A DNA stretch of 64,000 nucleotides, taken from the NCBI GenBank assembly GCA_038231135.1, contig JBBRLX010000004.1, positions 1 to 64,000 on the forward strand. The letters are read 5' to 3'. Shown in pieces: positions 1 to 64,000 of this stretch; the first letter of the stretch is position 1; every line of letters starts with the position of its first letter. The translations under genes and the position numbers were made by a program. The DNA is from Candidatus Eiseniibacteriota bacterium. GTDB taxonomy: Bacteria > Eisenbacteria > RBG-16-71-46. The notes beneath the pieces were generated by a model. The model saw only the letters and a program-made list of their open reading frames with translations. It had not been told where the DNA came from and ran no database searches.

Positions 1-53
1 GTTAAGAAGGTGGTGTTCGACGCCAGCTTCAATCGCCAAGGAGGGCCTTTCAA

Positions 54-345
54 GTGAGCTCAGCTATACAGAGACGCGAGGCGCGGTGCAAGCAGCGAAT
101 CGGGCGGCGGCTACGCCGGCGCAACTGGCGGGCGCAACTGGAGCCGATGTTCAGCGGCCGGAACATCCGCTACGAAGGCAGCGACCGGGTGCGCGGCTTG
201 GGTGCGGGTGGGATCGGCGCGATGCACGCGCCGCGAAGCGGGATTCAAGAAGATCCTGTTGGCGAGGCGACACGGACTTCAGCCAGACGCGACACCTCGA
301 CCGATGGAACGCGACGGGAGCACGGTTCGTGTTCGGGATCGACGT
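54..345 (+). mobile_element. IS1380-family transposase remnant (internally deleted, frameshifted)
   Basis: One frame gives an N-terminus ending PMFSGRNIRYEGSDRVRGLGAGGIGAMH. The next two frames give REAGFKKILL and RGDTDFSQTRHLDRW..RFVFGID. These blocks resemble IS1380 DDE transposases, where they normally lie much further apart. Confidence 0.65.
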
Positions 346-434
346 CTTCGCAAAACTCCCAAGCGCAATTCGGCACGCAAACGAATTTTCCCAAGCATTG
401 CAAAATCCCTTATCTTACGCTGTCGTCACTCATT

Positions 435-585
435 CCCGGCGCGAACGCGCCCGGCACCACCTACACGTATTGCGTGGCCGCCGTGGATGCCTCCAACCGT
501 GAATCGACGCGCGGCTGCGACACTGGTGGCATCAGCGTGCTGCCCGCACCCACCCACGTGGTGGCGAGCGACGGCAGTCGTTCCA
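435..585 (+). pseudogene. Fibronectin type III-like gene fragment
   Basis: PGTTYTYCVAAVDASNRES...LPAPTHVVASDG resembles an FN3 C-terminal strand plus the start of the next repeat. It has no start codon or signal peptide of its own. Confidence 0.45.
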
Positions 586-675
586 TCGGGCGGACAGCGT
601 CCAGCAGGTTCGCTGTCTGGCCGCCGCCGCTCATGTCATTCGTTAGACGGTTCCACATCTCCCCTCAAGGATGGC

Positions 676-1530
676 ATGCAACGTCTTCTGAACCGCATCA
701 CCGGCCAGGGCCAGTGGATATTCGGCGTCGCCATCGTCGCGCTGGGTGTTGAGCACGTGGTGTGCGCGCAGATGGCGGCACAGCCATTCCCTGCCCGGTT
801 TCACGCGATCGTGATTCCGGTCATTCCGTGGGTCCCCGCGCACCGGTGGCTCGCCTACGTGATCGGCGCGGCGCTTGTGGTGGCGGGCTCCAGCATCCTG
901 ACAAGAGTGCGAGCCCGCGGAGGCGCGCTGCTGTTTGGCGGACTTATCCTTGGGTGCGATCTCATCCTGCACGTCCCGCGGATGATCGTGGTTCCGCAGA
1001 ACTGGGGACTGCGCGGGGAGGTGTGCGAGATGCTGGCGCTTGCGTCCGCGGCGTTCGTGCTGGCCGGAACGCTGCCACGCGCGGACGGCACGTCCGTACG
1101 CTGGGGTCGTGCGCTGGCGAATACCGGCCGAGTGCTCTTCGGGATTTCCAGCGTGGTATTCGGCGTCGATCACTTTCTCGCGCTCAATCTCATCGCGAGC
1201 CTTGTTCCAGCCTGGATGCCAGGGCATCTGTTCCTCGCGTCTCTCGCGGGCGCCGTCATGATCGCCGCTGGGCTGAGCCTGTTGACGCAATGGATGGGCG
1301 GATGGGCTGCGTTCGGGCTGGGGACGATGTATTTGTTGTTTGTGCTGACGCTGCATCTGCCTCGAGTGCTCGCGGCTCCGCGGAGTCCGGACGAGTGGTC
1401 GAGTGCGCTCATCGCGCTCGGTATGTGCGGTGCATCGTGGGTTTGCGCGTCAGCGCTCTTCGTAGAACCGCTTCACCTGCCTAGAACTGCCGCCAAACGC
1501 GACACACGCGAAGGATGGGAGACGACATGA
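676..1530 (+). CDS. DoxX-like multi-pass membrane protein (duplicated unit)
   Basis: ATG at 676. About 8 hydrophobic segments in two similar halves (G..IFG.....FG..H, IP.W.P, LH.PR). Confidence 0.7.
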   Translation: MQRLLNRITGQGQWIFGVAIVALGVEHVVCAQMAAQPFPARFHAIVIPVIPWVPAHRWLAYVIGAALVVAGSSILTRVRARGGALLFGGLILGCDLILHVPRMIVVPQNWGLRGEVCEMLALASAAFVLAGTLPRADGTSVRWGRALANTGRVLFGISSVVFGVDHFLALNLIASLVPAWMPGHLFLASLAGAVMIAAGLSLLTQWMGGWAAFGLGTMYLLFVLTLHLPRVLAAPRSPDEWSSALIALGMCGASWVCASALFVEPLHLPRTAAKRDTREGWETT

Positions 1531-1964
1531 CGCCGACGGCTCGTCCAACAACCAAGTCCGCTACCGCGGACATCACCCAGCGCATTCAAGAACTGAAAGA
1601 CTGGAGAGGTGAGACCCTCGCTCAGGTCCGTCAGCTCATCCACGATGCCGACCCCGACATCCAGGAGGAGTGGAAATGGGCGAAGGCGAAGTCTCCAGGA
1701 ACCCCCGTCTGGTCCCATGACGGAATCGTCTGCACCGGGGAGTCGTACAAGCAGGTGGTGAAGCTCACCTTCGCCCGGGGAGCCTCGATCAAAGACCCGA
1801 AGCAGCTCTTCAATTCCAGCCTGGAAGGGAACATGCGGCGTGCGATCGACCTCCGCGAAGGGGAGAAGATCAACGCCACTGCTTTCAAGCAACTCATCTG
1901 CGCCGCGGTGGCGGCCAACTCCGCGGCGCTCGCTCAACGGGCAGCCAGGAAGAAGACCTCATGA
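1527..1964 (+). CDS. DUF1801 (YdhG-like) protein
   Basis: DWRGETLAQVRQLIHDADPDIQEEWKW, GTPVWSHDGIVCTGE and FNSSLEGN.RRAID motifs. ATGA overlap with the upstream stop. Confidence 0.85.
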   Translation: MTPTARPTTKSATADITQRIQELKDWRGETLAQVRQLIHDADPDIQEEWKWAKAKSPGTPVWSHDGIVCTGESYKQVVKLTFARGASIKDPKQLFNSSLEGNMRRAIDLREGEKINATAFKQLICAAVAANSAALAQRAARKKTS

Positions 1965-2146
1965 CATGGCTCCTATGGCTCGGACTCGCAGCCGTCATCA
2001 CCGCGGCGGCTGCCGTCACCGGAATCAAGCCGAAGGGCAGCCAGCACCTCGCTCGTACTCGCATGATGGGAATGGCACGGTTCGCGCTCGTGATCCTGGC
2101 CATCATCCTCGCGTACCTCGCGTTTCGGGCGCGCTCCGGCCGCTAA
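1961..2146 (+). CDS. Small two-TM membrane protein
   Basis: 61 aa with two hydrophobic helices. ATGA-coupled to the previous gene. Confidence 0.7.
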   Translation: MTWLLWLGLAAVITAAAAVTGIKPKGSQHLARTRMMGMARFALVILAIILAYLAFRARSGR

Positions 2147-2161
2147 ATCCGCTGGAACGCA

Positions 2162-2794
2162 ATGCGTGACCTCGGGGCCGACTTCGGCGGCATCGACATC
2201 TACCTGTTCGACCAGTTGCAACGCGGGCGCATCGCTCCCGGCATGCGCGTGCTCGACGCCGGCTGTGGTGGCGGACGCAACCTCGTCTACCTGATGCGCG
2301 AGGGGTTCGACGTGTGCGGGGCCGACGCGAACCCCGAGTCCATCGTTCGGATCCGGGAGCTGGCCGCCCGCTGGGCACCGGCACTGTCGGCGGCCAGCTT
2401 TCGCCTCGAACCAATCGAAGCGATGAGCTTCCCCGACCGCCATGCGGACGTCGTCATCGCGAGCGCCGTCCTGCACTTCGCGCGCGACGACGACCACTTC
2501 CACGCCATGCTCGCGGGCTGCTGGCGCGTACTGCGCTCGGGTGGCCTGTTCTTCGCCCGGCTCGCATCGACCGCGGGTCTTGATGGGTTGCTGCGTCCCC
2601 TGGGCGGGCGCCGGTTCGGCCTGCCGGACGGCTCGACGCGCTATCTCGTCGATGAGGCCCACCTGGCAGACGCCGCGCGGACCTTGGGCGCGGTGCTCGC
2701 CGATCCATTGAAGACGACGCTCGTGCACGGTCAGCGAAGCATGACGACCTGGGTGCTGCGAAAGCCGCACACAGCGCTCGTCGAGGGCGGCTGA
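2162..2794 (+). CDS. Class I SAM-dependent methyltransferase
   Basis: VLDAGCGGGRN motif I, DVVIASAVLHF and LRSGG motifs. Confidence 0.9.
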   Translation: MRDLGADFGGIDIYLFDQLQRGRIAPGMRVLDAGCGGGRNLVYLMREGFDVCGADANPESIVRIRELAARWAPALSAASFRLEPIEAMSFPDRHADVVIASAVLHFARDDDHFHAMLAGCWRVLRSGGLFFARLASTAGLDGLLRPLGGRRFGLPDGSTRYLVDEAHLADAARTLGAVLADPLKTTLVHGQRSMTTWVLRKPHTALVEGG

Positions 2795-2839
2795 CGAGTT
2801 CGACCCATCATCGGCGTCATCGGCGCGTGCTTCCAGCCG

Positions 2840-3292
2840 CTATTTTCTCTTCTTCGACACGACTCGAATGGCTCTCGTCTTCCTGGCGATCTTCTTCGGT
2901 GGGCTCGCAGCGACGTAGTTCCGTAGCCACTGAGCGAAGGCCGAGGCGTCCACGTCCTGCGAGGACAGGTCAAGGACCATCTGCACGGCCTCCGGCTCGG
3001 GCGCGGCAACGACGAATCCGTTCCTCTCCACAAACGTCAGCGCGACGGTGAGTGCAACCCGTTTGTTGCCGTCCACGAATGGATGGTCCTGCGTCAGTGC
3101 CCGAGCGTAGGCCGAGGCCAACTGGAAGACGTCCGACACCCCGCCGTAGGCGAAATGGTTCTTTGGACTGTCGAGGGCGGAGTCGAGGAGGTGCTCAGCA
3201 ACGAATCCTTGAGCACCCCCATGCTCGGCCAGCAGCGCCTCATAGATTGCGAGAGCCGCTCTCTTGGAGATCCACCTGGGCTCGCGCGTCAC
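2840..3292 (-). CDS. doc: Death-on-curing (Doc/Fic family) toxin
   Basis: HPFVDGNKR Doc-type Fic motif. Its start overlaps the antitoxin stop. Confidence 0.9.
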   Translation of the reverse strand: MTREPRWISKRAALAIYEALLAEHGGAQGFVAEHLLDSALDSPKNHFAYGGVSDVFQLASAYARALTQDHPFVDGNKRVALTVALTFVERNGFVVAAPEPEAVQMVLDLSSQDVDASAFAQWLRNYVAASPPKKIARKTRAIRVVSKKRK

Positions 3293-3513
3293 TTCGCGAG
3301 TTCACGAAGCGCGTTCCTATACCTGCTCATCACCCCTTCGGCAATCTTCATCGTTTCGTCGAAGTCCGGATCGTAGGGGGTGATCCTGAGCCCCTCGGGC
3401 GCCTCGGTCAGAAACAACTCGTCGCCCTCGTTCGCACGGAGCACCTGGAGTGCTCTGGCCGGAAGAATGATCCCAAGCGAGTTGCCGATTCTTCTGACTG
3501 TGGTCTTGACCAT
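3289..3513 (-). CDS. AbrB/MazE-type antitoxin
   Basis: VRRIGNSLGIILP AbrB fold and C-terminal YRNALRELAK. GGAGG RBS upstream of ATG 3513. Confidence 0.9.
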   Translation of the reverse strand: MVKTTVRRIGNSLGIILPARALQVLRANEGDELFLTEAPEGLRITPYDPDFDETMKIAEGVMSRYRNALRELAK

Positions 3514-3540
3514 GACGCTGCCTCCCATTCTTTCATACAG

Positions 3541-3569
3541 ATGTTATAACTTGTCGGCAGATGCGGCAA
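3541..3569 (-). promoter_or_regulatory. Putative sigma70 promoter and operator of the toxin-antitoxin operon
   Basis: Minus strand reads TTGCCG-N17-TAACAT. The palindrome GTTATAAC (3543-3550) overlaps the -10 element. Confidence 0.55.
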
Positions 3570-3855
3570 GAACTTGAGTCCGGCGAGTTTCGCGGCGCTC
3601 ACTATCAATATCTTAACCGGTTGTCGGACTTGCTGTTACAAGGATCGCCTCGCCGATCAAGGGGGGGGACCACGTGGGGACTTCGAGCCGCCCGCACAAC
3701 GGGTGAAACCCCCGAGCCACATTCAACGTAATACCTCCGAGCGTTCGTCAGAAGAGACTGGACACGATGGCTGCGGGGCGCATGATCCGCGGCCACGGCT
3801 CGTTGTTCTTTTTAGCCGAACCAGTCGCTCCCCGCGGCGCGGTCAGGGTCATGCC

Positions 3856-4788
3856 ATGGACGAAAGAGTCCGGGGTCGGGACATCATCTCGCAGCTCATC
3901 GCGAATATGCGCAGCCAGGGCGAGGAGCTGCGCTATTCCACGATCGTGCCGGCCGCCTACGACGTCTATCTTCACCGGGCCGACTTCCAGCGCCTCGAGA
4001 GCCTCGCCGGCGTGATCGCCGAGCAGGCCCGGCGTGCGCTCGACGAGGAGCTTGCGCGGCTCAATCGCGGGAGTGCCATCGAGGCGCGCGTGCGCGATGC
4101 GCTCAAGAAACCGCGTCTCCCGCACGAGCGTGCCGGGTCGGCGTGGGAGGTCCGCTTGATCTCGGATCCCAACGACGAGCTCCAGCCCGGCGACATCCTG
4201 GTGGATTCCACGCTGGTCGTCCCGGAGAGCGAGAGTCTGAGCGGCAGCCGCACGCGCCGCATCCTCACCACGCGCCGCGGGGATCGCTCCGAAAGCCGCG
4301 AGGCGCCCGCGACCGTCGCGCCCGCCGCTGCCACGCTACCACCCATGCCAGTTGCGAGCGCAGCGGACCCTCCGCTTCGAGCCGACGCCGCGCCCTCGAG
4401 TGCGCCGGCCGCCACCGCGCACGCCATGGCGCTCGCGACGCTCACCTATCGGGACGAGAACGGCGATCAAGTGTTCCGAATGGAGCAGCCACAAATCGTG
4501 GTGGGACGCGGCGGCCCCGGCTACTGGGTCGATCTCAAGCTCAAGACCGTGCCGGACGTCTCGCGTGATCATCTACGGCTGCGTTACGACGAGCCGGCGG
4601 GGCGCTTCTACATCAAGGATCTGAGCACGCTGGGCACCACCGTGAACGGCGCGGCGATCCCGTCGAGCATCGAGCTGCGTGACGGCGAGAAGGTGGACAA
4701 GGACCTCGAGGTGCCGCTGCCCGCGGACGCCGAGATCGGATTGGCGGGCGCGGTGTTCATCCGCTTCCGCGCCGCAGGCCCGGCATGA
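3856..4788 (+). CDS. FhaA-like protein (DUF3662-like N-domain plus C-terminal FHA)
   Basis: VPAAYDVYLH..D N-domain, Ala/Pro linker, FHA motifs VGR, VSRDH and DLSTLGTTVNG. Confidence 0.85.
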   Translation: MDERVRGRDIISQLIANMRSQGEELRYSTIVPAAYDVYLHRADFQRLESLAGVIAEQARRALDEELARLNRGSAIEARVRDALKKPRLPHERAGSAWEVRLISDPNDELQPGDILVDSTLVVPESESLSGSRTRRILTTRRGDRSESREAPATVAPAAATLPPMPVASAADPPLRADAAPSSAPAATAHAMALATLTYRDENGDQVFRMEQPQIVVGRGGPGYWVDLKLKTVPDVSRDHLRLRYDEPAGRFYIKDLSTLGTTVNGAAIPSSIELRDGEKVDKDLEVPLPADAEIGLAGAVFIRFRAAGPA

Positions 4789-4844
4789 GCACGCGTCCGC
4801 TGCGGGCGGTCACCCGCCGCCGCGGGGGCGAGGTGCGGGCATGA
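4785..4844 (+). CDS. 19-aa coupling mini-ORF (MSTRPLRAVTRRRGGEVRA)
   Basis: ATGA overlap with the FHA gene stop, and its own TGA overlaps the ATG at 4841. Confidence 0.35.
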   Translation: MSTRPLRAVTRRRGGEVRA

Positions 4845-4939
4845 GCCTGCTGTTTTCGTTGCGCTGGCTGCTGCTGCTGCTCCTGGTGGGTGTGGTCGCG
4901 TGGCTCACCAGGCGCTCGTTCAAGCATGACCCTTCCTGA
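4841..4939 (+). CDS. 32-aa single-TM peptide
   Basis: MSLLFSLRWLLLLLLVGVVAWLTRRSFKHDPS. GAGGT RBS-like site upstream. Overlaps the phosphatase start. Confidence 0.5.
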   Translation: MSLLFSLRWLLLLLLVGVVAWLTRRSFKHDPS

Positions 4940-6626
4940 CCGCGTGCACGACACGCGACCGACGCTGGTGCTGCCGCGCGCGGCTGCGCGGCGCACCGCG
5001 ATCCGCTGCGCCGGCGCCACCCACCCGGGGATGATGCGCGACCACAACGAGGATCGGGTCCACGTCGATCCGGAGCGCGGCATCCTGATCGTGGTGGACG
5101 GGATCGGCGGCCAGGCCGCGGGCGAGACCGCCGCCGAGACGGCGCTGCGGTTCCTGCGCACGCGCCTCGAGCGCCAGACCGGACGCGTCGAAGAGCGGGT
5201 GCGCGAGGCAATCGCGGTCGCGAACAACGAGATCGTTCGCCTTGCTGCGCAGAACCCCGCGTGGGAAGGCATGGGTTGCGTGCTGACGCTCGCCGTGATC
5301 GAGGACGGCATGGTCACGGTCGGCCACGTCGGCGACTCGCGGCTCTATCGGCTCGGCGCCGACGGCATCGTCAAGGTGACGCGCGACCATTCGCCGGTCG
5401 GGGTGCGCGAAGACGAAGGCGAGCTGAGCGAAGCGGACGCGATGCGCCACCCGCGCCGCAACGAGGTCTACCGCTCGGTCGGCGCCGAGGAGCACACCCC
5501 GCTCGACGAAGACTTCGTCGAGGTCAGCCGCTTCCCGTTCGATCCCGAGGGCGCCATCCTGCTCTGCAGCGACGGCCTCACCGACCTGGTCTCGAGCGAG
5601 ACCATCGCGCGCATCGTGCGCGAGAATCCGGGCGACGAGCAGCGGACCGCCGACCGCCTGGTCGCCGCCGCGAACGCGGCGGGGGGCAAGGACAACGTCA
5701 CGGTCGCGTTTGCGGCCGGCGAGCGCTTCGCCGACGCACTCGCGGCACCTCGCGAGCGCGGCATCGCACGCCCGATCGAAGACGCAGGGTCGCAACCGTC
5801 CGCAGCACGGCCGCTGCTCGCGCGGCCCGGCTACGCGTTCGCACTCGGCGCCGTGATCGGCGTTGCCGCATTCGCGGCGTTCACGATGTTCGAGGGCGGC
5901 GGGACGCGGGTGCCGGTGCTCGACGCCCTGGGGCCGCCGCACACCCTCAGGGTGGGACACGGACTGGAGTTCACGCGCATCGGCGATGCGCTGGCGGTGG
6001 CGCGGCCGGGTGACACCGTGTCTGTCGCGCCCGGAGTCTATCGCGAGCAACTGCGTCTCCGCGCAGGGGTGACGCTGATGAGCCGCGTCGCGCGTGAGGC
6101 GATTCTCGAGCCGCGCGGTGACACGCCCGCGCCGGTGGTGGGCATCATGGCCGATGGGCTCTCTAGCGGCAGCATCGTCGGATTCCGCATCGCGCCGGGC
6201 GACAGCGCCCCGCTCGACCTCGGCATTCGCGTGAGCGATGCGCGCATCGCGATCGACGACGTCGAAATCTCGGGCGCCCGCGTGGCCGGTGTCGCGTTTC
6301 AGGGCGGCAGCGAAGGGGTGTTGCGCGCGAGCCTGATCCATCGCAACCCGGGCGCCGGCGTCACGATCGCCTCGGCCGCGGCGCCGCGCGTGGCGCACAA
6401 CCTGATCCTCGACAACGGGCGCGGCGCGCGGCGCATCCGCGCCGGCGTCGAGCTCGAGAGCGGCGCCGCTCCGGTGCTGGTCGGCAACGTCATGGCCGGC
6501 AACGCGGCCGAAGGTGTGCGCGGCGTACCGGCCACCCAGCGCTCGGCACTGCTCGAGAACAACGTGTTCGAGGCGTTCGGTCGCAGCAACGGCGCGGGCG
6601 CGACGGGGTCGGGGAGCCATCGATGA
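4926..6626 (+). CDS. PP2C/PstP-type Ser/Thr phosphatase with TM and extracytoplasmic right-handed beta-helix
   Basis: RDHNED, VVDGIGG, GHVGDSRLY, TRDHS, LCSDGL and GGKDNVT motifs. TM segment, then IGDALAVARPGDTVSVAPGVYRE and N..I..N repeats. Confidence 0.9.
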   Translation: MTLPDRVHDTRPTLVLPRAAARRTAIRCAGATHPGMMRDHNEDRVHVDPERGILIVVDGIGGQAAGETAAETALRFLRTRLERQTGRVEERVREAIAVANNEIVRLAAQNPAWEGMGCVLTLAVIEDGMVTVGHVGDSRLYRLGADGIVKVTRDHSPVGVREDEGELSEADAMRHPRRNEVYRSVGAEEHTPLDEDFVEVSRFPFDPEGAILLCSDGLTDLVSSETIARIVRENPGDEQRTADRLVAAANAAGGKDNVTVAFAAGERFADALAAPRERGIARPIEDAGSQPSAARPLLARPGYAFALGAVIGVAAFAAFTMFEGGGTRVPVLDALGPPHTLRVGHGLEFTRIGDALAVARPGDTVSVAPGVYREQLRLRAGVTLMSRVAREAILEPRGDTPAPVVGIMADGLSSGSIVGFRIAPGDSAPLDLGIRVSDARIAIDDVEISGARVAGVAFQGGSEGVLRASLIHRNPGAGVTIASAAAPRVAHNLILDNGRGARRIRAGVELESGAAPVLVGNVMAGNAAEGVRGVPATQRSALLENNVFEAFGRSNGAGATGSGSHR

Positions 6627-8695
6627 GCGTTCGCTATCACAGCGTTGGGCCGTACGAGGTGCTGTCGCGCCTCGGCAGCGGCGGCATGGCCGACGTGCTC
6701 AAGGCGCGCGATGGCCGCGACGGCCGCATTGTCGCACTCAAGATTCCGCGGGCCGACCCCGGCATCCGCGAGGCCGAGCGCAAAGGCGCCCTGCTGCAGG
6801 AGCAGCTGTCCGCAATCGATACCCGCGTGCCCGCGGTGTACGAGATCCACGACTCCGTCGAGGACGAGACGTATATCGCGATGGAATACGTCGAGGGCGA
6901 AGACCTGTCGGAGCGCATTCGGCGCGGTCCGCTCGAGCCGCGCGAGGCGGTGCGCGTCGCGGTCGAGCTGTGCGAGCTCCTGTGTACGGCGCACGGCTAC
7001 ACCCGGAGCGCCAACGGTCACACCCGGCAGGGCATCGTGCACGGCGACTTGAAGCCGCGGAACGTGCGGCTCACGACCGACGGCAGGGTCAAGGTGCTCG
7101 ACTATGGCATCGCGAAGGCGCTGTCCCTGACGCGGCCGCTCACGCGAAACGAGTTCGGCAGCCTGCCGTACTCTTCGCCGGAGCGCATCGAGACCGGCAA
7201 CGTCGACCTGCACTCGGATCTGTGGTCGGTCTCGGTGGTGCTCTACGAGATGCTCAGCGGGCAGCAGCCGTTTCGCGGCGACAGCACGCGGCGTCTCGAG
7301 GAGTTCATCCGCTCGCGTGCGCGTCCCGAACAACTGCCCGAGGGCTGTCCCACCCCGCTGGTGGCGGTGCTGCGCAAGGCGCTGGCGCCGACACTCGAGC
7401 GTCGCTATGCGAGCCCCGCATCACTGCGCGACGATCTCGCCGCATTCCTCGAGGGCCGCGCGACGCTCGCGCAGACCGAGGGCCGGGCGGCGGCGGCGTA
7501 CGAGGCGACGCGGCGCAGCTCACCCTCGGGAAACGGTGCGGCGGTCGGGGAGGACACCCACCGCACGCTGGGCGGGACCGCAACGCAGACCACGCCAGGC
7601 GTGGCGGACACCCGGCGGACGCTCGCGGCCCCCGGTAACGGCGTCGACGCCGCGTCCGACACGCGCCGCACGATCATCGGAACTGCCCGTAACGGCACCG
7701 CCGCCGTGCCGCCTTCCACGCTTGCGCCAATCGCGTCCGTGGCGGCCCCGGCGGCCACGCTCCCCGGCACCAACGCGCGCACGCCCCGCACATTTCGCAT
7801 CCGCTGGCGGTGGATCGCGGTGATCGTGGGTGTCCTGCTGGTGGCGAATGAGGCTCAGGTGATCAACGCCGCCGATGATCTGAAGCACGCGCTTCCCGGC
7901 ACGCCGCGCGGCGAGTCGGAATCGGTGTGGGCGCGCTATCGGAAGCTCGACTCGCGCAGCCTGCTGCGCATCGGCGCGTTCGGCCTGTCGCATGACGTGC
8001 GGAACTGGTTCGTCTCGGCCGCCGACGAGTTGATCGCCGACTACCGCTCCGACACCCCGGTGATTCGCGAGGGCGGCTGGCGAACCGCGATCGCGTTGCT
8101 GAACCATGCCGCGGCGCTGGCCCCCGCCGATCATGCGATCCGGGCGCGGCTCGTCTACTGCCGCGGGCAGCTCGCGCGCATCAACGCCGAGGCCGCCCGG
8201 GGCCGGCAACCGGCCGATGCGCAACGCTTCTACAACGAGGCGGTCCAGTCTTTCGAGGAAGCCGCCGAGCTGAGGCCGCACTGGTCCGATCCAAACCTCG
8301 GCCTGGCGCGCACTTACGTCTATGGCCTCGCGGATCCCGAGAAGGCGCGGGACGCCCTCGATCGCGCGGAACAGGACGGCTACGCGATTTCCAACCGCGA
8401 CATGGCGCTGCTGGGGGACGGCTACCGGCTGCGCGCCGAGCGCACCTGGTCGCACGCGCCCGATCTTCACGATCTGCCACAGGAGGACAAGTACCTCGCG
8501 AGCGCGCGCGACGACTGCCAGCAGGCGCTGCGGCAGTACGAACCGATCCCGGCCTACGGCGAGGTGGGTCGCGACATCCGCAAGGTCCAGGATCTGCTTC
8601 ACAAGCTCGACGCGCGCGCGACGGAGTTGCGCCAGGCCCGGATGCGCAAGGCGGGGCTCGGCTTCCTGACGCCGCTGTTCGGCACGAGCACCTGA
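6623..8695 (+). CDS. Membrane Ser/Thr protein kinase with C-terminal TPR-like domain
   Basis: LGSGGMADV, VALK, HGDLKPRN, DYGIA, YSSPE and SDLWS motifs. TM WIAVIVGVLLV followed by helical repeats. Confidence 0.92.
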   Translation: MSVRYHSVGPYEVLSRLGSGGMADVLKARDGRDGRIVALKIPRADPGIREAERKGALLQEQLSAIDTRVPAVYEIHDSVEDETYIAMEYVEGEDLSERIRRGPLEPREAVRVAVELCELLCTAHGYTRSANGHTRQGIVHGDLKPRNVRLTTDGRVKVLDYGIAKALSLTRPLTRNEFGSLPYSSPERIETGNVDLHSDLWSVSVVLYEMLSGQQPFRGDSTRRLEEFIRSRARPEQLPEGCPTPLVAVLRKALAPTLERRYASPASLRDDLAAFLEGRATLAQTEGRAAAAYEATRRSSPSGNGAAVGEDTHRTLGGTATQTTPGVADTRRTLAAPGNGVDAASDTRRTIIGTARNGTAAVPPSTLAPIASVAAPAATLPGTNARTPRTFRIRWRWIAVIVGVLLVANEAQVINAADDLKHALPGTPRGESESVWARYRKLDSRSLLRIGAFGLSHDVRNWFVSAADELIADYRSDTPVIREGGWRTAIALLNHAAALAPADHAIRARLVYCRGQLARINAEAARGRQPADAQRFYNEAVQSFEEAAELRPHWSDPNLGLARTYVYGLADPEKARDALDRAEQDGYAISNRDMALLGDGYRLRAERTWSHAPDLHDLPQEDKYLASARDDCQQALRQYEPIPAYGEVGRDIRKVQDLLHKLDARATELRQARMRKAGLGFLTPLFGTST

Positions 8696-8697
8696 CG

Positions 8698-11600
8698 ATG
8701 ACCGCGGTGCTCGAGGCGCGCAGCAGGACCACTCGCAGTTCGGGTGCACAACGCCGCCGCTGGCGCTCGTGGAGCAGGGCATTCGAGCGCGAGCAGATCG
8801 TGCCGGTGGGGCTCGCGCTGGCGGTCGCGGTGCTGGCGTGGCTCCTGGTGTACCCGGCGAAGAGCTCGGGCTTCGGCGAGGCGCGGCGCGCCCTCCAGCG
8901 CGGCGAGCTGCTGAACCTCAACACCGTGCGCCGCGGCGATTCATTGGACGCCATCCTGCGCGGCGTGTTGCCCGATGCGCCGGAGCGGGCCTACGTGGCG
9001 GCCGAGCTGTTCCGCCACGTTCCCGGCGGCGGCGCCGTAAGGCCGCTCGAGAACGTCGGCGCGCTGGCGGCCATTCGGGTGCCCGCCGATCCGGTGGCCG
9101 GCCGATCCGACCTCCCCGGGCTGAGCGGGCGCGCGGCCGTGGCGATCGCGGCGGCAGCGCGCACTCATTCGAAGGCTGCGATCGGGCTGTTCACGCCGGA
9201 GCAGTTCCAGGCGCTGAAACCGCTGCTCGTCGTGCGGGAGGGCGGCGCGTTTCGCGCGGCATTCCTGCTCCACGTGCTGATCATGATCGCCGCGTTCCTG
9301 GTCATGCACGTCGGACTCCATGCCACCGGCAAGACCGGCGACCGCTGGCTCCTGCCCATCGCGCTCACGCTCAGCGGCATCGGGTTCGCGATGCTGGTGA
9401 GTCTGCGCGACCCGCTGCGCGACCAGATGCTGTTCACCCGCTTCGCCGAGGGCACGCTGTTCGGCGGCGTGGCGCTGGTGCTGTGCGCGATCCCGTCCTA
9501 CGAGCGCACCGTGATGCGCCGCCTGGCGTTCGTGCCATTGATTGGTGCGCTCGCCCTGTCGCTGGCGCTGGTCGTGCTGGGTCACGGGCCCACCGGCAGC
9601 GACGCCAAGGTCAACCTGTTCGGCACCCAGCCCATGGAGCTGATCCGCGTGCTGCTCGTGCTGTTCCTCGCCGGCTACTTCGCGAATCGCTGGGCGCTGC
9701 TGCGGGAGCTGGACGAGCGGCCGCTCGGCAACGCGTGGTACCTGCGGATCCTCAAGCTGCCGCGACTCCATCATGTGCTGCCGGTCGCGATCGGCGTCGC
9801 CGCGAGCCTCGTGATGTTCTTCGTCCAGCGCGACCTGGGTCCCGCCCTGCTGCTGATCGCGATGTTCCTCGCGCTCTACGCCATCACCCGCCGCGAGGTG
9901 GGCCTGGCGATCGCGGGGCTCGCGGCGGTGCTCGGGGCGTTCGCGATCAGCGCGGTCGTCGGCTTCCCCCACACGGTGAGCCTGCGCACCGCGATGTGGC
10001 TGGATCCGTGGGAGAACGGCCTGTCGCACGGCGATCAGATCGCCCAGGGCATGTGGGCGTTCGCCTCCGGCGGCGTGTCGGGCACCGGGCTCGGCCTCGG
10101 CGCGCCCGCGGTGGTGCCCGCGGCGCACACCGATCTGATGCTCGCCGCGATCGGCGAGGAGCTGGGCTTCATCGGCCTCGTCGCGTGCCTGGCGTTGTTC
10201 GCGCTGCTCGTGGCGCGCGGCTTCCGCATCGCGCGCCGCGCCCCGGAGCCCTACACGATGTTCCTGGCGCTGGGTCTCACGCTCGGTCTCGCGCTCCAGA
10301 CGCTGCTGATTTCGGGCGGCGTCGCCGGGCTGATGCCGCTGTCGGGCGTCGTCACGCCGTTCGTGAGCTTCGGCCGCTCGGCCCAGGTCATCCACTTCGC
10401 GACGCTCGGAATCCTGTGGTCGCTCGCCGCCAGCGGCGCCGCCGCGGCGGGCGAGGCGCGGGGAGCGCCACGCCTGGCACTCGCCGGGGGGCGCAGCGCC
10501 GCGAACACACCGGCCGTGCGGCCGCTCACCGCGTTGGGCGTGGCGTTCGACCGCCCGCGCGGCATCCTGCTCGCGGTGCTCGGCGTCATGGGCGCGGCCG
10601 TGATCCTCAAGCTTGCCTGGGTCCAGGTGCTGCGCGCCGACTCGACGTTGGTGCGCGGCAGCCTCGCGCTCCAGGCGGACGGCGAATACCGCTACCAGTA
10701 CAACCCGCGCCTGCGCCTGGTCGCCGCGACCATCCCGCGCGGCAACGTGTTCGATCGCAACGGCGTGCTGCTCGCGACCAGCCGCTGGAAGGACCTCACC
10801 GACCGGCGCGCCGCGTTCTCGAAGCTAGGGCTGGACATCGATCGCGTGTGCCTCGCCAGCGACGAGCGGCACTATCCGTTCGGCGGCGTCACGTTCCACG
10901 TCCTCGGAGATCTCGTCAGCCGCAGGAACTGGGGCGCCGGCAACACCGCGTACGTCGAGCGCGGCTACGACGCGTACATGAGCGGCTACGATGACCACGC
11001 ACGAGTGGTGACCCTGCACGTTCCCCACAGCCCCGTCCCGCATCGTGTGGTACGCCGCGACCTGAGCGACCTGGTGCCGCTGTGGCGTCATCGCCAGCAG
11101 CCCGGGCATCCCGCGGTGCGCGCGCGGATGACGCGCGATCGCGACCTCACGCTGACCCTCGACGTCCGCCTGCAGCAACGCGTCGCGGCACTGCTCGAGA
11201 ACCAGCTCGCCGCCGCCGGCCTTGACCGCGGGGCCGTCGTGGTGATGGATGCCGACAACGGCGAGCTGCTGGCGAGCGTGAGCCAGCCCGCGCCCGAAGG
11301 GCCGCTGCGCGGTGATCGGCGGCTCGCTGCGGCCGGCGGGGCACCGGCGACGGCGGACGTCACCGACTCCACCGCGGATCCCGCGGCCAGCCCGCTCATG
11401 GATCGTGCGCGCTTCGGGCTCTATCCCCCCGGCTCGACGTTCAAGGTGGTGACGGCGGCTGCGGCATTGACCGACCGCCCCGAGTTGACGGGCGCGCGCT
11501 TCACGTGCCGCGTGTTGCCGGGGGGCCGTGTCGGCACCGTCGTCGAGGGCCGGATGGTGCGGGACGACACCGGCGACGGGGCGCACGGCTCGATCGGCAT

Positions 11601-12210
11601 GGAGCAGGCGATGATCGTGTCATGCAACGCCTACTACGCGCAGCTCGGTCGCGCGATCGGCTGGCCCGCGCTGCGCGACATGGGGCGCAGCTTCGGCGTC
11701 TCGATGGGGGATGCCGCGGACGATCCCGGGCAGCGCGCTCACGCCATCGAGAGCGCCTACGGGCAGGCGCAGGTCGTCGCGACGCCACTGGTGATGGCCC
11801 GGGTCGCCGCGACCATGGCCGCGGGCGGCCGATTGCCGGCCCCGCACATCGTGCGGACACCGGCGCCGGTGCTGGCCGAGAGCACGGTGGTGAGCGCCAC
11901 CACCGCCGCCGCGATCGCGAGGATGATGCGTGCGGTTGTCGAGCGTGGCACGGCGCACCGCATCGCGGATGTCAGCCCACCCATCGCGGGAAAGACCGGC
12001 ACCGCGCAGAACGAGAATGGCCCGTCGCACGCGTGGTTCATCGGGTACGCGCCGTACTCGGCCGCCGCGCCGGGCGCAGCAACGCACGCGGCTCACGGAC
12101 GGCGGATCGCCTTTGCCATCCTGATCGAGAACGGCGGCTACGGGGGCGATCGCGCCACCGAGCTTGCCGCACGCATCGTCGCCGAGGCCCGCCGGCTCGG
12201 CATCATCTGA
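8698..12210 (+). CDS. Fused FtsW/RodA (SEDS) glycosyltransferase and class B penicillin-binding transpeptidase
   Basis: SEDS motifs QPMELIR, QRDLG, AAHTDL and PFVSFG. PBP motifs RGNVFDRNG, STFK (SxxK), SCN (SxN) and KTG, all in one 1170-aa ORF. Confidence 0.92.
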   Translation: MTAVLEARSRTTRSSGAQRRRWRSWSRAFEREQIVPVGLALAVAVLAWLLVYPAKSSGFGEARRALQRGELLNLNTVRRGDSLDAILRGVLPDAPERAYVAAELFRHVPGGGAVRPLENVGALAAIRVPADPVAGRSDLPGLSGRAAVAIAAAARTHSKAAIGLFTPEQFQALKPLLVVREGGAFRAAFLLHVLIMIAAFLVMHVGLHATGKTGDRWLLPIALTLSGIGFAMLVSLRDPLRDQMLFTRFAEGTLFGGVALVLCAIPSYERTVMRRLAFVPLIGALALSLALVVLGHGPTGSDAKVNLFGTQPMELIRVLLVLFLAGYFANRWALLRELDERPLGNAWYLRILKLPRLHHVLPVAIGVAASLVMFFVQRDLGPALLLIAMFLALYAITRREVGLAIAGLAAVLGAFAISAVVGFPHTVSLRTAMWLDPWENGLSHGDQIAQGMWAFASGGVSGTGLGLGAPAVVPAAHTDLMLAAIGEELGFIGLVACLALFALLVARGFRIARRAPEPYTMFLALGLTLGLALQTLLISGGVAGLMPLSGVVTPFVSFGRSAQVIHFATLGILWSLAASGAAAAGEARGAPRLALAGGRSAANTPAVRPLTALGVAFDRPRGILLAVLGVMGAAVILKLAWVQVLRADSTLVRGSLALQADGEYRYQYNPRLRLVAATIPRGNVFDRNGVLLATSRWKDLTDRRAAFSKLGLDIDRVCLASDERHYPFGGVTFHVLGDLVSRRNWGAGNTAYVERGYDAYMSGYDDHARVVTLHVPHSPVPHRVVRRDLSDLVPLWRHRQQPGHPAVRARMTRDRDLTLTLDVRLQQRVAALLENQLAAAGLDRGAVVVMDADNGELLASVSQPAPEGPLRGDRRLAAAGGAPATADVTDSTADPAASPLMDRARFGLYPPGSTFKVVTAAAALTDRPELTGARFTCRVLPGGRVGTVVEGRMVRDDTGDGAHGSIGMEQAMIVSCNAYYAQLGRAIGWPALRDMGRSFGVSMGDAADDPGQRAHAIESAYGQAQVVATPLVMARVAATMAAGGRLPAPHIVRTPAPVLAESTVVSATTAAAIARMMRAVVERGTAHRIADVSPPIAGKTGTAQNENGPSHAWFIGYAPYSAAAPGAATHAAHGRRIAFAILIENGGYGGDRATELAARIVAEARRLGII

Positions 12211-12226
12211 TTGACGCGAGGACGCC

Positions 12227-13027
12227 ATGAAGCTGGACAAGCTGGTCAAGCTCGAGAAGGCGCTGGAAGGCAGTCTGGATCGGCTGACGCGCCGGAAGGG
12301 AGCGCCCGAGGAGCCGGTCGAGTGGCTGGCCCCGATCCTGGACGAGATCGAGCAGCGCGTCGTTCCGTCCGGACGCGGGCGCGCGTTTCCCTACGAAGGG
12401 ATCCTGCTGGAGCTGCGCGTCGGACCCGCGAGCCTCGAGTCCGCGCGCGCCGTGTTCGGTGCCCGGGGGTTCGAGGAGCGGGTGCGTGAGCGCCTGCGGC
12501 AGGTGCGCTGCGAGATCCCGGCCGCGCTGCGCGTGCGCGTGCGCGTGCGAACGCGCCAGGCCGAGGACGAGAGCCCGTATGCGATCGGCTTCCGCCGTCC
12601 GGCGGGGGAGAAGCGTACGGACGCTTCCGGGCAGCGGGCGGAGGCTGCGGCGCCGCCGGTGAAGATCATGGTGGTCGAGGGCCAGTGCCGGCGCCGCATT
12701 CACGAGCTCACGCTCGAGCGCATCAACCTCGGCCGCCTCGACAGCGTCGAGGCCCGCGGGCTGGCGCGGTTGCGGCGCAACCAGGTGGCGTTCCTCGACC
12801 GCGACGATCCCGTCAACGCCACCGTCTCGCGCGCCCACGCGCACATCGAGTATTTCGCCGGCGATGGCTTTCGGGTGTTCGACGACGGCAGCGCCCAGGG
12901 CACACGCATCCTGCGCGATGGCCGGTCGATCGCGGTGGCGCGCGGCGCGGTGCGTGGCGTGCGACTGCGCCACGGCGACGAGATCGAGCTGGGAATGGCG
13001 CGGGTGGTATTCCTGCAAGGCGAGTGA
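12227..13027 (+). CDS. FHA domain protein
   Basis: INLGR, VSRAHAHI, DDGSAQGT and LRHGDEIELG motifs. Confidence 0.85.
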   Translation: MKLDKLVKLEKALEGSLDRLTRRKGAPEEPVEWLAPILDEIEQRVVPSGRGRAFPYEGILLELRVGPASLESARAVFGARGFEERVRERLRQVRCEIPAALRVRVRVRTRQAEDESPYAIGFRRPAGEKRTDASGQRAEAAAPPVKIMVVEGQCRRRIHELTLERINLGRLDSVEARGLARLRRNQVAFLDRDDPVNATVSRAHAHIEYFAGDGFRVFDDGSAQGTRILRDGRSIAVARGAVRGVRLRHGDEIELGMARVVFLQGE

Positions 13028-13158
13028 CGGCTGGTGTCCGGTGCTGGATGAGACAATGAGCGTGGCATGCTATTCTGCGCACCCATGACCGCCATCGATT
13101 TCAAGCAGTCACGGGCGCGCCTCCGCCACCACGGCCGCGCCCGCCCCATCCGCAGGCG

Positions 13159-14814
13159 TTGTTCGGATCCTCCATCGCGGAAGCCGGTGATGTCATTCCG
13201 CTAGACGCTCCGCGCCCGCCCGGAGCGCCGCCGGACCCGTCCGACGTTCCGGGCGCCGCCAATCCGACGCCCGCTCCGCGCAACGCCGGCCTCGCGCGCC
13301 GCATGTCCGTGAACACGCTGCACGCGGCGAGCGGGAGGCTGGCCACGCTGTTGCTGTGGCTGCTGTTCACCCCCGCGATTCTCCGGGCGCTCGGGCCGGG
13401 CCGCTTCGCGATCTGGGCGTTGTTCTTCGCGCTCACCGGCTACCTCGCCGCGTTCGATTTCGGCCTCGCCCAGGGCACGTTGCGGTTCGTGGCGGCGGCC
13501 CGCGGCCGCGACGATCACGAGGGGGCGGGCGCATTCGCGACGCTCGCGCTGCTGGGGTACGGGGCGCTCGCGCTGGTGTGGGTGCTGGTCGTGGTCGTGC
13601 TCGCGAATCCCGTGTTGGGGTGGCTGCGCATCCCACCCGAGTTCGCGCCGTCCGCCCGGTTCGCGATGAACATCGGCGCGGTCGTGTTCCTGCTGGCGGG
13701 CGTCGCGAACGTGGGGATGGCCGCGCTGCAGGGCTACGGCCGGTTCGATCTCGCGAACGCCGTGCTGCTGTCCACGGCACTCCAGCAGGGGATCGGCATG
13801 ATCCTGGTGCTGTCGCGGGGCTGGGGGCTCAAGGGCCTGATTCTGAACGTCTGTGTCAGCGGCGCGGTGGGGACGATCGCATCTCTGGTGCTGATTCGGT
13901 GGCGCATCCCCGAATTCCGCTGGGCGACCCCGGCGCGGACGCGTAGCCGGATGCGTGCCGCGCTGAACTTCGGCGCACCGATGCAGGCCTCGAACGTGCT
14001 CGCGATGGCCAATGCGCAGATGGACAAGTTCCTGCTCACGCGCTTCGCCGGCCTCGTGACGGTGACGTCGTACGAACTCGGAACACGCGTCGCGACATCG
14101 GTCACTTCGCTGCCGGGCCTGCTGCTCCTGCCGGTCATTCCGGAAGCGGCCTCGATGAGCGCCGCAGGCGAGACCGAACGCCTGCGCGCACTCTACGATC
14201 GCGGCAGCCGCTACTACCTCACCGTCGGCGCGCTGGCGGTGGCGCCGCTGCTGGCCGCGGGGCCGCGGCTCTACGCCGCCTGGCTCGGGGCGCCGCACGC
14301 CGAGGCCACCAGTGTGCTGCGGTGGCTCGCGGTCGCGATGTCGTTCACGCTCGCGACCGGCATGGGCACCTCGATCGCACGGGGCGTGGGGCGCACCGAG
14401 CTCGAGGCCTGGTTCGCGGTCGTGGTGACGACACTCCATCTGACGATCAGCCTGATCCTGCTGCCGCGAATCGGATTGCGCGGCGCGTTGGTGGCGAGCG
14501 GGGTGTCCCATCTGGTGGGCAGCCTGCTGTTCATGTTCCTGTTCGCGCGCCTGATGCGGTGGTCCTACTTCGGGGCCGTTCTCAGACCGTTCGTCGTCCC
14601 GTTCTTCGCCGTGCTCGCGGGCTGGGCGGCGGGGGCCGCCCTCGACCACGTGCTGCCCGAGAGCGTGGGCGTCGCGCGCTGGGCAGGGTTCATGGCGGTC
14701 GCCGCGCTGTCGGCGCTCGTCGCTCTCGCCGTGGCGGTGGTCACGCGCTACTTCGCGTGGCGCGAGGCTCTCGGGCTCATGCCCGGCCGATTCGGCGCCC
14801 GGCCGGCCGCGTAG
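13159..14814 (+). CDS. Wzx-like polysaccharide/oligosaccharide flippase (MOP superfamily); start uncertain
   Basis: About 14 TM segments, with TP.ILRALG..RF.IW, DFGL and DKFLL motifs. Confidence 0.8.
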   Translation: MFGSSIAEAGDVIPLDAPRPPGAPPDPSDVPGAANPTPAPRNAGLARRMSVNTLHAASGRLATLLLWLLFTPAILRALGPGRFAIWALFFALTGYLAAFDFGLAQGTLRFVAAARGRDDHEGAGAFATLALLGYGALALVWVLVVVVLANPVLGWLRIPPEFAPSARFAMNIGAVVFLLAGVANVGMAALQGYGRFDLANAVLLSTALQQGIGMILVLSRGWGLKGLILNVCVSGAVGTIASLVLIRWRIPEFRWATPARTRSRMRAALNFGAPMQASNVLAMANAQMDKFLLTRFAGLVTVTSYELGTRVATSVTSLPGLLLLPVIPEAASMSAAGETERLRALYDRGSRYYLTVGALAVAPLLAAGPRLYAAWLGAPHAEATSVLRWLAVAMSFTLATGMGTSIARGVGRTELEAWFAVVVTTLHLTISLILLPRIGLRGALVASGVSHLVGSLLFMFLFARLMRWSYFGAVLRPFVVPFFAVLAGWAAGAALDHVLPESVGVARWAGFMAVAALSALVALAVAVVTRYFAWREALGLMPGRFGARPAA

Positions 14815-14838
14815 CGGGGGGCGCGGGAGGGACCCTTC

Positions 14839-14869
14839 CGAGCCGCCGTAGGGGTCAACCGGCGGCTCG
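14839..14869. terminator. Hairpin between convergent genes
   Basis: CGAGCCGCCG-N11-CGGCGGCTCG, a perfect 10-bp stem. Confidence 0.5.
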
Positions 14870-14886
14870 TGGTTCTTCGGACGGGC

Positions 14887-15105
14887 TTACTTCGCCTTCG
14901 TGCTGTCCGCTGCGGCGGCTGCAGCCTTGTGGCGACGGTGGTGCTTGCGGTGCGCCTTGGCCTTCGGCTTCGCCGTGCCGCTGCTGTCGCTGGCCATCGT
15001 GCTGCCCGAGCTGGAACCCATGCTGCCCTGGGCGGACGCCGAGCCGACGAAAGCCACTCCCAGCATGACCGCGAACAGCGCCAGCGTGATCAGACGTTGC
15101 TTCAT
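14887..15105 (-). CDS. Small secreted basic, low-complexity protein
   Basis: Signal peptide ending ASA, Ser-rich region, then KPKAKAHRKHHRRHK. GGAGGG RBS upstream. Confidence 0.75.
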   Translation of the reverse strand: MKQRLITLALFAVMLGVAFVGSASAQGSMGSSSGSTMASDSSGTAKPKAKAHRKHHRRHKAAAAAADSTKAK

Positions 15106-15261
15106 GATCGTGTTCCCTCCAAAATGTTGTTAGAGACGGTCCCCGCACACTCGCCGGCACCCAGACGTACCGGACCCCTGCTGTGCCAATGGAAATTTAC
15201 GACGCCGGCGGGCGTTGCGCCAGCACGTTTCGAGGCGATTGCCAGGTCAGGCCCCAACTCG

Positions 15262-17571
<2,310 letters not shown>

Positions 17572-17704
17572 GGTGTCTCCGTGCGGTCCGAGGGTGGAAT
17601 TCATGAGTTCGCAACGCTGTCACGGCGCCCCGGGTGGACCAGGCGCATTCTGACGCCCGCGAAGTTAGCCTGCAACGCCCACCGGCGGACGCCCACCGGC
17701 GGCG

Positions 17705-18541
17705 CTAGCCGGGCGTCACCCCCGCGACGGCGGCCGCGCACCGGGCCGCGAGACGCGCGTCACCCAGACGCCCCGTCCATCCGGGAAAGGCGTCCGTGGG
17801 ACCTCGCCAGAGCAGCGCGTCCACGTCACCGAACAGCGGTGCGTCCGTGCGGAGCGTCGCGAGCGTCTTGAACAGCAGCGCCCGCTCGCGGTGCCTGCCG
17901 AGCACCTCGGGCGGGAACGCTTCGATCCTCCCGTGCTGGTTCAGCAGCTTCGCGGCCCGGACCGGGCCGATGCCCGCTATGCCGGGATACCCGTCGGCGG
18001 CATCGCCGACGAGTGCGAGGTAGTCCGGTATCAGCGCCGGCACCACGCCGAACTTCAAACGTACGCCGTGCTCGTCGCGAATATTGCCGCTCTTGCGATC
18101 CACCTGCACGACCCGATCCCCGACGACGCACTGCGCGAGGTCCTTGTCCGGCGTCCAGATGCAGACCTTGAGCACGGCCGGGTTCTCGGATGCGATGCGC
18201 GCGGCGGATGCGAGCGCGTCGTCGGCCTCCAGCTCGATCATGGGCCATACCGCCACACCCATCGCGGCCAGCGCATCCTCGAGCGGGTGGAACTGCCCGA
18301 ACAGCGCGGGCTCGATGCCGTCGCCGGTCTTGTAGCCGGGCCATAGCTCGTTGCGGAACGACTCGATCACGTGATCGGTCGCCACCCCCAGGTGCGTCGC
18401 GCCGGTCTCGATCATTTGCAGCACGGTGTTGAGCACGCCGGCCACCGCGCCGAGCGGCCGGTCCTCGCCCTTGTGGAAGCGCCGCAGGCCGTAGAAGTGC
18501 CGGTACAGTTCATACGTGCCGTCGAGCAGGTGGATCATCAT
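17705..18541 (-). CDS. Stand-alone 5'-3' exonuclease / flap endonuclease
   Basis: HLLDG, FRNELWPGYK, EADD, DKDLAQ and LVGDAADGYPGIAGIG (H3TH) motifs. Confidence 0.9.
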   Translation of the reverse strand: MMIHLLDGTYELYRHFYGLRRFHKGEDRPLGAVAGVLNTVLQMIETGATHLGVATDHVIESFRNELWPGYKTGDGIEPALFGQFHPLEDALAAMGVAVWPMIELEADDALASAARIASENPAVLKVCIWTPDKDLAQCVVGDRVVQVDRKSGNIRDEHGVRLKFGVVPALIPDYLALVGDAADGYPGIAGIGPVRAAKLLNQHGRIEAFPPEVLGRHRERALLFKTLATLRTDAPLFGDVDALLWRGPTDAFPGWTGRLGDARLAARCAAAVAGVTPG

Positions 18542-18609
18542 TCGCGGCAGCCCATTCGCGGCGGCGTCATGTGAGCGGTCGCCACATTCGGCGTCTCACG
18601 ACCGGACGT

Positions 18610-19557
18610 TCATGATCCGCTGGCGTGACCGGCGGGCGCCGGCATCGGAACCCGCTCCAGTTCGGCGCGGTTCCAGCCACCCAGCCCGGCCGCGATCCCG
18701 TAGGTGCTCTCGAGGAATTCCCGCACCATTCCGTCGGGATCGGCCGAGCGGCACACGCGCTCGTAGGGCAGCGTCCACTCGTGCATCACCGGATGGTACT
18801 CCGCCGGTTCCGGCCGCACCTGCGCGGCCGGACATCCCGGCGGCTCCGGGTAGGCGTAGGCGTAGAAGATCGGCTCCTGGATCGGAGCGTCCGGGCTGCC
18901 CGGCCAGAATCCCGCGCTGATGCACTCGTGCGAGTACGCTTCGCGCGTGACGCGATCGGGCAGTCCGGGAATGCCGCCCGGATGCGTCGGGGCACGGCGG
19001 CCCGAGAACCGTGTGCAGGCGAGATCGAAGCTGCCCCACCAGAAGTGCGACGGGCTCGACTTGCCGAGGAACTCGCCCCGGAACTCCTTGAACACCCGAT
19101 CCGCCCGGACCAGCGCGAGCCAGAACCGGTGGACCGCATCTGCGTCATAGGAGGCGTGGGCGTGGTCGTCGGGAAACCGCACCGGCTCCGCGATCTCCGA
19201 CGGCACCGGCCACATCCGCACGTTCACGCCCAGCGACCGCAGCAGCTCCCGGTAGCGCTGGTAGAACTCTGCCACGCTGTGTGGAGCGAGCGGCAGCGTG
19301 CGCTCGGCCCCATCGCTGGTACGCGCGATCAGTTGGTGCGCGACGAAATCGAATTCGACCTCGAGCGTGCGGTCGCCCGCCGGCATCGGCGACGTTGTGA
19401 GTCCGCGTGACGTGAGATACTGCGCGACGTGCCAGCAATGGTTCTCGGTGGGGGATAGTGCGAGCCGCGTCTTGCCCACCATCTGAACCCAGCGGTGGAG
19501 CGTGGCGAGCGAGTCCTGCCACTCGGCGAGAGGGGCCAGCGGGGGCCAGGCATCCAT
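18610..19557 (-). CDS. DUF5996 family protein
   Basis: TLHRWVQMVGK, NHCWH, HFWWGSFDLA.TRFSGR and EAYSHE..SAGFWPG motifs. Confidence 0.85.
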   Translation of the reverse strand: MDAWPPLAPLAEWQDSLATLHRWVQMVGKTRLALSPTENHCWHVAQYLTSRGLTTSPMPAGDRTLEVEFDFVAHQLIARTSDGAERTLPLAPHSVAEFYQRYRELLRSLGVNVRMWPVPSEIAEPVRFPDDHAHASYDADAVHRFWLALVRADRVFKEFRGEFLGKSSPSHFWWGSFDLACTRFSGRRAPTHPGGIPGLPDRVTREAYSHECISAGFWPGSPDAPIQEPIFYAYAYPEPPGCPAAQVRPEPAEYHPVMHEWTLPYERVCRSADPDGMVREFLESTYGIAAGLGGWNRAELERVPMPAPAGHASGS

Positions 19558-19767
19558 GGTGCCGACACCTTTCTGCCGGCGAGGCCGGCCATCGAGTCGC
19601 ACGTGATACGTTGCCGCGTCCGTCGAGGATCAGAATACGGTATGAGTGCTCCCGCACAAGACCACCTCATGACCCCGCTCCAGTGCCGGACCCGCCATCA
19701 CGTTCGCTAGCCTCCACGTGAACACCCGACCTCATCACGCTGCCGGCAAAGGCAGGACGCAGGTGAG

Positions 19768-20364
19768 GTGATGCGTCCCTTGCCGCCCCTGCGCCCGGCG
19801 TGGCGGACGTTCCTGGCGCCCCACCGACTACGGCACGTTCCGGCTCGCGCCGCAGTTGTCGGGGCTCGCCTCTCGCGATCGCGCCTGCCGCGTTCCCGCA
19901 TCGTCGCCGCCCTGGTCGTCGCCGTCGCCCCGCCACTCGTGACGACGGCGCGGGTGCTGGGCCCGCGGGACGACCGGTTCACCGAACACCTGGGCCGCGG
20001 CATGCTCGCGAGCCTGCCGCCCCGCGCGGTGCTGTTCACGCGCGGCGACCTCGACCCGCGGGGCGCGGCGCCGGGGCTCCTGGACCAGGCCGCGCGCGAG
20101 CTCGTGCTGGCGGATTCGATCGCGCTCGACGACTACTTCCGCGCGTGGCCGGCATGGAGCTTCGAGGCGGTCGGGCACGTGCAGCTGGCGCGGTTCGCGA
20201 CGCGCGCGCTGCTGTTGCTGTCCCGGCCGGATGCGGCCACGCTCGGCACACGGGCTGCGCGCGCTCGGACCCTGAGACTTCGATGGAACCGGGGTTCGGA
20301 GCGAGTTCCCCGCGATCGCCGATCTCTTGGTGTTCGGGACGTGAACGTTCGGGTGTCGCCATGA
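19768..20364 (+). pseudogene. Degenerate fragment of a DUF2723-like membrane glycosyltransferase gene
   Basis: Hydrophobic stretch followed by GRGMLASLPPRAVLFTRGD, resembling the C-terminal part of DUF2723 proteins. The flanks look non-coding. Confidence 0.35.
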
Positions 20365-20400
20365 GGGCCGCGCCGGCCGGGAGTACTATGATGTGGTGGA

Positions 20401-21588
20401 ATGGAGGTACCTTGCATGAGTGTGGGTGAAGCCGCGCCGGCGTTTCTCGGACTCGGTGTCGACCCCGATTTCGTCGCCGCGCTGGCAAAGCAGGGCATCT
20501 CCGAGCCCACCGCCATTCAACAGGTGGCGCTGCCGGTGCTCCAGTCGGGCGCCGATGCCTATCTGAACGCCGAGACCGGAACCGGCAAGACGCTGGCCTA
20601 TCTGCTGCCGATCTTCGGCCGTCTCGACCTGGGCCTGCCGGCCACGCAGGCGATGATCGTGGCGCCTACCCACGAGCTGGCGATCCAGATCCACCGGCAG
20701 TGCTGCGACCTGGCGCAGAATGCGGGCCGGCCGGTCCGCTCGCTGCTGCTGATCGGCGGCACTTCGATGGACCGCCAGCTCGACAAGCTCAAGTCCAAGC
20801 CGCACGTGGTCGTGGGCTCACCCGGCCGGATCCGCGACTTGATGGACATGCGGAAGCTGAAGGTGAAGGGGGTCCGCACGTTCGTGGTCGACGAGGCCGA
20901 CCGGCTGCTGGCTGCCGAGGGCCTGCCGGTCATCCGCGCGATCGTCGGGGCGCTGCCACCCGGGCGCCAGCTGGTGTTCGCATCGGCCACCGAGCAGCCC
21001 GAGAGCGCCGCCGTGATCGCGACGCTCGCGCCCGGCCTCGTCATGCTGCGGGCCGGCAGCGCCGCCGTGAACGCGGACATCACGCATCTCTACCTGGTGT
21101 GCGAGGAACGCGACAAGCCGCGCCTGCTGCGCCAGCTGCTGCACGCGACGCGCCCGGAGCGCGCCCTGGTGTTCGCGCACCTCAACTCGACGGCCGAGCA
21201 TGTCGCAGCGCAACTGGCGCATCATCAGATCCCGGCGGCGGAGCTCCACGGAGCCATCGACAAGCTGGGTCGCCAGCGGTCGATGGACGAGTTTCGCAGC
21301 GGCCGGGTCCCGGTGATGATCGCCTCGGACGTGGCGGCGCGCGGACTCGACATCCCGGGCGTGAGCCACGTGTTCAACCTCGACGTGCCCACGCAGAGCA
21401 AGACGTACCTGCATCGGGTGGGCCGCACCGGCCGCGCGGGGGCGAGGGGAGAGGCGATCACCCTGATGACCGAGGACGAGGTCCGTCTCGTCGGCCGCTA
21501 CGAGAGCGAGCTGGGCATCGTCATGCGGCGGGTGCGGCTGCGCGAGGGCCGCGTGATCGCGGCGCGCGACGCACCACGCGACGGCTGA
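20401..21588 (+). CDS. DEAD-box RNA helicase
   Basis: PTAIQ, AETGTGKT, PTHELA, DEAD, SAT, ARGLD and HRVGRTGR motifs. Confidence 0.95.
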   Translation: MEVPCMSVGEAAPAFLGLGVDPDFVAALAKQGISEPTAIQQVALPVLQSGADAYLNAETGTGKTLAYLLPIFGRLDLGLPATQAMIVAPTHELAIQIHRQCCDLAQNAGRPVRSLLLIGGTSMDRQLDKLKSKPHVVVGSPGRIRDLMDMRKLKVKGVRTFVVDEADRLLAAEGLPVIRAIVGALPPGRQLVFASATEQPESAAVIATLAPGLVMLRAGSAAVNADITHLYLVCEERDKPRLLRQLLHATRPERALVFAHLNSTAEHVAAQLAHHQIPAAELHGAIDKLGRQRSMDEFRSGRVPVMIASDVAARGLDIPGVSHVFNLDVPTQSKTYLHRVGRTGRAGARGEAITLMTEDEVRLVGRYESELGIVMRRVRLREGRVIAARDAPRDG

Positions 21589-21603
21589 ACGAATCCGGCC
21601 CGC

Positions 21604-21828
21604 TCAGCGCGGGCGCCCGGCCACGAAGCGCGCGTAGATGTCCTCGACCTTGCGGCGGGCGCGCGGCGCCTTGCGCAGGTACTTGAGCGCCGACGTCATG
21701 CTGGGTTCGACGCGAAAGCACTGGATGGGAATGTCCCGCGCCAGGCCGTCCCAGCCGAAGCGCTCGACCATCTCCGTGAGCATGGCCTCGAGGGTGATGC
21801 CGTGCAGGGGATTGTTGGGTTGCGACAC
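21604..21828 (-). CDS. DUF2132 / VF530-like protein
   Basis: NNPLHGITLE, GWDGL, I.IQCF..EPS.TSALKYLRK.P.AR.KVE pattern. Confidence 0.85.
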   Translation of the reverse strand: MSQPNNPLHGITLEAMLTEMVERFGWDGLARDIPIQCFRVEPSMTSALKYLRKAPRARRKVEDIYARFVAGRPR

Positions 21829-22170
21829 CTACTCGGTCTCGCCCTCGGGAATCACGGCATTGCGGTTCGCCAGCAACGCCAGCGCGGCCTCCTCGTTCTC
21901 GCGCTCGACCTGCAGGCGGGAGAAACCGCTCAGGTGGTCGAAGCCGGCGGTGTCGTCGATGCCTTCGCCCTCGGCCAGGACCTTGATGCCCTCCGCCTCG
22001 AGCAGCGACTTCGCCACCGCGATCTCCGACGAATCGGACGACCGCAGCACCGTCACCACGTCCGCCCAGTCGGCATCGCCGGCGGCGTCCGCGGCCACAA
22101 CCGCCGCTCCACACTTCGGGCACTTGGCGGCGTCGCTCGGAACTTCGGCGCCACAGTTGGAACAGCTCAT
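21829..22170 (-). CDS. Zinc-ribbon plus DUF2007-like protein
   Basis: CSNC..CPKC zinc ribbon, then AVAKSLLEAEGI. GAGGAGG RBS upstream. Confidence 0.8.
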   Translation of the reverse strand: MSCSNCGAEVPSDAAKCPKCGAAVVAADAAGDADWADVVTVLRSSDSSEIAVAKSLLEAEGIKVLAEGEGIDDTAGFDHLSGFSRLQVERENEEAALALLANRNAVIPEGETE

Positions 22171-22393
22171 GGGAATGCCTCCTCGAACAGGTCGCCGACG
22201 CTGCGCCTTAGTCGGATGTGCGGGTGATGGAACCCCCGCGTGCGAGATGAGACTACGCCTGCCGGGGCCCTGCTCCAATCCGGTGCCGTTTAGGCGCAGG
22301 AACCGGGGTCGCCGGGACCATGCCCCGGGTCCGGGGATTCGCACTCCAATGGTCGATGGCGGATGCTCCGAACATTCGGGTAGCGTGGGCGTC

Positions 22394-23908
22394 ATGTACC
22401 TCCGCTACGACTCCACCGCCGGCCGCTGGGCGCTGCTCGCCACCGTGCTCGGTTCGAGCCTTGCGTCGCTCGACGGCACCGTGGTCAACATCGCGCTGCC
22501 GCGGATCGGGCAGGACCTTGGCACCGGACTGTCGGGCCTGCAGTGGACGGTCAACGCCTACGCCCTCACGCTCGCCGCGTTCCTGCTGCTCGGCGGGTCG
22601 CTGGGTGACCGCTACGGACGCCGGCGGGTGTTCGTCGCGGGGGTGGTGTGGTTCATGGCGGCCTCGCTGTCGTGCGCGATCGCGCCCACGGCAAATCTGC
22701 TCATCGCGGCACGCGCGCTGCAGGGACTGGGAGCGGCGCTGCTGGTTCCGGGCAGCCTCGCCATCCTCGAGGCGAGCTTCCACCCGGATGACCGCTCGGC
22801 CGCGATCGGAGCGTGGTCCGGGCTGGGAGGCGTCGCGATCGCGATCGGCCCGTTCCTCGGGGGCTGGCTCGTGCAGGCGGTATCGTGGCGGCTGATCTTC
22901 CTGATCAACGTCCCGCTCGCGATCGGCGTGGTGTGGGTGTCGCTGCGGCATCTGCCGGAGACGCGCGACCCCCACGCCGCCACGACGCTGGACCTGCCGG
23001 GCACGTCGCTCACCGCGCTCGGCCTCGCCGGACTGACGTACACGCTGACCGAGGGGGGCCACCTCGGATGGAACTCGCCGGTCGTGCTCACCACCGGCAT
23101 CGGAGGTGCGCTGGCGCTCGCGGCGCTCGTGGTATTCGAGACCCGCACGCGGCACCCAATGCTGCCGCCCGCGCTGTTTCGCTCCCGGCAATTCGTGGCG
23201 GCGAACCTGGTCACACTGATCGTCTACGCCGCGCTCGGCGGCTCGATCTTCCTGCTGCCCGTCGTCCTGCAGCGCGCCGTGGGCTTGTCGCCGCTCCAGG
23301 CTGGCGCGGCGCTGGCGCCGATCACGCTCATCATGCTCACGCTGTCGGCCCGGGCCGGCCACCTGTCGCAGCGCATCGGCCCGCGGATTCCGATGACGCT
23401 CGGCCCGATCGTCGCCGGCGCGGGCCTCGCGTTGCTCACGCGCGTGGGACCGGGCGCCCGCTATGTCACCGACATCCTGCCAGGAGTCGCGGTGTTCGGA
23501 CTGGGACTGTCGCTGACGGTCGCGCCACTCACCTCGACGGTGCTCGCCGCGATCGGCGACGAGCAGGCGGGGGTCGCGTCCGCGGTCAACAACGCCGTGT
23601 CGCGCGTGGCCGGGCTGATCGCGGTGGCCGCGCTGCCGGTCGTCGTCGGACTGTCGGCGGACGCGTTCGGGCAGCCGGCCGCACTGGCCGCAGGATTCCA
23701 CTCTGCGATGTGGATCACGGGAGGGATGTGCGCGGCAGGAGGCCTGGTCGCGGCGCTCACGATTCGCAATCCCGATACGAAACCGGCTCAGGCGGTCGTG
23801 CCCATGCTGCACTGCGGCGTCGACGCGACGCCGCTCCGGGGTGCGTGTGCGCACGCTGCGCATGTCACACGCGTGACAACCGCTCCGCTCCGCCCGGATC
23901 ACCATTGA
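22394..23908 (+). CDS. MFS DHA2 (EmrB/QacA-like) efflux transporter
   Basis: LDGTVVNIALP, GSLGDRYGRRR, WRLIFLINVP motifs and 14 TM segments. Confidence 0.92.
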   Translation: MYLRYDSTAGRWALLATVLGSSLASLDGTVVNIALPRIGQDLGTGLSGLQWTVNAYALTLAAFLLLGGSLGDRYGRRRVFVAGVVWFMAASLSCAIAPTANLLIAARALQGLGAALLVPGSLAILEASFHPDDRSAAIGAWSGLGGVAIAIGPFLGGWLVQAVSWRLIFLINVPLAIGVVWVSLRHLPETRDPHAATTLDLPGTSLTALGLAGLTYTLTEGGHLGWNSPVVLTTGIGGALALAALVVFETRTRHPMLPPALFRSRQFVAANLVTLIVYAALGGSIFLLPVVLQRAVGLSPLQAGAALAPITLIMLTLSARAGHLSQRIGPRIPMTLGPIVAGAGLALLTRVGPGARYVTDILPGVAVFGLGLSLTVAPLTSTVLAAIGDEQAGVASAVNNAVSRVAGLIAVAALPVVVGLSADAFGQPAALAAGFHSAMWITGGMCAAGGLVAALTIRNPDTKPAQAVVPMLHCGVDATPLRGACAHAAHVTRVTTAPLRPDHH

Positions 23909-24012
23909 ATACGCTGGGTCCGGACCGTCGGGGCGTGCCGTCCCGGGGGACGATGTGGCTCGGACCCGCATCCATGGCTCACCGGAGCGGTTCCACGTAC
24001 CGATAACCCGGT

Positions 24013-26148
24013 ATGGAGTTCCTCAAGCCAGCGTTGCTGTTCATGGCGCTGTCGTGCGCGGTGCTGGCCACCTCGTTCCTGTACGTCTGGGTCACCTATG
24101 GCCGGCGTCGCTACGCCCTGTATTGGGGACTGGCGTGGCTCGTCGCCGTCCCGCACCTGGCCTGCAACTGGCTCATGGTCGGCGCGCCCAACGCTCCGCT
24201 GCTGGAAATCATCGATCAGCTGCTGCTGGTGGCGAACGCGTCCCTGATGGTGTGCGGATGCTACGCCTTCGCATTCGGCCGCATTCCGCTGGGGAGGATC
24301 AGCGCCCTCGCCCTGCCGTTCATCGCATGGGGGGTATTCGCGCCGCTGCAGACGGCCGAATTCGCCCGTACGCAGATTCCCGATGCGATCCTGCTCGGCG
24401 GCAGTTACCTGTGGACGGCAGGCACGTTCCTGAATCTGTACCGCGCCAAGCACACCCGGGGCACGCTGGTGATCGCGCTGCTGTTCGCGCTCGCGGGCCT
24501 GCACGAACTCGATTATCCGCTGTTCGGCGACGTCGCGTGGGCGGCGCCGGTGGGATATACCATCGCGTCGATGCTGGCGATGTCGATCGCGGTGAGCCTG
24601 CTGATCCTCATTCTCGAGGAATCCCGCATCGAGGTGGACCAGGAGCGGGCACGGCTGTACGGCGTGCTCGACGCCCTGCCGGTCGGCGTGCTCATGCTCG
24701 ATCCCGCGGGCTCGCTGGTGCTCGACAACCGCGCGGCGCGCGCGCTGCTCGGAGACGCCACCGCCGAGGCTCCCATCACGATGGCAGCGCTCGCGACCCG
24801 GTTGCTGCCGCCGGGTGACGACTCCGCTGTCGAGCCGGCGGCCGAGGCGCCCATGCTGCGATCGCTGCGCAGCGGCGAGACCTGTCCCCCGGAGGAGTTC
24901 GCCCTGCTCGACGGGACCGGCGTGCGACACTCGGTGCTGGTCAACGCCGGCCCGGTGCGCGACGCGAATACCAGCCTGCTCGGCGTCGTCACGGTCCTGC
25001 AGGATGTCGAGGCCTGGAAACAGATCGAGCGGCAGATGGTGCGCACCCAGCGCCTGCAGGCACTCGGCACGCTGGCCTCGGGCGTGGCGCACAACTTCAA
25101 CAACAACCTCGCGCTCATCCTGGGCCATGCCCAGCTCGCGCTACAGGCGGCCACCGGCGCTCCCGAACGCGTGCGGCTCAACGCCATCTGTCAAATCGCG
25201 ACCGACAGCGTGGGCATCGTGAGCCGGATCCAGGATCTGGCCCGGGCGCGTCCGTCCGGCGTCCGATCCGTGACGGTATTCGACCTCGGCGCGCTGGTGC
25301 ACGACGTCATCGAGTTGTCGCGCCCGCGCTGGCGCGACGACGCCGACGCCGCGGGCATCCACTATGTCGTCGATACCGGACTCGAGAGCGATGTCCTCGT
25401 CGCCGGCCAGCCGGGCGATCTGCGGGAGGCCATCCTCAATCTGGTGATCAACGCGCTCGACGCGATGCCTGCGGGCGGGCGGCTGAGCGTGAGCGTGTCG
25501 GCCGACGCCGCCGAGGCGTGCCTGCGACTGACCGACGACGGCCAGGGCATGCCCACGGAGATTCGCGAACGGATCTTCGACCCATTCTTCAGCACCAAGG
25601 GCGTGCGCGGCACGGGTCTCGGCCTGTCGCTCGTATTCGGGGTCGTCGAGCGGCACGCGGGCCGCATCGCGGTCGACAGCGCGCCCGGCACCGGCACCAC
25701 GTTCACCCTGCACTTTCCGCTCGCGGCGGGGGCGCTGCCGCAGAGCCCCGCGCTGGGAGGGACGTCGGCTTCGTCGCTGCACATGCTGGTCGTCGACGAC
25801 GACGCGGCGCTGCGCGCGATGACCGTCGAGATGCTCGTCGCGGCGGGATATCGGGCAACCCCCGCGCAGTCGCCGCAACTCGCCCTGCAGATGCTGGAGG
25901 ACGTGCAGTTCGACCTGGTGTTCACCGATCTCGCGATGCCGGGTGTGACGGGCTGGGAGATCGCCGCCCACGCCGCGCGCATGCGCCCCGGCATGCCGGT
26001 CGTGCTGGTCACGGGATGGGGTCAGACGATCACCGCCGAGGACTGCGCGATGCATGGCACCGTGTCCGTGCTCCCCAAGCCGTTCACCCTCTCGCAACTC
26101 CGCGTCGCGGTGGAGCAGGCCACGAGTCGTTTGGAAGCCGCGGCCTGA
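24013..26148 (+). CDS. Hybrid sensor histidine kinase (7TM-PAS-HisKA-HATPase-REC)
   Basis: Seven N-terminal TM segments, PAS domain, AHNFNN H-box, NLVINA, DDGQG, FFSTK, GTGLGL and a receiver with TDLAMP. Confidence 0.92.
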   Translation: MEFLKPALLFMALSCAVLATSFLYVWVTYGRRRYALYWGLAWLVAVPHLACNWLMVGAPNAPLLEIIDQLLLVANASLMVCGCYAFAFGRIPLGRISALALPFIAWGVFAPLQTAEFARTQIPDAILLGGSYLWTAGTFLNLYRAKHTRGTLVIALLFALAGLHELDYPLFGDVAWAAPVGYTIASMLAMSIAVSLLILILEESRIEVDQERARLYGVLDALPVGVLMLDPAGSLVLDNRAARALLGDATAEAPITMAALATRLLPPGDDSAVEPAAEAPMLRSLRSGETCPPEEFALLDGTGVRHSVLVNAGPVRDANTSLLGVVTVLQDVEAWKQIERQMVRTQRLQALGTLASGVAHNFNNNLALILGHAQLALQAATGAPERVRLNAICQIATDSVGIVSRIQDLARARPSGVRSVTVFDLGALVHDVIELSRPRWRDDADAAGIHYVVDTGLESDVLVAGQPGDLREAILNLVINALDAMPAGGRLSVSVSADAAEACLRLTDDGQGMPTEIRERIFDPFFSTKGVRGTGLGLSLVFGVVERHAGRIAVDSAPGTGTTFTLHFPLAAGALPQSPALGGTSASSLHMLVVDDDAALRAMTVEMLVAAGYRATPAQSPQLALQMLEDVQFDLVFTDLAMPGVTGWEIAAHAARMRPGMPVVLVTGWGQTITAEDCAMHGTVSVLPKPFTLSQLRVAVEQATSRLEAAA

Positions 26149-26189
26149 CCGACGGCGGTTGCAATATGCACGAGTTTGGCGCCGAGTCA

Positions 26190-26206
26190 CTGGCCCCGGA
26201 GTTGCG
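26190..26206 (+). promoter_or_regulatory. Possible sigma54 (-24/-12) promoter
   Basis: CTGGCCCCGGAGTTGCG fits GG-N10-GC, about 240 nt upstream of the ice-binding gene. Confidence 0.3.
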
Positions 26207-26447
26207 CATGATCGCCACCGAACGCTCACTTCCACGAGCGTCGCAAGCACCCCGCAAACCAGTGTCCCTGGAAGTTCCCCTGCATTCGAGACACCCGGCG
26301 ACGACGCAGCCATGAGGCGCCGCCATCGCGTCCCGATCTGCCTTGCACTTGTAACAATGGGTTTGGCCGCTGGAACCGGGGTAACACCCCGGAACGCAGT
26401 TCGCAGGTGCGTTCGATCGCACCCTCATCTGAATCGGAGTCACATCG

Positions 26448-27551
26448 ATGTCACGTTACATACTGTTACTCGCGTCGGTCGCGCTGCTCGGCACGGCTTG
26501 CACACGCACACCGGCCGGGGTGTTGGTGGATACGACCGCGCCCACCGTCATGTCCACGTACCCCACGAGCGGAGCTGTCGGGGTGCCCCGCAACCCGACC
26601 GTCGCTGTGGTCTTCAGTGACGCGATGGCGCCCGCGACCCTGACCGGTTCGTTCGTCATGACCGACGGCGTCACGGTCGTGCCGGCCACGGTGCACTGCG
26701 TCGGCACCCGGGTGACCCTGATTCCAACGGCCCAGCTCGCCTCGAACACGATGTACACCGCCACGGTTTCCACCGCCGCCCAGAACGTGTCGGGCATCGC
26801 GATGGCGGCCACGATGACGTGGAGCTTCACGACCGTTGCGACTTCGGTCACAGGACCCGGGGCAGTCAATCTCCGGACGGCGGCCAACTACGTGATCCTG
26901 GCGAAATCCGCGATCTCGACCACCGGAGCCACCTCGGTTCTCGGCGATATCGCGCTGAGCCCCGCCGCCGCCGCGTTCATCACGGGTTTTGGCCTGACGT
27001 CACCTCCGTCCACGTTCTCCACGTCGTCGCTCGTGACCGGCAAGGTGTGGGCGGCCAATTACGCCCCTCCGACGCCGGCCAACCTGACGACGGCAGTGCT
27101 CGACATGCAGACGGCCTACACCGACGCCGCGGGACGCACGCTTCCGGACTTCACGGAGCTCGGAGCCGGCAATATCAACGGGATGAACCTGGTTCCCGGT
27201 CTCTACAAATGGGGTACAGGAGTCTCCATCCCGATATCGCTCACCCTTACGGGCGGCGTGAACGATGTTTGGATCTTCCAGGTCGGACAGAGTCTCACGG
27301 TAGGCAACGGTGCCATCGTGACCCTGAGTGGAGGCGCCCAGGCCAGCAATGTGTTCTGGCAGGTCGCCGGCCAGGCGACGTTCGGCACGACGGCGCAATT
27401 CAAGGGAATCATTCTGTCCAAGACGCTGATCTCGTTCAACACCCACTCCACGTTGACGGGCCGCGCACTGGCGCAGACCGCGGTGACCCTCAACGCGACC
27501 GCGATCACGAATCCGGCGTCCCTCAGCGCCACCTCGATCAAGAATCCCTAG
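26448..27551 (+). CDS. Lipoprotein with Ig-like (Big_5) domain and DUF3494 ice-binding domain
   Basis: Lipobox LGTAC and DTTAPTV..TYP Ig domain. DUF3494 motifs ILAKSAIS, AVLDMQTAYTDAAGR, LVPGLYKW, VWIFQ, NVFWQVAG and GRALAQTAVTL. Confidence 0.9.
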   Translation: MSRYILLLASVALLGTACTRTPAGVLVDTTAPTVMSTYPTSGAVGVPRNPTVAVVFSDAMAPATLTGSFVMTDGVTVVPATVHCVGTRVTLIPTAQLASNTMYTATVSTAAQNVSGIAMAATMTWSFTTVATSVTGPGAVNLRTAANYVILAKSAISTTGATSVLGDIALSPAAAAFITGFGLTSPPSTFSTSSLVTGKVWAANYAPPTPANLTTAVLDMQTAYTDAAGRTLPDFTELGAGNINGMNLVPGLYKWGTGVSIPISLTLTGGVNDVWIFQVGQSLTVGNGAIVTLSGGAQASNVFWQVAGQATFGTTAQFKGIILSKTLISFNTHSTLTGRALAQTAVTLNATAITNPASLSATSIKNP

Positions 27552-27572
27552 TTCCGACCGGCCGCAGACGGT

Positions 27573-27601
27573 CCGAGGCCCCTCGCCATGAGGGGCCTCG
27601 G
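27573..27601. terminator. Hairpin between convergent genes
   Basis: CCGAGGCCCCTC-GCCAT-GAGGGGCCTCGG, a perfect 12-bp stem. Confidence 0.65.
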
Positions 27602-27630
27602 CCACGATTGCTCGTTGCGATTGCGCCGCT

Positions 27631-29472
27631 TCACCAGAGACGCGTGACCCTCGCCACGCGGGTCGTGCCCCCCGCCGTAACGCGCACGAAATACACGCCG
27701 GGCGCCACCTTTCGTCCGGCATCGCTGCGCCCATCCCACGACAACTCGTGCCTTCCGGCCGCGAACGTGCCCACGACGAGTGTACGAATGCTCCGCCCCG
27801 AGACGTCGGCGACGGACACGCGCGTGCGCGCCGCGATCGGCAGCCCGAACTCCACGCGCACCGTGCCGAACGCCGGGTTGGGAGAGAGTTGCGGGCGTCC
27901 GAAGTCCGCGGTCGCGCCGGGACTGGGGACGCTCGCGAACGGCGTGAAGGGTACGGCGTCGCCACCATCGATCGTGACGGGCCCGGCGCCCGATGCATGC
28001 AGGTCGAGATCCGTGATGTCATCGACGACTGAAATCGTGGAGCCCGGCAAGGGATCCATCGGCTCGAAGTCGATCTCGTTCGCCACATAGCTGGAGTTGG
28101 TGAAGTTGGCGGAGTGCGGCGCCAGGCTGGGCACGATGACCGTTTCACCGGGGCAAGGCGGTGTCCGGCAGTTGAAGATGATCTTCGGACGTCCATCCGC
28201 GCGGAGCGCGATCACCACAACGTACTCGATCATGGACGCGGCGACGGAAACAGGGCCCGCCGGGTCCGCGATATCGGCCACCTGGGCGCCGTCCAGGTAG
28301 AGCACCACGCGATATCCGCTCGCTCCGCTGGACGAAAAGTCGGGAACGAGTGTCGTGCTACTGCTCGATACGGACATCGAAACCGTGCCCAGGTGTTGAT
28401 CCGAAGCGCCTCCGACCACACCATAGGCGTCCCATTGAACCGCCGCGGGTGAGGAGGAGGATGGACCCGCGTTCGAGACGGTGAGCGAGAGCTGCTTTAT
28501 CGGTGGTCTCGTCGTTCCCGTCGATACCAGCGTTGGGCTCTCGCGTAACCGGCTGTCCTGACCCGATGACCCCAGATTGTCGATCGCCATCGAGCTCGAT
28601 AGCCCCCCCGAGACCCATAGCGCATCGCCGATCGCCTCGAGCTCGACCCCCGGGCCATTCGGACAGTTGATGCCGGCGCACGGCGGATCGACCGCCTCGT
28701 CGTCGATCGTGAAAGTCCCAGGTCCGCCGCTCGCGGGCCAGGCGCCATTGATGGCGATGGGACCGACCGTACTCGCGTCGTCACCGCCATCGCGGAAGAA
28801 GCGCAGTCCCCGGCATTCCGTCGTCGTCGAGCCGTCGTGGACCAGCACGGTCGACGAGTAGAACATCTCGATGGACTGGCTCCTCGGGGACCGGAACCGG
28901 ATGCTCGTGAGCGGCGGCCCGATGACCATCTGGGCGCCCGGACGGCCCGGAGACGCCGCGAGGAGCAGCTTCTTCGCAACCGCCAGATCGTACCCGGCGG
29001 TCTTCACTTTCCGTGCGATCACGGCACCCTGGGCGTCGAGCAGCTCGAGCCACGAGGTGGCGGCGTGGGCGCCCGAAAAATCGGGGGACAGGATCTCGCT
29101 GTCATCGGCGAGGCGCGAGACGTGGAGCTTCGCAACCGGAACGCTGGCCCCCGCGACAGTTCCGATGACGACGAAGGTATGCGAGGTCCCGGCCGTGAAT
29201 TCCGCGTCGTAGTTGGGGAACGACACCGCGTAGCCGCGGGCGCCATCCGCGAGCTTGATCTCGACGCCGTCCTGGCCGCTGCTGCCGAGATTGTGGACCG
29301 GGAGTCTGCGAGCCGCGTCGACTCCCACCACGGCGCTGCCGAGCGCCTGGTGGATCAGGCCGTCGTGGATCACGTCGCCGGGTGTGCCCTGCGCGGAGGC
29401 CTCGCGCCAACCGGGCAGTGCAAGGCTGGTCAAAATGCCAATGGTGAAGACGAGACGAAACGCCGAGGGCAT
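27631..29472 (-). CDS. Secreted protein with duplicated NLGSSGQD domain and C-terminal FlgD-like Ig domain
   Basis: Signal peptide and AAGGA RBS. Two internal repeats (LG.A..NLGSSGQD..PDFS). C-terminal PNP..DVSGR.IRTL..WDGRSDAGR.VAPGVYF. Confidence 0.8.
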   Translation of the reverse strand: MPSAFRLVFTIGILTSLALPGWREASAQGTPGDVIHDGLIHQALGSAVVGVDAARRLPVHNLGSSGQDGVEIKLADGARGYAVSFPNYDAEFTAGTSHTFVVIGTVAGASVPVAKLHVSRLADDSEILSPDFSGAHAATSWLELLDAQGAVIARKVKTAGYDLAVAKKLLLAASPGRPGAQMVIGPPLTSIRFRSPRSQSIEMFYSSTVLVHDGSTTTECRGLRFFRDGGDDASTVGPIAINGAWPASGGPGTFTIDDEAVDPPCAGINCPNGPGVELEAIGDALWVSGGLSSSMAIDNLGSSGQDSRLRESPTLVSTGTTRPPIKQLSLTVSNAGPSSSSPAAVQWDAYGVVGGASDQHLGTVSMSVSSSSTTLVPDFSSSGASGYRVVLYLDGAQVADIADPAGPVSVAASMIEYVVVIALRADGRPKIIFNCRTPPCPGETVIVPSLAPHSANFTNSSYVANEIDFEPMDPLPGSTISVVDDITDLDLHASGAGPVTIDGGDAVPFTPFASVPSPGATADFGRPQLSPNPAFGTVRVEFGLPIAARTRVSVADVSGRSIRTLVVGTFAAGRHELSWDGRSDAGRKVAPGVYFVRVTAGGTTRVARVTRLW

Positions 29473-29857
29473 GGCTGGTTCCTTTCTTCGTCGATGAACC
29501 GCAATCGACCCGCCGACATGGCCTGGGAATGGCCAGTGGGTCGCGAACTGCATTCGCGCTCGGAATGTTACGCCTCGGCAAAGTGCGTGTCCATAGCGAC
29601 TTCGCGAGGCTTACAGCCTCCCATCACTGCGAATTGACTATCTTTCCCGGACGAATTGCCCGATGGTGGCTGCAGTCTTCGGTTGTGTGTGGGTGTGTCA
29701 TCGACGTTCCGAGCCGCCAGGGACCTCCCCGGCGGCTTTTCTCGTAACTCGGCTGCTCTCCATCGATCGAAGCGACGGTCACAGCGACCGGACGCGGCCG
29801 CGGCGTGATACCGCGGCAAGTGCGGGTCTTCGGGCCCGAGTTCAACAGGAGTTCCAA

Positions 29858-30058
29858 GTGGCAAACGGCACCGTGAAGTGGTTCAACGAGGCGAAGGGAT
29901 TCGGCTTCATCTCCCAGGCGGACGGCGAGGACGTGTTCGTGCACTTCTCCGCCATTCAGGGTGAGGGCTTCAAGACTCTGGCCGAGGGTGATGCGCTCGA
30001 ATTCGACGTGACGCGCGGTCCGAAGGGGCTGCAGGCGGCGAACGTTCGCCCGGTCTGA
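29858..30058 (+). CDS. cspA: Cold-shock protein
   Basis: [15 protein letters not shown] and DVFVHFSAI motifs. GTG start with AGGAG RBS. Confidence 0.95.
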
Positions 30059-30083
30059 GCCTCGGGTACCACATCGCGTGACG

Positions 30084-30111
30084 GGGGCGGCGTTCGCAAG
30101 AACGCCGCCCC
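30084..30111 (+). terminator. Intrinsic terminator of csp
   Basis: GGGGCGGCGTTC-GCAA-GAACGCCGCCCC stem with a GNRA loop. Confidence 0.75.
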
Positions 30112-30120
30112 TAGCGTTTG

Positions 30121-30226
30121 GTACGCCCAACGGGCGCTGACTCGGAGGTGTGAGTCCTCCGGTCACAAGGACCCAAGGGAACCGCAAGGGCGCAACCGCG
30201 AGGGAGCGTCTGAAGGAAGCGGGGAA
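30121..30226 (+). mobile_element. Probable truncated 5' end of a group IIC intron
   Basis: Begins GTACGCCCAACGGGCG, followed by the hairpin GGAGGTGTGAGTCCTCC. Lies 9 nt after a terminator hairpin. No RT ORF follows. Confidence 0.55.
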
Positions 30227-30364
30227 CGGGCCCAACACCTGTTCTGGCGTCTTGCCCTGGATCATCCGATCCAGCATCTGGTCCAGCTCGTCATCCTTGC
30301 CATGAGAACCCTCCGTTCGAGGAAACTACCTCATGGCCACTTACACAGAAGACGTTACACTCCC
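30227..30364 (-). mobile_element. IS256-family remnant (left end plus about 25 codons of transposase)
   Basis: Minus strand begins GGGAGTGTAACGTCTTCTGTGTAAGT, an IS256-like end. Then GGAGG, ATG and a frameshifted DDELDQMLDRMIQGKTPEQVLG. Confidence 0.6.
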
Positions 30365-30377
30365 TTTCGGACGGAAC

Positions 30378-33158
<2,781 letters not shown>

Positions 33159-33168
33159 GGGCAGTCCA

Positions 33169-33762
33169 TCATCGATGCGGTGAAACGACGCGCGCCAGAC
33201 TCAGCAAACGCGAGCTGATGGCGAGGTGGGCGTGATCCGCGCCCGCCGGGTTGATTTCGAAGCGGATGCGATTGTCCTCGACGGTCAGGCCGATGATGCC
33301 GCCCTGGCGGGCGAAATCATTCGTGTCGCCGACCGTCAGCACCGGGAGCGCCTGCACGTCGTCGAGCACCTGCTTGCGTTCGTCGCGGTCGGAAGTCGCG
33401 ACGAACAGGATCTGACAGGGTGCCCGGTCGTGCACCTTGCGCCAGCGCCGGATCGCGATCTGCCGCCCGCCCACGGTCTTGCCCGCGAGCGTCCGTTCGA
33501 GAGCCTTGCCGAACGGGTCGTCGCCGACAATGCCGACCGTGAACGGCGCGTCGGGCGATGCGAACGATCCGGCCGGCCAGGTCACGAACTTGGCGAAGTT
33601 GAACAGCAGCGCCGCCTTTACTTCGTATTCGCTGGGTCCATCGGCCGCATGCGACGGGGCCGCGGCGGCGCACGCCCCGGACACGGCGCACAGCGCGATC
33701 AGGAGGGCAGACCGCACCCAGGGCCTGGGCTGTCGATGGGGTGTCACGACGCGCTGACTCAC
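33169..33762 (-). CDS. YfiR/HmsC family (DUF4154) periplasmic protein
   Basis: [32 protein letters not shown] and [15 protein letters not shown] motifs. Confidence 0.9.
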
Positions 33763-33764
33763 GA

Positions 33765-35906
33765 CTAGCGGTTCGACCCTAACAGGACCGAGACCCGGGC
33801 CGTGAAGCTGCGTTCGACCTGGGTGGGAATGAGGCCGGACTGCACACCATCATCCTCGTAGTGCCGGCGCTGGAGCAGGTTCATTCCCATCAAGCTCAGT
33901 TCGGCGCCGTCGCGGACCTGCCACGCCAGTCCGAGATCGAGCCGCGTATAGCCGGGCATGCTCTGGGAGGGTCGCCGCCCGATCTGGTAGGCGGTGGCAT
34001 CCCACCGCCAGCGGGGCGTGAACTGGAACTGGGACTGCAGCATGTACTGCTGGGCGGGCTCGTTGTTCTCGCCGCTGACCGAGCTCACGTCCTGGCTGCC
34101 CGGATCCAGATGGAGGCGCATCACGAGGCACGAGGCGTTGGCATTCAGCTTCCAGTTGCGGCTGACGCTCCAGGCGATCGACCCGCCAATTCCCCGCGTG
34201 TCGCCGTGCATCTTGTTCTCCCACGACTCGCGGACGTCGATGTGCGGAGTCGGCGTCGGCGAGAACGTCGACGAACCGGGCTCGACCGTCCGGAGCCGGC
34301 TGTATTCGTTGTAGTAGCTGCTGACGTCGAACATCACGGCGGGTGTGGGCGCGAATCGGTAGCCGGCCTCATAGGCAACGAGGATCTCGGATTGAAACGC
34401 CGAATCCCCGTAAATCGTCACCTCTGCCGGCGGCCCTCCGGTCGGCATGGTGGCGAGGTGGTAGCGAATGTCGTTCTCGGCGCGGGAGGGTGTGCGCACG
34501 GCCCTCGACACGGCTCCCCACAACGAGTGGCGTTCGCCCGGAGACCATTGCGCGCGTATCGACGGCTGCCATTCCGGGCGAGCCGAGGAGGCCGCGTCGT
34601 AAGAGCTCTCGACACGGGTGCCCAACGTCAGCCGCACGTGCCGGTTGTCGAGCACGATCTCGTCCTGGGCGAACGCGCTCAACATCGACCGTGCTTCGTG
34701 ATCGGGAGCGAAGTACAGCACCGCCGTGCTGTCCAGCCGGTCGCGAACGACGCGACCGCCCAAACCCCAGACGAACTCGCTGCGACCGTTCGAGACATGG
34801 TTCTTGAACTCGAGGTCGTAGGTCTCGACGTGGGACTGCAGCACGTCGTCGTTGCGATCGCTGACGTCCGTGTAGCCCTGGAGCGTGATGTCGGAGTATG
34901 CCGACAGTTTGCGCTGCCAGCTGGCCATCAGGTTGCCGCCCTTCACGGTCGTGCGGGGCGAGACCTGAAGCTTGTAGGGCGGCGAGTCGATCGCCTCGTA
35001 GATGGATTGACCGGCGTCGCCACTACGCAGGTCACCCGTCAGCGTCCACCGCGTGCGGTCCGAGACCGGTACGTCGGCGCGGAACCCGGCGTGAAGTCCG
35101 CTCCAGGAATCCCACGCGTTCTCGGCGGTTCCGGGTATGGCGGAACCCGCGCGACTCGCGCCCCGCGCGAATACGCGGAATGCGCCCCGCGTCCCCAGCG
35201 TCCCTCCCCAGCGCGCGGAACCGCCGCCGAGCTCCTCGTTGCCGGCGGCGGCGCCGAGCGCCGCGCCCCGGGTGTCGTGGGCGTCCCGGGTGATCACGTT
35301 GATGACGCCATTCATCGCATTGGCGCCCCACACCGACGCGCCGGGGCCGCGGATCACCTCGATGCGTTCGATGTCCTCGAGCAGCAGGTCCTGCTCATCC
35401 CAGTAGACCCCAGCGAAGATCGGCGAGTAGACGCTGCGACCGTCCACAAGCAGCAGCAGCTTGTTCGCGATGCGGCCGCTGAAGCCGCGCGCACTGATCG
35501 ACCAGATGTTGGCGTCGATGTGCGCGACCTGCATCTCCGGCACCATCCGCAGCACTTCGGCCAGCGTGGTCGCACCCGAAGCGCGGATCTGGTCCCGGCC
35601 GATCACGGTGATCGCCGAGGCCACGTTCGAGAGCACCTGCTCGTGGCGCGAGGCGGAGGTTACCTCGAGTTTCATCAGGTCTTCGAGGCCGATTCGCGTA
35701 AGGTCGGAAGCGTCTTCGACCGTGTCCGTTGCGGCTGCGGCGACCGGCATACCGATCGCGCAATGCGGCGCGACGACGACGGCGGCGGCGGCAAGCAGGA
35801 ATGCGCTCAGCAGGCCCCACGCGGTCGCGCGGGAAGGCATATCGAACGGGGTCGCGGCCTGCACGCGCGCAACCGGCGGCGGCCCGCCGACGTTCCAACG
35901 ATTCAT
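33765..35906 (-). CDS. TonB-dependent receptor
   Basis: LEDLMKLEVTSASR, plug motifs ISARGF, LLVDGRS and IERIEVIRGPGASVWGANA, followed by a beta-barrel. Confidence 0.92.
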   Translation of the reverse strand: MNRWNVGGPPPVARVQAATPFDMPSRATAWGLLSAFLLAAAAVVVAPHCAIGMPVAAAATDTVEDASDLTRIGLEDLMKLEVTSASRHEQVLSNVASAITVIGRDQIRASGATTLAEVLRMVPEMQVAHIDANIWSISARGFSGRIANKLLLLVDGRSVYSPIFAGVYWDEQDLLLEDIERIEVIRGPGASVWGANAMNGVINVITRDAHDTRGAALGAAAGNEELGGGSARWGGTLGTRGAFRVFARGASRAGSAIPGTAENAWDSWSGLHAGFRADVPVSDRTRWTLTGDLRSGDAGQSIYEAIDSPPYKLQVSPRTTVKGGNLMASWQRKLSAYSDITLQGYTDVSDRNDDVLQSHVETYDLEFKNHVSNGRSEFVWGLGGRVVRDRLDSTAVLYFAPDHEARSMLSAFAQDEIVLDNRHVRLTLGTRVESSYDAASSARPEWQPSIRAQWSPGERHSLWGAVSRAVRTPSRAENDIRYHLATMPTGGPPAEVTIYGDSAFQSEILVAYEAGYRFAPTPAVMFDVSSYYNEYSRLRTVEPGSSTFSPTPTPHIDVRESWENKMHGDTRGIGGSIAWSVSRNWKLNANASCLVMRLHLDPGSQDVSSVSGENNEPAQQYMLQSQFQFTPRWRWDATAYQIGRRPSQSMPGYTRLDLGLAWQVRDGAELSLMGMNLLQRRHYEDDGVQSGLIPTQVERSFTARVSVLLGSNR

Positions 35907-36275
35907 GATGGCTCCTCGATCGAATGGCGACTCGGGGAGCCGAAATAGCGCGGCCTATGCACTCCCGTCAGGTTACGTTGGGGGTATCGGCCCAGCGGGC
36001 GCGAAGAACCATGCGCGTTCATCAGCGAGCGTCAACTTCGCGACAACTTCCTGACCACGGCGCCTCGTTCCCCGCGTTCACGCTGCGTCCATCGGGCGTC
36101 TCGGTTGAAACGAAGGCCACTTCGGGACGAGTTCCCGGCGGCTCGCGGAGCGCGGGGCGCGCCCAGGGCGAGACGATCCCTGCGTACCGGACGCACCGTT
36201 CGCCTGCTAGACTGCGCCACGCAATCCACCGCCACCGCTCCAGTCCCAATTCGACCGCATCACCTCGAGGAGCTC

Positions 36276-39200
36276 ATGAAGCCGCAGCTCGCCGCCCTTG
36301 CAGCCGTGTGTGCCGGTGCCCTGATTGTCACGAGCTTGACCCACGCGGTTCCCGCCACGAGCCCGGCTCCGCACCCGACGCCGCACGCGGCCCCGGCGCA
36401 TGTCCGCATGGCCTCGGGCAGCGATACGCTGTTCAAGGCCTCGACGTTCGAGGGTCTCGCGTTCCGCAGCATCGGCCCCGCGGTCAATTCGGGGCGCGTG
36501 GTCGACATCGCGGTGGCGCCGAACGACAAGTACACCTGGTACATCGCGGTCGCGTGCGGCGGCATCTGGAAGACAACCAACGCCGGCACCACATGGGATC
36601 CGGTGTTCGACCACGAGAAGTCGTTCTCGACCGGCTGCGTGGCGATCGACCCCCGCCATCCGCTCACAGTGTGGGTGGGGTCCGGCGAGAACAACAGCCA
36701 GCGCAGCGTCGCGTACGGCGACGGCGTCTACAAGTCCCTGGACGGCGGCCGGCACTGGAAGAACGTCGGACTCCAGAGCTCGGAACACATCGGCAAGATC
36801 CTGATCGACCCGCGCAACTCCGACATCGTGTACGTCGCGTCGCAGGGGCCGCTGTGGAACACCGGGGGGGAGCGCGGTCTCTACAAGACGACGGACGGCG
36901 GGAAGACGTGGAACCGCGTGCTCGCGATCGATGACCGCACCGGCGTCGCCGACATTGCATTCGATCCGCGCGACCCCGACGTGATCTACGCGGCCGCCTA
37001 CGAGCGGCACCGACGGGTATGGACGCTGATCGGCGGCGGACCGGGCTCGGGGCTGCACAAGAGCACCGACGGCGGGAAGACGTGGACCAGGCTCACCAAC
37101 GGCCTGCCCAAGGACGACCTGGGGCGCATCGGCATCGCGGTGTCGCCGGTAAATCCCGACTACGTGTACGCGCTGGTCGAGGCGGCCGGCAAGACCGGCG
37201 GGGCGTACCGATCCACCGACGGCGGCGGCACGTTCGAGAGGATGAGCGACTATCAGACGACGGGCGGGCAGTACTACGAGGAGCTGGTCGCCGACCCGAA
37301 GACGCTCGATCGCGTGTATTCCATGGACACGTTCATGCAGGTGACGAACGACGGCGGCAAGTCGTGGCATCGGGCGGGAGAGAAGTTCAAGCACGTCGAC
37401 AACCACGCGATCTGGATCGACCCCGACGACACCGACCACCTGCTGGTGGGCTGCGACGGCGGGCTCTACGAGAGCTTCGACCGCGCGACGACGTGGAACT
37501 TCAAGGCGAACCTGCCCATCACCCAGTTCTATCGTGTCTCGGTCGACAACGCGCTGCCGTTCTACAATGTGTACGGCGGCACGCAGGACAACAACTCGCT
37601 GGGCGGCCCGTCGCGGACCACGAACCAGCACGGCATCCGCAATTCCGACTGGTTCGTCACGATGGGCGGCGACGGCTTCCAGAGCCAGGCCGATCCCGAG
37701 GATCCCAACACGGTCTACGCCGAGGCCCAGTATGGCGAACTGGACCGGTTCGACCGCGCGACCGGCGAGAAGGTGATGATCCAGCCGCAGCCCGGCCCCG
37801 ACGAGGATCCGCAGCGCTGGAACTGGGATTCGCCGCTGATCATCAGCCCTCATTCGCACACCCGCCTGTACTTCGCGTCGCAGCGGCTGTGGCGCAGTGA
37901 CGACCGCGGCGACTCGTGGCGCGCGGTGAGCCCGGATCTGACGCGCAAGCTCGATCGGAACCGGTTTTCGGTCGCGAACCGCATGTGGAGCGTCGACGAG
38001 GTCGCGAAGAACGCCTCGACATCGTTCTACGGCAACCTGGTGTCGATCGCCGAGTCACCGCAGCAGGAGGGACTGCTGTATCTCGGCACCGACGACGGGC
38101 TCGTGCAGGTCAGCGAGGACGGCGGCGCCCACTGGCGGCGGACCGAGCGGTTCCCCGGCGTTCCCGATCGCACGTACGTGTCGCGGCTGTCCGCGTCGGA
38201 GCACGATGCGAACGTCGTGTACGCAGCGTTCGACAACCATAAGAACGGCGACTTCAAGCCCTACGTGCTGAAGAGCGCCGATCGCGGCCGGAGCTGGAGC
38301 TCGATCGCCGGCAACCTGCCGGCGCGCGGCACGGTGTACTGCGTGATCGAGGATCCGGTCGACGCCAAGCTGCTGTTCGCGGGCACCGAGTTCGGCGCGT
38401 TCTTCTCGGCCGACGGCGGCCGCCGCTGGAGCCAGCTCAAGGGCGGGATGCCGACGATCCAGGTGCGCGACATCGTCGTCCAGAAGCGCGAGAACGACCT
38501 CGTGATCGCCACGTTCGGGCGCGGATTCTACGTGCTCGACGACATCACGCCGCTGCGCACCGTCACGGGTGACCAGCTCGCCAGTGATGCCGCGCTGTTC
38601 CCGGTTGCGAACGCGCGGATGTACGTGCCGGACTCGCCGCTCGGCGGGCGCGAGAAGTCGCAGCAGGGACACGCGCTCTACGAAGCGCCGAATCCACCGT
38701 TCGGCGCGACCTTCACGTATTACTTGAAGCGTGATCTCAAGACTCGCAAGAAGCTGCGCGTCGAGCAGGAGCGCGCCGAGATCGAGAAGAAGCGCGACGT
38801 CTACTACCCGTCCTGGGACAGCCTCAAGACCGAGGACCGCGAGGAGGACCCGGCGATCGTGCTGACGGTGGCCGACGAGGAGGGCCACGTCGTGCGCACC
38901 CTCACCGGCCCCGCGACGGCGGGGTTCCAGCGCGTCGCCTGGGACCTGCGCTATCCGGCGCCGGATCCGGTGCGTCTCAAGGCGCCCGAAGAGTTGTCGC
39001 CGTTCAACGATCCCCCGTTCGGTCCGATGGCGGCTCCCGGCAGCTACCTCGTGACGCTGTCGAAGCGCGTGGACGGGAAACTCGCTCCGCTCGCAGGCCC
39101 GGTCAAGTTCACCGCCACTCCGCTCGGCAGCTCGACCGTGCCGCTCGCGAATCGCACCGAGTCGCTGGAGTTCGAGCGCCGGACCGCCCGGCTTCAGCGC

Positions 39201-39626
39201 GCGGTGCTGGGCGCCACCCAGGTCGCCGAGGAGACCCGGACACGCCTCGCCACCCTCAAGAAGGGGATCGACGAGACCCCGGGCGCGGCTCCCGAGCTCG
39301 CGGCGCGCGTCAGGAGCCTCGAGGGCCGGCTGGAGGATATGATCGCGGAGCTGTCGGGCGATCCGGTGCGCGCCAAGCGCAACGAGCCGACGCTGCCCGG
39401 CATCGCGGATCGGGTGGGCCGCATCATCGACAGCCACTGGCGTTCGAGCGGACTGCCGCCGGCGACCGCGCGGAGCGACTACGACATCGCGTCCACGCAG
39501 TTCGGCAAGACGCTCGCGAAGCTGCGCGAGCTCGTTGATACCGACCTCGTGAAGCTCGAGGCGGACGCCGAATCCGCGGGCACGCCCTGGACGCCGGGCC
39601 GGCTGCCGACCTGGAGCGGCGAATAG
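36276..39626 (+). CDS. Secreted VPS10/BNR-repeat beta-propeller protein (glycosyl hydrolase-like)
   Basis: Signal peptide and GAGGAG RBS. FRSIGPA..SGR and many S/T-x-D-x-G-x-T/S-W BNR repeats. C-terminal coiled region. Confidence 0.9.
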   Translation: MKPQLAALAAVCAGALIVTSLTHAVPATSPAPHPTPHAAPAHVRMASGSDTLFKASTFEGLAFRSIGPAVNSGRVVDIAVAPNDKYTWYIAVACGGIWKTTNAGTTWDPVFDHEKSFSTGCVAIDPRHPLTVWVGSGENNSQRSVAYGDGVYKSLDGGRHWKNVGLQSSEHIGKILIDPRNSDIVYVASQGPLWNTGGERGLYKTTDGGKTWNRVLAIDDRTGVADIAFDPRDPDVIYAAAYERHRRVWTLIGGGPGSGLHKSTDGGKTWTRLTNGLPKDDLGRIGIAVSPVNPDYVYALVEAAGKTGGAYRSTDGGGTFERMSDYQTTGGQYYEELVADPKTLDRVYSMDTFMQVTNDGGKSWHRAGEKFKHVDNHAIWIDPDDTDHLLVGCDGGLYESFDRATTWNFKANLPITQFYRVSVDNALPFYNVYGGTQDNNSLGGPSRTTNQHGIRNSDWFVTMGGDGFQSQADPEDPNTVYAEAQYGELDRFDRATGEKVMIQPQPGPDEDPQRWNWDSPLIISPHSHTRLYFASQRLWRSDDRGDSWRAVSPDLTRKLDRNRFSVANRMWSVDEVAKNASTSFYGNLVSIAESPQQEGLLYLGTDDGLVQVSEDGGAHWRRTERFPGVPDRTYVSRLSASEHDANVVYAAFDNHKNGDFKPYVLKSADRGRSWSSIAGNLPARGTVYCVIEDPVDAKLLFAGTEFGAFFSADGGRRWSQLKGGMPTIQVRDIVVQKRENDLVIATFGRGFYVLDDITPLRTVTGDQLASDAALFPVANARMYVPDSPLGGREKSQQGHALYEAPNPPFGATFTYYLKRDLKTRKKLRVEQERAEIEKKRDVYYPSWDSLKTEDREEDPAIVLTVADEEGHVVRTLTGPATAGFQRVAWDLRYPAPDPVRLKAPEELSPFNDPPFGPMAAPGSYLVTLSKRVDGKLAPLAGPVKFTATPLGSSTVPLANRTESLEFERRTARLQRAVLGATQVAEETRTRLATLKKGIDETPGAAPELAARVRSLEGRLEDMIAELSGDPVRAKRNEPTLPGIADRVGRIIDSHWRSSGLPPATARSDYDIASTQFGKTLAKLRELVDTDLVKLEADAESAGTPWTPGRLPTWSGE

Positions 39627-42179
39627 ATGACGGGCGTGCGCCTGTTGGTTCCACGGAAGCTCGCGGCCGCGATTCGCGCCGCCGTGCTGCTCGCCCTAGT
39701 CGCCACCGCCGTCGCCGCGGCGGCTTCGACCGCCACCCGACCCGTGCCGCATGGGCAGCACGTACCGCTCACCGCCGGCGCGCGCCCTGCGCCGGGCGAC
39801 CTCGCCGCACACGTGCCGCGCGCGCAGCCCGGCCCCGCGGGCCGGGGCCGCGTGCGTCTGCCGAACGGCTGGTACCTGTCGCCGTCGGGCCGGCAGGTGG
39901 CGGTGGGTGATTTTCCGATGGGACTCGCCGTCAGTCCCGATGGCCGGTTCGCGGCCGTGACTCACAGCGGCTGGCATGCCCGGGGCCTCGACCTCGTCGA
40001 CCTGCGCTCGGGCACACGCATCATGACCGTGCCGCTCAAGGACACCTGGCTCGGCGTGACGTTCTGCGACGCCGGCCGCATGCTCGCGGTGGCGGCCGGC
40101 ACCACGAATCGCGTGCGGCTCTACACCATGACGGACGGCCGCGCGACGTTCGCCGACACGATCGTCGTGGGCCCGCCATGGTCCGCGGGCGGCCAGTATC
40201 CGCAGGGGAAGCACCTCGACTACGGACCGGGCGCGATCTGGAGCACCGGGCTGGCGGCCGACGACGCACGCGGACGGCTGTACGCCGTGTCACGCCTCGA
40301 CTCGGCGCTCAACGTGCTCGACTTGGGGCAGCGCAGGATGCAGCGCCGCGTTCCGCTCGGCGCCGTGCCCTATACGTGTCTCGCCTCGCGCGATGGCGCC
40401 CGTGTCTATGTGTCGCTGTGGAGCGCCGCCCGCGTCGCGGTCGTGGACGCCGTCACGTTCGAGGTGCGCCGCACGATCGCGGTGGGCGCCCATCCCACCG
40501 ATCTCGCCGAGACCCCCGACGGCCGCCGGATCTTCGTCGCGAACGCGAACGAGAATACCGTGTCGGTGGTCGATCTCGCCGCCGGCCGCACCGTCGAGAC
40601 GCTGCGCACCTCGCGCGACCCGCACGAGCCGGCCGGGACCACGCCGAACGGCCTCGCCCTGGACGCCCTGGGCCGGCGGTTGTACGTCGCGAACGCCGGG
40701 GCCAATCACGTCGCCGTGTTCGACGTCCGCCGGCCCGGAGCGTCGCGGTCGATCGGCTTCGTGCCGGTGGGCTGGTATCCGACGGGAATCCGTCTCGTGC
40801 CCGGGCGGCACGCGCTGGTGGTGACGAACGGCAAGGGTGGGGGCTCCGCGCCGAGCACGGGCGGTGACCCAGACACCGCGGCATGGTGCAACTACATCTC
40901 GTACAGCCCGTCCTCGCGCGGCAGCCTGTCGCTGCTGCCCGAACCCGACCCGGCGTCGCTGGCCACCGCCACGCGCCGCGTGCTCGCGAACACGCCGCCG
41001 GTGCGGCTACGCGGCCGCACGCCGCGGCCGCCGATCCGCCACGTGTTCTACATCCTCAAGGAGAACCGCTCGTACGATCAGGTGCTCGGCGATATGCCGC
41101 AGGGCGCCGGTGATTCGTCGCTGTGTCTGTTCGGCGCACGCGTGACCCCCAACCACCATGCGCTGGCGCGCGAGTTCGTGCTGCTCGACAACACCTATTG
41201 CGATTCGGACGGCAGCGCCGACGGCCACAACTGGGGCATGGGCGCCTACGCCACCGACTACGTCATCAAGGGCGAGCCGAACAACCCGATCTATGATTTC
41301 GAAGGCGGCAATCCGCTCGCGTATCCCCAGGCCGGCTACCTGTGGGACCTGTGCGCGCGGCACGGCGTGTCGTATCGCAGCTACGGCGAATTCGTGTTCA
41401 ACGGGCCGACCCACGGCGACACCGTGACGGCCGGCATGGCGGGGCTGGCCGGCCACATCGCGCCGCGCTATCTCGGCTTCGACATGAGCTACTCCGACCT
41501 CGACCGGCAGCGCGCGTGGCTCGAGGAGTTCGACCGCTTCGATCGCGACGGCGGCCTGCCGCAGCTCAGCATCATCCGGCTGCCGAACGATCATTCCGAG
41601 GGCACGTGCAGCGGCCGTCCGACGCCGCGCGCCCACGTGGCGGAGAACGACCTCGCGCTGGGGCTGATCGTCGAACGCATCAGCCACAGCCGCTACTGGA
41701 GGAACTCGTTGATCCTCGTGATCGAGGACGACGCTTCGAACGGGCAGGACCACGTCGACGGCCACCGCACCGTGGCGCTCGCCGCGGGACCGTACGTGAA
41801 ACGCGGCGTGATCGACAGCGGCCTGTACACGAACTGCAGCGTGCTCCGCTGCATCGAGGACGTGTTCGGGCTGCCGCCGATGTCGCAGTTCGACGCCCGT
41901 GCCAACGGGCTCGAGGGCATCTTCCGCACGACCCCCGACCTGGCCCCGTTCACGCACCGCGCGGCACTGGTGGACGTCGACGAGCGGAATCTGGCGGGTG
42001 CGTTCGGGCAGGCGGACAGCGACGCGATGAACTTCCGGGTCGCGGACGACGTCCCCAACGACGTGCTCAACGCGATCCTGTGGCACTCGGTGCGCGGGGT
42101 TCAGGCGCCGCTGCCGCCGGTCGTGCGCAGCGGCTTCACGCTGGGCGCGGGCCACGCGGCGGCCGATGACGACGAGTGA
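39627..42179 (+). CDS. YncE-like beta-propeller fused to a phosphoesterase/alkaline phosphatase-superfamily domain
   Basis: LPNGW.LSP and YVANA repeats. IRHVFYILKENRSYDQVLGD, SADGHNW, LPNDH and EDD..GQDHVDGHR motifs. Confidence 0.88.
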   Translation: MTGVRLLVPRKLAAAIRAAVLLALVATAVAAAASTATRPVPHGQHVPLTAGARPAPGDLAAHVPRAQPGPAGRGRVRLPNGWYLSPSGRQVAVGDFPMGLAVSPDGRFAAVTHSGWHARGLDLVDLRSGTRIMTVPLKDTWLGVTFCDAGRMLAVAAGTTNRVRLYTMTDGRATFADTIVVGPPWSAGGQYPQGKHLDYGPGAIWSTGLAADDARGRLYAVSRLDSALNVLDLGQRRMQRRVPLGAVPYTCLASRDGARVYVSLWSAARVAVVDAVTFEVRRTIAVGAHPTDLAETPDGRRIFVANANENTVSVVDLAAGRTVETLRTSRDPHEPAGTTPNGLALDALGRRLYVANAGANHVAVFDVRRPGASRSIGFVPVGWYPTGIRLVPGRHALVVTNGKGGGSAPSTGGDPDTAAWCNYISYSPSSRGSLSLLPEPDPASLATATRRVLANTPPVRLRGRTPRPPIRHVFYILKENRSYDQVLGDMPQGAGDSSLCLFGARVTPNHHALAREFVLLDNTYCDSDGSADGHNWGMGAYATDYVIKGEPNNPIYDFEGGNPLAYPQAGYLWDLCARHGVSYRSYGEFVFNGPTHGDTVTAGMAGLAGHIAPRYLGFDMSYSDLDRQRAWLEEFDRFDRDGGLPQLSIIRLPNDHSEGTCSGRPTPRAHVAENDLALGLIVERISHSRYWRNSLILVIEDDASNGQDHVDGHRTVALAAGPYVKRGVIDSGLYTNCSVLRCIEDVFGLPPMSQFDARANGLEGIFRTTPDLAPFTHRAALVDVDERNLAGAFGQADSDAMNFRVADDVPNDVLNAILWHSVRGVQAPLPPVVRSGFTLGAGHAAADDDE

Positions 42180-42236
42180 CGAAACCTTGAGCGGGCGGGC
42201 GGGCCATGGGCTCGAAGCCGGCCGCGCTGCCGCCGC

Positions 42237-42992
42237 TCAGCTCGCTTCGTCGATGATGACCGGGTCGTCCTGTTCCGCGAGGCGGGGGAGGTCCTCGAAC
42301 GCCAGTTGATGGCCGGAGCGCGCGGCCTTGGTCTCGAGGTAGAACCGGTTCCACTCCGTCGCCGGGATGATGTGCGGGATGCGGCCCGTGACCTTGATGC
42401 CGAGCTGTTCGAGCTGCAGGATCTTGTTGGGGTTGTTCGTCATCAACCGGATCGAGCCGATGTTGAGGCTCGCGATCATGTGCGCCGCGACGGCGTAGTC
42501 GCGCTCGTCGTCACGAAATCCGAGCGCGAGGTTGGCATCGACGGTGTCGAGCCCGCGATCCTGCAGGGCGTAGGCGCGGATCTTGTTGATCAGGCCGATG
42601 CCCCGACCCTCCTGGCGCATGTACAGCACCATCCCGCGCTCCATGGTGGCGATGTGGCGCAGCGCCACCTCGAGCTGGTCGCGGCAATCGCACCGCATCG
42701 AACCGATCACGTCGCCCGTGAGGCATTCGGAGTGGAGCCGGACCGGCAGGTCCTCGGCGCCCATCACGTCGCCGTGGACCAGCGCGACGTGTTCCTTGGC
42801 GTCCCGGTTGTTCCAGAACGCGATGATCCGGAAGTTTCCGAACCGGCTCGGGAGGTTCGCGACGGCCTCCACCCTGACGCACACGTGATGGGCGCCAAAG
42901 CCGCTGCAGTCGTGGTCCCGGTCGCGCTCGACCAGGTCGTCGAGCGTCGCAACCCGGGGGATCCCGGAGCATGGCGGTTGGGTCATGCGCAT
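42237..42992 (-). CDS. ribA: GTP cyclohydrolase II
   Basis: VRLHSECLTGD..GSMRCDC, QEGRGIGL.NK..AY.LQD.GLDTV.AN and LMTNNP.K motifs. Confidence 0.93.
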   Translation of the reverse strand: MRMTQPPCSGIPRVATLDDLVERDRDHDCSGFGAHHVCVRVEAVANLPSRFGNFRIIAFWNNRDAKEHVALVHGDVMGAEDLPVRLHSECLTGDVIGSMRCDCRDQLEVALRHIATMERGMVLYMRQEGRGIGLINKIRAYALQDRGLDTVDANLALGFRDDERDYAVAAHMIASLNIGSIRLMTNNPNKILQLEQLGIKVTGRIPHIIPATEWNRFYLETKAARSGHQLAFEDLPRLAEQDDPVIIDEAS

Positions 42993-43088
42993 GACTGTAT
43001 CACGCATGGGCACTGCGGCCAGGCGCCGGCCCACGGTGGGCTGCGGACCCGTTGCGGGTTCCGCGGCGCGGTCAGCGATCGCGCGCGG

Positions 43089-43660
43089 TCATCCGTGTCC
43101 GGGCTTCTTGTCCTTCCCGGTGCGCGGCCGCTCGAAGTGTGCAATCAGAGTCTGGAATCGCGCGTCGGATCGCAGCGGATCGAGATCGCCGTCGGTCCAC
43201 ACCTGGCTTTGAATCTCGAACCCGGCGTTGGCCGCCTGCGCCAGCCAGCGCAGCGCGCCGCCCACGTCGCCGGTCCGCGCCGCGGAGCACGCCAGATTGT
43301 AGCGGGTGGTCGGTCGCCGGTAGCCGGGCGCCAGCGCCCGAGAGAACGCAGCCGTGCCCGCATCGCCATCCCGGGTCCGCAACTGCGCATAGCCGAGATT
43401 GAACCACGCGCGCCCGGCGTCCGGGTGCCGCTGCGCGACCCCTTCGAAGTGCGGCACGCCGCGCCGCCAGCCGGAGCGATCGTCGTCGGACCGGAACGGC
43501 TCGAGGGACAGGTCGCGGGCCAGCGCGATCATCCGCCCGAAGCGCGGGTCGCGGTGCAGGTTGTCGAGGTCCGAGTCCTGCTCCGTGTGGTCCGGATTCC
43601 CCGAGCCCTCGCGGATCGAGCGCTCGAGCCCCTCGAACGCGCCGTCCAGGCCGGGGGCGG
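43089..43660 (-). pseudogene. N-terminally truncated TPR-repeat protein
   Basis: AWFNLGYA, YNLACS and twice D.DL..L..D.RF (TPR end-of-group). No credible start; it abuts the stop of the upstream gene. Confidence 0.55.
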
Positions 43661-44497
43661 TCAAGGCAATTCTTGGAACACCTCGGGGGTTCCGCCGGCC
43701 GCCGTCCGAGCCGCGTGCAGCTCCGCGGCGGCAACCGACCGCACCGGGACGCCGGGGGGTGCTCCGCTTCCGGCGGCCGACGGGGCGGGTTCCGGCCCGC
43801 GGAACAGCAGCTGGGCACGGACGTCGTCGCCGGACGTGAACGTGATCCAGTACATCGCGTCCGTCACGATCGCGCCGCCCGCATCGCGGCCGTCCCACAC
43901 GATGCTGGCCAGGCCGCCCAGCGCTAGATCCGAAAACAGCGTGCGCACCCTGCGCCCGCCCAGGTCGAGCACGGCGATCGTGATCGGCTCGATCCGCGGG
44001 ACTTCGAAATACACGGTGGTGGTGTCGGGCGACGGATTCGGCGCGGGATACAGGTCGCCGAGTGCCGCGAGCCGCAGCGTGTCGCGGACCACGAGATCCT
44101 GGTTCACGACCGTGAGCTTCTCGGTGGTGTCTGCGATCGCACCGACGACCCGGGTGCGCGCAATGTAGCCGCCGGGACCCAGCCCCGAGAACTTGTAGAT
44201 TCCCTTCACGGTGGTGGTGACACCCACGATCCGGCTGCCGAACGCCAGCTCGACCTGCACGCCGTCGGCATTCCCCACGACCTTGGTGCCGGCGAAGTGG
44301 CCGCTCGCCTGCGTGAGGTATCCCGTCAGCTTGACGTGGCCTTCGATCGAATACAGGCGTGGTGCCTCGGGACTCGTGGAACAGCCGGCCGCCACCAGCA
44401 CCGCCACGAGACCCGCGAGAACCCACGGCCGGTACCGGGGCCCGGCCGGGTCGGAACCGTCACGGCGGTCCGGGCGCGCACTGCGGTTCCATGCCAT
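43661..44497 (-). CDS. Lipoprotein with carboxypeptidase-regulatory-like and FlgD-like Ig domains
   Basis: Lipobox VAAGC, G.YKFSGLGPGGY and PNP..DLGGRRVRTL..WDGRDAGG. Confidence 0.7.
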   Translation of the reverse strand: MAWNRSARPDRRDGSDPAGPRYRPWVLAGLVAVLVAAGCSTSPEAPRLYSIEGHVKLTGYLTQASGHFAGTKVVGNADGVQVELAFGSRIVGVTTTVKGIYKFSGLGPGGYIARTRVVGAIADTTEKLTVVNQDLVVRDTLRLAALGDLYPAPNPSPDTTTVYFEVPRIEPITIAVLDLGGRRVRTLFSDLALGGLASIVWDGRDAGGAIVTDAMYWITFTSGDDVRAQLLFRGPEPAPSAAGSGAPPGVPVRSVAAAELHAARTAAGGTPEVFQELP

Positions 44498-44658
44498 ACC
44501 AAGGATCCTAACGAATTTACGCCGCCACCGGCGGGAAATCGCAGCCCCTGGCGTGGCAACGCGGCGGCCTTGCGCTTCGCGATCAAATGCCTCGAGCGCC
44601 GCCCGCGCTCGAGTCGCCACGCGGGACGGTCGAGATCCGGTAGCGGGAGGGTGGCGGG

Positions 44659-45354
44659 TTACTTCGCCGGGGCGGGCAGCGCCCTCAGGAACTCCGCGGC
44701 CTCGTCGGACAGGTTCGGCGACCAGTGGCCGAACAGCAGCTTCTTCACCGGCACCGGCTGCCCGTAGAACGCAGCGATCGCCTTGTCGTCGGCCGACAGC
44801 CGCGCGCCCTCGAGCGAGATGCCCGCGAACAATCCCTTGGACCTGCCGTACGAATAGATCTCGGAGTTCAGGTTGAGGTCAGTGCTGGCCTCACCGCCGC
44901 GGCCCACCGGGCCGGCCGCCACGCTCGCCTTGCCACCCAGCGTGAACTTGCTGTCGAGCAGCGATCGCGCGCTCTTCTCGGTCATGAAGAACAGCACGAC
45001 ATCGCTCTTCTCGACCCCGATCTGAAAGCCCATGCTGCCGCCGGTGAGCCGCAGGAACGCGGGAGGGCTCCAGGCACCCGAATCGTTGCGGCAGCTCACC
45101 ACGCCCTGGCCGAACCGCGCACCGTAGCCGAGCGCTCCCTTGATCACACCGGGAATGACGGCGACGCACTTGCACCGTTCGAGCAGCGCCTGGGGCACGG
45201 AGCTGTCCGGGGCGCTCATGATCTCCTGGTAGGCGTTGCGTGCATCGTTGAGGCGTACCCCGAGCTTGTACGCCAGCGGCTCCTCGGCGCGGACCGTGTG
45301 GGCCCCCGCGAGGACGGCGGCGAATACGAGTGCGACGGTCGAAAGTCGTTTCAT
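44659..45354 (-). CDS. Ysc84/SYLF lipid-binding domain protein
   Basis: Signal peptide, VIPGVIKG, G.GVVSCR, WSPP, GGS.GFQIG and SKGLFAGISLEG motifs. Confidence 0.9.
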   Translation of the reverse strand: MKRLSTVALVFAAVLAGAHTVRAEEPLAYKLGVRLNDARNAYQEIMSAPDSSVPQALLERCKCVAVIPGVIKGALGYGARFGQGVVSCRNDSGAWSPPAFLRLTGGSMGFQIGVEKSDVVLFFMTEKSARSLLDSKFTLGGKASVAAGPVGRGGEASTDLNLNSEIYSYGRSKGLFAGISLEGARLSADDKAIAAFYGQPVPVKKLLFGHWSPNLSDEAAEFLRALPAPAK

Positions 45355-45598
45355 GGCAACACTCCCTGTTTGGAACGAGTGATGGCACGCGGGCATCCGC
45401 GCGGATCCGGGCAGGTGCAAAGAGTCGTTCGGAGCACTCATTCCGGGCTTGCATCGCAAATTCAGGTCATTCTAAGCTCACGGCAGGGCGATGCCGGCCA
45501 CTCGGGGCTCGCGCGCACCTCTTGGGCAGCAAGCGGCGTCGGCGAGTCCACGCGGTTCACGGTGGCCACTGACGCCGCGTTTGTTTGCCGCCCGCACG

Positions 45599-46849
45599 TT
45601 AGACGCGGCTCGGAGCCGCAGGGTGCGCCCGCGTTGTGGACGGCGGCCGGGCCCCAAGCCGCGCGATGGCGGCGATCCCGCATGCGGGGCCCAGCGCCAG
45701 CACAGTGAACGCCCAGCGCCAGCCGGTATGGGCGACCAGCACGGGCAGCCCCTGGATCGTGACCGTGGTGAGCAGGAACCCCACCGAGGTCTGGAGCGTC
45801 AGCGCCGTCCCCACCGCGTGACGCGGCGCGTACTCGGTCACCATGGCGCTGAACTGCGCCGAATCGGCGACGACGAAGAATCCCCACACCAGCACGAGCG
45901 GCATCAGCAGCCACGGACTCGCGCCGAACACCAGGCCGACCGTGAGGCAGCATGCGCCGCTCGCCGCCATCGCGATCGTCACCACCCGGGAGTAGCCGAG
46001 GCCGCCCGCGGCCCAGCCGCCCCATACGCATCCGCCGGCGCCGGCCACCAGCACGAAGAATGTCGCGAGGTCCGCGGCCCGCCGGTCGGGTGCGGCGCCC
46101 GCGGCGGCGAACCCGGCGGCCAGGAACGCCGGCATCCAGGTCCACATCGCGTACAGCTCCCACATGTGCCCGAGGTATCCCGACGTGGCGAGGCGGGTCT
46201 CGCGATGGCGCACGACGTCGGCCACCAGCTTCCAGTCGAACGGCCGGCGCTCGAACGGATACGGACCGTCGTGGTACAGCGTCGCGATCATCACCGCGGC
46301 GCCCACCGCCCCGAGCGAGGGCAGCGTGACCACATAGAACACGTCGGGATCGCCGAGCGCGTGGACGAGGTAGGGGATGCCCTTGCCGATCCCGAGTGCG
46401 CCCACGAGCACGCCGATCGCGAGTCCGCGGCGTTCGCGGAACCACGTGGCCGCCATCTTCATCCCCGGCGGATACACACCGGCGAGGAAGCAGCCCGTGG
46501 CGAACCTCGACACCAGGGCGCCGCCGTAGCCCGGCGCGGCGAGCAGCGACAGATTCGCGAGGCTCGCGAGCAGCGCCGAGACGGCGAAGTAGTTTCGCGC
46601 CGGCCACAGGTCCGCGAGATTGAGCACCGCGGCGGACGCCGTGCCCACAACGAATCCGAGCTGCACCGCGGTGGTGAGCCAGCCGAGCTGTCCCGCGTCG
46701 AGCCCCCAGCGCGCGCCGAGCTGGATGCGCGCCGCGTTGGCGGCGAACCACAACGACATGCCGAGCAACTCCGCCGCCGCGAGCAGCGCAAGCATGCGCC
46801 ACGGCGTGGCGGACTGCGGAGTCGCATCGGACACGGGCGCGTGGGTCAT
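45599..46849 (-). CDS. MFS transporter
   Basis: SLWF, VQLGFVVG, LAGVYPPGMK, GHMWELYAMW and ADSAQFSA motifs; 12 TM segments. Confidence 0.9.
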   Translation of the reverse strand: MTHAPVSDATPQSATPWRMLALLAAAELLGMSLWFAANAARIQLGARWGLDAGQLGWLTTAVQLGFVVGTASAAVLNLADLWPARNYFAVSALLASLANLSLLAAPGYGGALVSRFATGCFLAGVYPPGMKMAATWFRERRGLAIGVLVGALGIGKGIPYLVHALGDPDVFYVVTLPSLGAVGAAVMIATLYHDGPYPFERRPFDWKLVADVVRHRETRLATSGYLGHMWELYAMWTWMPAFLAAGFAAAGAAPDRRAADLATFFVLVAGAGGCVWGGWAAGGLGYSRVVTIAMAASGACCLTVGLVFGASPWLLMPLVLVWGFFVVADSAQFSAMVTEYAPRHAVGTALTLQTSVGFLLTTVTIQGLPVLVAHTGWRWAFTVLALGPACGIAAIARLGARPPSTTRAHPAAPSRV

Positions 46850-47073
46850 GGCGGCGCACCTTACGCGAGCGACCCGCCGGAAGCCACGCGCGACCGGTCC
46901 TTGGTCCTCGCGCGCCGCGTCGCGTTGCGCGTGCCGACGCCCCACATCCGCGCGGGTGCCGCCGCCCGCCCGAATCCTGGCGTGTGCCGCCGGCCCGCGC
47001 TCGCCGAACACCCGGATGGCCACCCCTTGCGGGATGGCCATCGGGAATCGGTTTCGTGCGGCTTACGGATCGC

Positions 47074-50000
47074 CTAGCGGAACAGCACGATCTTCCTGCT
47101 CGACACCCGCTCGCCGGACGCCAGCCGGACGAAGTAGGCGCCTGCCGGCAGTGGGCGACCGCCCTCGCCGCGTCCGTCCCACCGCACGGAACTCATGCCG
47201 GCCTGGACGGTGCCCGAGACGAGCGTCCGCACGCGCTGACCACCGAGCGTGTAGACGGCGAGGTTCGCGTTGCCGGCCTTCGACATCGCGTACGCGATGA
47301 CCATGCCGTTGCGCGCCGGATTGGGTGCGGCCGCATAGATGCCGAAGTCCACACCCTTGAGATTCGGCAGCACGTCGGCATTGGCCCACTGGCACTGCTC
47401 GGCGCACACGTCGATCGTGCCGGGAACTCCGTCACACACGAACGTGACGCTGAAGCAGCACGACAGGTTGGGCGCGCTCGTGGGAATCGCCACGCTGATC
47501 CAGCCCGTCCAGCCCGGCGGGACCGGGTTCGGAGCGGGCGTGAAGTTCTCGTTCAACAGCGTGGCGTTCCAGCCCGGACACAGACCGGCGATCGACCACG
47601 TCGCGCCGGCGGAATTGTTGCAGAACACCAGCGTGTGGATGTGGCTCGAACCGGAACCCGGACGCACCAGCAGCTGGGTGAAGTGGCGACCCACCTGTCC
47701 GGAGCCACCCGGGCCGTTCCAGTTGATGTCGACGTTGCCCGACCAGCTCGTGTCGGGCGGACACGGCGACCCGGGCGCGGGACCGCCACCGGGCAGCCGT
47801 TCCTGAGGCTGGGGCGGCAACTGCGCCAGTGGCACTTCGATGAACACGTCGAAGAAGCTCGACGGCTGGATCGGCGGCACGTCGAACGTCCCGATCGTCC
47901 CCGCGTCGGGCAGGAACACTCCGAACTGCTGGGAGTGCATCGTTCCGCTCACCGGATCCGTGGGGTTATTGGCATCGGGATTCGACCAGCGCATGTGGAA
48001 CCGGATGCTGCTTGTGCCGGCAACCCGCGCCCAGTCCACGACTCCGAGCACCGGCTTCTTCGGGCCGCAGTTGCAGGTGTAGGCGCACACGTCGATCACA
48101 CCCGGAGTGCCGTTGCACGTGAAGACGACCTTGAAGCAGCAGGTCGTGGGAATCGGCGTTCCCGCGGGCGCCTGCACGGCGAGCAGTCCGACCCAGCCCG
48201 GCGGCACCGGATTCGGCGCCGGCGTGAGATCGGTGTTGAGCAGCGTGGCGCTGAACCCCGGGCACAGGCCCGCAATGGTCCACGACGCGCCGACCGCGCT
48301 CTGGCAGTCGGTCTCGATGAACAGGGTGGTGGGTGCGGCACCCGGACACACCGGCATCTCGCCGAAGTGCTTGAATGCCTGCCCCGGCCCGCCGGTCCCG
48401 TTCCAGGTGATGTTGACGTTGCCGTGCCAGTGGTCGGTGACGCACGGGTTCGGCGTGCCCGCCGTGCTGCCGGGCACCGTCAGCGCCGGTTCGGGCGGCA
48501 GCTGCGACCTGTCGATGTCCAGGAACACGTCGAAGAAGCTCGACGGGGCGATCGCCGGAACGCTGAATGGCCCGATCGGGCCGAAGTCCGGCAGGAACAC
48601 GCCGAGCGCCTGCGAATTCATCGTGCCGCTCACGGGTCCCGACGACGAACCGGCGTCCGGGTTCGTCCAATGCTGATGGAAGTGGACCGTCGAGCCGGTG
48701 TTCGTCCAGTCGACCGAGGACAGCGTCGGCGGATGCGAACCGCCGCACTGGCAGGCGGTCGAGCAGATGTTGATCGTGGCCGTGGCGCCGTTGCACTGGA
48801 ACACCACGCCGAAGCAGCAGCTGGCGCCGGAAGGAACGGACCCGGCCGCCGTGATCGAGATGAAGCCCGACCAGCCCACCGGCACGGGATTGGGCGCCGG
48901 CGTAAGGTTCTCGTTCACCAGCGTCACGGTGAAGCCGGGGCACACGCCGACGAGCGACCACGGCATCGGCGACGTGCAGTTGCTGGGCCGGAAGTGGATG
49001 TAGGACGGCGCACCGCCCGCACATGTGAGCAGGTCGGCGTAGTGCCGGTTGACCTGGCCCGACTGCCCGGAGCCCGACCACTGGATGTCGACGTTACCCG
49101 CCCAGTTGGTGTCGGGCGGGCAATCCGACAGCGTCGCCGGACCGCGGTGGCGCATGGACGCGGCGAGCGCCGGGACGCCACCGGACCCGCCGATCAGCTT
49201 CTGCGGCGCCGGGGGGAGCGAGGACAGCGGAACCTCGAAGAACACATCGAAGAAACTGCTGGGCTGGAGCGGGGGCACATTGAACTGGCCGATCTGCCCG
49301 GCATCCGGCAGGAACACGCCGAATTCCTGCGACGACATCGATCCGCTGATCGGCGGCGACATCGCGTCGTTGTCCAGGTTCTGCCAGCGGATGTGGAACT
49401 TGATGTCGGTCGTGCCACTCACGGGCAGCCAGTCGATCGCCGTCGGAGACAACACGCCGACGCAGCCATTGCCGCCGGTCGGGATTTCACCGACCTCGCC
49501 GGCTGTGCGCTGATAGGTACCCGGCCGCGCAAGCGCCGTGCCGCTGCCGAGATTGGACTGACTCGCGGCGGGCGTGTCGGGCAGAAATGCCGATGCGATC
49601 GCTCCCGCGTCGGGACCGTCGATCGAAATCCCGGTCTTGTCCATCTTGGGATTCGAGGGCGAGGTGGCGCCCCAGCTCGCGTAGTCGACGTCACACACGC
49701 GGTCGGACACGCCGTCCCAGCAGAACAACATCACCCACTCGCCATTCGTGGCGCTGGGATTGGTGAACATGCCGCCGGTGACCGGGAAGACGGAGCCGGT
49801 CGCGACGTTGACCATGTCGTCGCTGGTATTGCCGTTCGTATTGGTCATTTCGAGGAAGTACTGGGCGCCGGGCGCGCTGGCGCCGCTCGCGGCGAAGCCG
49901 GTCTTGGTCACGCAGACCACCGCCGTGCGGCCCGGGTTGAGCGAGAGCCCGGCGGGGAACTTGAGCGCGAAGTCGCTGGTGTTCGCCACGGCGAACGGAC

Positions 50001-50355
50001 CGTTGACAACCTTGTAGTAGCCGATGTCATCGCTGAGGTACTTGCCATCCAGCGATACCGGCTTGGTGGTGGGGTTGTAGATCTCGACGAACTCGCTCGA
50101 ATCGGGAGCGCCGCCGGCCGCGGCGAGGCTGGCGCCGCGAACGCCGACTTCGCTGATCAGCAGATGCGTGCCCGAGAGACCACCGGGAACCGTGCCTGGC
50201 GTGGGTAGCGCCGTGGTCCAACCGCCGCCCGTGGCGGCGAAATTCTCACTGGTTTCATTGTGCCCGCCGATCGTACACGTCTGGGGCCACGCCGCTGTGG
50301 CGAACCCCGCGATTCCGATCAGGGCCGTCGTCAGAAACGTACACAACCGCTTCAT
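47074..50355 (-). CDS. Large secreted protein: lamin-tail domain, three Cys-rich repeats, FlgD-like C-terminal domain
   Basis: Signal peptide and AGGAG RBS. LLISEV..EFVEIYNPT (LTD). Three repeats of about 220 aa. C-terminal PNP..GQRVRTL..WDG..AGAYF. Confidence 0.85.
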   Translation of the reverse strand: MKRLCTFLTTALIGIAGFATAAWPQTCTIGGHNETSENFAATGGGWTTALPTPGTVPGGLSGTHLLISEVGVRGASLAAAGGAPDSSEFVEIYNPTTKPVSLDGKYLSDDIGYYKVVNGPFAVANTSDFALKFPAGLSLNPGRTAVVCVTKTGFAASGASAPGAQYFLEMTNTNGNTSDDMVNVATGSVFPVTGGMFTNPSATNGEWVMLFCWDGVSDRVCDVDYASWGATSPSNPKMDKTGISIDGPDAGAIASAFLPDTPAASQSNLGSGTALARPGTYQRTAGEVGEIPTGGNGCVGVLSPTAIDWLPVSGTTDIKFHIRWQNLDNDAMSPPISGSMSSQEFGVFLPDAGQIGQFNVPPLQPSSFFDVFFEVPLSSLPPAPQKLIGGSGGVPALAASMRHRGPATLSDCPPDTNWAGNVDIQWSGSGQSGQVNRHYADLLTCAGGAPSYIHFRPSNCTSPMPWSLVGVCPGFTVTLVNENLTPAPNPVPVGWSGFISITAAGSVPSGASCCFGVVFQCNGATATINICSTACQCGGSHPPTLSSVDWTNTGSTVHFHQHWTNPDAGSSSGPVSGTMNSQALGVFLPDFGPIGPFSVPAIAPSSFFDVFLDIDRSQLPPEPALTVPGSTAGTPNPCVTDHWHGNVNITWNGTGGPGQAFKHFGEMPVCPGAAPTTLFIETDCQSAVGASWTIAGLCPGFSATLLNTDLTPAPNPVPPGWVGLLAVQAPAGTPIPTTCCFKVVFTCNGTPGVIDVCAYTCNCGPKKPVLGVVDWARVAGTSSIRFHMRWSNPDANNPTDPVSGTMHSQQFGVFLPDAGTIGTFDVPPIQPSSFFDVFIEVPLAQLPPQPQERLPGGGPAPGSPCPPDTSWSGNVDINWNGPGGSGQVGRHFTQLLVRPGSGSSHIHTLVFCNNSAGATWSIAGLCPGWNATLLNENFTPAPNPVPPGWTGWISVAIPTSAPNLSCCFSVTFVCDGVPGTIDVCAEQCQWANADVLPNLKGVDFGIYAAAPNPARNGMVIAYAMSKAGNANLAVYTLGGQRVRTLVSGTVQAGMSSVRWDGRGEGGRPLPAGAYFVRLASGERVSSRKIVLFR

Positions 50356-50701
50356 GGGGACTCCTGCAAGGGGTGGAATTTCGGGTGATGGATGGGACGC
50401 CGGGATCGGAGCGTGGTCGAAGTTTTCAGCGAGCGACCTCCTGCGACGCGGGTCCCGAGAGGCAGGCATGACGGCTCGGGTCGCGAGGGAATGGTCGGGC
50501 CGCCCGACTCGAGGAATCGATCAGGCGATGCACCGCGGAGAGCGGGCATGAGGGGCATGGGACGGCCTCGACAGGGGACTGCGATGGGACCGTTTCATGA
50601 TTCCGAGATCCCAGAATGGGACATGGTCATCCCCGTGAACGGTCCAGGCAAGGGAAATCGTCAAGATTCGTAAAACCCGTTGCGATCCCCTATACAATAG
50701 A

Positions 50702-50733
50702 CCCTCCGGAGCAACCTTAGCCGCTCCGGAGGG
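50702..50733 (-). terminator. Hairpin downstream of the lipoprotein gene
   Basis: CCCTCCGGAGC-N10-GCTCCGGAGGG stem. Confidence 0.55.
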
Positions 50734-50742
50734 ACCTCGGGC

Positions 50743-51105
50743 CTACTGTTTCGGGGTAAACCGCCGGTGTTCCTGGATCGCCGCCACCGAGGCGCTGCCA
50801 AGCGTGAACGCCGAGCGGAATTCGCCCTCGACGCCGACCTGGGCTCCGGTCCGCGGGGCGCCGTTGGTGCTTGTCACCACCGAGATCGTGCCGGTGCCGT
50901 CGTTCACCCGGTAGCCGCCGAACCCGAGCACCGCCGCCGACTCCTCGACGTTGCCTGCGATCCGCACGATGGTCTTGTCGAACCGCGACGGGTCGTCGAG
51001 CAGGGTCTTGATGGGAGTGACGCCCGCGCCACCTTTGCAGCCGGCGAGGGCGAGGACGGCGAACGCGAGCAGCGCGGCGGTGCGGATTCCGGGACGACGG
51101 GGCAT
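50743..51105 (-). CDS. OB-fold lipoprotein
   Basis: Lipobox LAGC, TPIKTLLDDP..F....VRI.G.V and Y.V.DGTG.I.V. GGAGG RBS upstream. Confidence 0.8.
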   Translation of the reverse strand: MPRRPGIRTAALLAFAVLALAGCKGGAGVTPIKTLLDDPSRFDKTIVRIAGNVEESAAVLGFGGYRVNDGTGTISVVTSTNGAPRTGAQVGVEGEFRSAFTLGSASVAAIQEHRRFTPKQ

Positions 51106-51200
51106 GGCAACCTCCACCTGGGAAACCTCGAGAAACGGGAGCGGTCGAACGCACTCTAGAACGCCGCCGGTGGGTTGTCGAAATCACATTCGCCCTGGCA

Positions 51201-53273
51201 TCAACCCCCGACCCGCGCCAGCCCGGCGCGGGCGTCGGGGTCGGCGGGATTCGCCTCGAGCCCGCGTTCATAGGCCCGCCGGGCCGCAACTCGGTCGCCC
51301 AGCATCTCGTACGCCGCGCCGCGCAGCGCGTCGAGGCCACCCGCGTCGGGATGCAGTTCGCGCTCGCGCTGGACCTCGCGCAGCGCGTCCCGCGGGCGTT
51401 GCTGACCGAGCGCCACGCGGCCGAGCAGCTCGTGGACCCGCGGCAGGAACGGCTGCTTCGCGAGAGCGCGTTCGAGGTCGCGCCGCGCGTCGTCGTTGCG
51501 GCCGTCCATCATGGCCAGGATCCCGAGCATGTGGCGCGCGGCGCCGTCCTCGCCCGAGGCGGCTGCCATGCGTTCGAGTTCGGCGCGAACCCGCGCGCGG
51601 TACGCGGTGTCGGCCACCGCCGCGGGGACGACCTGCATGCGGCGGACGATGCCGGCCGGCAGCAACCGGTACGCGAACGCGTTCGCGATCGGCGCCAGGC
51701 GGCGGGTGCGGCGCACCAGCACCTCGGCGGCATCGTCCGCGAACACCAGGGCCCAGCTCGAATCGGCATCAAGCACGTCGGGCAGCCGGTCGCCCGGATC
51801 CTGATCGCGGGCGAGCACGACGATGTCGAACCCGTAGCGCCGGTCGAGCGCATGCCACGCCGCCGGGTCCACGAACACCCGCGGATAGCGGGCGCGGATC
51901 TCGGGGCGGATGTTCTCCGGCTGGGTGGTGACGAACGGCAGCCGCCCGCGTCCGGGCCAGGCGCGATAGGCGAGGTAGCCGCCGAGCTGGAATGGATTGA
52001 ACATGCGGCCCTCGATGTCGTGGCGCTCGAGGAACGCCGCCGCCGCCGAGGGCACCAGCGACGGCTCGATGCCGATCGCGAGCGGCAGCTCCGGACGCCG
52101 CCATTCGGCGACGCCCAGCGCGAGGCATGCGACCGCCGCCGTCGCCGCGCGCGTCCACACCGGCCGCGTCCATGCCGGCCAGCGCAACTCCCGCACGAGC
52201 GCTTCGAGATCGCGCGCCACGAACGGCGCCGCCATCAGCGCGTAGAACCCGAGGAAGCGTTGCGAGGAGATGCCCAGGTACGTGAACGCGAGGCACGCGA
52301 GCACGTCCGCCAGATCGAGCCCCGAACGCCGCCACCGTGCGATCGCGAGCAGCGGCCACGCCGCGACCAACAGCGGCAGACCGTCGGTGCGATGCGCCTG
52401 CCAGTTCACCGGCAGCAGCTCCACGACGTTGCGGAACATCGGCTCGTGACGCCAGCGGAACGCGAACTCGAACGGCTGGATGAGCGCCCGCGCGCCGAAC
52501 GGATTCACGAACGACACTGCGGCGCACGCGGCGCCGATCCACAGGAACCGCCGCAGCGCCGCGCCGCGTACCGGGCGGCCGCGCTCCGCGTCGAGGGCGT
52601 GGATGCCGAGCACGAGGAACAGCAGCCAGTACGAGATGTGGACGTTGGCCCACACCAGCGCGAGCGGGATCAGCCAGCGGCGATGGTCGCGCCCGCCGTT
52701 CCGCCACGTCTCGAGGATCCACACCTCGGCCGCGAGCAGCACCGCGACCAGGCTCTCGGGCCTTACCTCGGCGCGCAACCGGTAGACCAGCGCCGCCCAC
52801 GCGATGACCACGAACGCGAGGACGCCGCGGGCGCCCATGCGCCGCGCGGCGAGACCGAGCAGCGCGAACGTCGTGAGCGTCGTGAGCCAGCGGAACACGA
52901 ACAGCCCCGGGATGCCGGCTACGGCCCACACCGGCCACAGCAGCGCGCGAAACCCCCACGATGTGGTGATCTGCGGATCGCCGAAGCCCACCCACGTCCA
53001 TTGGTCGGTGGCAGGGATCGCGTGGCGCGCCCAGATGGCCTTGCCCACCACGAGCAACTGCCAGAGATCGGTGTCGTGGATCCGGTAGGACACCGAGAGC
53101 ACGATCGAGATCGCGGCGGCGAGACCCAGGAGCAGCGCCGCGGGATGACGCAGCGCAAGGGGGGGCGCGGGCTCCGGCGGGTGAGCGGAAACGCCGCGAG
53201 CCCGGCCGCCTGGGGACGGGCTCGCGGGGGCCCGCCGCTCGGGCGGGCGCCGGGACGACGACGATCGGCTCAC
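51201..53273 (-). CDS. Multi-pass membrane protein, GT-C-like, with C-terminal TPR
   Basis: DTDLWQLL..G..I, RPE, WANVH, NPFG and GGYL motifs, then TPR repeats. Confidence 0.75.
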   Translation of the reverse strand: MSRSSSSRRPPERRAPASPSPGGRARGVSAHPPEPAPPLALRHPAALLLGLAAAISIVLSVSYRIHDTDLWQLLVVGKAIWARHAIPATDQWTWVGFGDPQITTSWGFRALLWPVWAVAGIPGLFVFRWLTTLTTFALLGLAARRMGARGVLAFVVIAWAALVYRLRAEVRPESLVAVLLAAEVWILETWRNGGRDHRRWLIPLALVWANVHISYWLLFLVLGIHALDAERGRPVRGAALRRFLWIGAACAAVSFVNPFGARALIQPFEFAFRWRHEPMFRNVVELLPVNWQAHRTDGLPLLVAAWPLLAIARWRRSGLDLADVLACLAFTYLGISSQRFLGFYALMAAPFVARDLEALVRELRWPAWTRPVWTRAATAAVACLALGVAEWRRPELPLAIGIEPSLVPSAAAAFLERHDIEGRMFNPFQLGGYLAYRAWPGRGRLPFVTTQPENIRPEIRARYPRVFVDPAAWHALDRRYGFDIVVLARDQDPGDRLPDVLDADSSWALVFADDAAEVLVRRTRRLAPIANAFAYRLLPAGIVRRMQVVPAAVADTAYRARVRAELERMAAASGEDGAARHMLGILAMMDGRNDDARRDLERALAKQPFLPRVHELLGRVALGQQRPRDALREVQRERELHPDAGGLDALRGAAYEMLGDRVAARRAYERGLEANPADPDARAGLARVGG

Positions 53274-53322
53274 TCCATCAAATTACCGCCTGCCGTCCTC
53301 CGCGCGCGAATGCCGGCGGACC

Positions 53323-54462
53323 TCAGGAGGTGCGCGTCGCCTTCCCCGGCATCACCTGGATGCCGCCCGAGCCGGTGTCCACGTGCAGCGTGCCGCCGCC
53401 CGAGCCGATCGATCCGCGCAGGGTGCCGTGCTCCTTCTTCGTCAGCGTGTGCGGGAGATCGACCCGGACGCCGCCGCTGCCGCTGTCGAGCTCGAAGTCG
53501 GCCGCGTAGTCGCCCGGCACCCGCAGCAACACGCCGCCCGAACCGGTGTCGACGTCGATCTTGCGGGCGCGGTTCACGAATCCAACGCTGACCCGGCCGC
53601 TGCCGGTGTCCACGTGCACGTCGTTCGCGTCGACGCCCTCGGCCATCACGCTGCCCGAACCGGTGTCGACATAGAACACGGTGGCGTGGGCGCGATTCAC
53701 CGCGACGGACCCCGAACCGGTGTCGAGATGGAGCCGGTCACCGTCCGAGTCCTCGACCACCACGCTGCCCGAACCGGTATCGATGTCGAGAGCCCCGCGT
53801 GTGCCGCGGGCCTCCACCGTACCCGAGCCGGTGTCGATCTTGAGCGTGCCGTGGATGTTGTCGCACCGGACCGCGCCCATGCCGGTGTCGAGCCGCAGGT
53901 CGGCGTTGACGCCGGTCGCGACCGCCGCGCCCGCGCCGAGATAGATCTGCACGTTGCGGCCGGCCGGCACCAGGACGCGAAGATCCGCGTGGGCCTCGAT
54001 GCCGCCGCCGCTGCCGTGAACCGTCACGCGATTTCCGAACCCGATGAAATCCTTGCCGCCGAACGTGCCGTCGCGGTGGACTCGCACCGAGGTGTTCGAT
54101 CCGAACCCGATCACGGGATACACCACCTGATTCGCGGGATAGATCACCCGCAGCGTCTGGCGCGATCCGATCGGCCCGGTCTCGATGCGCAGGTCGCCGG
54201 CGTCACGGCCCTGCCGCGTCACCTCGACCACCACCTCGGAGCCGGTGCCGGGCTCCACCCGCAGCGCGCCGGCAATGTTGTAGATGGCGAGATCCGAGCC
54301 CTGCAATGTGAACCGCTCGGCGCTCAGCGCCATGGGCGGGGCGATGACGAGCGACGCGACGAGCAGCAGCGCGAACGCCACCAACAGCAGCAAGCCGATC
54401 GGCACGGCGCCCGGGGCGATGCGCCGCAAAACATGCAACTGATTATGGGTCAATGGTTTCAT
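53323..54462 (-). CDS. DUF4097 (putative adhesin) beta-strand repeat protein
   Basis: N-terminal hydrophobic anchor and about 9 (V/I/L)DTGSG repeats spaced roughly 18-20 aa apart. Confidence 0.85.
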   Translation of the reverse strand: MKPLTHNQLHVLRRIAPGAVPIGLLLLVAFALLLVASLVIAPPMALSAERFTLQGSDLAIYNIAGALRVEPGTGSEVVVEVTRQGRDAGDLRIETGPIGSRQTLRVIYPANQVVYPVIGFGSNTSVRVHRDGTFGGKDFIGFGNRVTVHGSGGGIEAHADLRVLVPAGRNVQIYLGAGAAVATGVNADLRLDTGMGAVRCDNIHGTLKIDTGSGTVEARGTRGALDIDTGSGSVVVEDSDGDRLHLDTGSGSVAVNRAHATVFYVDTGSGSVMAEGVDANDVHVDTGSGRVSVGFVNRARKIDVDTGSGGVLLRVPGDYAADFELDSGSGGVRVDLPHTLTKKEHGTLRGSIGSGGGTLHVDTGSGGIQVMPGKATRTS

Positions 54463-54576
54463 GGAAGCACCTCGTATGAAGTCTAACGTCGTGGCAGGCC
54501 GCGGGGCCGTCGGGTACCGGTCATGGATGGCTCGGCTCGTCGTTGCGCCCGGTTACCTTCGCCATTCGCCACCATG

Positions 54577-54605
54577 AGATACTGCCCGGCGCCCGAAAGG
54601 TTGCA
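54577..54605 (-). promoter_or_regulatory. Possible ECF-sigma promoter of the DUF4097 gene
   Basis: Minus strand TGCAACC-N16-GTATCT resembles ECF -35 AAC / -10 GT elements. Confidence 0.3.
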
Positions 54606-54638
54606 TCCCCAATTGCAGTTTCCCCCCGTGAGGCCCCA

Positions 54639-55448
54639 TTGAAGCTGTCCCGCCGGCTGCGCGTCGATCCCGATCGCAAGCTGTCCCTCCGCCACGTCGA
54701 ACCCCGGTCGCATCCCGGAATCCGGACCAAGGCCGAGGCGGAGGCGCAGCTCCAGAGGAGCCTCACGCGCCTCGACGAACTGCAGTTCGATCTCTATGCG
54801 GAGGGCCAGCGGTCGCTGCTGATCGTGCTGCAGGCGATGGACGCCGGCGGCAAGGACGGCACCATCCGCAAGCTCGCGATGGGACTCAACCCCCAGGGTT
54901 GCCTCGTGACGTCGTTCAAGGTGCCGTCCGACGAAGAGGCGGCGCACGATTTCCTGTGGCGCGTGCACCACGTGGCGCCCGAGCGGGGCGACGTGGGGAT
55001 CTTCAACCGCTCGCACTACGAGGACGTGCTCGTCGTGCGGGTGCACGACCTGGTGCCCAAGGCCGTGTGGTCACGCCGCTTTGACGAGATCAACGCGTTC
55101 GAGCACCAGCTCGCCGACAGCGGCACCCGCATCCTGAAGTTCTATCTGCACATCAGCCGCGACGAGCAGCGGCAGCGTTTGCAGGACCGCCTCGACGATC
55201 CCCGCAAGCGCTGGAAGTTCAAGCCCTCCGACCTCAAGGAGCGCGAGCACTGGGACGCCTACATGGACGCGTACGAGGATGCGCTGCGCAAGTGCAGCAC
55301 GCCGTGGGCGCCGTGGTTCGTGATCCCGGCCGACCGCAACTGGTATCGCAACTCCGCGGTCGCGCAGATCGTGGTGGAGGCGCTCGAGGACATGAATCCG
55401 AAGCCGCGCAAGGCGGACTTCGATCCCAGGTCGATCACGATCGTGTGA
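54639..55448 (+). CDS. ppk2: Polyphosphate kinase 2 family protein
   Basis: QAMDAGGKDG, SFKVPS.EE..HDFLWR, FNRSHYEDVL and PWFVIPAD motifs. TTG start is inferred. Confidence 0.92.
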   Translation: MKLSRRLRVDPDRKLSLRHVEPRSHPGIRTKAEAEAQLQRSLTRLDELQFDLYAEGQRSLLIVLQAMDAGGKDGTIRKLAMGLNPQGCLVTSFKVPSDEEAAHDFLWRVHHVAPERGDVGIFNRSHYEDVLVVRVHDLVPKAVWSRRFDEINAFEHQLADSGTRILKFYLHISRDEQRQRLQDRLDDPRKRWKFKPSDLKEREHWDAYMDAYEDALRKCSTPWAPWFVIPADRNWYRNSAVAQIVVEALEDMNPKPRKADFDPRSITIV

Positions 55449-55488
55449 TGTCGCGCGCAGCGCAGTCTGGGATATTCCCAGCCCGGCA

Positions 55489-57201
55489 TCAGCGCGCTTC
55501 GCGCACTCCGCGCACGTCGTAGAGCACGAGGCGCATCGGACCCGGCTCCACGTGCAGCAACCGGAAACCCGGCGGCGCGAGCGCCGGATCGAGCAGCATC
55601 GCGAGGCCGGGGCGCGTGGGCGCCGCCCAGCGTTCGTCGATCACGACCACGTCCGCCTGCGCGACCCGCACCCGGGCCGTGAGTGAATCGACGCCGCCAT
55701 CCGGCAGTTCGGCGATCAGGCCATCCGCATAGAACGGCACCCACGTCTTGCGCGACATCACGACCGGCCGGTCGTGCGGCGGCCCGGAGCGTGCGTCCGT
55801 GGGCGGCCCGGTGACGCGCAGGGCCGGCCATTCGCGACGCAGCCACTCGCCGGCGGCGCGGTGCTCGGGCGCCGATTCCATGAGCGGGTGAACCAGCGAG
55901 TAGCCGCCGCCCGCCACCACGAGTCCCGCGAGCAACACCGCGCCCACGAGCGTCCGTCGGGCCGGCGCGAACCAGCCGGCGATGGTTTCGATTCCCACGG
56001 CGGCGAGCCCGAGCAGCAGCGGCACGGACGGCACGAAGAATCGCCGGTCGAAGCCGAACGGCGCGTAGACCAGCGGCAGGGCGATCAGCGTCGCCGCGGC
56101 CGGCCACAGGTCGCGGCGCCCGAGCAGCGGCAGGCCGAACAGCGCGAACACGAACCAGGCCGGATAACTCGCGAGCGGAATTGATTCGACGAGGATGCGG
56201 CCGAGATTTCGGAGCGTGCGCCGCGCGATGAGCCCCGGTGCGGCGGCGACGAATCTCGCCACCTCGACCGGGGCCGCCGGCAGGGGATTCGCGAGCGCCG
56301 GACTGTCGAACACGCGCTCCGACAGCCGCGGGGGCTCGCCGAACCGCGCATTGTATTCGGTCTTGTACGCGCGCCAGAAGTTGTAGGCGCCCTTCTCGCC
56401 GAGCGTCACGTGACCCAGCTCCGCGCGCAGGAACACCAGCCACGGCGTGACGACGAGCGCCAGCCCCAGCAGCAGCGCCGGACGCAGCCGCCGCCGGCCC
56501 CCGGCGAGCGCCGAGCCGAGCCACGCGACCAGCGCGAGCGGCAGGCCCTCCGGGCGCGTGAGGTAGCCGAGGCCGAACGCCACGCCGGCGGCGAACTCCG
56601 CGTGAACGTCGCCGCGGCGCACCGCGCGTCCGAGCAGCACCAGTCCCGCGATCAGCAGCGCGCAGAACGTCATCTCGGTGAGCGCTGCCGCCGAATACTG
56701 CACGAGCCGCGGATGGAACGCCGCGAGCGCGAGCGCCGCGAGCGCGGTGCGCTCGGTCGTGTGGTCGCGCATCCAGTCGTACAGCAGCATGAGCAGCAGG
56801 CCGCCCGCGAGCCACGACACGCAGCGCGCGGCGAATTCGACCGTGGGCGGGTCGAGCCGGTGCAGCAGCGCCGCCGGCGCCAGGACGAGCGCGATGCCGG
56901 CGGGATAGCCCGGCGGCCACACCGTGCTCAGCGCCGGGGTCCCGCCACGCCACCACGCGGCCGCGAGTCCGGCGTAATAGGCGCCGTCGTGCTCGATCAC
57001 CCCGGCACGCAGCGCGACCACCGCGCGCAGCGCCATGCCTCCCGCGATGATCCATCGCGCGGGGGCAGGGGAGGCGACGGGCTCGGACAGGCGGATCCTC
57101 GATTCGCGGTTGGCGGCGGGCCCGCGCCAGCGTACCCTCGCGCGATGCGCGGCCGACCGAACGCGGATACCACCCTTTATAACAGGTTCGTGGTCCGCCA
57201 C
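55489..57201 (-). CDS. GT-C fold glycosyltransferase (ArnT/PMT_2-like); start uncertain
   Basis: HDGAYY, WPPGYP, LTE, TRPEG and RFFVP motifs; multiple TM segments. Confidence 0.8.
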   Translation of the reverse strand: MADHEPVIKGGIRVRSAAHRARVRWRGPAANRESRIRLSEPVASPAPARWIIAGGMALRAVVALRAGVIEHDGAYYAGLAAAWWRGGTPALSTVWPPGYPAGIALVLAPAALLHRLDPPTVEFAARCVSWLAGGLLLMLLYDWMRDHTTERTALAALALAAFHPRLVQYSAAALTEMTFCALLIAGLVLLGRAVRRGDVHAEFAAGVAFGLGYLTRPEGLPLALVAWLGSALAGGRRRLRPALLLGLALVVTPWLVFLRAELGHVTLGEKGAYNFWRAYKTEYNARFGEPPRLSERVFDSPALANPLPAAPVEVARFVAAAPGLIARRTLRNLGRILVESIPLASYPAWFVFALFGLPLLGRRDLWPAAATLIALPLVYAPFGFDRRFFVPSVPLLLGLAAVGIETIAGWFAPARRTLVGAVLLAGLVVAGGGYSLVHPLMESAPEHRAAGEWLRREWPALRVTGPPTDARSGPPHDRPVVMSRKTWVPFYADGLIAELPDGGVDSLTARVRVAQADVVVIDERWAAPTRPGLAMLLDPALAPPGFRLLHVEPGPMRLVLYDVRGVREAR

Positions 57202-57275
57202 CCCATGCCGCTGCCACCGGGGACGGCCCTCGAGCCCGAATGCCGCCTCGCCGCCCGTGCCGGGATCCCGGCACG

Positions 57276-57809
57276 ATGACGCGCGTGCGTCCGCCCCGCG
57301 CCGCGGACAGCCGGCGGCCGGTGCTGGGCTTCCTCGCCCGCTGCCTCGGCTACTGGGCGGTGGCGCTGCTCGTGCTCGGCCGGGTGCCGCAGGTGGAGAC
57401 GGCGGGCATCGCGGTCACGGTCGTCACCGTCGCGAGGCTGTTCGGACTCATGGGCCGGCACATCGTGCGCCAGGGCAACTCGCTGTTCGTGGACGGCCGC
57501 GGCGTGAGCGTCGTCGGCGACTGCAGCCCGCACGTCGCGTTCCTCATATACGCCGCCGTCGTGCTGGCGTTCCCGTCGAACTGGCGCCAGCGCGGACTCG
57601 GCCTGCTGTTCGGAGCCGTCGTGATCATGATCTTCAACACCGCACGGATCGCGCTGCTGATCCAGACCCTGATCTGGCGGCCGGACTGGTTCGAGTTCGC
57701 GCACGTCTACCTGTGGCAGACCGGCACCGTGTTCGTCCTGTTCGCAACGTTTGCACTGTGGCTGCGTTGGGTCGGCCCGGCGCGCCCCGCGGTACGCGCC
57801 CGGGCGTGA
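57276..57809 (+). CDS. Exosortase/archaeosortase family protein (XrtH-like)
   Basis: Cys-Arg-His triad context VSVVGDC, FNTARI and FAHVYLWQ; AAVVLAFP motif. Confidence 0.8.
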   Translation: MTRVRPPRAADSRRPVLGFLARCLGYWAVALLVLGRVPQVETAGIAVTVVTVARLFGLMGRHIVRQGNSLFVDGRGVSVVGDCSPHVAFLIYAAVVLAFPSNWRQRGLGLLFGAVVIMIFNTARIALLIQTLIWRPDWFEFAHVYLWQTGTVFVLFATFALWLRWVGPARPAVRARA

Positions 57810-58255
57810 ACTTCCTGCTGCGGTTCGCCGCGTGGGCGACACTCGCGTTCCTGGCCGCCTGGGTGCTGCACCCGGCGTGGCAGCACGCCGTGGGATTGGC
57901 CGGGGCGCGGCTCGCGGCGCCGCCGGGGCAGGAAATCGAGATCGTCGACCTCGAGCTGTTCTATCCGTTCGACCTCGGCGTGTTTGCGGCATTGTGTATT
58001 GCGAGCGACTGGGCGACGCGCGGCCGCCGGCTCAAGGCGATCGCGATCGGCCTGCCGCTGCTCGCGATCGTCGAGGTGCTGTCGCTGGTGGTGGCGTTCC
58101 GCGTCATGATGGCGCCGGGCGACGCCGAGGCGGCCTCGCGGTTCGCCAATGCCGTGATCCGGGTGTCCGGGCTCGTAGCGGCACTGGCAGCATGGCTCGT
58201 CCTGCTCGGACGCGAGCGGCTGTCCCTCGCGTCGCGACAATGGCTCGGCAGCTGA
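57806..58255 (+). CDS. Exosortase-associated membrane protein
   Basis: GTGA overlap with the exosortase stop. FLLRF..W...F..W and four TM segments. Confidence 0.65.
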   Translation: MNFLLRFAAWATLAFLAAWVLHPAWQHAVGLAGARLAAPPGQEIEIVDLELFYPFDLGVFAALCIASDWATRGRRLKAIAIGLPLLAIVEVLSLVVAFRVMMAPGDAEAASRFANAVIRVSGLVAALAAWLVLLGRERLSLASRQWLGS

Positions 58256-58268
58256 CACGGAGGACCGG

Positions 58269-58778
58269 ATGAACCCCGAACTTCAGACGTTGGTCGATCG
58301 CATCGAATGGCTCGAGCAGCACGGGCGCGGCCAGCGCTGGACCGCAATCCTGGCACTCGTCGCGGCGCTGGCCGCGATCGCGGTGAGTGTCGGCCTCGAA
58401 ACCCGGCGCGCGGCGCCGCTCGAACCGGAGGGCGGCGGACGCTTCTCGACGATCGCGGCGAACCGCATCCTGCTGCGCGACGCCGATGGCCGCGTGGCGG
58501 GCGGCTTCGAAGTCGATCGCAACGGCACGGTGCGGCTGGTGCTGGGCCGGACCGGCGACAGCAGCTCGGTACGGCTCGAAGCCCAGCGCAACGGCATCTC
58601 GCACCTCACGCTGCAGGGCGTCGGCGGTGAACCGCTCGCCGCGCTCGTCGGTTCGCGCCAGCCCGGGCTCACACTCGGCGGCCCCGGCCTCGGCAACTCG
58701 TCGCTGACCGCGGACGACGCCAGCGGGCTGCTCGTCATCCGCGACGTGCAGGGGCGCCTGCGATTCCGCGCGCCCTGA
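58269..58778 (+). CDS. Membrane-anchored hypothetical protein (coiled N-terminus, TM, beta-rich domain)
   Basis: GGAGG RBS. L..RI..LE, TM, then A.RI.LRDADG and D..G..R repeats. Confidence 0.75.
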   Translation: MNPELQTLVDRIEWLEQHGRGQRWTAILALVAALAAIAVSVGLETRRAAPLEPEGGGRFSTIAANRILLRDADGRVAGGFEVDRNGTVRLVLGRTGDSSSVRLEAQRNGISHLTLQGVGGEPLAALVGSRQPGLTLGGPGLGNSSLTADDASGLLVIRDVQGRLRFRAP

Positions 58779-58951
58779 GGGCGGGGCACGGGGGGGGACA
58801 GGCGCGGATCGCGTTGCGACCGGAGCGCCGGCAGCGCCGGCGGCGCGCCACCATGATGGCCGCCGCAGTTTCTCGCCGCGGCGCGGCGCTGCTAGAGTCC
58901 TCGTTCGCTCACCATTATCCCGCCCCCCACTCGCACAGGACACGATCGCTC

Positions 58952-59410
58952 ATGCGCAAACCCAGCCAGGCCGACGCGGAATTGCTGCTCCGACTGTACG
59001 AGATCCGCCGTGATCCGGAACTCCGGCGCGCTCGCCAGTGGTTTCTCACCGACTTCCAGCCGAGCGGCTGGATGGAGATCAAGCTGCGCTACCTGTCGCA
59101 CACCGAGGAGGACCGGCACTTCCGCATGACCACGTCGTACTGGGAGATGGTCGGCACGCTGGTGAACCGCGGCGTGCTGCACGCCGAGCTGTTCTTCGAC
59201 CATACCGGCGAGGACATCGTCACCTGGGAACGCTGCAAACCGTGGATCGCCGAAGCGCGCGCGGACATCCGCCCCACCTATCTGTACCAGTTCGAGCGCA
59301 TGGTGGCTGCGCATCAGGCGTTCCGCGTCCGCACCATCGCGGCGTATCGGGCCGTCCGGTCCGGCAGCGGCGCCCGCGGCGTGACCCGGAAACCCGCGAA
59401 GAAGAAGTAG
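58952..59410 (+). CDS. DUF4760-like protein
   Basis: DAELLLRLYEIRRDPELRRAR.W and RM.TSYWEM motifs. Confidence 0.75.
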   Translation: MRKPSQADAELLLRLYEIRRDPELRRARQWFLTDFQPSGWMEIKLRYLSHTEEDRHFRMTTSYWEMVGTLVNRGVLHAELFFDHTGEDIVTWERCKPWIAEARADIRPTYLYQFERMVAAHQAFRVRTIAAYRAVRSGSGARGVTRKPAKKK

Positions 59411-59414
59411 CGGC

Positions 59415-60476
59415 ATGTCGTCGCGCTTCGGCGAGTTGTTCGCGGTCACCACGTTCGGGGAGTCGCATGGTCCCGCCGTCGGCGTGGTGGTCGACGGCAT
59501 GCCGCCCGGCATCGCGATCGACCCGGCCGCCGTGCAGCGGGAACTCGACCGCCGCCGTCCGGGCCAGAGCGCGCTCACCACGCAGCGCCAGGAGAGCGAC
59601 ACCGTCGAGATCCTGAGCGGCATCTTCGAAGGCGTGAGCCTCGGCACGCCGATCGCGATGCTGGTGCGCAACACCGACGCGAAATCGCAGGACTACGACG
59701 CGCTGCGCGAGGTGTACCGGCCGGGGCACGCGGACCTGGTGTACGAGCGCAAGTACGGCGTCCGCGATCACCGTGGCGGGGGCCGGTCGTCGGGACGCGA
59801 GACCGTCGGCCGCGTCGCCGCCGGCGCGCTCGCGAAGTTCGCGCTCGCCACCGTCGGCGTGAGCATCGTCGGCGGCACGGTGCAGGTGGGAGACGTCAAG
59901 GCCGCGCGGCGCGACTGGAACGCGACCGAGCAGAACCCGGTGCGCTGCCCCGACGCCGAAGCCGCCGTGCTCATGGCGGCGCGCATCACCGCCGCCCGCG
60001 ACGCCAGGGACTCGGTGGGCGGCGTGGTCGAGGTCGTGGCGCGGGGGGTGCCCGCCGGCTGGGGCGATCCGACGATGGCGAAGCTCGACGCGATGCTCGG
60101 CGCCGCGATGCTGTCGATCCCCGCCACCAAGGGCGTCGAGATCGGCGGCGGCTTCGACATGGCGGCGCGGGCGGGCTCCGAGACCAACGACGTGTTCGAC
60201 GGCGATCGGTTCCTCACGAACTGGGCGGGCGGGATCGCGGGCGGCATTTCGAACGGCGCCGAGGTCGTGGTGCGGGTCGCGGTGCGGCCGGCGACGTCGA
60301 TCGGCAAGCCGCAGACCGCCGCCACGCGCGCCGGCGGCACGACCACGATCGCGATCGAGGGCCGGCACGATCCGTGCATCTGCCCGCGGGTCGTGCCGGT
60401 GGCCGAGAGCATGATGGCGATCGTGCTCGCGAACGCCTGGCTGCGCCAGCGGGCGCTGCGCGGGCGCGAAGCGTGA
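59415..60476 (+). CDS. aroC: Chorismate synthase
   Basis: TTFGESHG, RRRPGQS, RPGHAD, GGGRSSGRET, GGISNG and GRHDPC motifs. Confidence 0.96.
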   Translation: MSSRFGELFAVTTFGESHGPAVGVVVDGMPPGIAIDPAAVQRELDRRRPGQSALTTQRQESDTVEILSGIFEGVSLGTPIAMLVRNTDAKSQDYDALREVYRPGHADLVYERKYGVRDHRGGGRSSGRETVGRVAAGALAKFALATVGVSIVGGTVQVGDVKAARRDWNATEQNPVRCPDAEAAVLMAARITAARDARDSVGGVVEVVARGVPAGWGDPTMAKLDAMLGAAMLSIPATKGVEIGGGFDMAARAGSETNDVFDGDRFLTNWAGGIAGGISNGAEVVVRVAVRPATSIGKPQTAATRAGGTTTIAIEGRHDPCICPRVVPVAESMMAIVLANAWLRQRALRGREA

Positions 60477-60557
60477 GCGGCCGCCGCCGATCCTGGTCCC
60501 GCTCGTGCGCCCCTCGGTCCCCGCGCTGCCGCACGCCGCTTCCGGGCGGAGCCTGAC

Positions 60558-61571
60558 GTGCTCGTGCTCCTTCACAAGGGCGTGCCGGAAACCGTCGCGA
60601 GCGACGTGGCGGCGCGGTTGCGCATGCTCGGCCTGTCGGTGCACCGCACCGAATACGACGGGCAGACCCGGCTCGGCGCGGTCGGCGACCTGTCGCATGT
60701 CGACTGGCAGGAGGTCGGCGGCTGGCCCGGCGTCGCCGAGGCGCGGCGCATCCCTGTGTCGTTCAAGCTCGTCAGCCGCGCGTTCCATCCCCACGACACC
60801 GTGGTCACCGTGGGCCGCTGCGCGATCGGCAGCGATCAGCTGGCGATCATCGCGGGCCCGTGCGCGGTGGAGGGCGAGGACCAGGCGATGACGATCGCCG
60901 CCGCGGTCGCGGGCGCCGGCGCCACGCTGATGCGCGGCGGCGCCTACAAGCCGCGGACCTCGCCGTATTCGTTCCAGGGCCTGGGCGAGGAGGGACTCCG
61001 GATCCTGCGCCGCGCCGCCGACGCCCACGGCCTCGCGGTGGTGAGCGAGGTGATGGACACCCAGCAGGTGCCGCTGCTCGCGCGCTACGCCGACGTGCTG
61101 CAGATCGGCGCGCGCAACATGCAGAACTATTCGCTGTTACGCGAGGTCGGCCAGATCGACAAGCCGGTGCTGCTCAAGCGCGGCCTCGCCTCGACGATCG
61201 AGGAATGGCTGATGAGCGCCGAGCACATCGTGTCGCAGGGCAACCACCAGGTGATCCTGTGCGAGCGCGGCATCCGCACGTTCGAGACCTACACCCGCAA
61301 TACGCTCGACCTGAACGCGATCCCGGTGGTGAAGGAGCTGTCGCACCTGCCGGTCATCGTCGACCCGTCGCACGGCACCGGCATCCGCAACAAGGTCGGG
61401 CCGATGGCGCGCGCCGCGATCGCCGCCGGCGCGGACGGCCTGATGATCGAGGTGCACAACGATCCCGACCGCGCGCTGTCCGACGGCGCCCAGTCGCTCT
61501 ACCCGGAGCAGTTCCGCGAGCTGGTCGCGCAGATCCGCACGATTGCCGCGGTGGTGGGCCGCCGGGTCTAG
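60558..61571 (+). CDS. aroF: DAHP synthase type I-beta with N-terminal regulatory domain
   Basis: [41 protein letters not shown] and DPSHGTG motifs. Confidence 0.95.
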
Positions 61572-61619
61572 CCGGCTGAACGGTCCGAGGCCAACCGCGG
61601 ACGGTGCTACCTTCATGGC

Positions 61620-62573
61620 ATGCCACCCGCTGGCGTGGAAGAGCTGCTCGCCGGCAGCTGCGCGGGGTGTTCGGCCCCGGCGTCGATCGTGCTCGACTCC
61701 GTGCAACTGCTGCAGTCCGACAGCGTCGGCTACAACCCGGTCATCGTGCCGCGCCATCTCAACGGTCGAATCTACTGGCAGCGGGTGACCGCGCCGGGTC
61801 CGGTGATCACGTCGTTCTCGCCCGCGGGCGGCCCGCCCGGCACCGTCGTGCGCCTGCACGGCACCGGATTCACCAGCACGTCGCGGGTGGCGTTCGGGAA
61901 CGTCACGGCGGCGTTCTCGGTGATGGCGGATTCCATCCTCGATGCGACGGCACCCGCCTCCGCGTCCACCGCGCCCATCCAGGCGACCAACGCATTCGCC
62001 TCGGGCTCGAGCGACAGCGACTTCGTGCAACCGCCGGTAGTGAACTCGTTCGTTCCGGCCCAGGCGCCCACCGGGCACGCCGTCTATCTGTGGGGCCGCG
62101 AGTTGCTGCACATCCGCAGCGTGACGTTCGCCGGCGCGGCCGCTGCGTTCGCCATGCGCTCCGACACGTCGCTCGCGGCCACAGTTCCCGCGGGGGCATC
62201 GGACGGTCCGATCGTCGTGACGAATCCCGGCGGGACCGCGACGACCGGCACGTTCCATGTGGGGCCGGTCACCGCGGTCGGCGATCCGATCGGCGATGGA
62301 GTGTCGCTCGGCGCCGCGGCTCCGAACCCGTTCGCGGGCAGCACGCGCTGGACGCTGAGTCTGCCGGCGCGCACGCACGTGGCGGGGATGATCCTCGACG
62401 CGCGTGGAGCGCGGGTGACGGGATTGATCGACGCCGACTGGAGCGCCGGACGCCATTCGATCGTGTGGGAGGGACGTGATACGCACGGCGCCCACGTACG
62501 GCCAGGCGTGTATTTCCTGCGTATCGATGCCGGCTCCCGTTCGTGGCGGCGCACCGTCATCGTGCTGCGATAG
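61620..62573 (+). CDS. IPT/TIG-repeat protein with FlgD-like C-terminal domain, probably 5'-truncated
   Basis: Two P.I.SF.P...G..V...G IPT repeats and PNPF..WEGRD..G..VRPGVYF. No signal peptide. Confidence 0.65.
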   Translation: MPPAGVEELLAGSCAGCSAPASIVLDSVQLLQSDSVGYNPVIVPRHLNGRIYWQRVTAPGPVITSFSPAGGPPGTVVRLHGTGFTSTSRVAFGNVTAAFSVMADSILDATAPASASTAPIQATNAFASGSSDSDFVQPPVVNSFVPAQAPTGHAVYLWGRELLHIRSVTFAGAAAAFAMRSDTSLAATVPAGASDGPIVVTNPGGTATTGTFHVGPVTAVGDPIGDGVSLGAAAPNPFAGSTRWTLSLPARTHVAGMILDARGARVTGLIDADWSAGRHSIVWEGRDTHGAHVRPGVYFLRIDAGSRSWRRTVIVLR

Positions 62574-62597
62574 TACGTCGCAAAGTCTGCCCGTGCC

Positions 62598-62626
62598 TTG
62601 ACACCCCCGCCGCGATCCGGCTTAAT
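62598..62626 (+). promoter_or_regulatory. Putative tRNA promoter
   Basis: Perfect TTGACA, 17-nt spacer and a weak CTTAAT -10, just upstream of the tRNA. Confidence 0.4.
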
Positions 62627-62638
62627 CCTGCGCCTCGC

Positions 62639-62714
62639 GGGCGATTAGCTCAGCTGGTAGAGCACTTGCTCGACAAGCAAGGGGTCACTGGTTCAAGTCC
62701 AGTATCGCCCACCA
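62639..62714 (+). tRNA. tRNA-Val (GAC)
   Basis: Cloverleaf with GGGCGAT/ATCGCCC acceptor, GCTC/GAGC D-arm, CTTGC-TCGACAA-GCAAG anticodon arm, GGTTCAAGTCC T-arm and encoded CCA. Confidence 0.95.
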
Positions 62715-62863
62715 TTCCCGTCACGGCGCGGCGCATCCGTTGGAGCGCGGCGGAATGCGTTCCGGCGATCGCCTGCCGCCGCCCGCGTCCGCCTTCCCAC
62801 CGGGGCTCGCGCGGCAACCGCGGCGCCGGACACGCGCACCGCACCTAGGAGTCGGCCTTGTCC

Positions 62864-64000
62864 ATGGCGACCACGTCCGAAGACCGGCCCGATGTCGTCC
62901 ACTACCCGGGCGGCGAAGCGCTGTATCGCCTGCGCCACTCTGCGGCCCATGTACTCGCGACCGCGGTCACCGAGCTGTTCCCGGACGTGAAGGTCGCGGG
63001 CGGCCCGCCGATCGAGAACGGGTTCTACTACGACTTCGCGAAGGACACGCCGTTCACGCCCGAGGATCTCGAGCGCATCGAGGCGCGCATGCGCGAGATC
63101 GTGGCGGCGCAGCAGCCGATTGAATACCGTGAGACCACGCGCGACGAGGCTCGAGCGCGCTTCGAGAAGACGGGAGAGAAGTACAAGCTCCACTTCCTGT
63201 CGATGATCCCCGAGGGCGCCAAGGTCACGTACTACGTGAACGGCGAGTTCGTCGACCTGTGCCGCGGCCCGCACGTCGCGACGACCGGCGATCTCGCGGC
63301 GTTCAAGCTCACCCACAACGCCGGCGCCTACTGGCTGGGCAACGAACGCAACGAGATGCTGCAGCGCATCTACGGCACCGCGTTCGCCACCACGGCCGAG
63401 CTGGACGAGCACCTGCAGCGCATCGAGGAGTCGCTCAAGCGCGATCACCGGCGGCTCGGCAAGGACCTCGAGCTGTACTCGATCCACGACGAGGTGGGCT
63501 CCGGGCTCATCCACTGGCACCCGCATGGCGGCATGGTGCGGCACCTGATGGAGGTGTTCTGGAAGGAGGAGCACCTCAAGCGCGGCTACCAGTTCGTCTA
63601 TACGCCGCACCTGGCGAGCGAGAAGCTCTACGCGATCTCCGGCCACCTGCAGAACTATGCCGAACTGATGTACTCGCCGATGGACATCGACGGCCAGCCC
63701 TACCGGGTCAAGCCGATGAACTGTCCGGGGCACATCATGATCTACACCACCCGCCGCCACAGCTATCGCGAGCTGCCGATCCGCATGGCGGAGCTGGGTA
63801 CGGTGTATCGCTACGAGCGCAGCGGCGTGCTGCACGGCATGGAGCGCGTGCGCGGCTTCACGCAGGACGACTCGCACATCTTCTGCACCCGCGAGCAGCT
63901 CGCCGGCGAGGTGGAGGGGATCCTCGACCTGATGGATTTCCTGCTCAAGACCTACGGCTACGAATACGTGGCGTTCCTCGCCACCCGGCCGGCCGAGAAC
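62864..64000 (+). CDS. thrS: Threonyl-tRNA synthetase (runs off the window end)
   Basis: LRHSAAH, GPPIENGFYYDF, DLCRGPH, LQRIYGT, RDHRRLG, KPMNCPGH, YRYERSG and RVRGFTQDD motifs. Confidence 0.96.
   Translation, partial: MATTSEDRPDVVHYPGGEALYRLRHSAAHVLATAVTELFPDVKVAGGPPIENGFYYDFAKDTPFTPEDLERIEARMREIVAAQQPIEYRETTRDEARARFEKTGEKYKLHFLSMIPEGAKVTYYVNGEFVDLCRGPHVATTGDLAAFKLTHNAGAYWLGNERNEMLQRIYGTAFATTAELDEHLQRIEESLKRDHRRLGKDLELYSIHDEVGSGLIHWHPHGGMVRHLMEVFWKEEHLKRGYQFVYTPHLASEKLYAISGHLQNYAELMYSPMDIDGQPYRVKPMNCPGHIMIYTTRRHSYRELPIRMAELGTVYRYERSGVLHGMERVRGFTQDDSHIFCTREQLAGEVEGILDLMDFLLKTYGYEYVAFLATRPAEN

Follow-up and report, generated by a model that had tools for sequence, protein, structure and literature searches.

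Diversity-generating retroelements (DGRs) rely on a reverse transcriptase (RT), a template repeat and point hypermutation of one repeat. In the Borrelia vlsE system, variation arises by segmental gene conversion from silent cassettes, which are ~90% identical paralogs in the same genome, and switching is fast (PMC11499132). In a further process, SPDIR, tracts of 3 to ~100 bp give way to fully heterologous DNA, which may come from inside or outside the genome; the events are rare, need microhomology, involve no dedicated locus and give products that are highly variable in sequence (10.1101/2023.11.22.568220). Homologous segments of 20–80 residues, termed bridging themes, are common to unrelated folds, the most ancient domains included (PMC8136508).

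The window analyzed here, that is, the whole stretch of 64,000 nucleotides from a Candidatus Eiseniibacteriota bacterium (contig JBBRLX010000004.1), contains a gene whose product, P0001, belongs to a family of scaffold proteins that carry short pieces (patches) matching parts of other proteins. Like DGR targets, the family concentrates its variation at fixed sites of a ligand-binding-type fold; unlike DGRs, it shows no RT and no template repeat, and whole foreign peptides take the place of point hypermutation. With vlsE it shares the swapping of short segments into variable regions of a surface protein, whereas here the donors, which are not found in the genome, are unrelated proteins and the swaps are slow. 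The tract size (at the protein level) and the rarity of the patches fit SPDIR; in contrast, the patches are strictly in frame and in sense, and come recurrently from a few exported-protein families. They also differ from bridging themes in that pieces of 8–45 residues tile one donor, recur in many lineages and are swapped between 87% identical proteins. Segment 1 of P0001 and many patches of the family match parts of the type VI secretion system (T6SS) tube protein Hcp/TssD (PF05638, TIGR03344; PDB 1Y12), although P0001 itself has no PF05638 match and another predicted fold, and the pieces are out of order.

No description of such peptide patching was found in a literature search that took in neither subscription papers nor bioRxiv supplements; patching is a real feature of the family as a whole and, within the reach of that search, has not been described. 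Whichever mechanism operates, short in-frame pieces from all parts of an unrelated protein (Hcp) turn up in one family of folded scaffolds. Protein variation reached in this way differs from that due to domain shuffling, DGRs or cassette conversion, and the origin of short segments common to unrelated folds becomes testable in living lineages.

The P0001 gene and the predicted fold of its product

P0001 (613 aa) is encoded by an ORF at 27631..29472 on the reverse strand, to which all P0001 coordinates below refer, and the gene is identical in contigs from two runs of one study, from which the sequence may itself derive. The original prediction had described it as a duplicated scaffold with two anchor motifs and four short foreign-looking segments; the ORF, both anchors and all four segments were found at the places given, three of the ranges being one codon too long. 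Residues 1–27 (29392..29472) form a likely signal peptide, judged by eye, with residue 27 invariant in 10 aligned homologs, and the product is likely exported. At the other end, residues 536–601 (27670..27867) match FlgD-Ig and T9SS-like sorting tails (PF13860, FlgD_ig, 49.9 bits, E 3e-13; TIGR04183, 28.5 bits with a cut-off of 23); a literature search on FlgD-Ig/T9SS-like tails in Eisenbacteria found nothing.

Two all-beta units were predicted by AlphaFold2 (mean pLDDT 85.8, pTM 0.84): unit 1, a jelly-roll sandwich (residues 33–270, 28663..29376; ConA-like matches with Z 9–10), and unit 2, a second copy of the same fold (residues 271–511, 27940..28662; Z ~8, with a weak sequence match to unit 1). 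ConA-like jelly rolls were the best structural matches (Z 9.4–10.0, rmsd 3.7–4.2, 166–180 residues aligned, identity 7–8%), and the top one (Z 10.0, rmsd 4.0, 166 residues) has a modest Z that implies no function. In the model each unit is a predicted ConA-like jelly-roll beta-sandwich, the fold found in 3ZXJ (GH43 C-terminal), 5LY8 (phage CBM), 8WOK (PL7) and 1UMZ (GH16), although the P0001 units have no Pfam match and the likeness is one of predicted fold only. The top 50 fold matches of the model were mostly jelly rolls and Hcp was not listed among them. Foldseek returned weak galectin and laminin-G rows only for the two-unit model, and the ESM Atlas gave no usable match.

The first anchor motif (residues 61–68, 29269..29292) is the family's most conserved word, and the second (residues 299–306, 28555..28578) was placed by homolog alignment. 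Since the two units share a single weak sequence stretch of 32 residues, nearly no P0001 residue has a sequence counterpart in the other copy, and the lack of one, which had been taken to single out the four segments, does not distinguish them. In the model, segments 3 and 4 form strands, segment 1 forms a hairpin, and segment 2 consists of a strand with a low-confidence loop; in our reading of the model, each segment's strand or hairpin has a predicted positional partner in the other unit.

P0001 is flanked by an ice-binding-like gene and a cold-shock gene. The former, convergent with P0001 (window 26448–27551, forward strand), encodes an ice-binding-like (PF11999) protein with a Big_5 domain.

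Origin of the four segments

Throughout the family, varied motifs occupy the same two sites (slots), one just after the anchor and one ~95–130 residues past it. Each likeness was tested by scoring the best 11-residue window of P0001 with the full-length profile of the donor; 1,528 pieces taken from proteins of this genome served as the null.

Segment 1 (residues 156–169, 28966..29007) lies in slot B of unit 1 and matches the C-terminal end found in a single Hcp clade, of which it appears to be a worn, inherited copy. Against a profile of 40 Hcp from this clade it reached 22.6 bits at the Hcp C-terminus, a score equalled by 1/1,528 control pieces; the clade had itself been fetched by a segment-1-like pattern, and a second Hcp set fetched without that pattern gave no match (418/1,528 controls). 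A set of 120 close relatives of one Eisenbacteria Hcp was rejected as the source, as these have another C-terminus and gave no match. With the same clade profile, the homologs P0003, P0005 and P0049 scored 32–33 bits and are thus closer to Hcp than segment 1. Identity of segment 1 across 9 homologs is 28%, compared to 38% for the gene overall; on this comparison segment 1 is wearing away in P0001, which argues against strong selection on it there. A search of metagenome contigs with the Hcp-like tail pattern gave 66 matches, comprising 44 ends of real Hcp genes, 19 from one unrelated family and 3 others. The pattern matched 9 times in 401 genomes of the phylum of G206, a planctomycete recipient, and twice in viral contigs, and by eye none of these matches ends an Hcp gene.

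Segment 2 (residues 309–319, 28516..28548; slot A of unit 2) is inherited as well. Its match is the core of an exported domain, as yet without a name, from PVC bacteria and Eisenbacteria; it scored 28.9 bits against this home domain, with 1/1,528 control pieces scoring as high. Its pattern was met in 64 stretches of GTDB genomes, 14 of which are the core of this one conserved exported domain (L060, L061, L064, L068, L072, L073, L077-L079, L081, L082, L089, L100 and L115), 2 lie in FG-GAP lipoproteins and ~40 represent an antisense coincidence. The latter loci (L052-L111, mostly Planctomycetota) share one conserved gene, presumably RNase E/G, whose antisense frame reads near the segment-2 motif. 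The home domain often comes with PEP-CTERM-like tails and in tandem repeats, and has nearly no NCBIfam coverage. Residues 310–313 are identical in all four closest homologs, and residues 310–314 show 76% identity across 9 homologs compared to 38% overall. Segment 2 had been thought to replace the strand that follows the second anchor; the homologs P0008 and P0009, however, keep that strand ahead of segment 2, so that P0001 has instead lost approximately four residues after the anchor. Segments 1 and 2 are both common to homologs at 34–47% identity.

Segment 3 (residues 328–338, 28459..28491) is DUF11-like and unique to P0001. It scored 22.3 bits against DUF11 (residues 330–340), a value reached by 16/1,528 controls, half of them from the genome's giant DUF11-repeat protein, and residues 330–340 score 2.5 bits under the ortholog profile. 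The likeness extends over 11 residues only, and PF01345 (DUF11, a ~114-residue domain) has no match in P0001. Within the family, DUF11 matches occur at 2.2 per 100,000 residues, which is below background, and segment 3 is the only case in 186 proteins; P0005 carries a second segment-2 motif at the corresponding slot. Among 70 DUF11 repeats of relatives, the best DNA match to segment 3 was 22/33 bases. Segment 3 is a possible patch, or perhaps arose by ordinary drift in the variable slots. Elsewhere in the genome, a 4,862-codon open frame (G000:C11 57785-68227, reverse strand) holds more than 25 DUF11 repeats.

Segment 4 (residues 413–423, 28204..28236; slot B of unit 2) looks Flp-like by eye, but scored 15.1 bits against 54 Flp/TadE-like pilins, a level that is not significant (73/1,528 controls as high), and it is a beta-strand in the model rather than the N-terminal helix of Flp/Fap pilins (PF04964). 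Segment 4 is probably a product of ordinary drift in the variable slots.

Of the likenesses originally proposed, those of segments 1 and 2 therefore held up, that of segment 3 to DUF11 is borderline and that of segment 4 to Flp fell away. The same division applies to the idea that pieces of 10–15 residues were patched in, which the family evidence supports for segments 1 and 2, leaves undecided for segment 3 and does not support for segment 4. A loose pattern run over 5 genomes was dropped as too noisy.

A stretch of poor codon adaptation, residues 284–383 (28324..28623), spans segments 2 and 3. Its codon adaptation index of 0.357 lies at the 0.7th percentile among 100-codon windows, and its four-fold sites hold 19% A compared to 4% in the background, with T also in excess. 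Strand-biased deamination was rejected as a general cause of such stretches, given that the heavily patched genes at L070 and L102 have normal codon use.

Pieces of unrelated proteins across the scaffold family

The scaffold family has no name and comprises 998 clusters at E 0.001 or better with a profile built from 8 homologs. Its unit of ~220–240 residues is repeated up to many times, and homologs with a named source come from Candidatus Eisenbacteria, Phycisphaerales and other Planctomycetota. The family is present in 9/206 genomes of the window's phylum, 8 of which are relatives from the same family as the genome of the window (G000, a 93% complete metagenome assembly). The analysis covered 186 proteins, namely 47 first homologs and the new ones among 150 listed of the 998 clusters.

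These proteins were scanned with the Hcp profile at a threshold of 22 bits, after low-complexity windows had been dropped and with the genome's own proteins as the control. We obtained 31 matches in 179,651 family residues compared to 1 in 743,577 control residues, an enrichment of ~130-fold, and the pieces tile Hcp columns 4–165. The 31 matches are non-independent, as six represent one inherited piece and two, which may be chance, lie in the scaffold's own conserved strand. P0156 holds a 45-residue Hcp piece (PF05638, E 4e-9) and P0098 two VgrG stretches (TIGR03361, E 1.9e-7), together with a piece that we take to be EF-Tu-like; pieces in P0021, P0130, L017 and L276 are presumably kinase-like. 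The order of the Hcp pieces is not colinear with the scaffold (rho -0.31, n 33), and the Hcp tail motif was found at two offsets in the family. For the segment-2 motif we counted 21 copies, spread over 16 proteins and several distinct offsets, compared to a shuffled mean of 0.22.

Differences between relatives follow the slots. The same slot of the two repeats of P0049 holds different motifs, and two block swaps with Hcp-like pieces separate P0037 from P0039, which is 87% identical to it. Among 30 pairs of cluster mates, 0/30 showed a short motif swap, and three pairs share one longer replaced stretch. In a tree of 284 unit cores (FastTree, 84 residues), the motifs of segments 1 and 2 underwent at least 4 changes each, a figure that, given the short alignment, is reliable only as 'several'. 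Conservation in homologs, which had been expected if the segments were ordinary parts of the fold, gave a divided picture: the closest homologs keep segments 1 and 2, whereas 104/186 family proteins carry none of the 23 listed motif patterns.

The same motif kinds are swapped slot by slot in an unrelated scaffold, a densely patched FG-GAP beta-propeller lipoprotein family (L272-L277) found in 4/29 genomes of one planctomycete family (G206, G207, G1018 and G1021); the G206 gene alone contains 6 copies of the segment-2 motif, and the family also carries Hcp-like and presumably kinase-like pieces, which makes it well suited as a second system. Taken together, sequence comparison has shown that pieces covering Hcp from end to end, along with pieces of VgrG, stand in the same few slots, in frame and in sense, and differ between relatives. 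By the length, number and frame of the pieces, copying itself is shown at the level of sequence; the enrichment, the pieces of up to 45 residues and the matches to curated models cannot be reconciled with point mutation.

The genome of P0001 holds a single paralog, P0009 (35–36% identical; locus L018, G000:C19:7497-9233, reverse strand), whose unit 1 has another motif in slot B, rich in aromatic residues and also present in the Haloferula protein P0127 and in P0177. No donor of this motif was found, and 10 tail-tube (PF06841) sequences gave 0 matches at 22 bits; DNA of P0127-like genes was not found in 401 sampled genomes of the class of G610. On the same contig, an ORF of 1,578 aa starting at 28850 (G000:C19, forward strand) has a 22-residue stretch in common with a recurrent family motif (P0120, P0044), and may be a donor or another recipient. 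The window also encodes a 1,091-aa protein (47080-50352, reverse strand) with a lamin-tail domain, a FlgD-Ig tail and three repeats, in each of which the home domain of segment 2 is represented by its second conserved motif. The four-fold sites of its gene appear unusually A/T-rich, and it may be a second patch recipient in the window.

Proposed route of capture and retention of the pieces

Our preferred reading, held tentatively and with confidence just short of even, is that rare events of short-patch recombination brought in short in-frame pieces of unrelated proteins, from donors that the genome no longer has, and that selection on the peptide then retained them. In each case a DNA event would have replaced 25–130 bases of the scaffold gene, at an evolutionary pace, with foreign or since-lost genes as the source. 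The pieces may have been kept because they are displayed to the partners of injection-system proteins and other surface proteins, as mimics or as binding baits; this is the least certain step, and a role in display or as a decoy is a guess prompted by the kinds of proteins that act as donors. A bolder version, which we regard as somewhat unlikely, is that a process of peptide capture, so far undescribed, operates in Eisenbacteria, Planctomycetota and Verrucomicrobiota. Pieces of 25–130 bases from other organisms' injection-machine and surface genes would be placed, in frame and in sense, at fixed slots of lectin-like and beta-propeller scaffolds that are exported, giving a heritable display library of foreign epitopes (decoys, mimics or baits).

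Donors had originally been sought within the same genome, by gene conversion, and this idea was not borne out. For the four segments, the best DNA matches in G000 were 29/45, 30/45, 24/33 and 26/36, no better than 22 control windows (22–27/33), and neither Hcp, Flp nor the RT domain RVT_1 was found in this 93% complete genome. Hcp was likewise not found in G206, G207, G1018, G1021, G130 and G133, all incomplete MAGs and among them four heavily patched planctomycete genomes; it is present in 56/206 phylum genomes, including the recipients G083, G089 and G092, whose Hcp genes end differently. The home domain of segment 2 was absent in 4/4 recipient genomes tested, which are incomplete (positive control E 5e-93). 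Motif copies share codons equally within genomes (0.60) and between them (0.61), which gives no hint that copying within a gene took place recently; the peptide is kept while codons differ, residues 310–314 being well conserved and codon sharing unrelated to genome. A protein-level proxy for microhomology, in which 28 patches were compared with the native slot, gave a mean percentile of 0.54 (p 0.06), so that their likeness to it is weak. At the DNA level, neither a junction nor a donor–recipient pair with matching DNA was seen.

All 28 matches of Hcp-like patches are in the frame and strand of Hcp itself; the five other frames gave 0, where ~68 would be expected by the arithmetic of the frame test if patching were frame-blind; the power of this test was 0.47–0.81 with held-out genes of the same Hcp clade, and would be lower for distant donors. 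SPDIR would be expected to act on either strand and in any donor frame before selection, and selection could hide the other products. The strict frame and strand could also be compatible with an RNA template combined with ordinary purifying selection. According to this alternative, which is unlikely but survives best, patches would be copied from abundant mRNAs by reverse transcription or RNA-templated repair, fixing the strand, with out-of-frame pieces removed by purifying selection and no display role. The in-register antisense frame, which is 97% open and yet gave 0 matches at a power of 0.49, is in line with such a route, as are the RVT_1 genes of G133, G083 and G206 and the fact that Hcp is a very abundant transcript. 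However, RVT_1 is absent from G000 and G089, none was found beside family genes at 11 loci, and most recipients today are without Hcp. Further, within the units, no abundant housekeeping protein emerged as a prominent donor (38 matches compared to 18–32 with shuffled sequences), and VgrG, a minor component, is a donor.

That the same motifs recur in unrelated scaffolds and phyla would be explained if a dedicated mobile reservoir, a gene or array of pieces since lost in G000, held a fixed cassette vocabulary that gene conversion passed on to many exported proteins. We consider this quite improbable: a six-frame scan of G000 found no reservoir ORF, two vocabulary patterns gave 0 matches in viral contigs, one motif is confined to three family genes among 206 phylum genomes, and Hcp is sampled over its whole length rather than as a few fixed cassettes. 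The neighbours of family genes are also unconserved (11 loci), the only mobile-element match being one IS91-type zinc-binding domain.

Convergence or chance among beta-strand-rich exported proteins accounts for segment 4 and possibly for segment 3, with DUF11 matches below background in the family. It is also in keeping with the Pfam search, in which 60 tiles of P0001 and 21 homolog windows gave no Hcp, Flp or DUF11 match, with one control glycosyltransferase-like protein that scores level with segment 1, and with the 19/66 tail-pattern matches from one unrelated family. As an explanation of the likenesses as a whole it is very improbable, and for the family it is already refuted by the enrichment, length and curated-model matches of the Hcp and VgrG pieces.

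Still less credible is an active diversifying system, DGR-like or of the antigenic-variation type, altering P0001 in the present population. The poor codon adaptation and excess of A in residues 284–383 might be read in its favour, but no RT was found, no DGR-type template repeat in G000 rose above control windows, and there are no silent homologous cassettes in this genome beside the single paralog. No variant of P0001 was seen in the contigs of the two runs, in which rare variants are dropped, and the cluster-mate pairs showed no short motif swap. The ongoing diversification first envisaged is not supported: because no donor DNA, Hcp or RVT_1 was found in this genome and no variant in the two contig sets, and segments 1 and 2 are inherited, patching by the preferred route of short-patch recombination would be old and slow, and no active cassette system operates. 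An assembly artefact, conceivable in that the genome is a metagenome assembly, can be dismissed, since single contigs from two runs are identical over this stretch, homologs of other sources also carry segments 1 and 2, and a heavily patched member, P0127, is encoded on a 5.68 Mb contig of Haloferula helveola.

As Haloferula helveola is a named species, donors, junctions and function are directly open to study there. For annotation, short Hcp or VgrG matches in such proteins are no mark of secretion systems. P0127 (WP_338688877.1) is itself annotated as 'histone H1 protein', a likely misannotation that apparently stems from a 25-residue Hc1 match under the Pfam cut-off.
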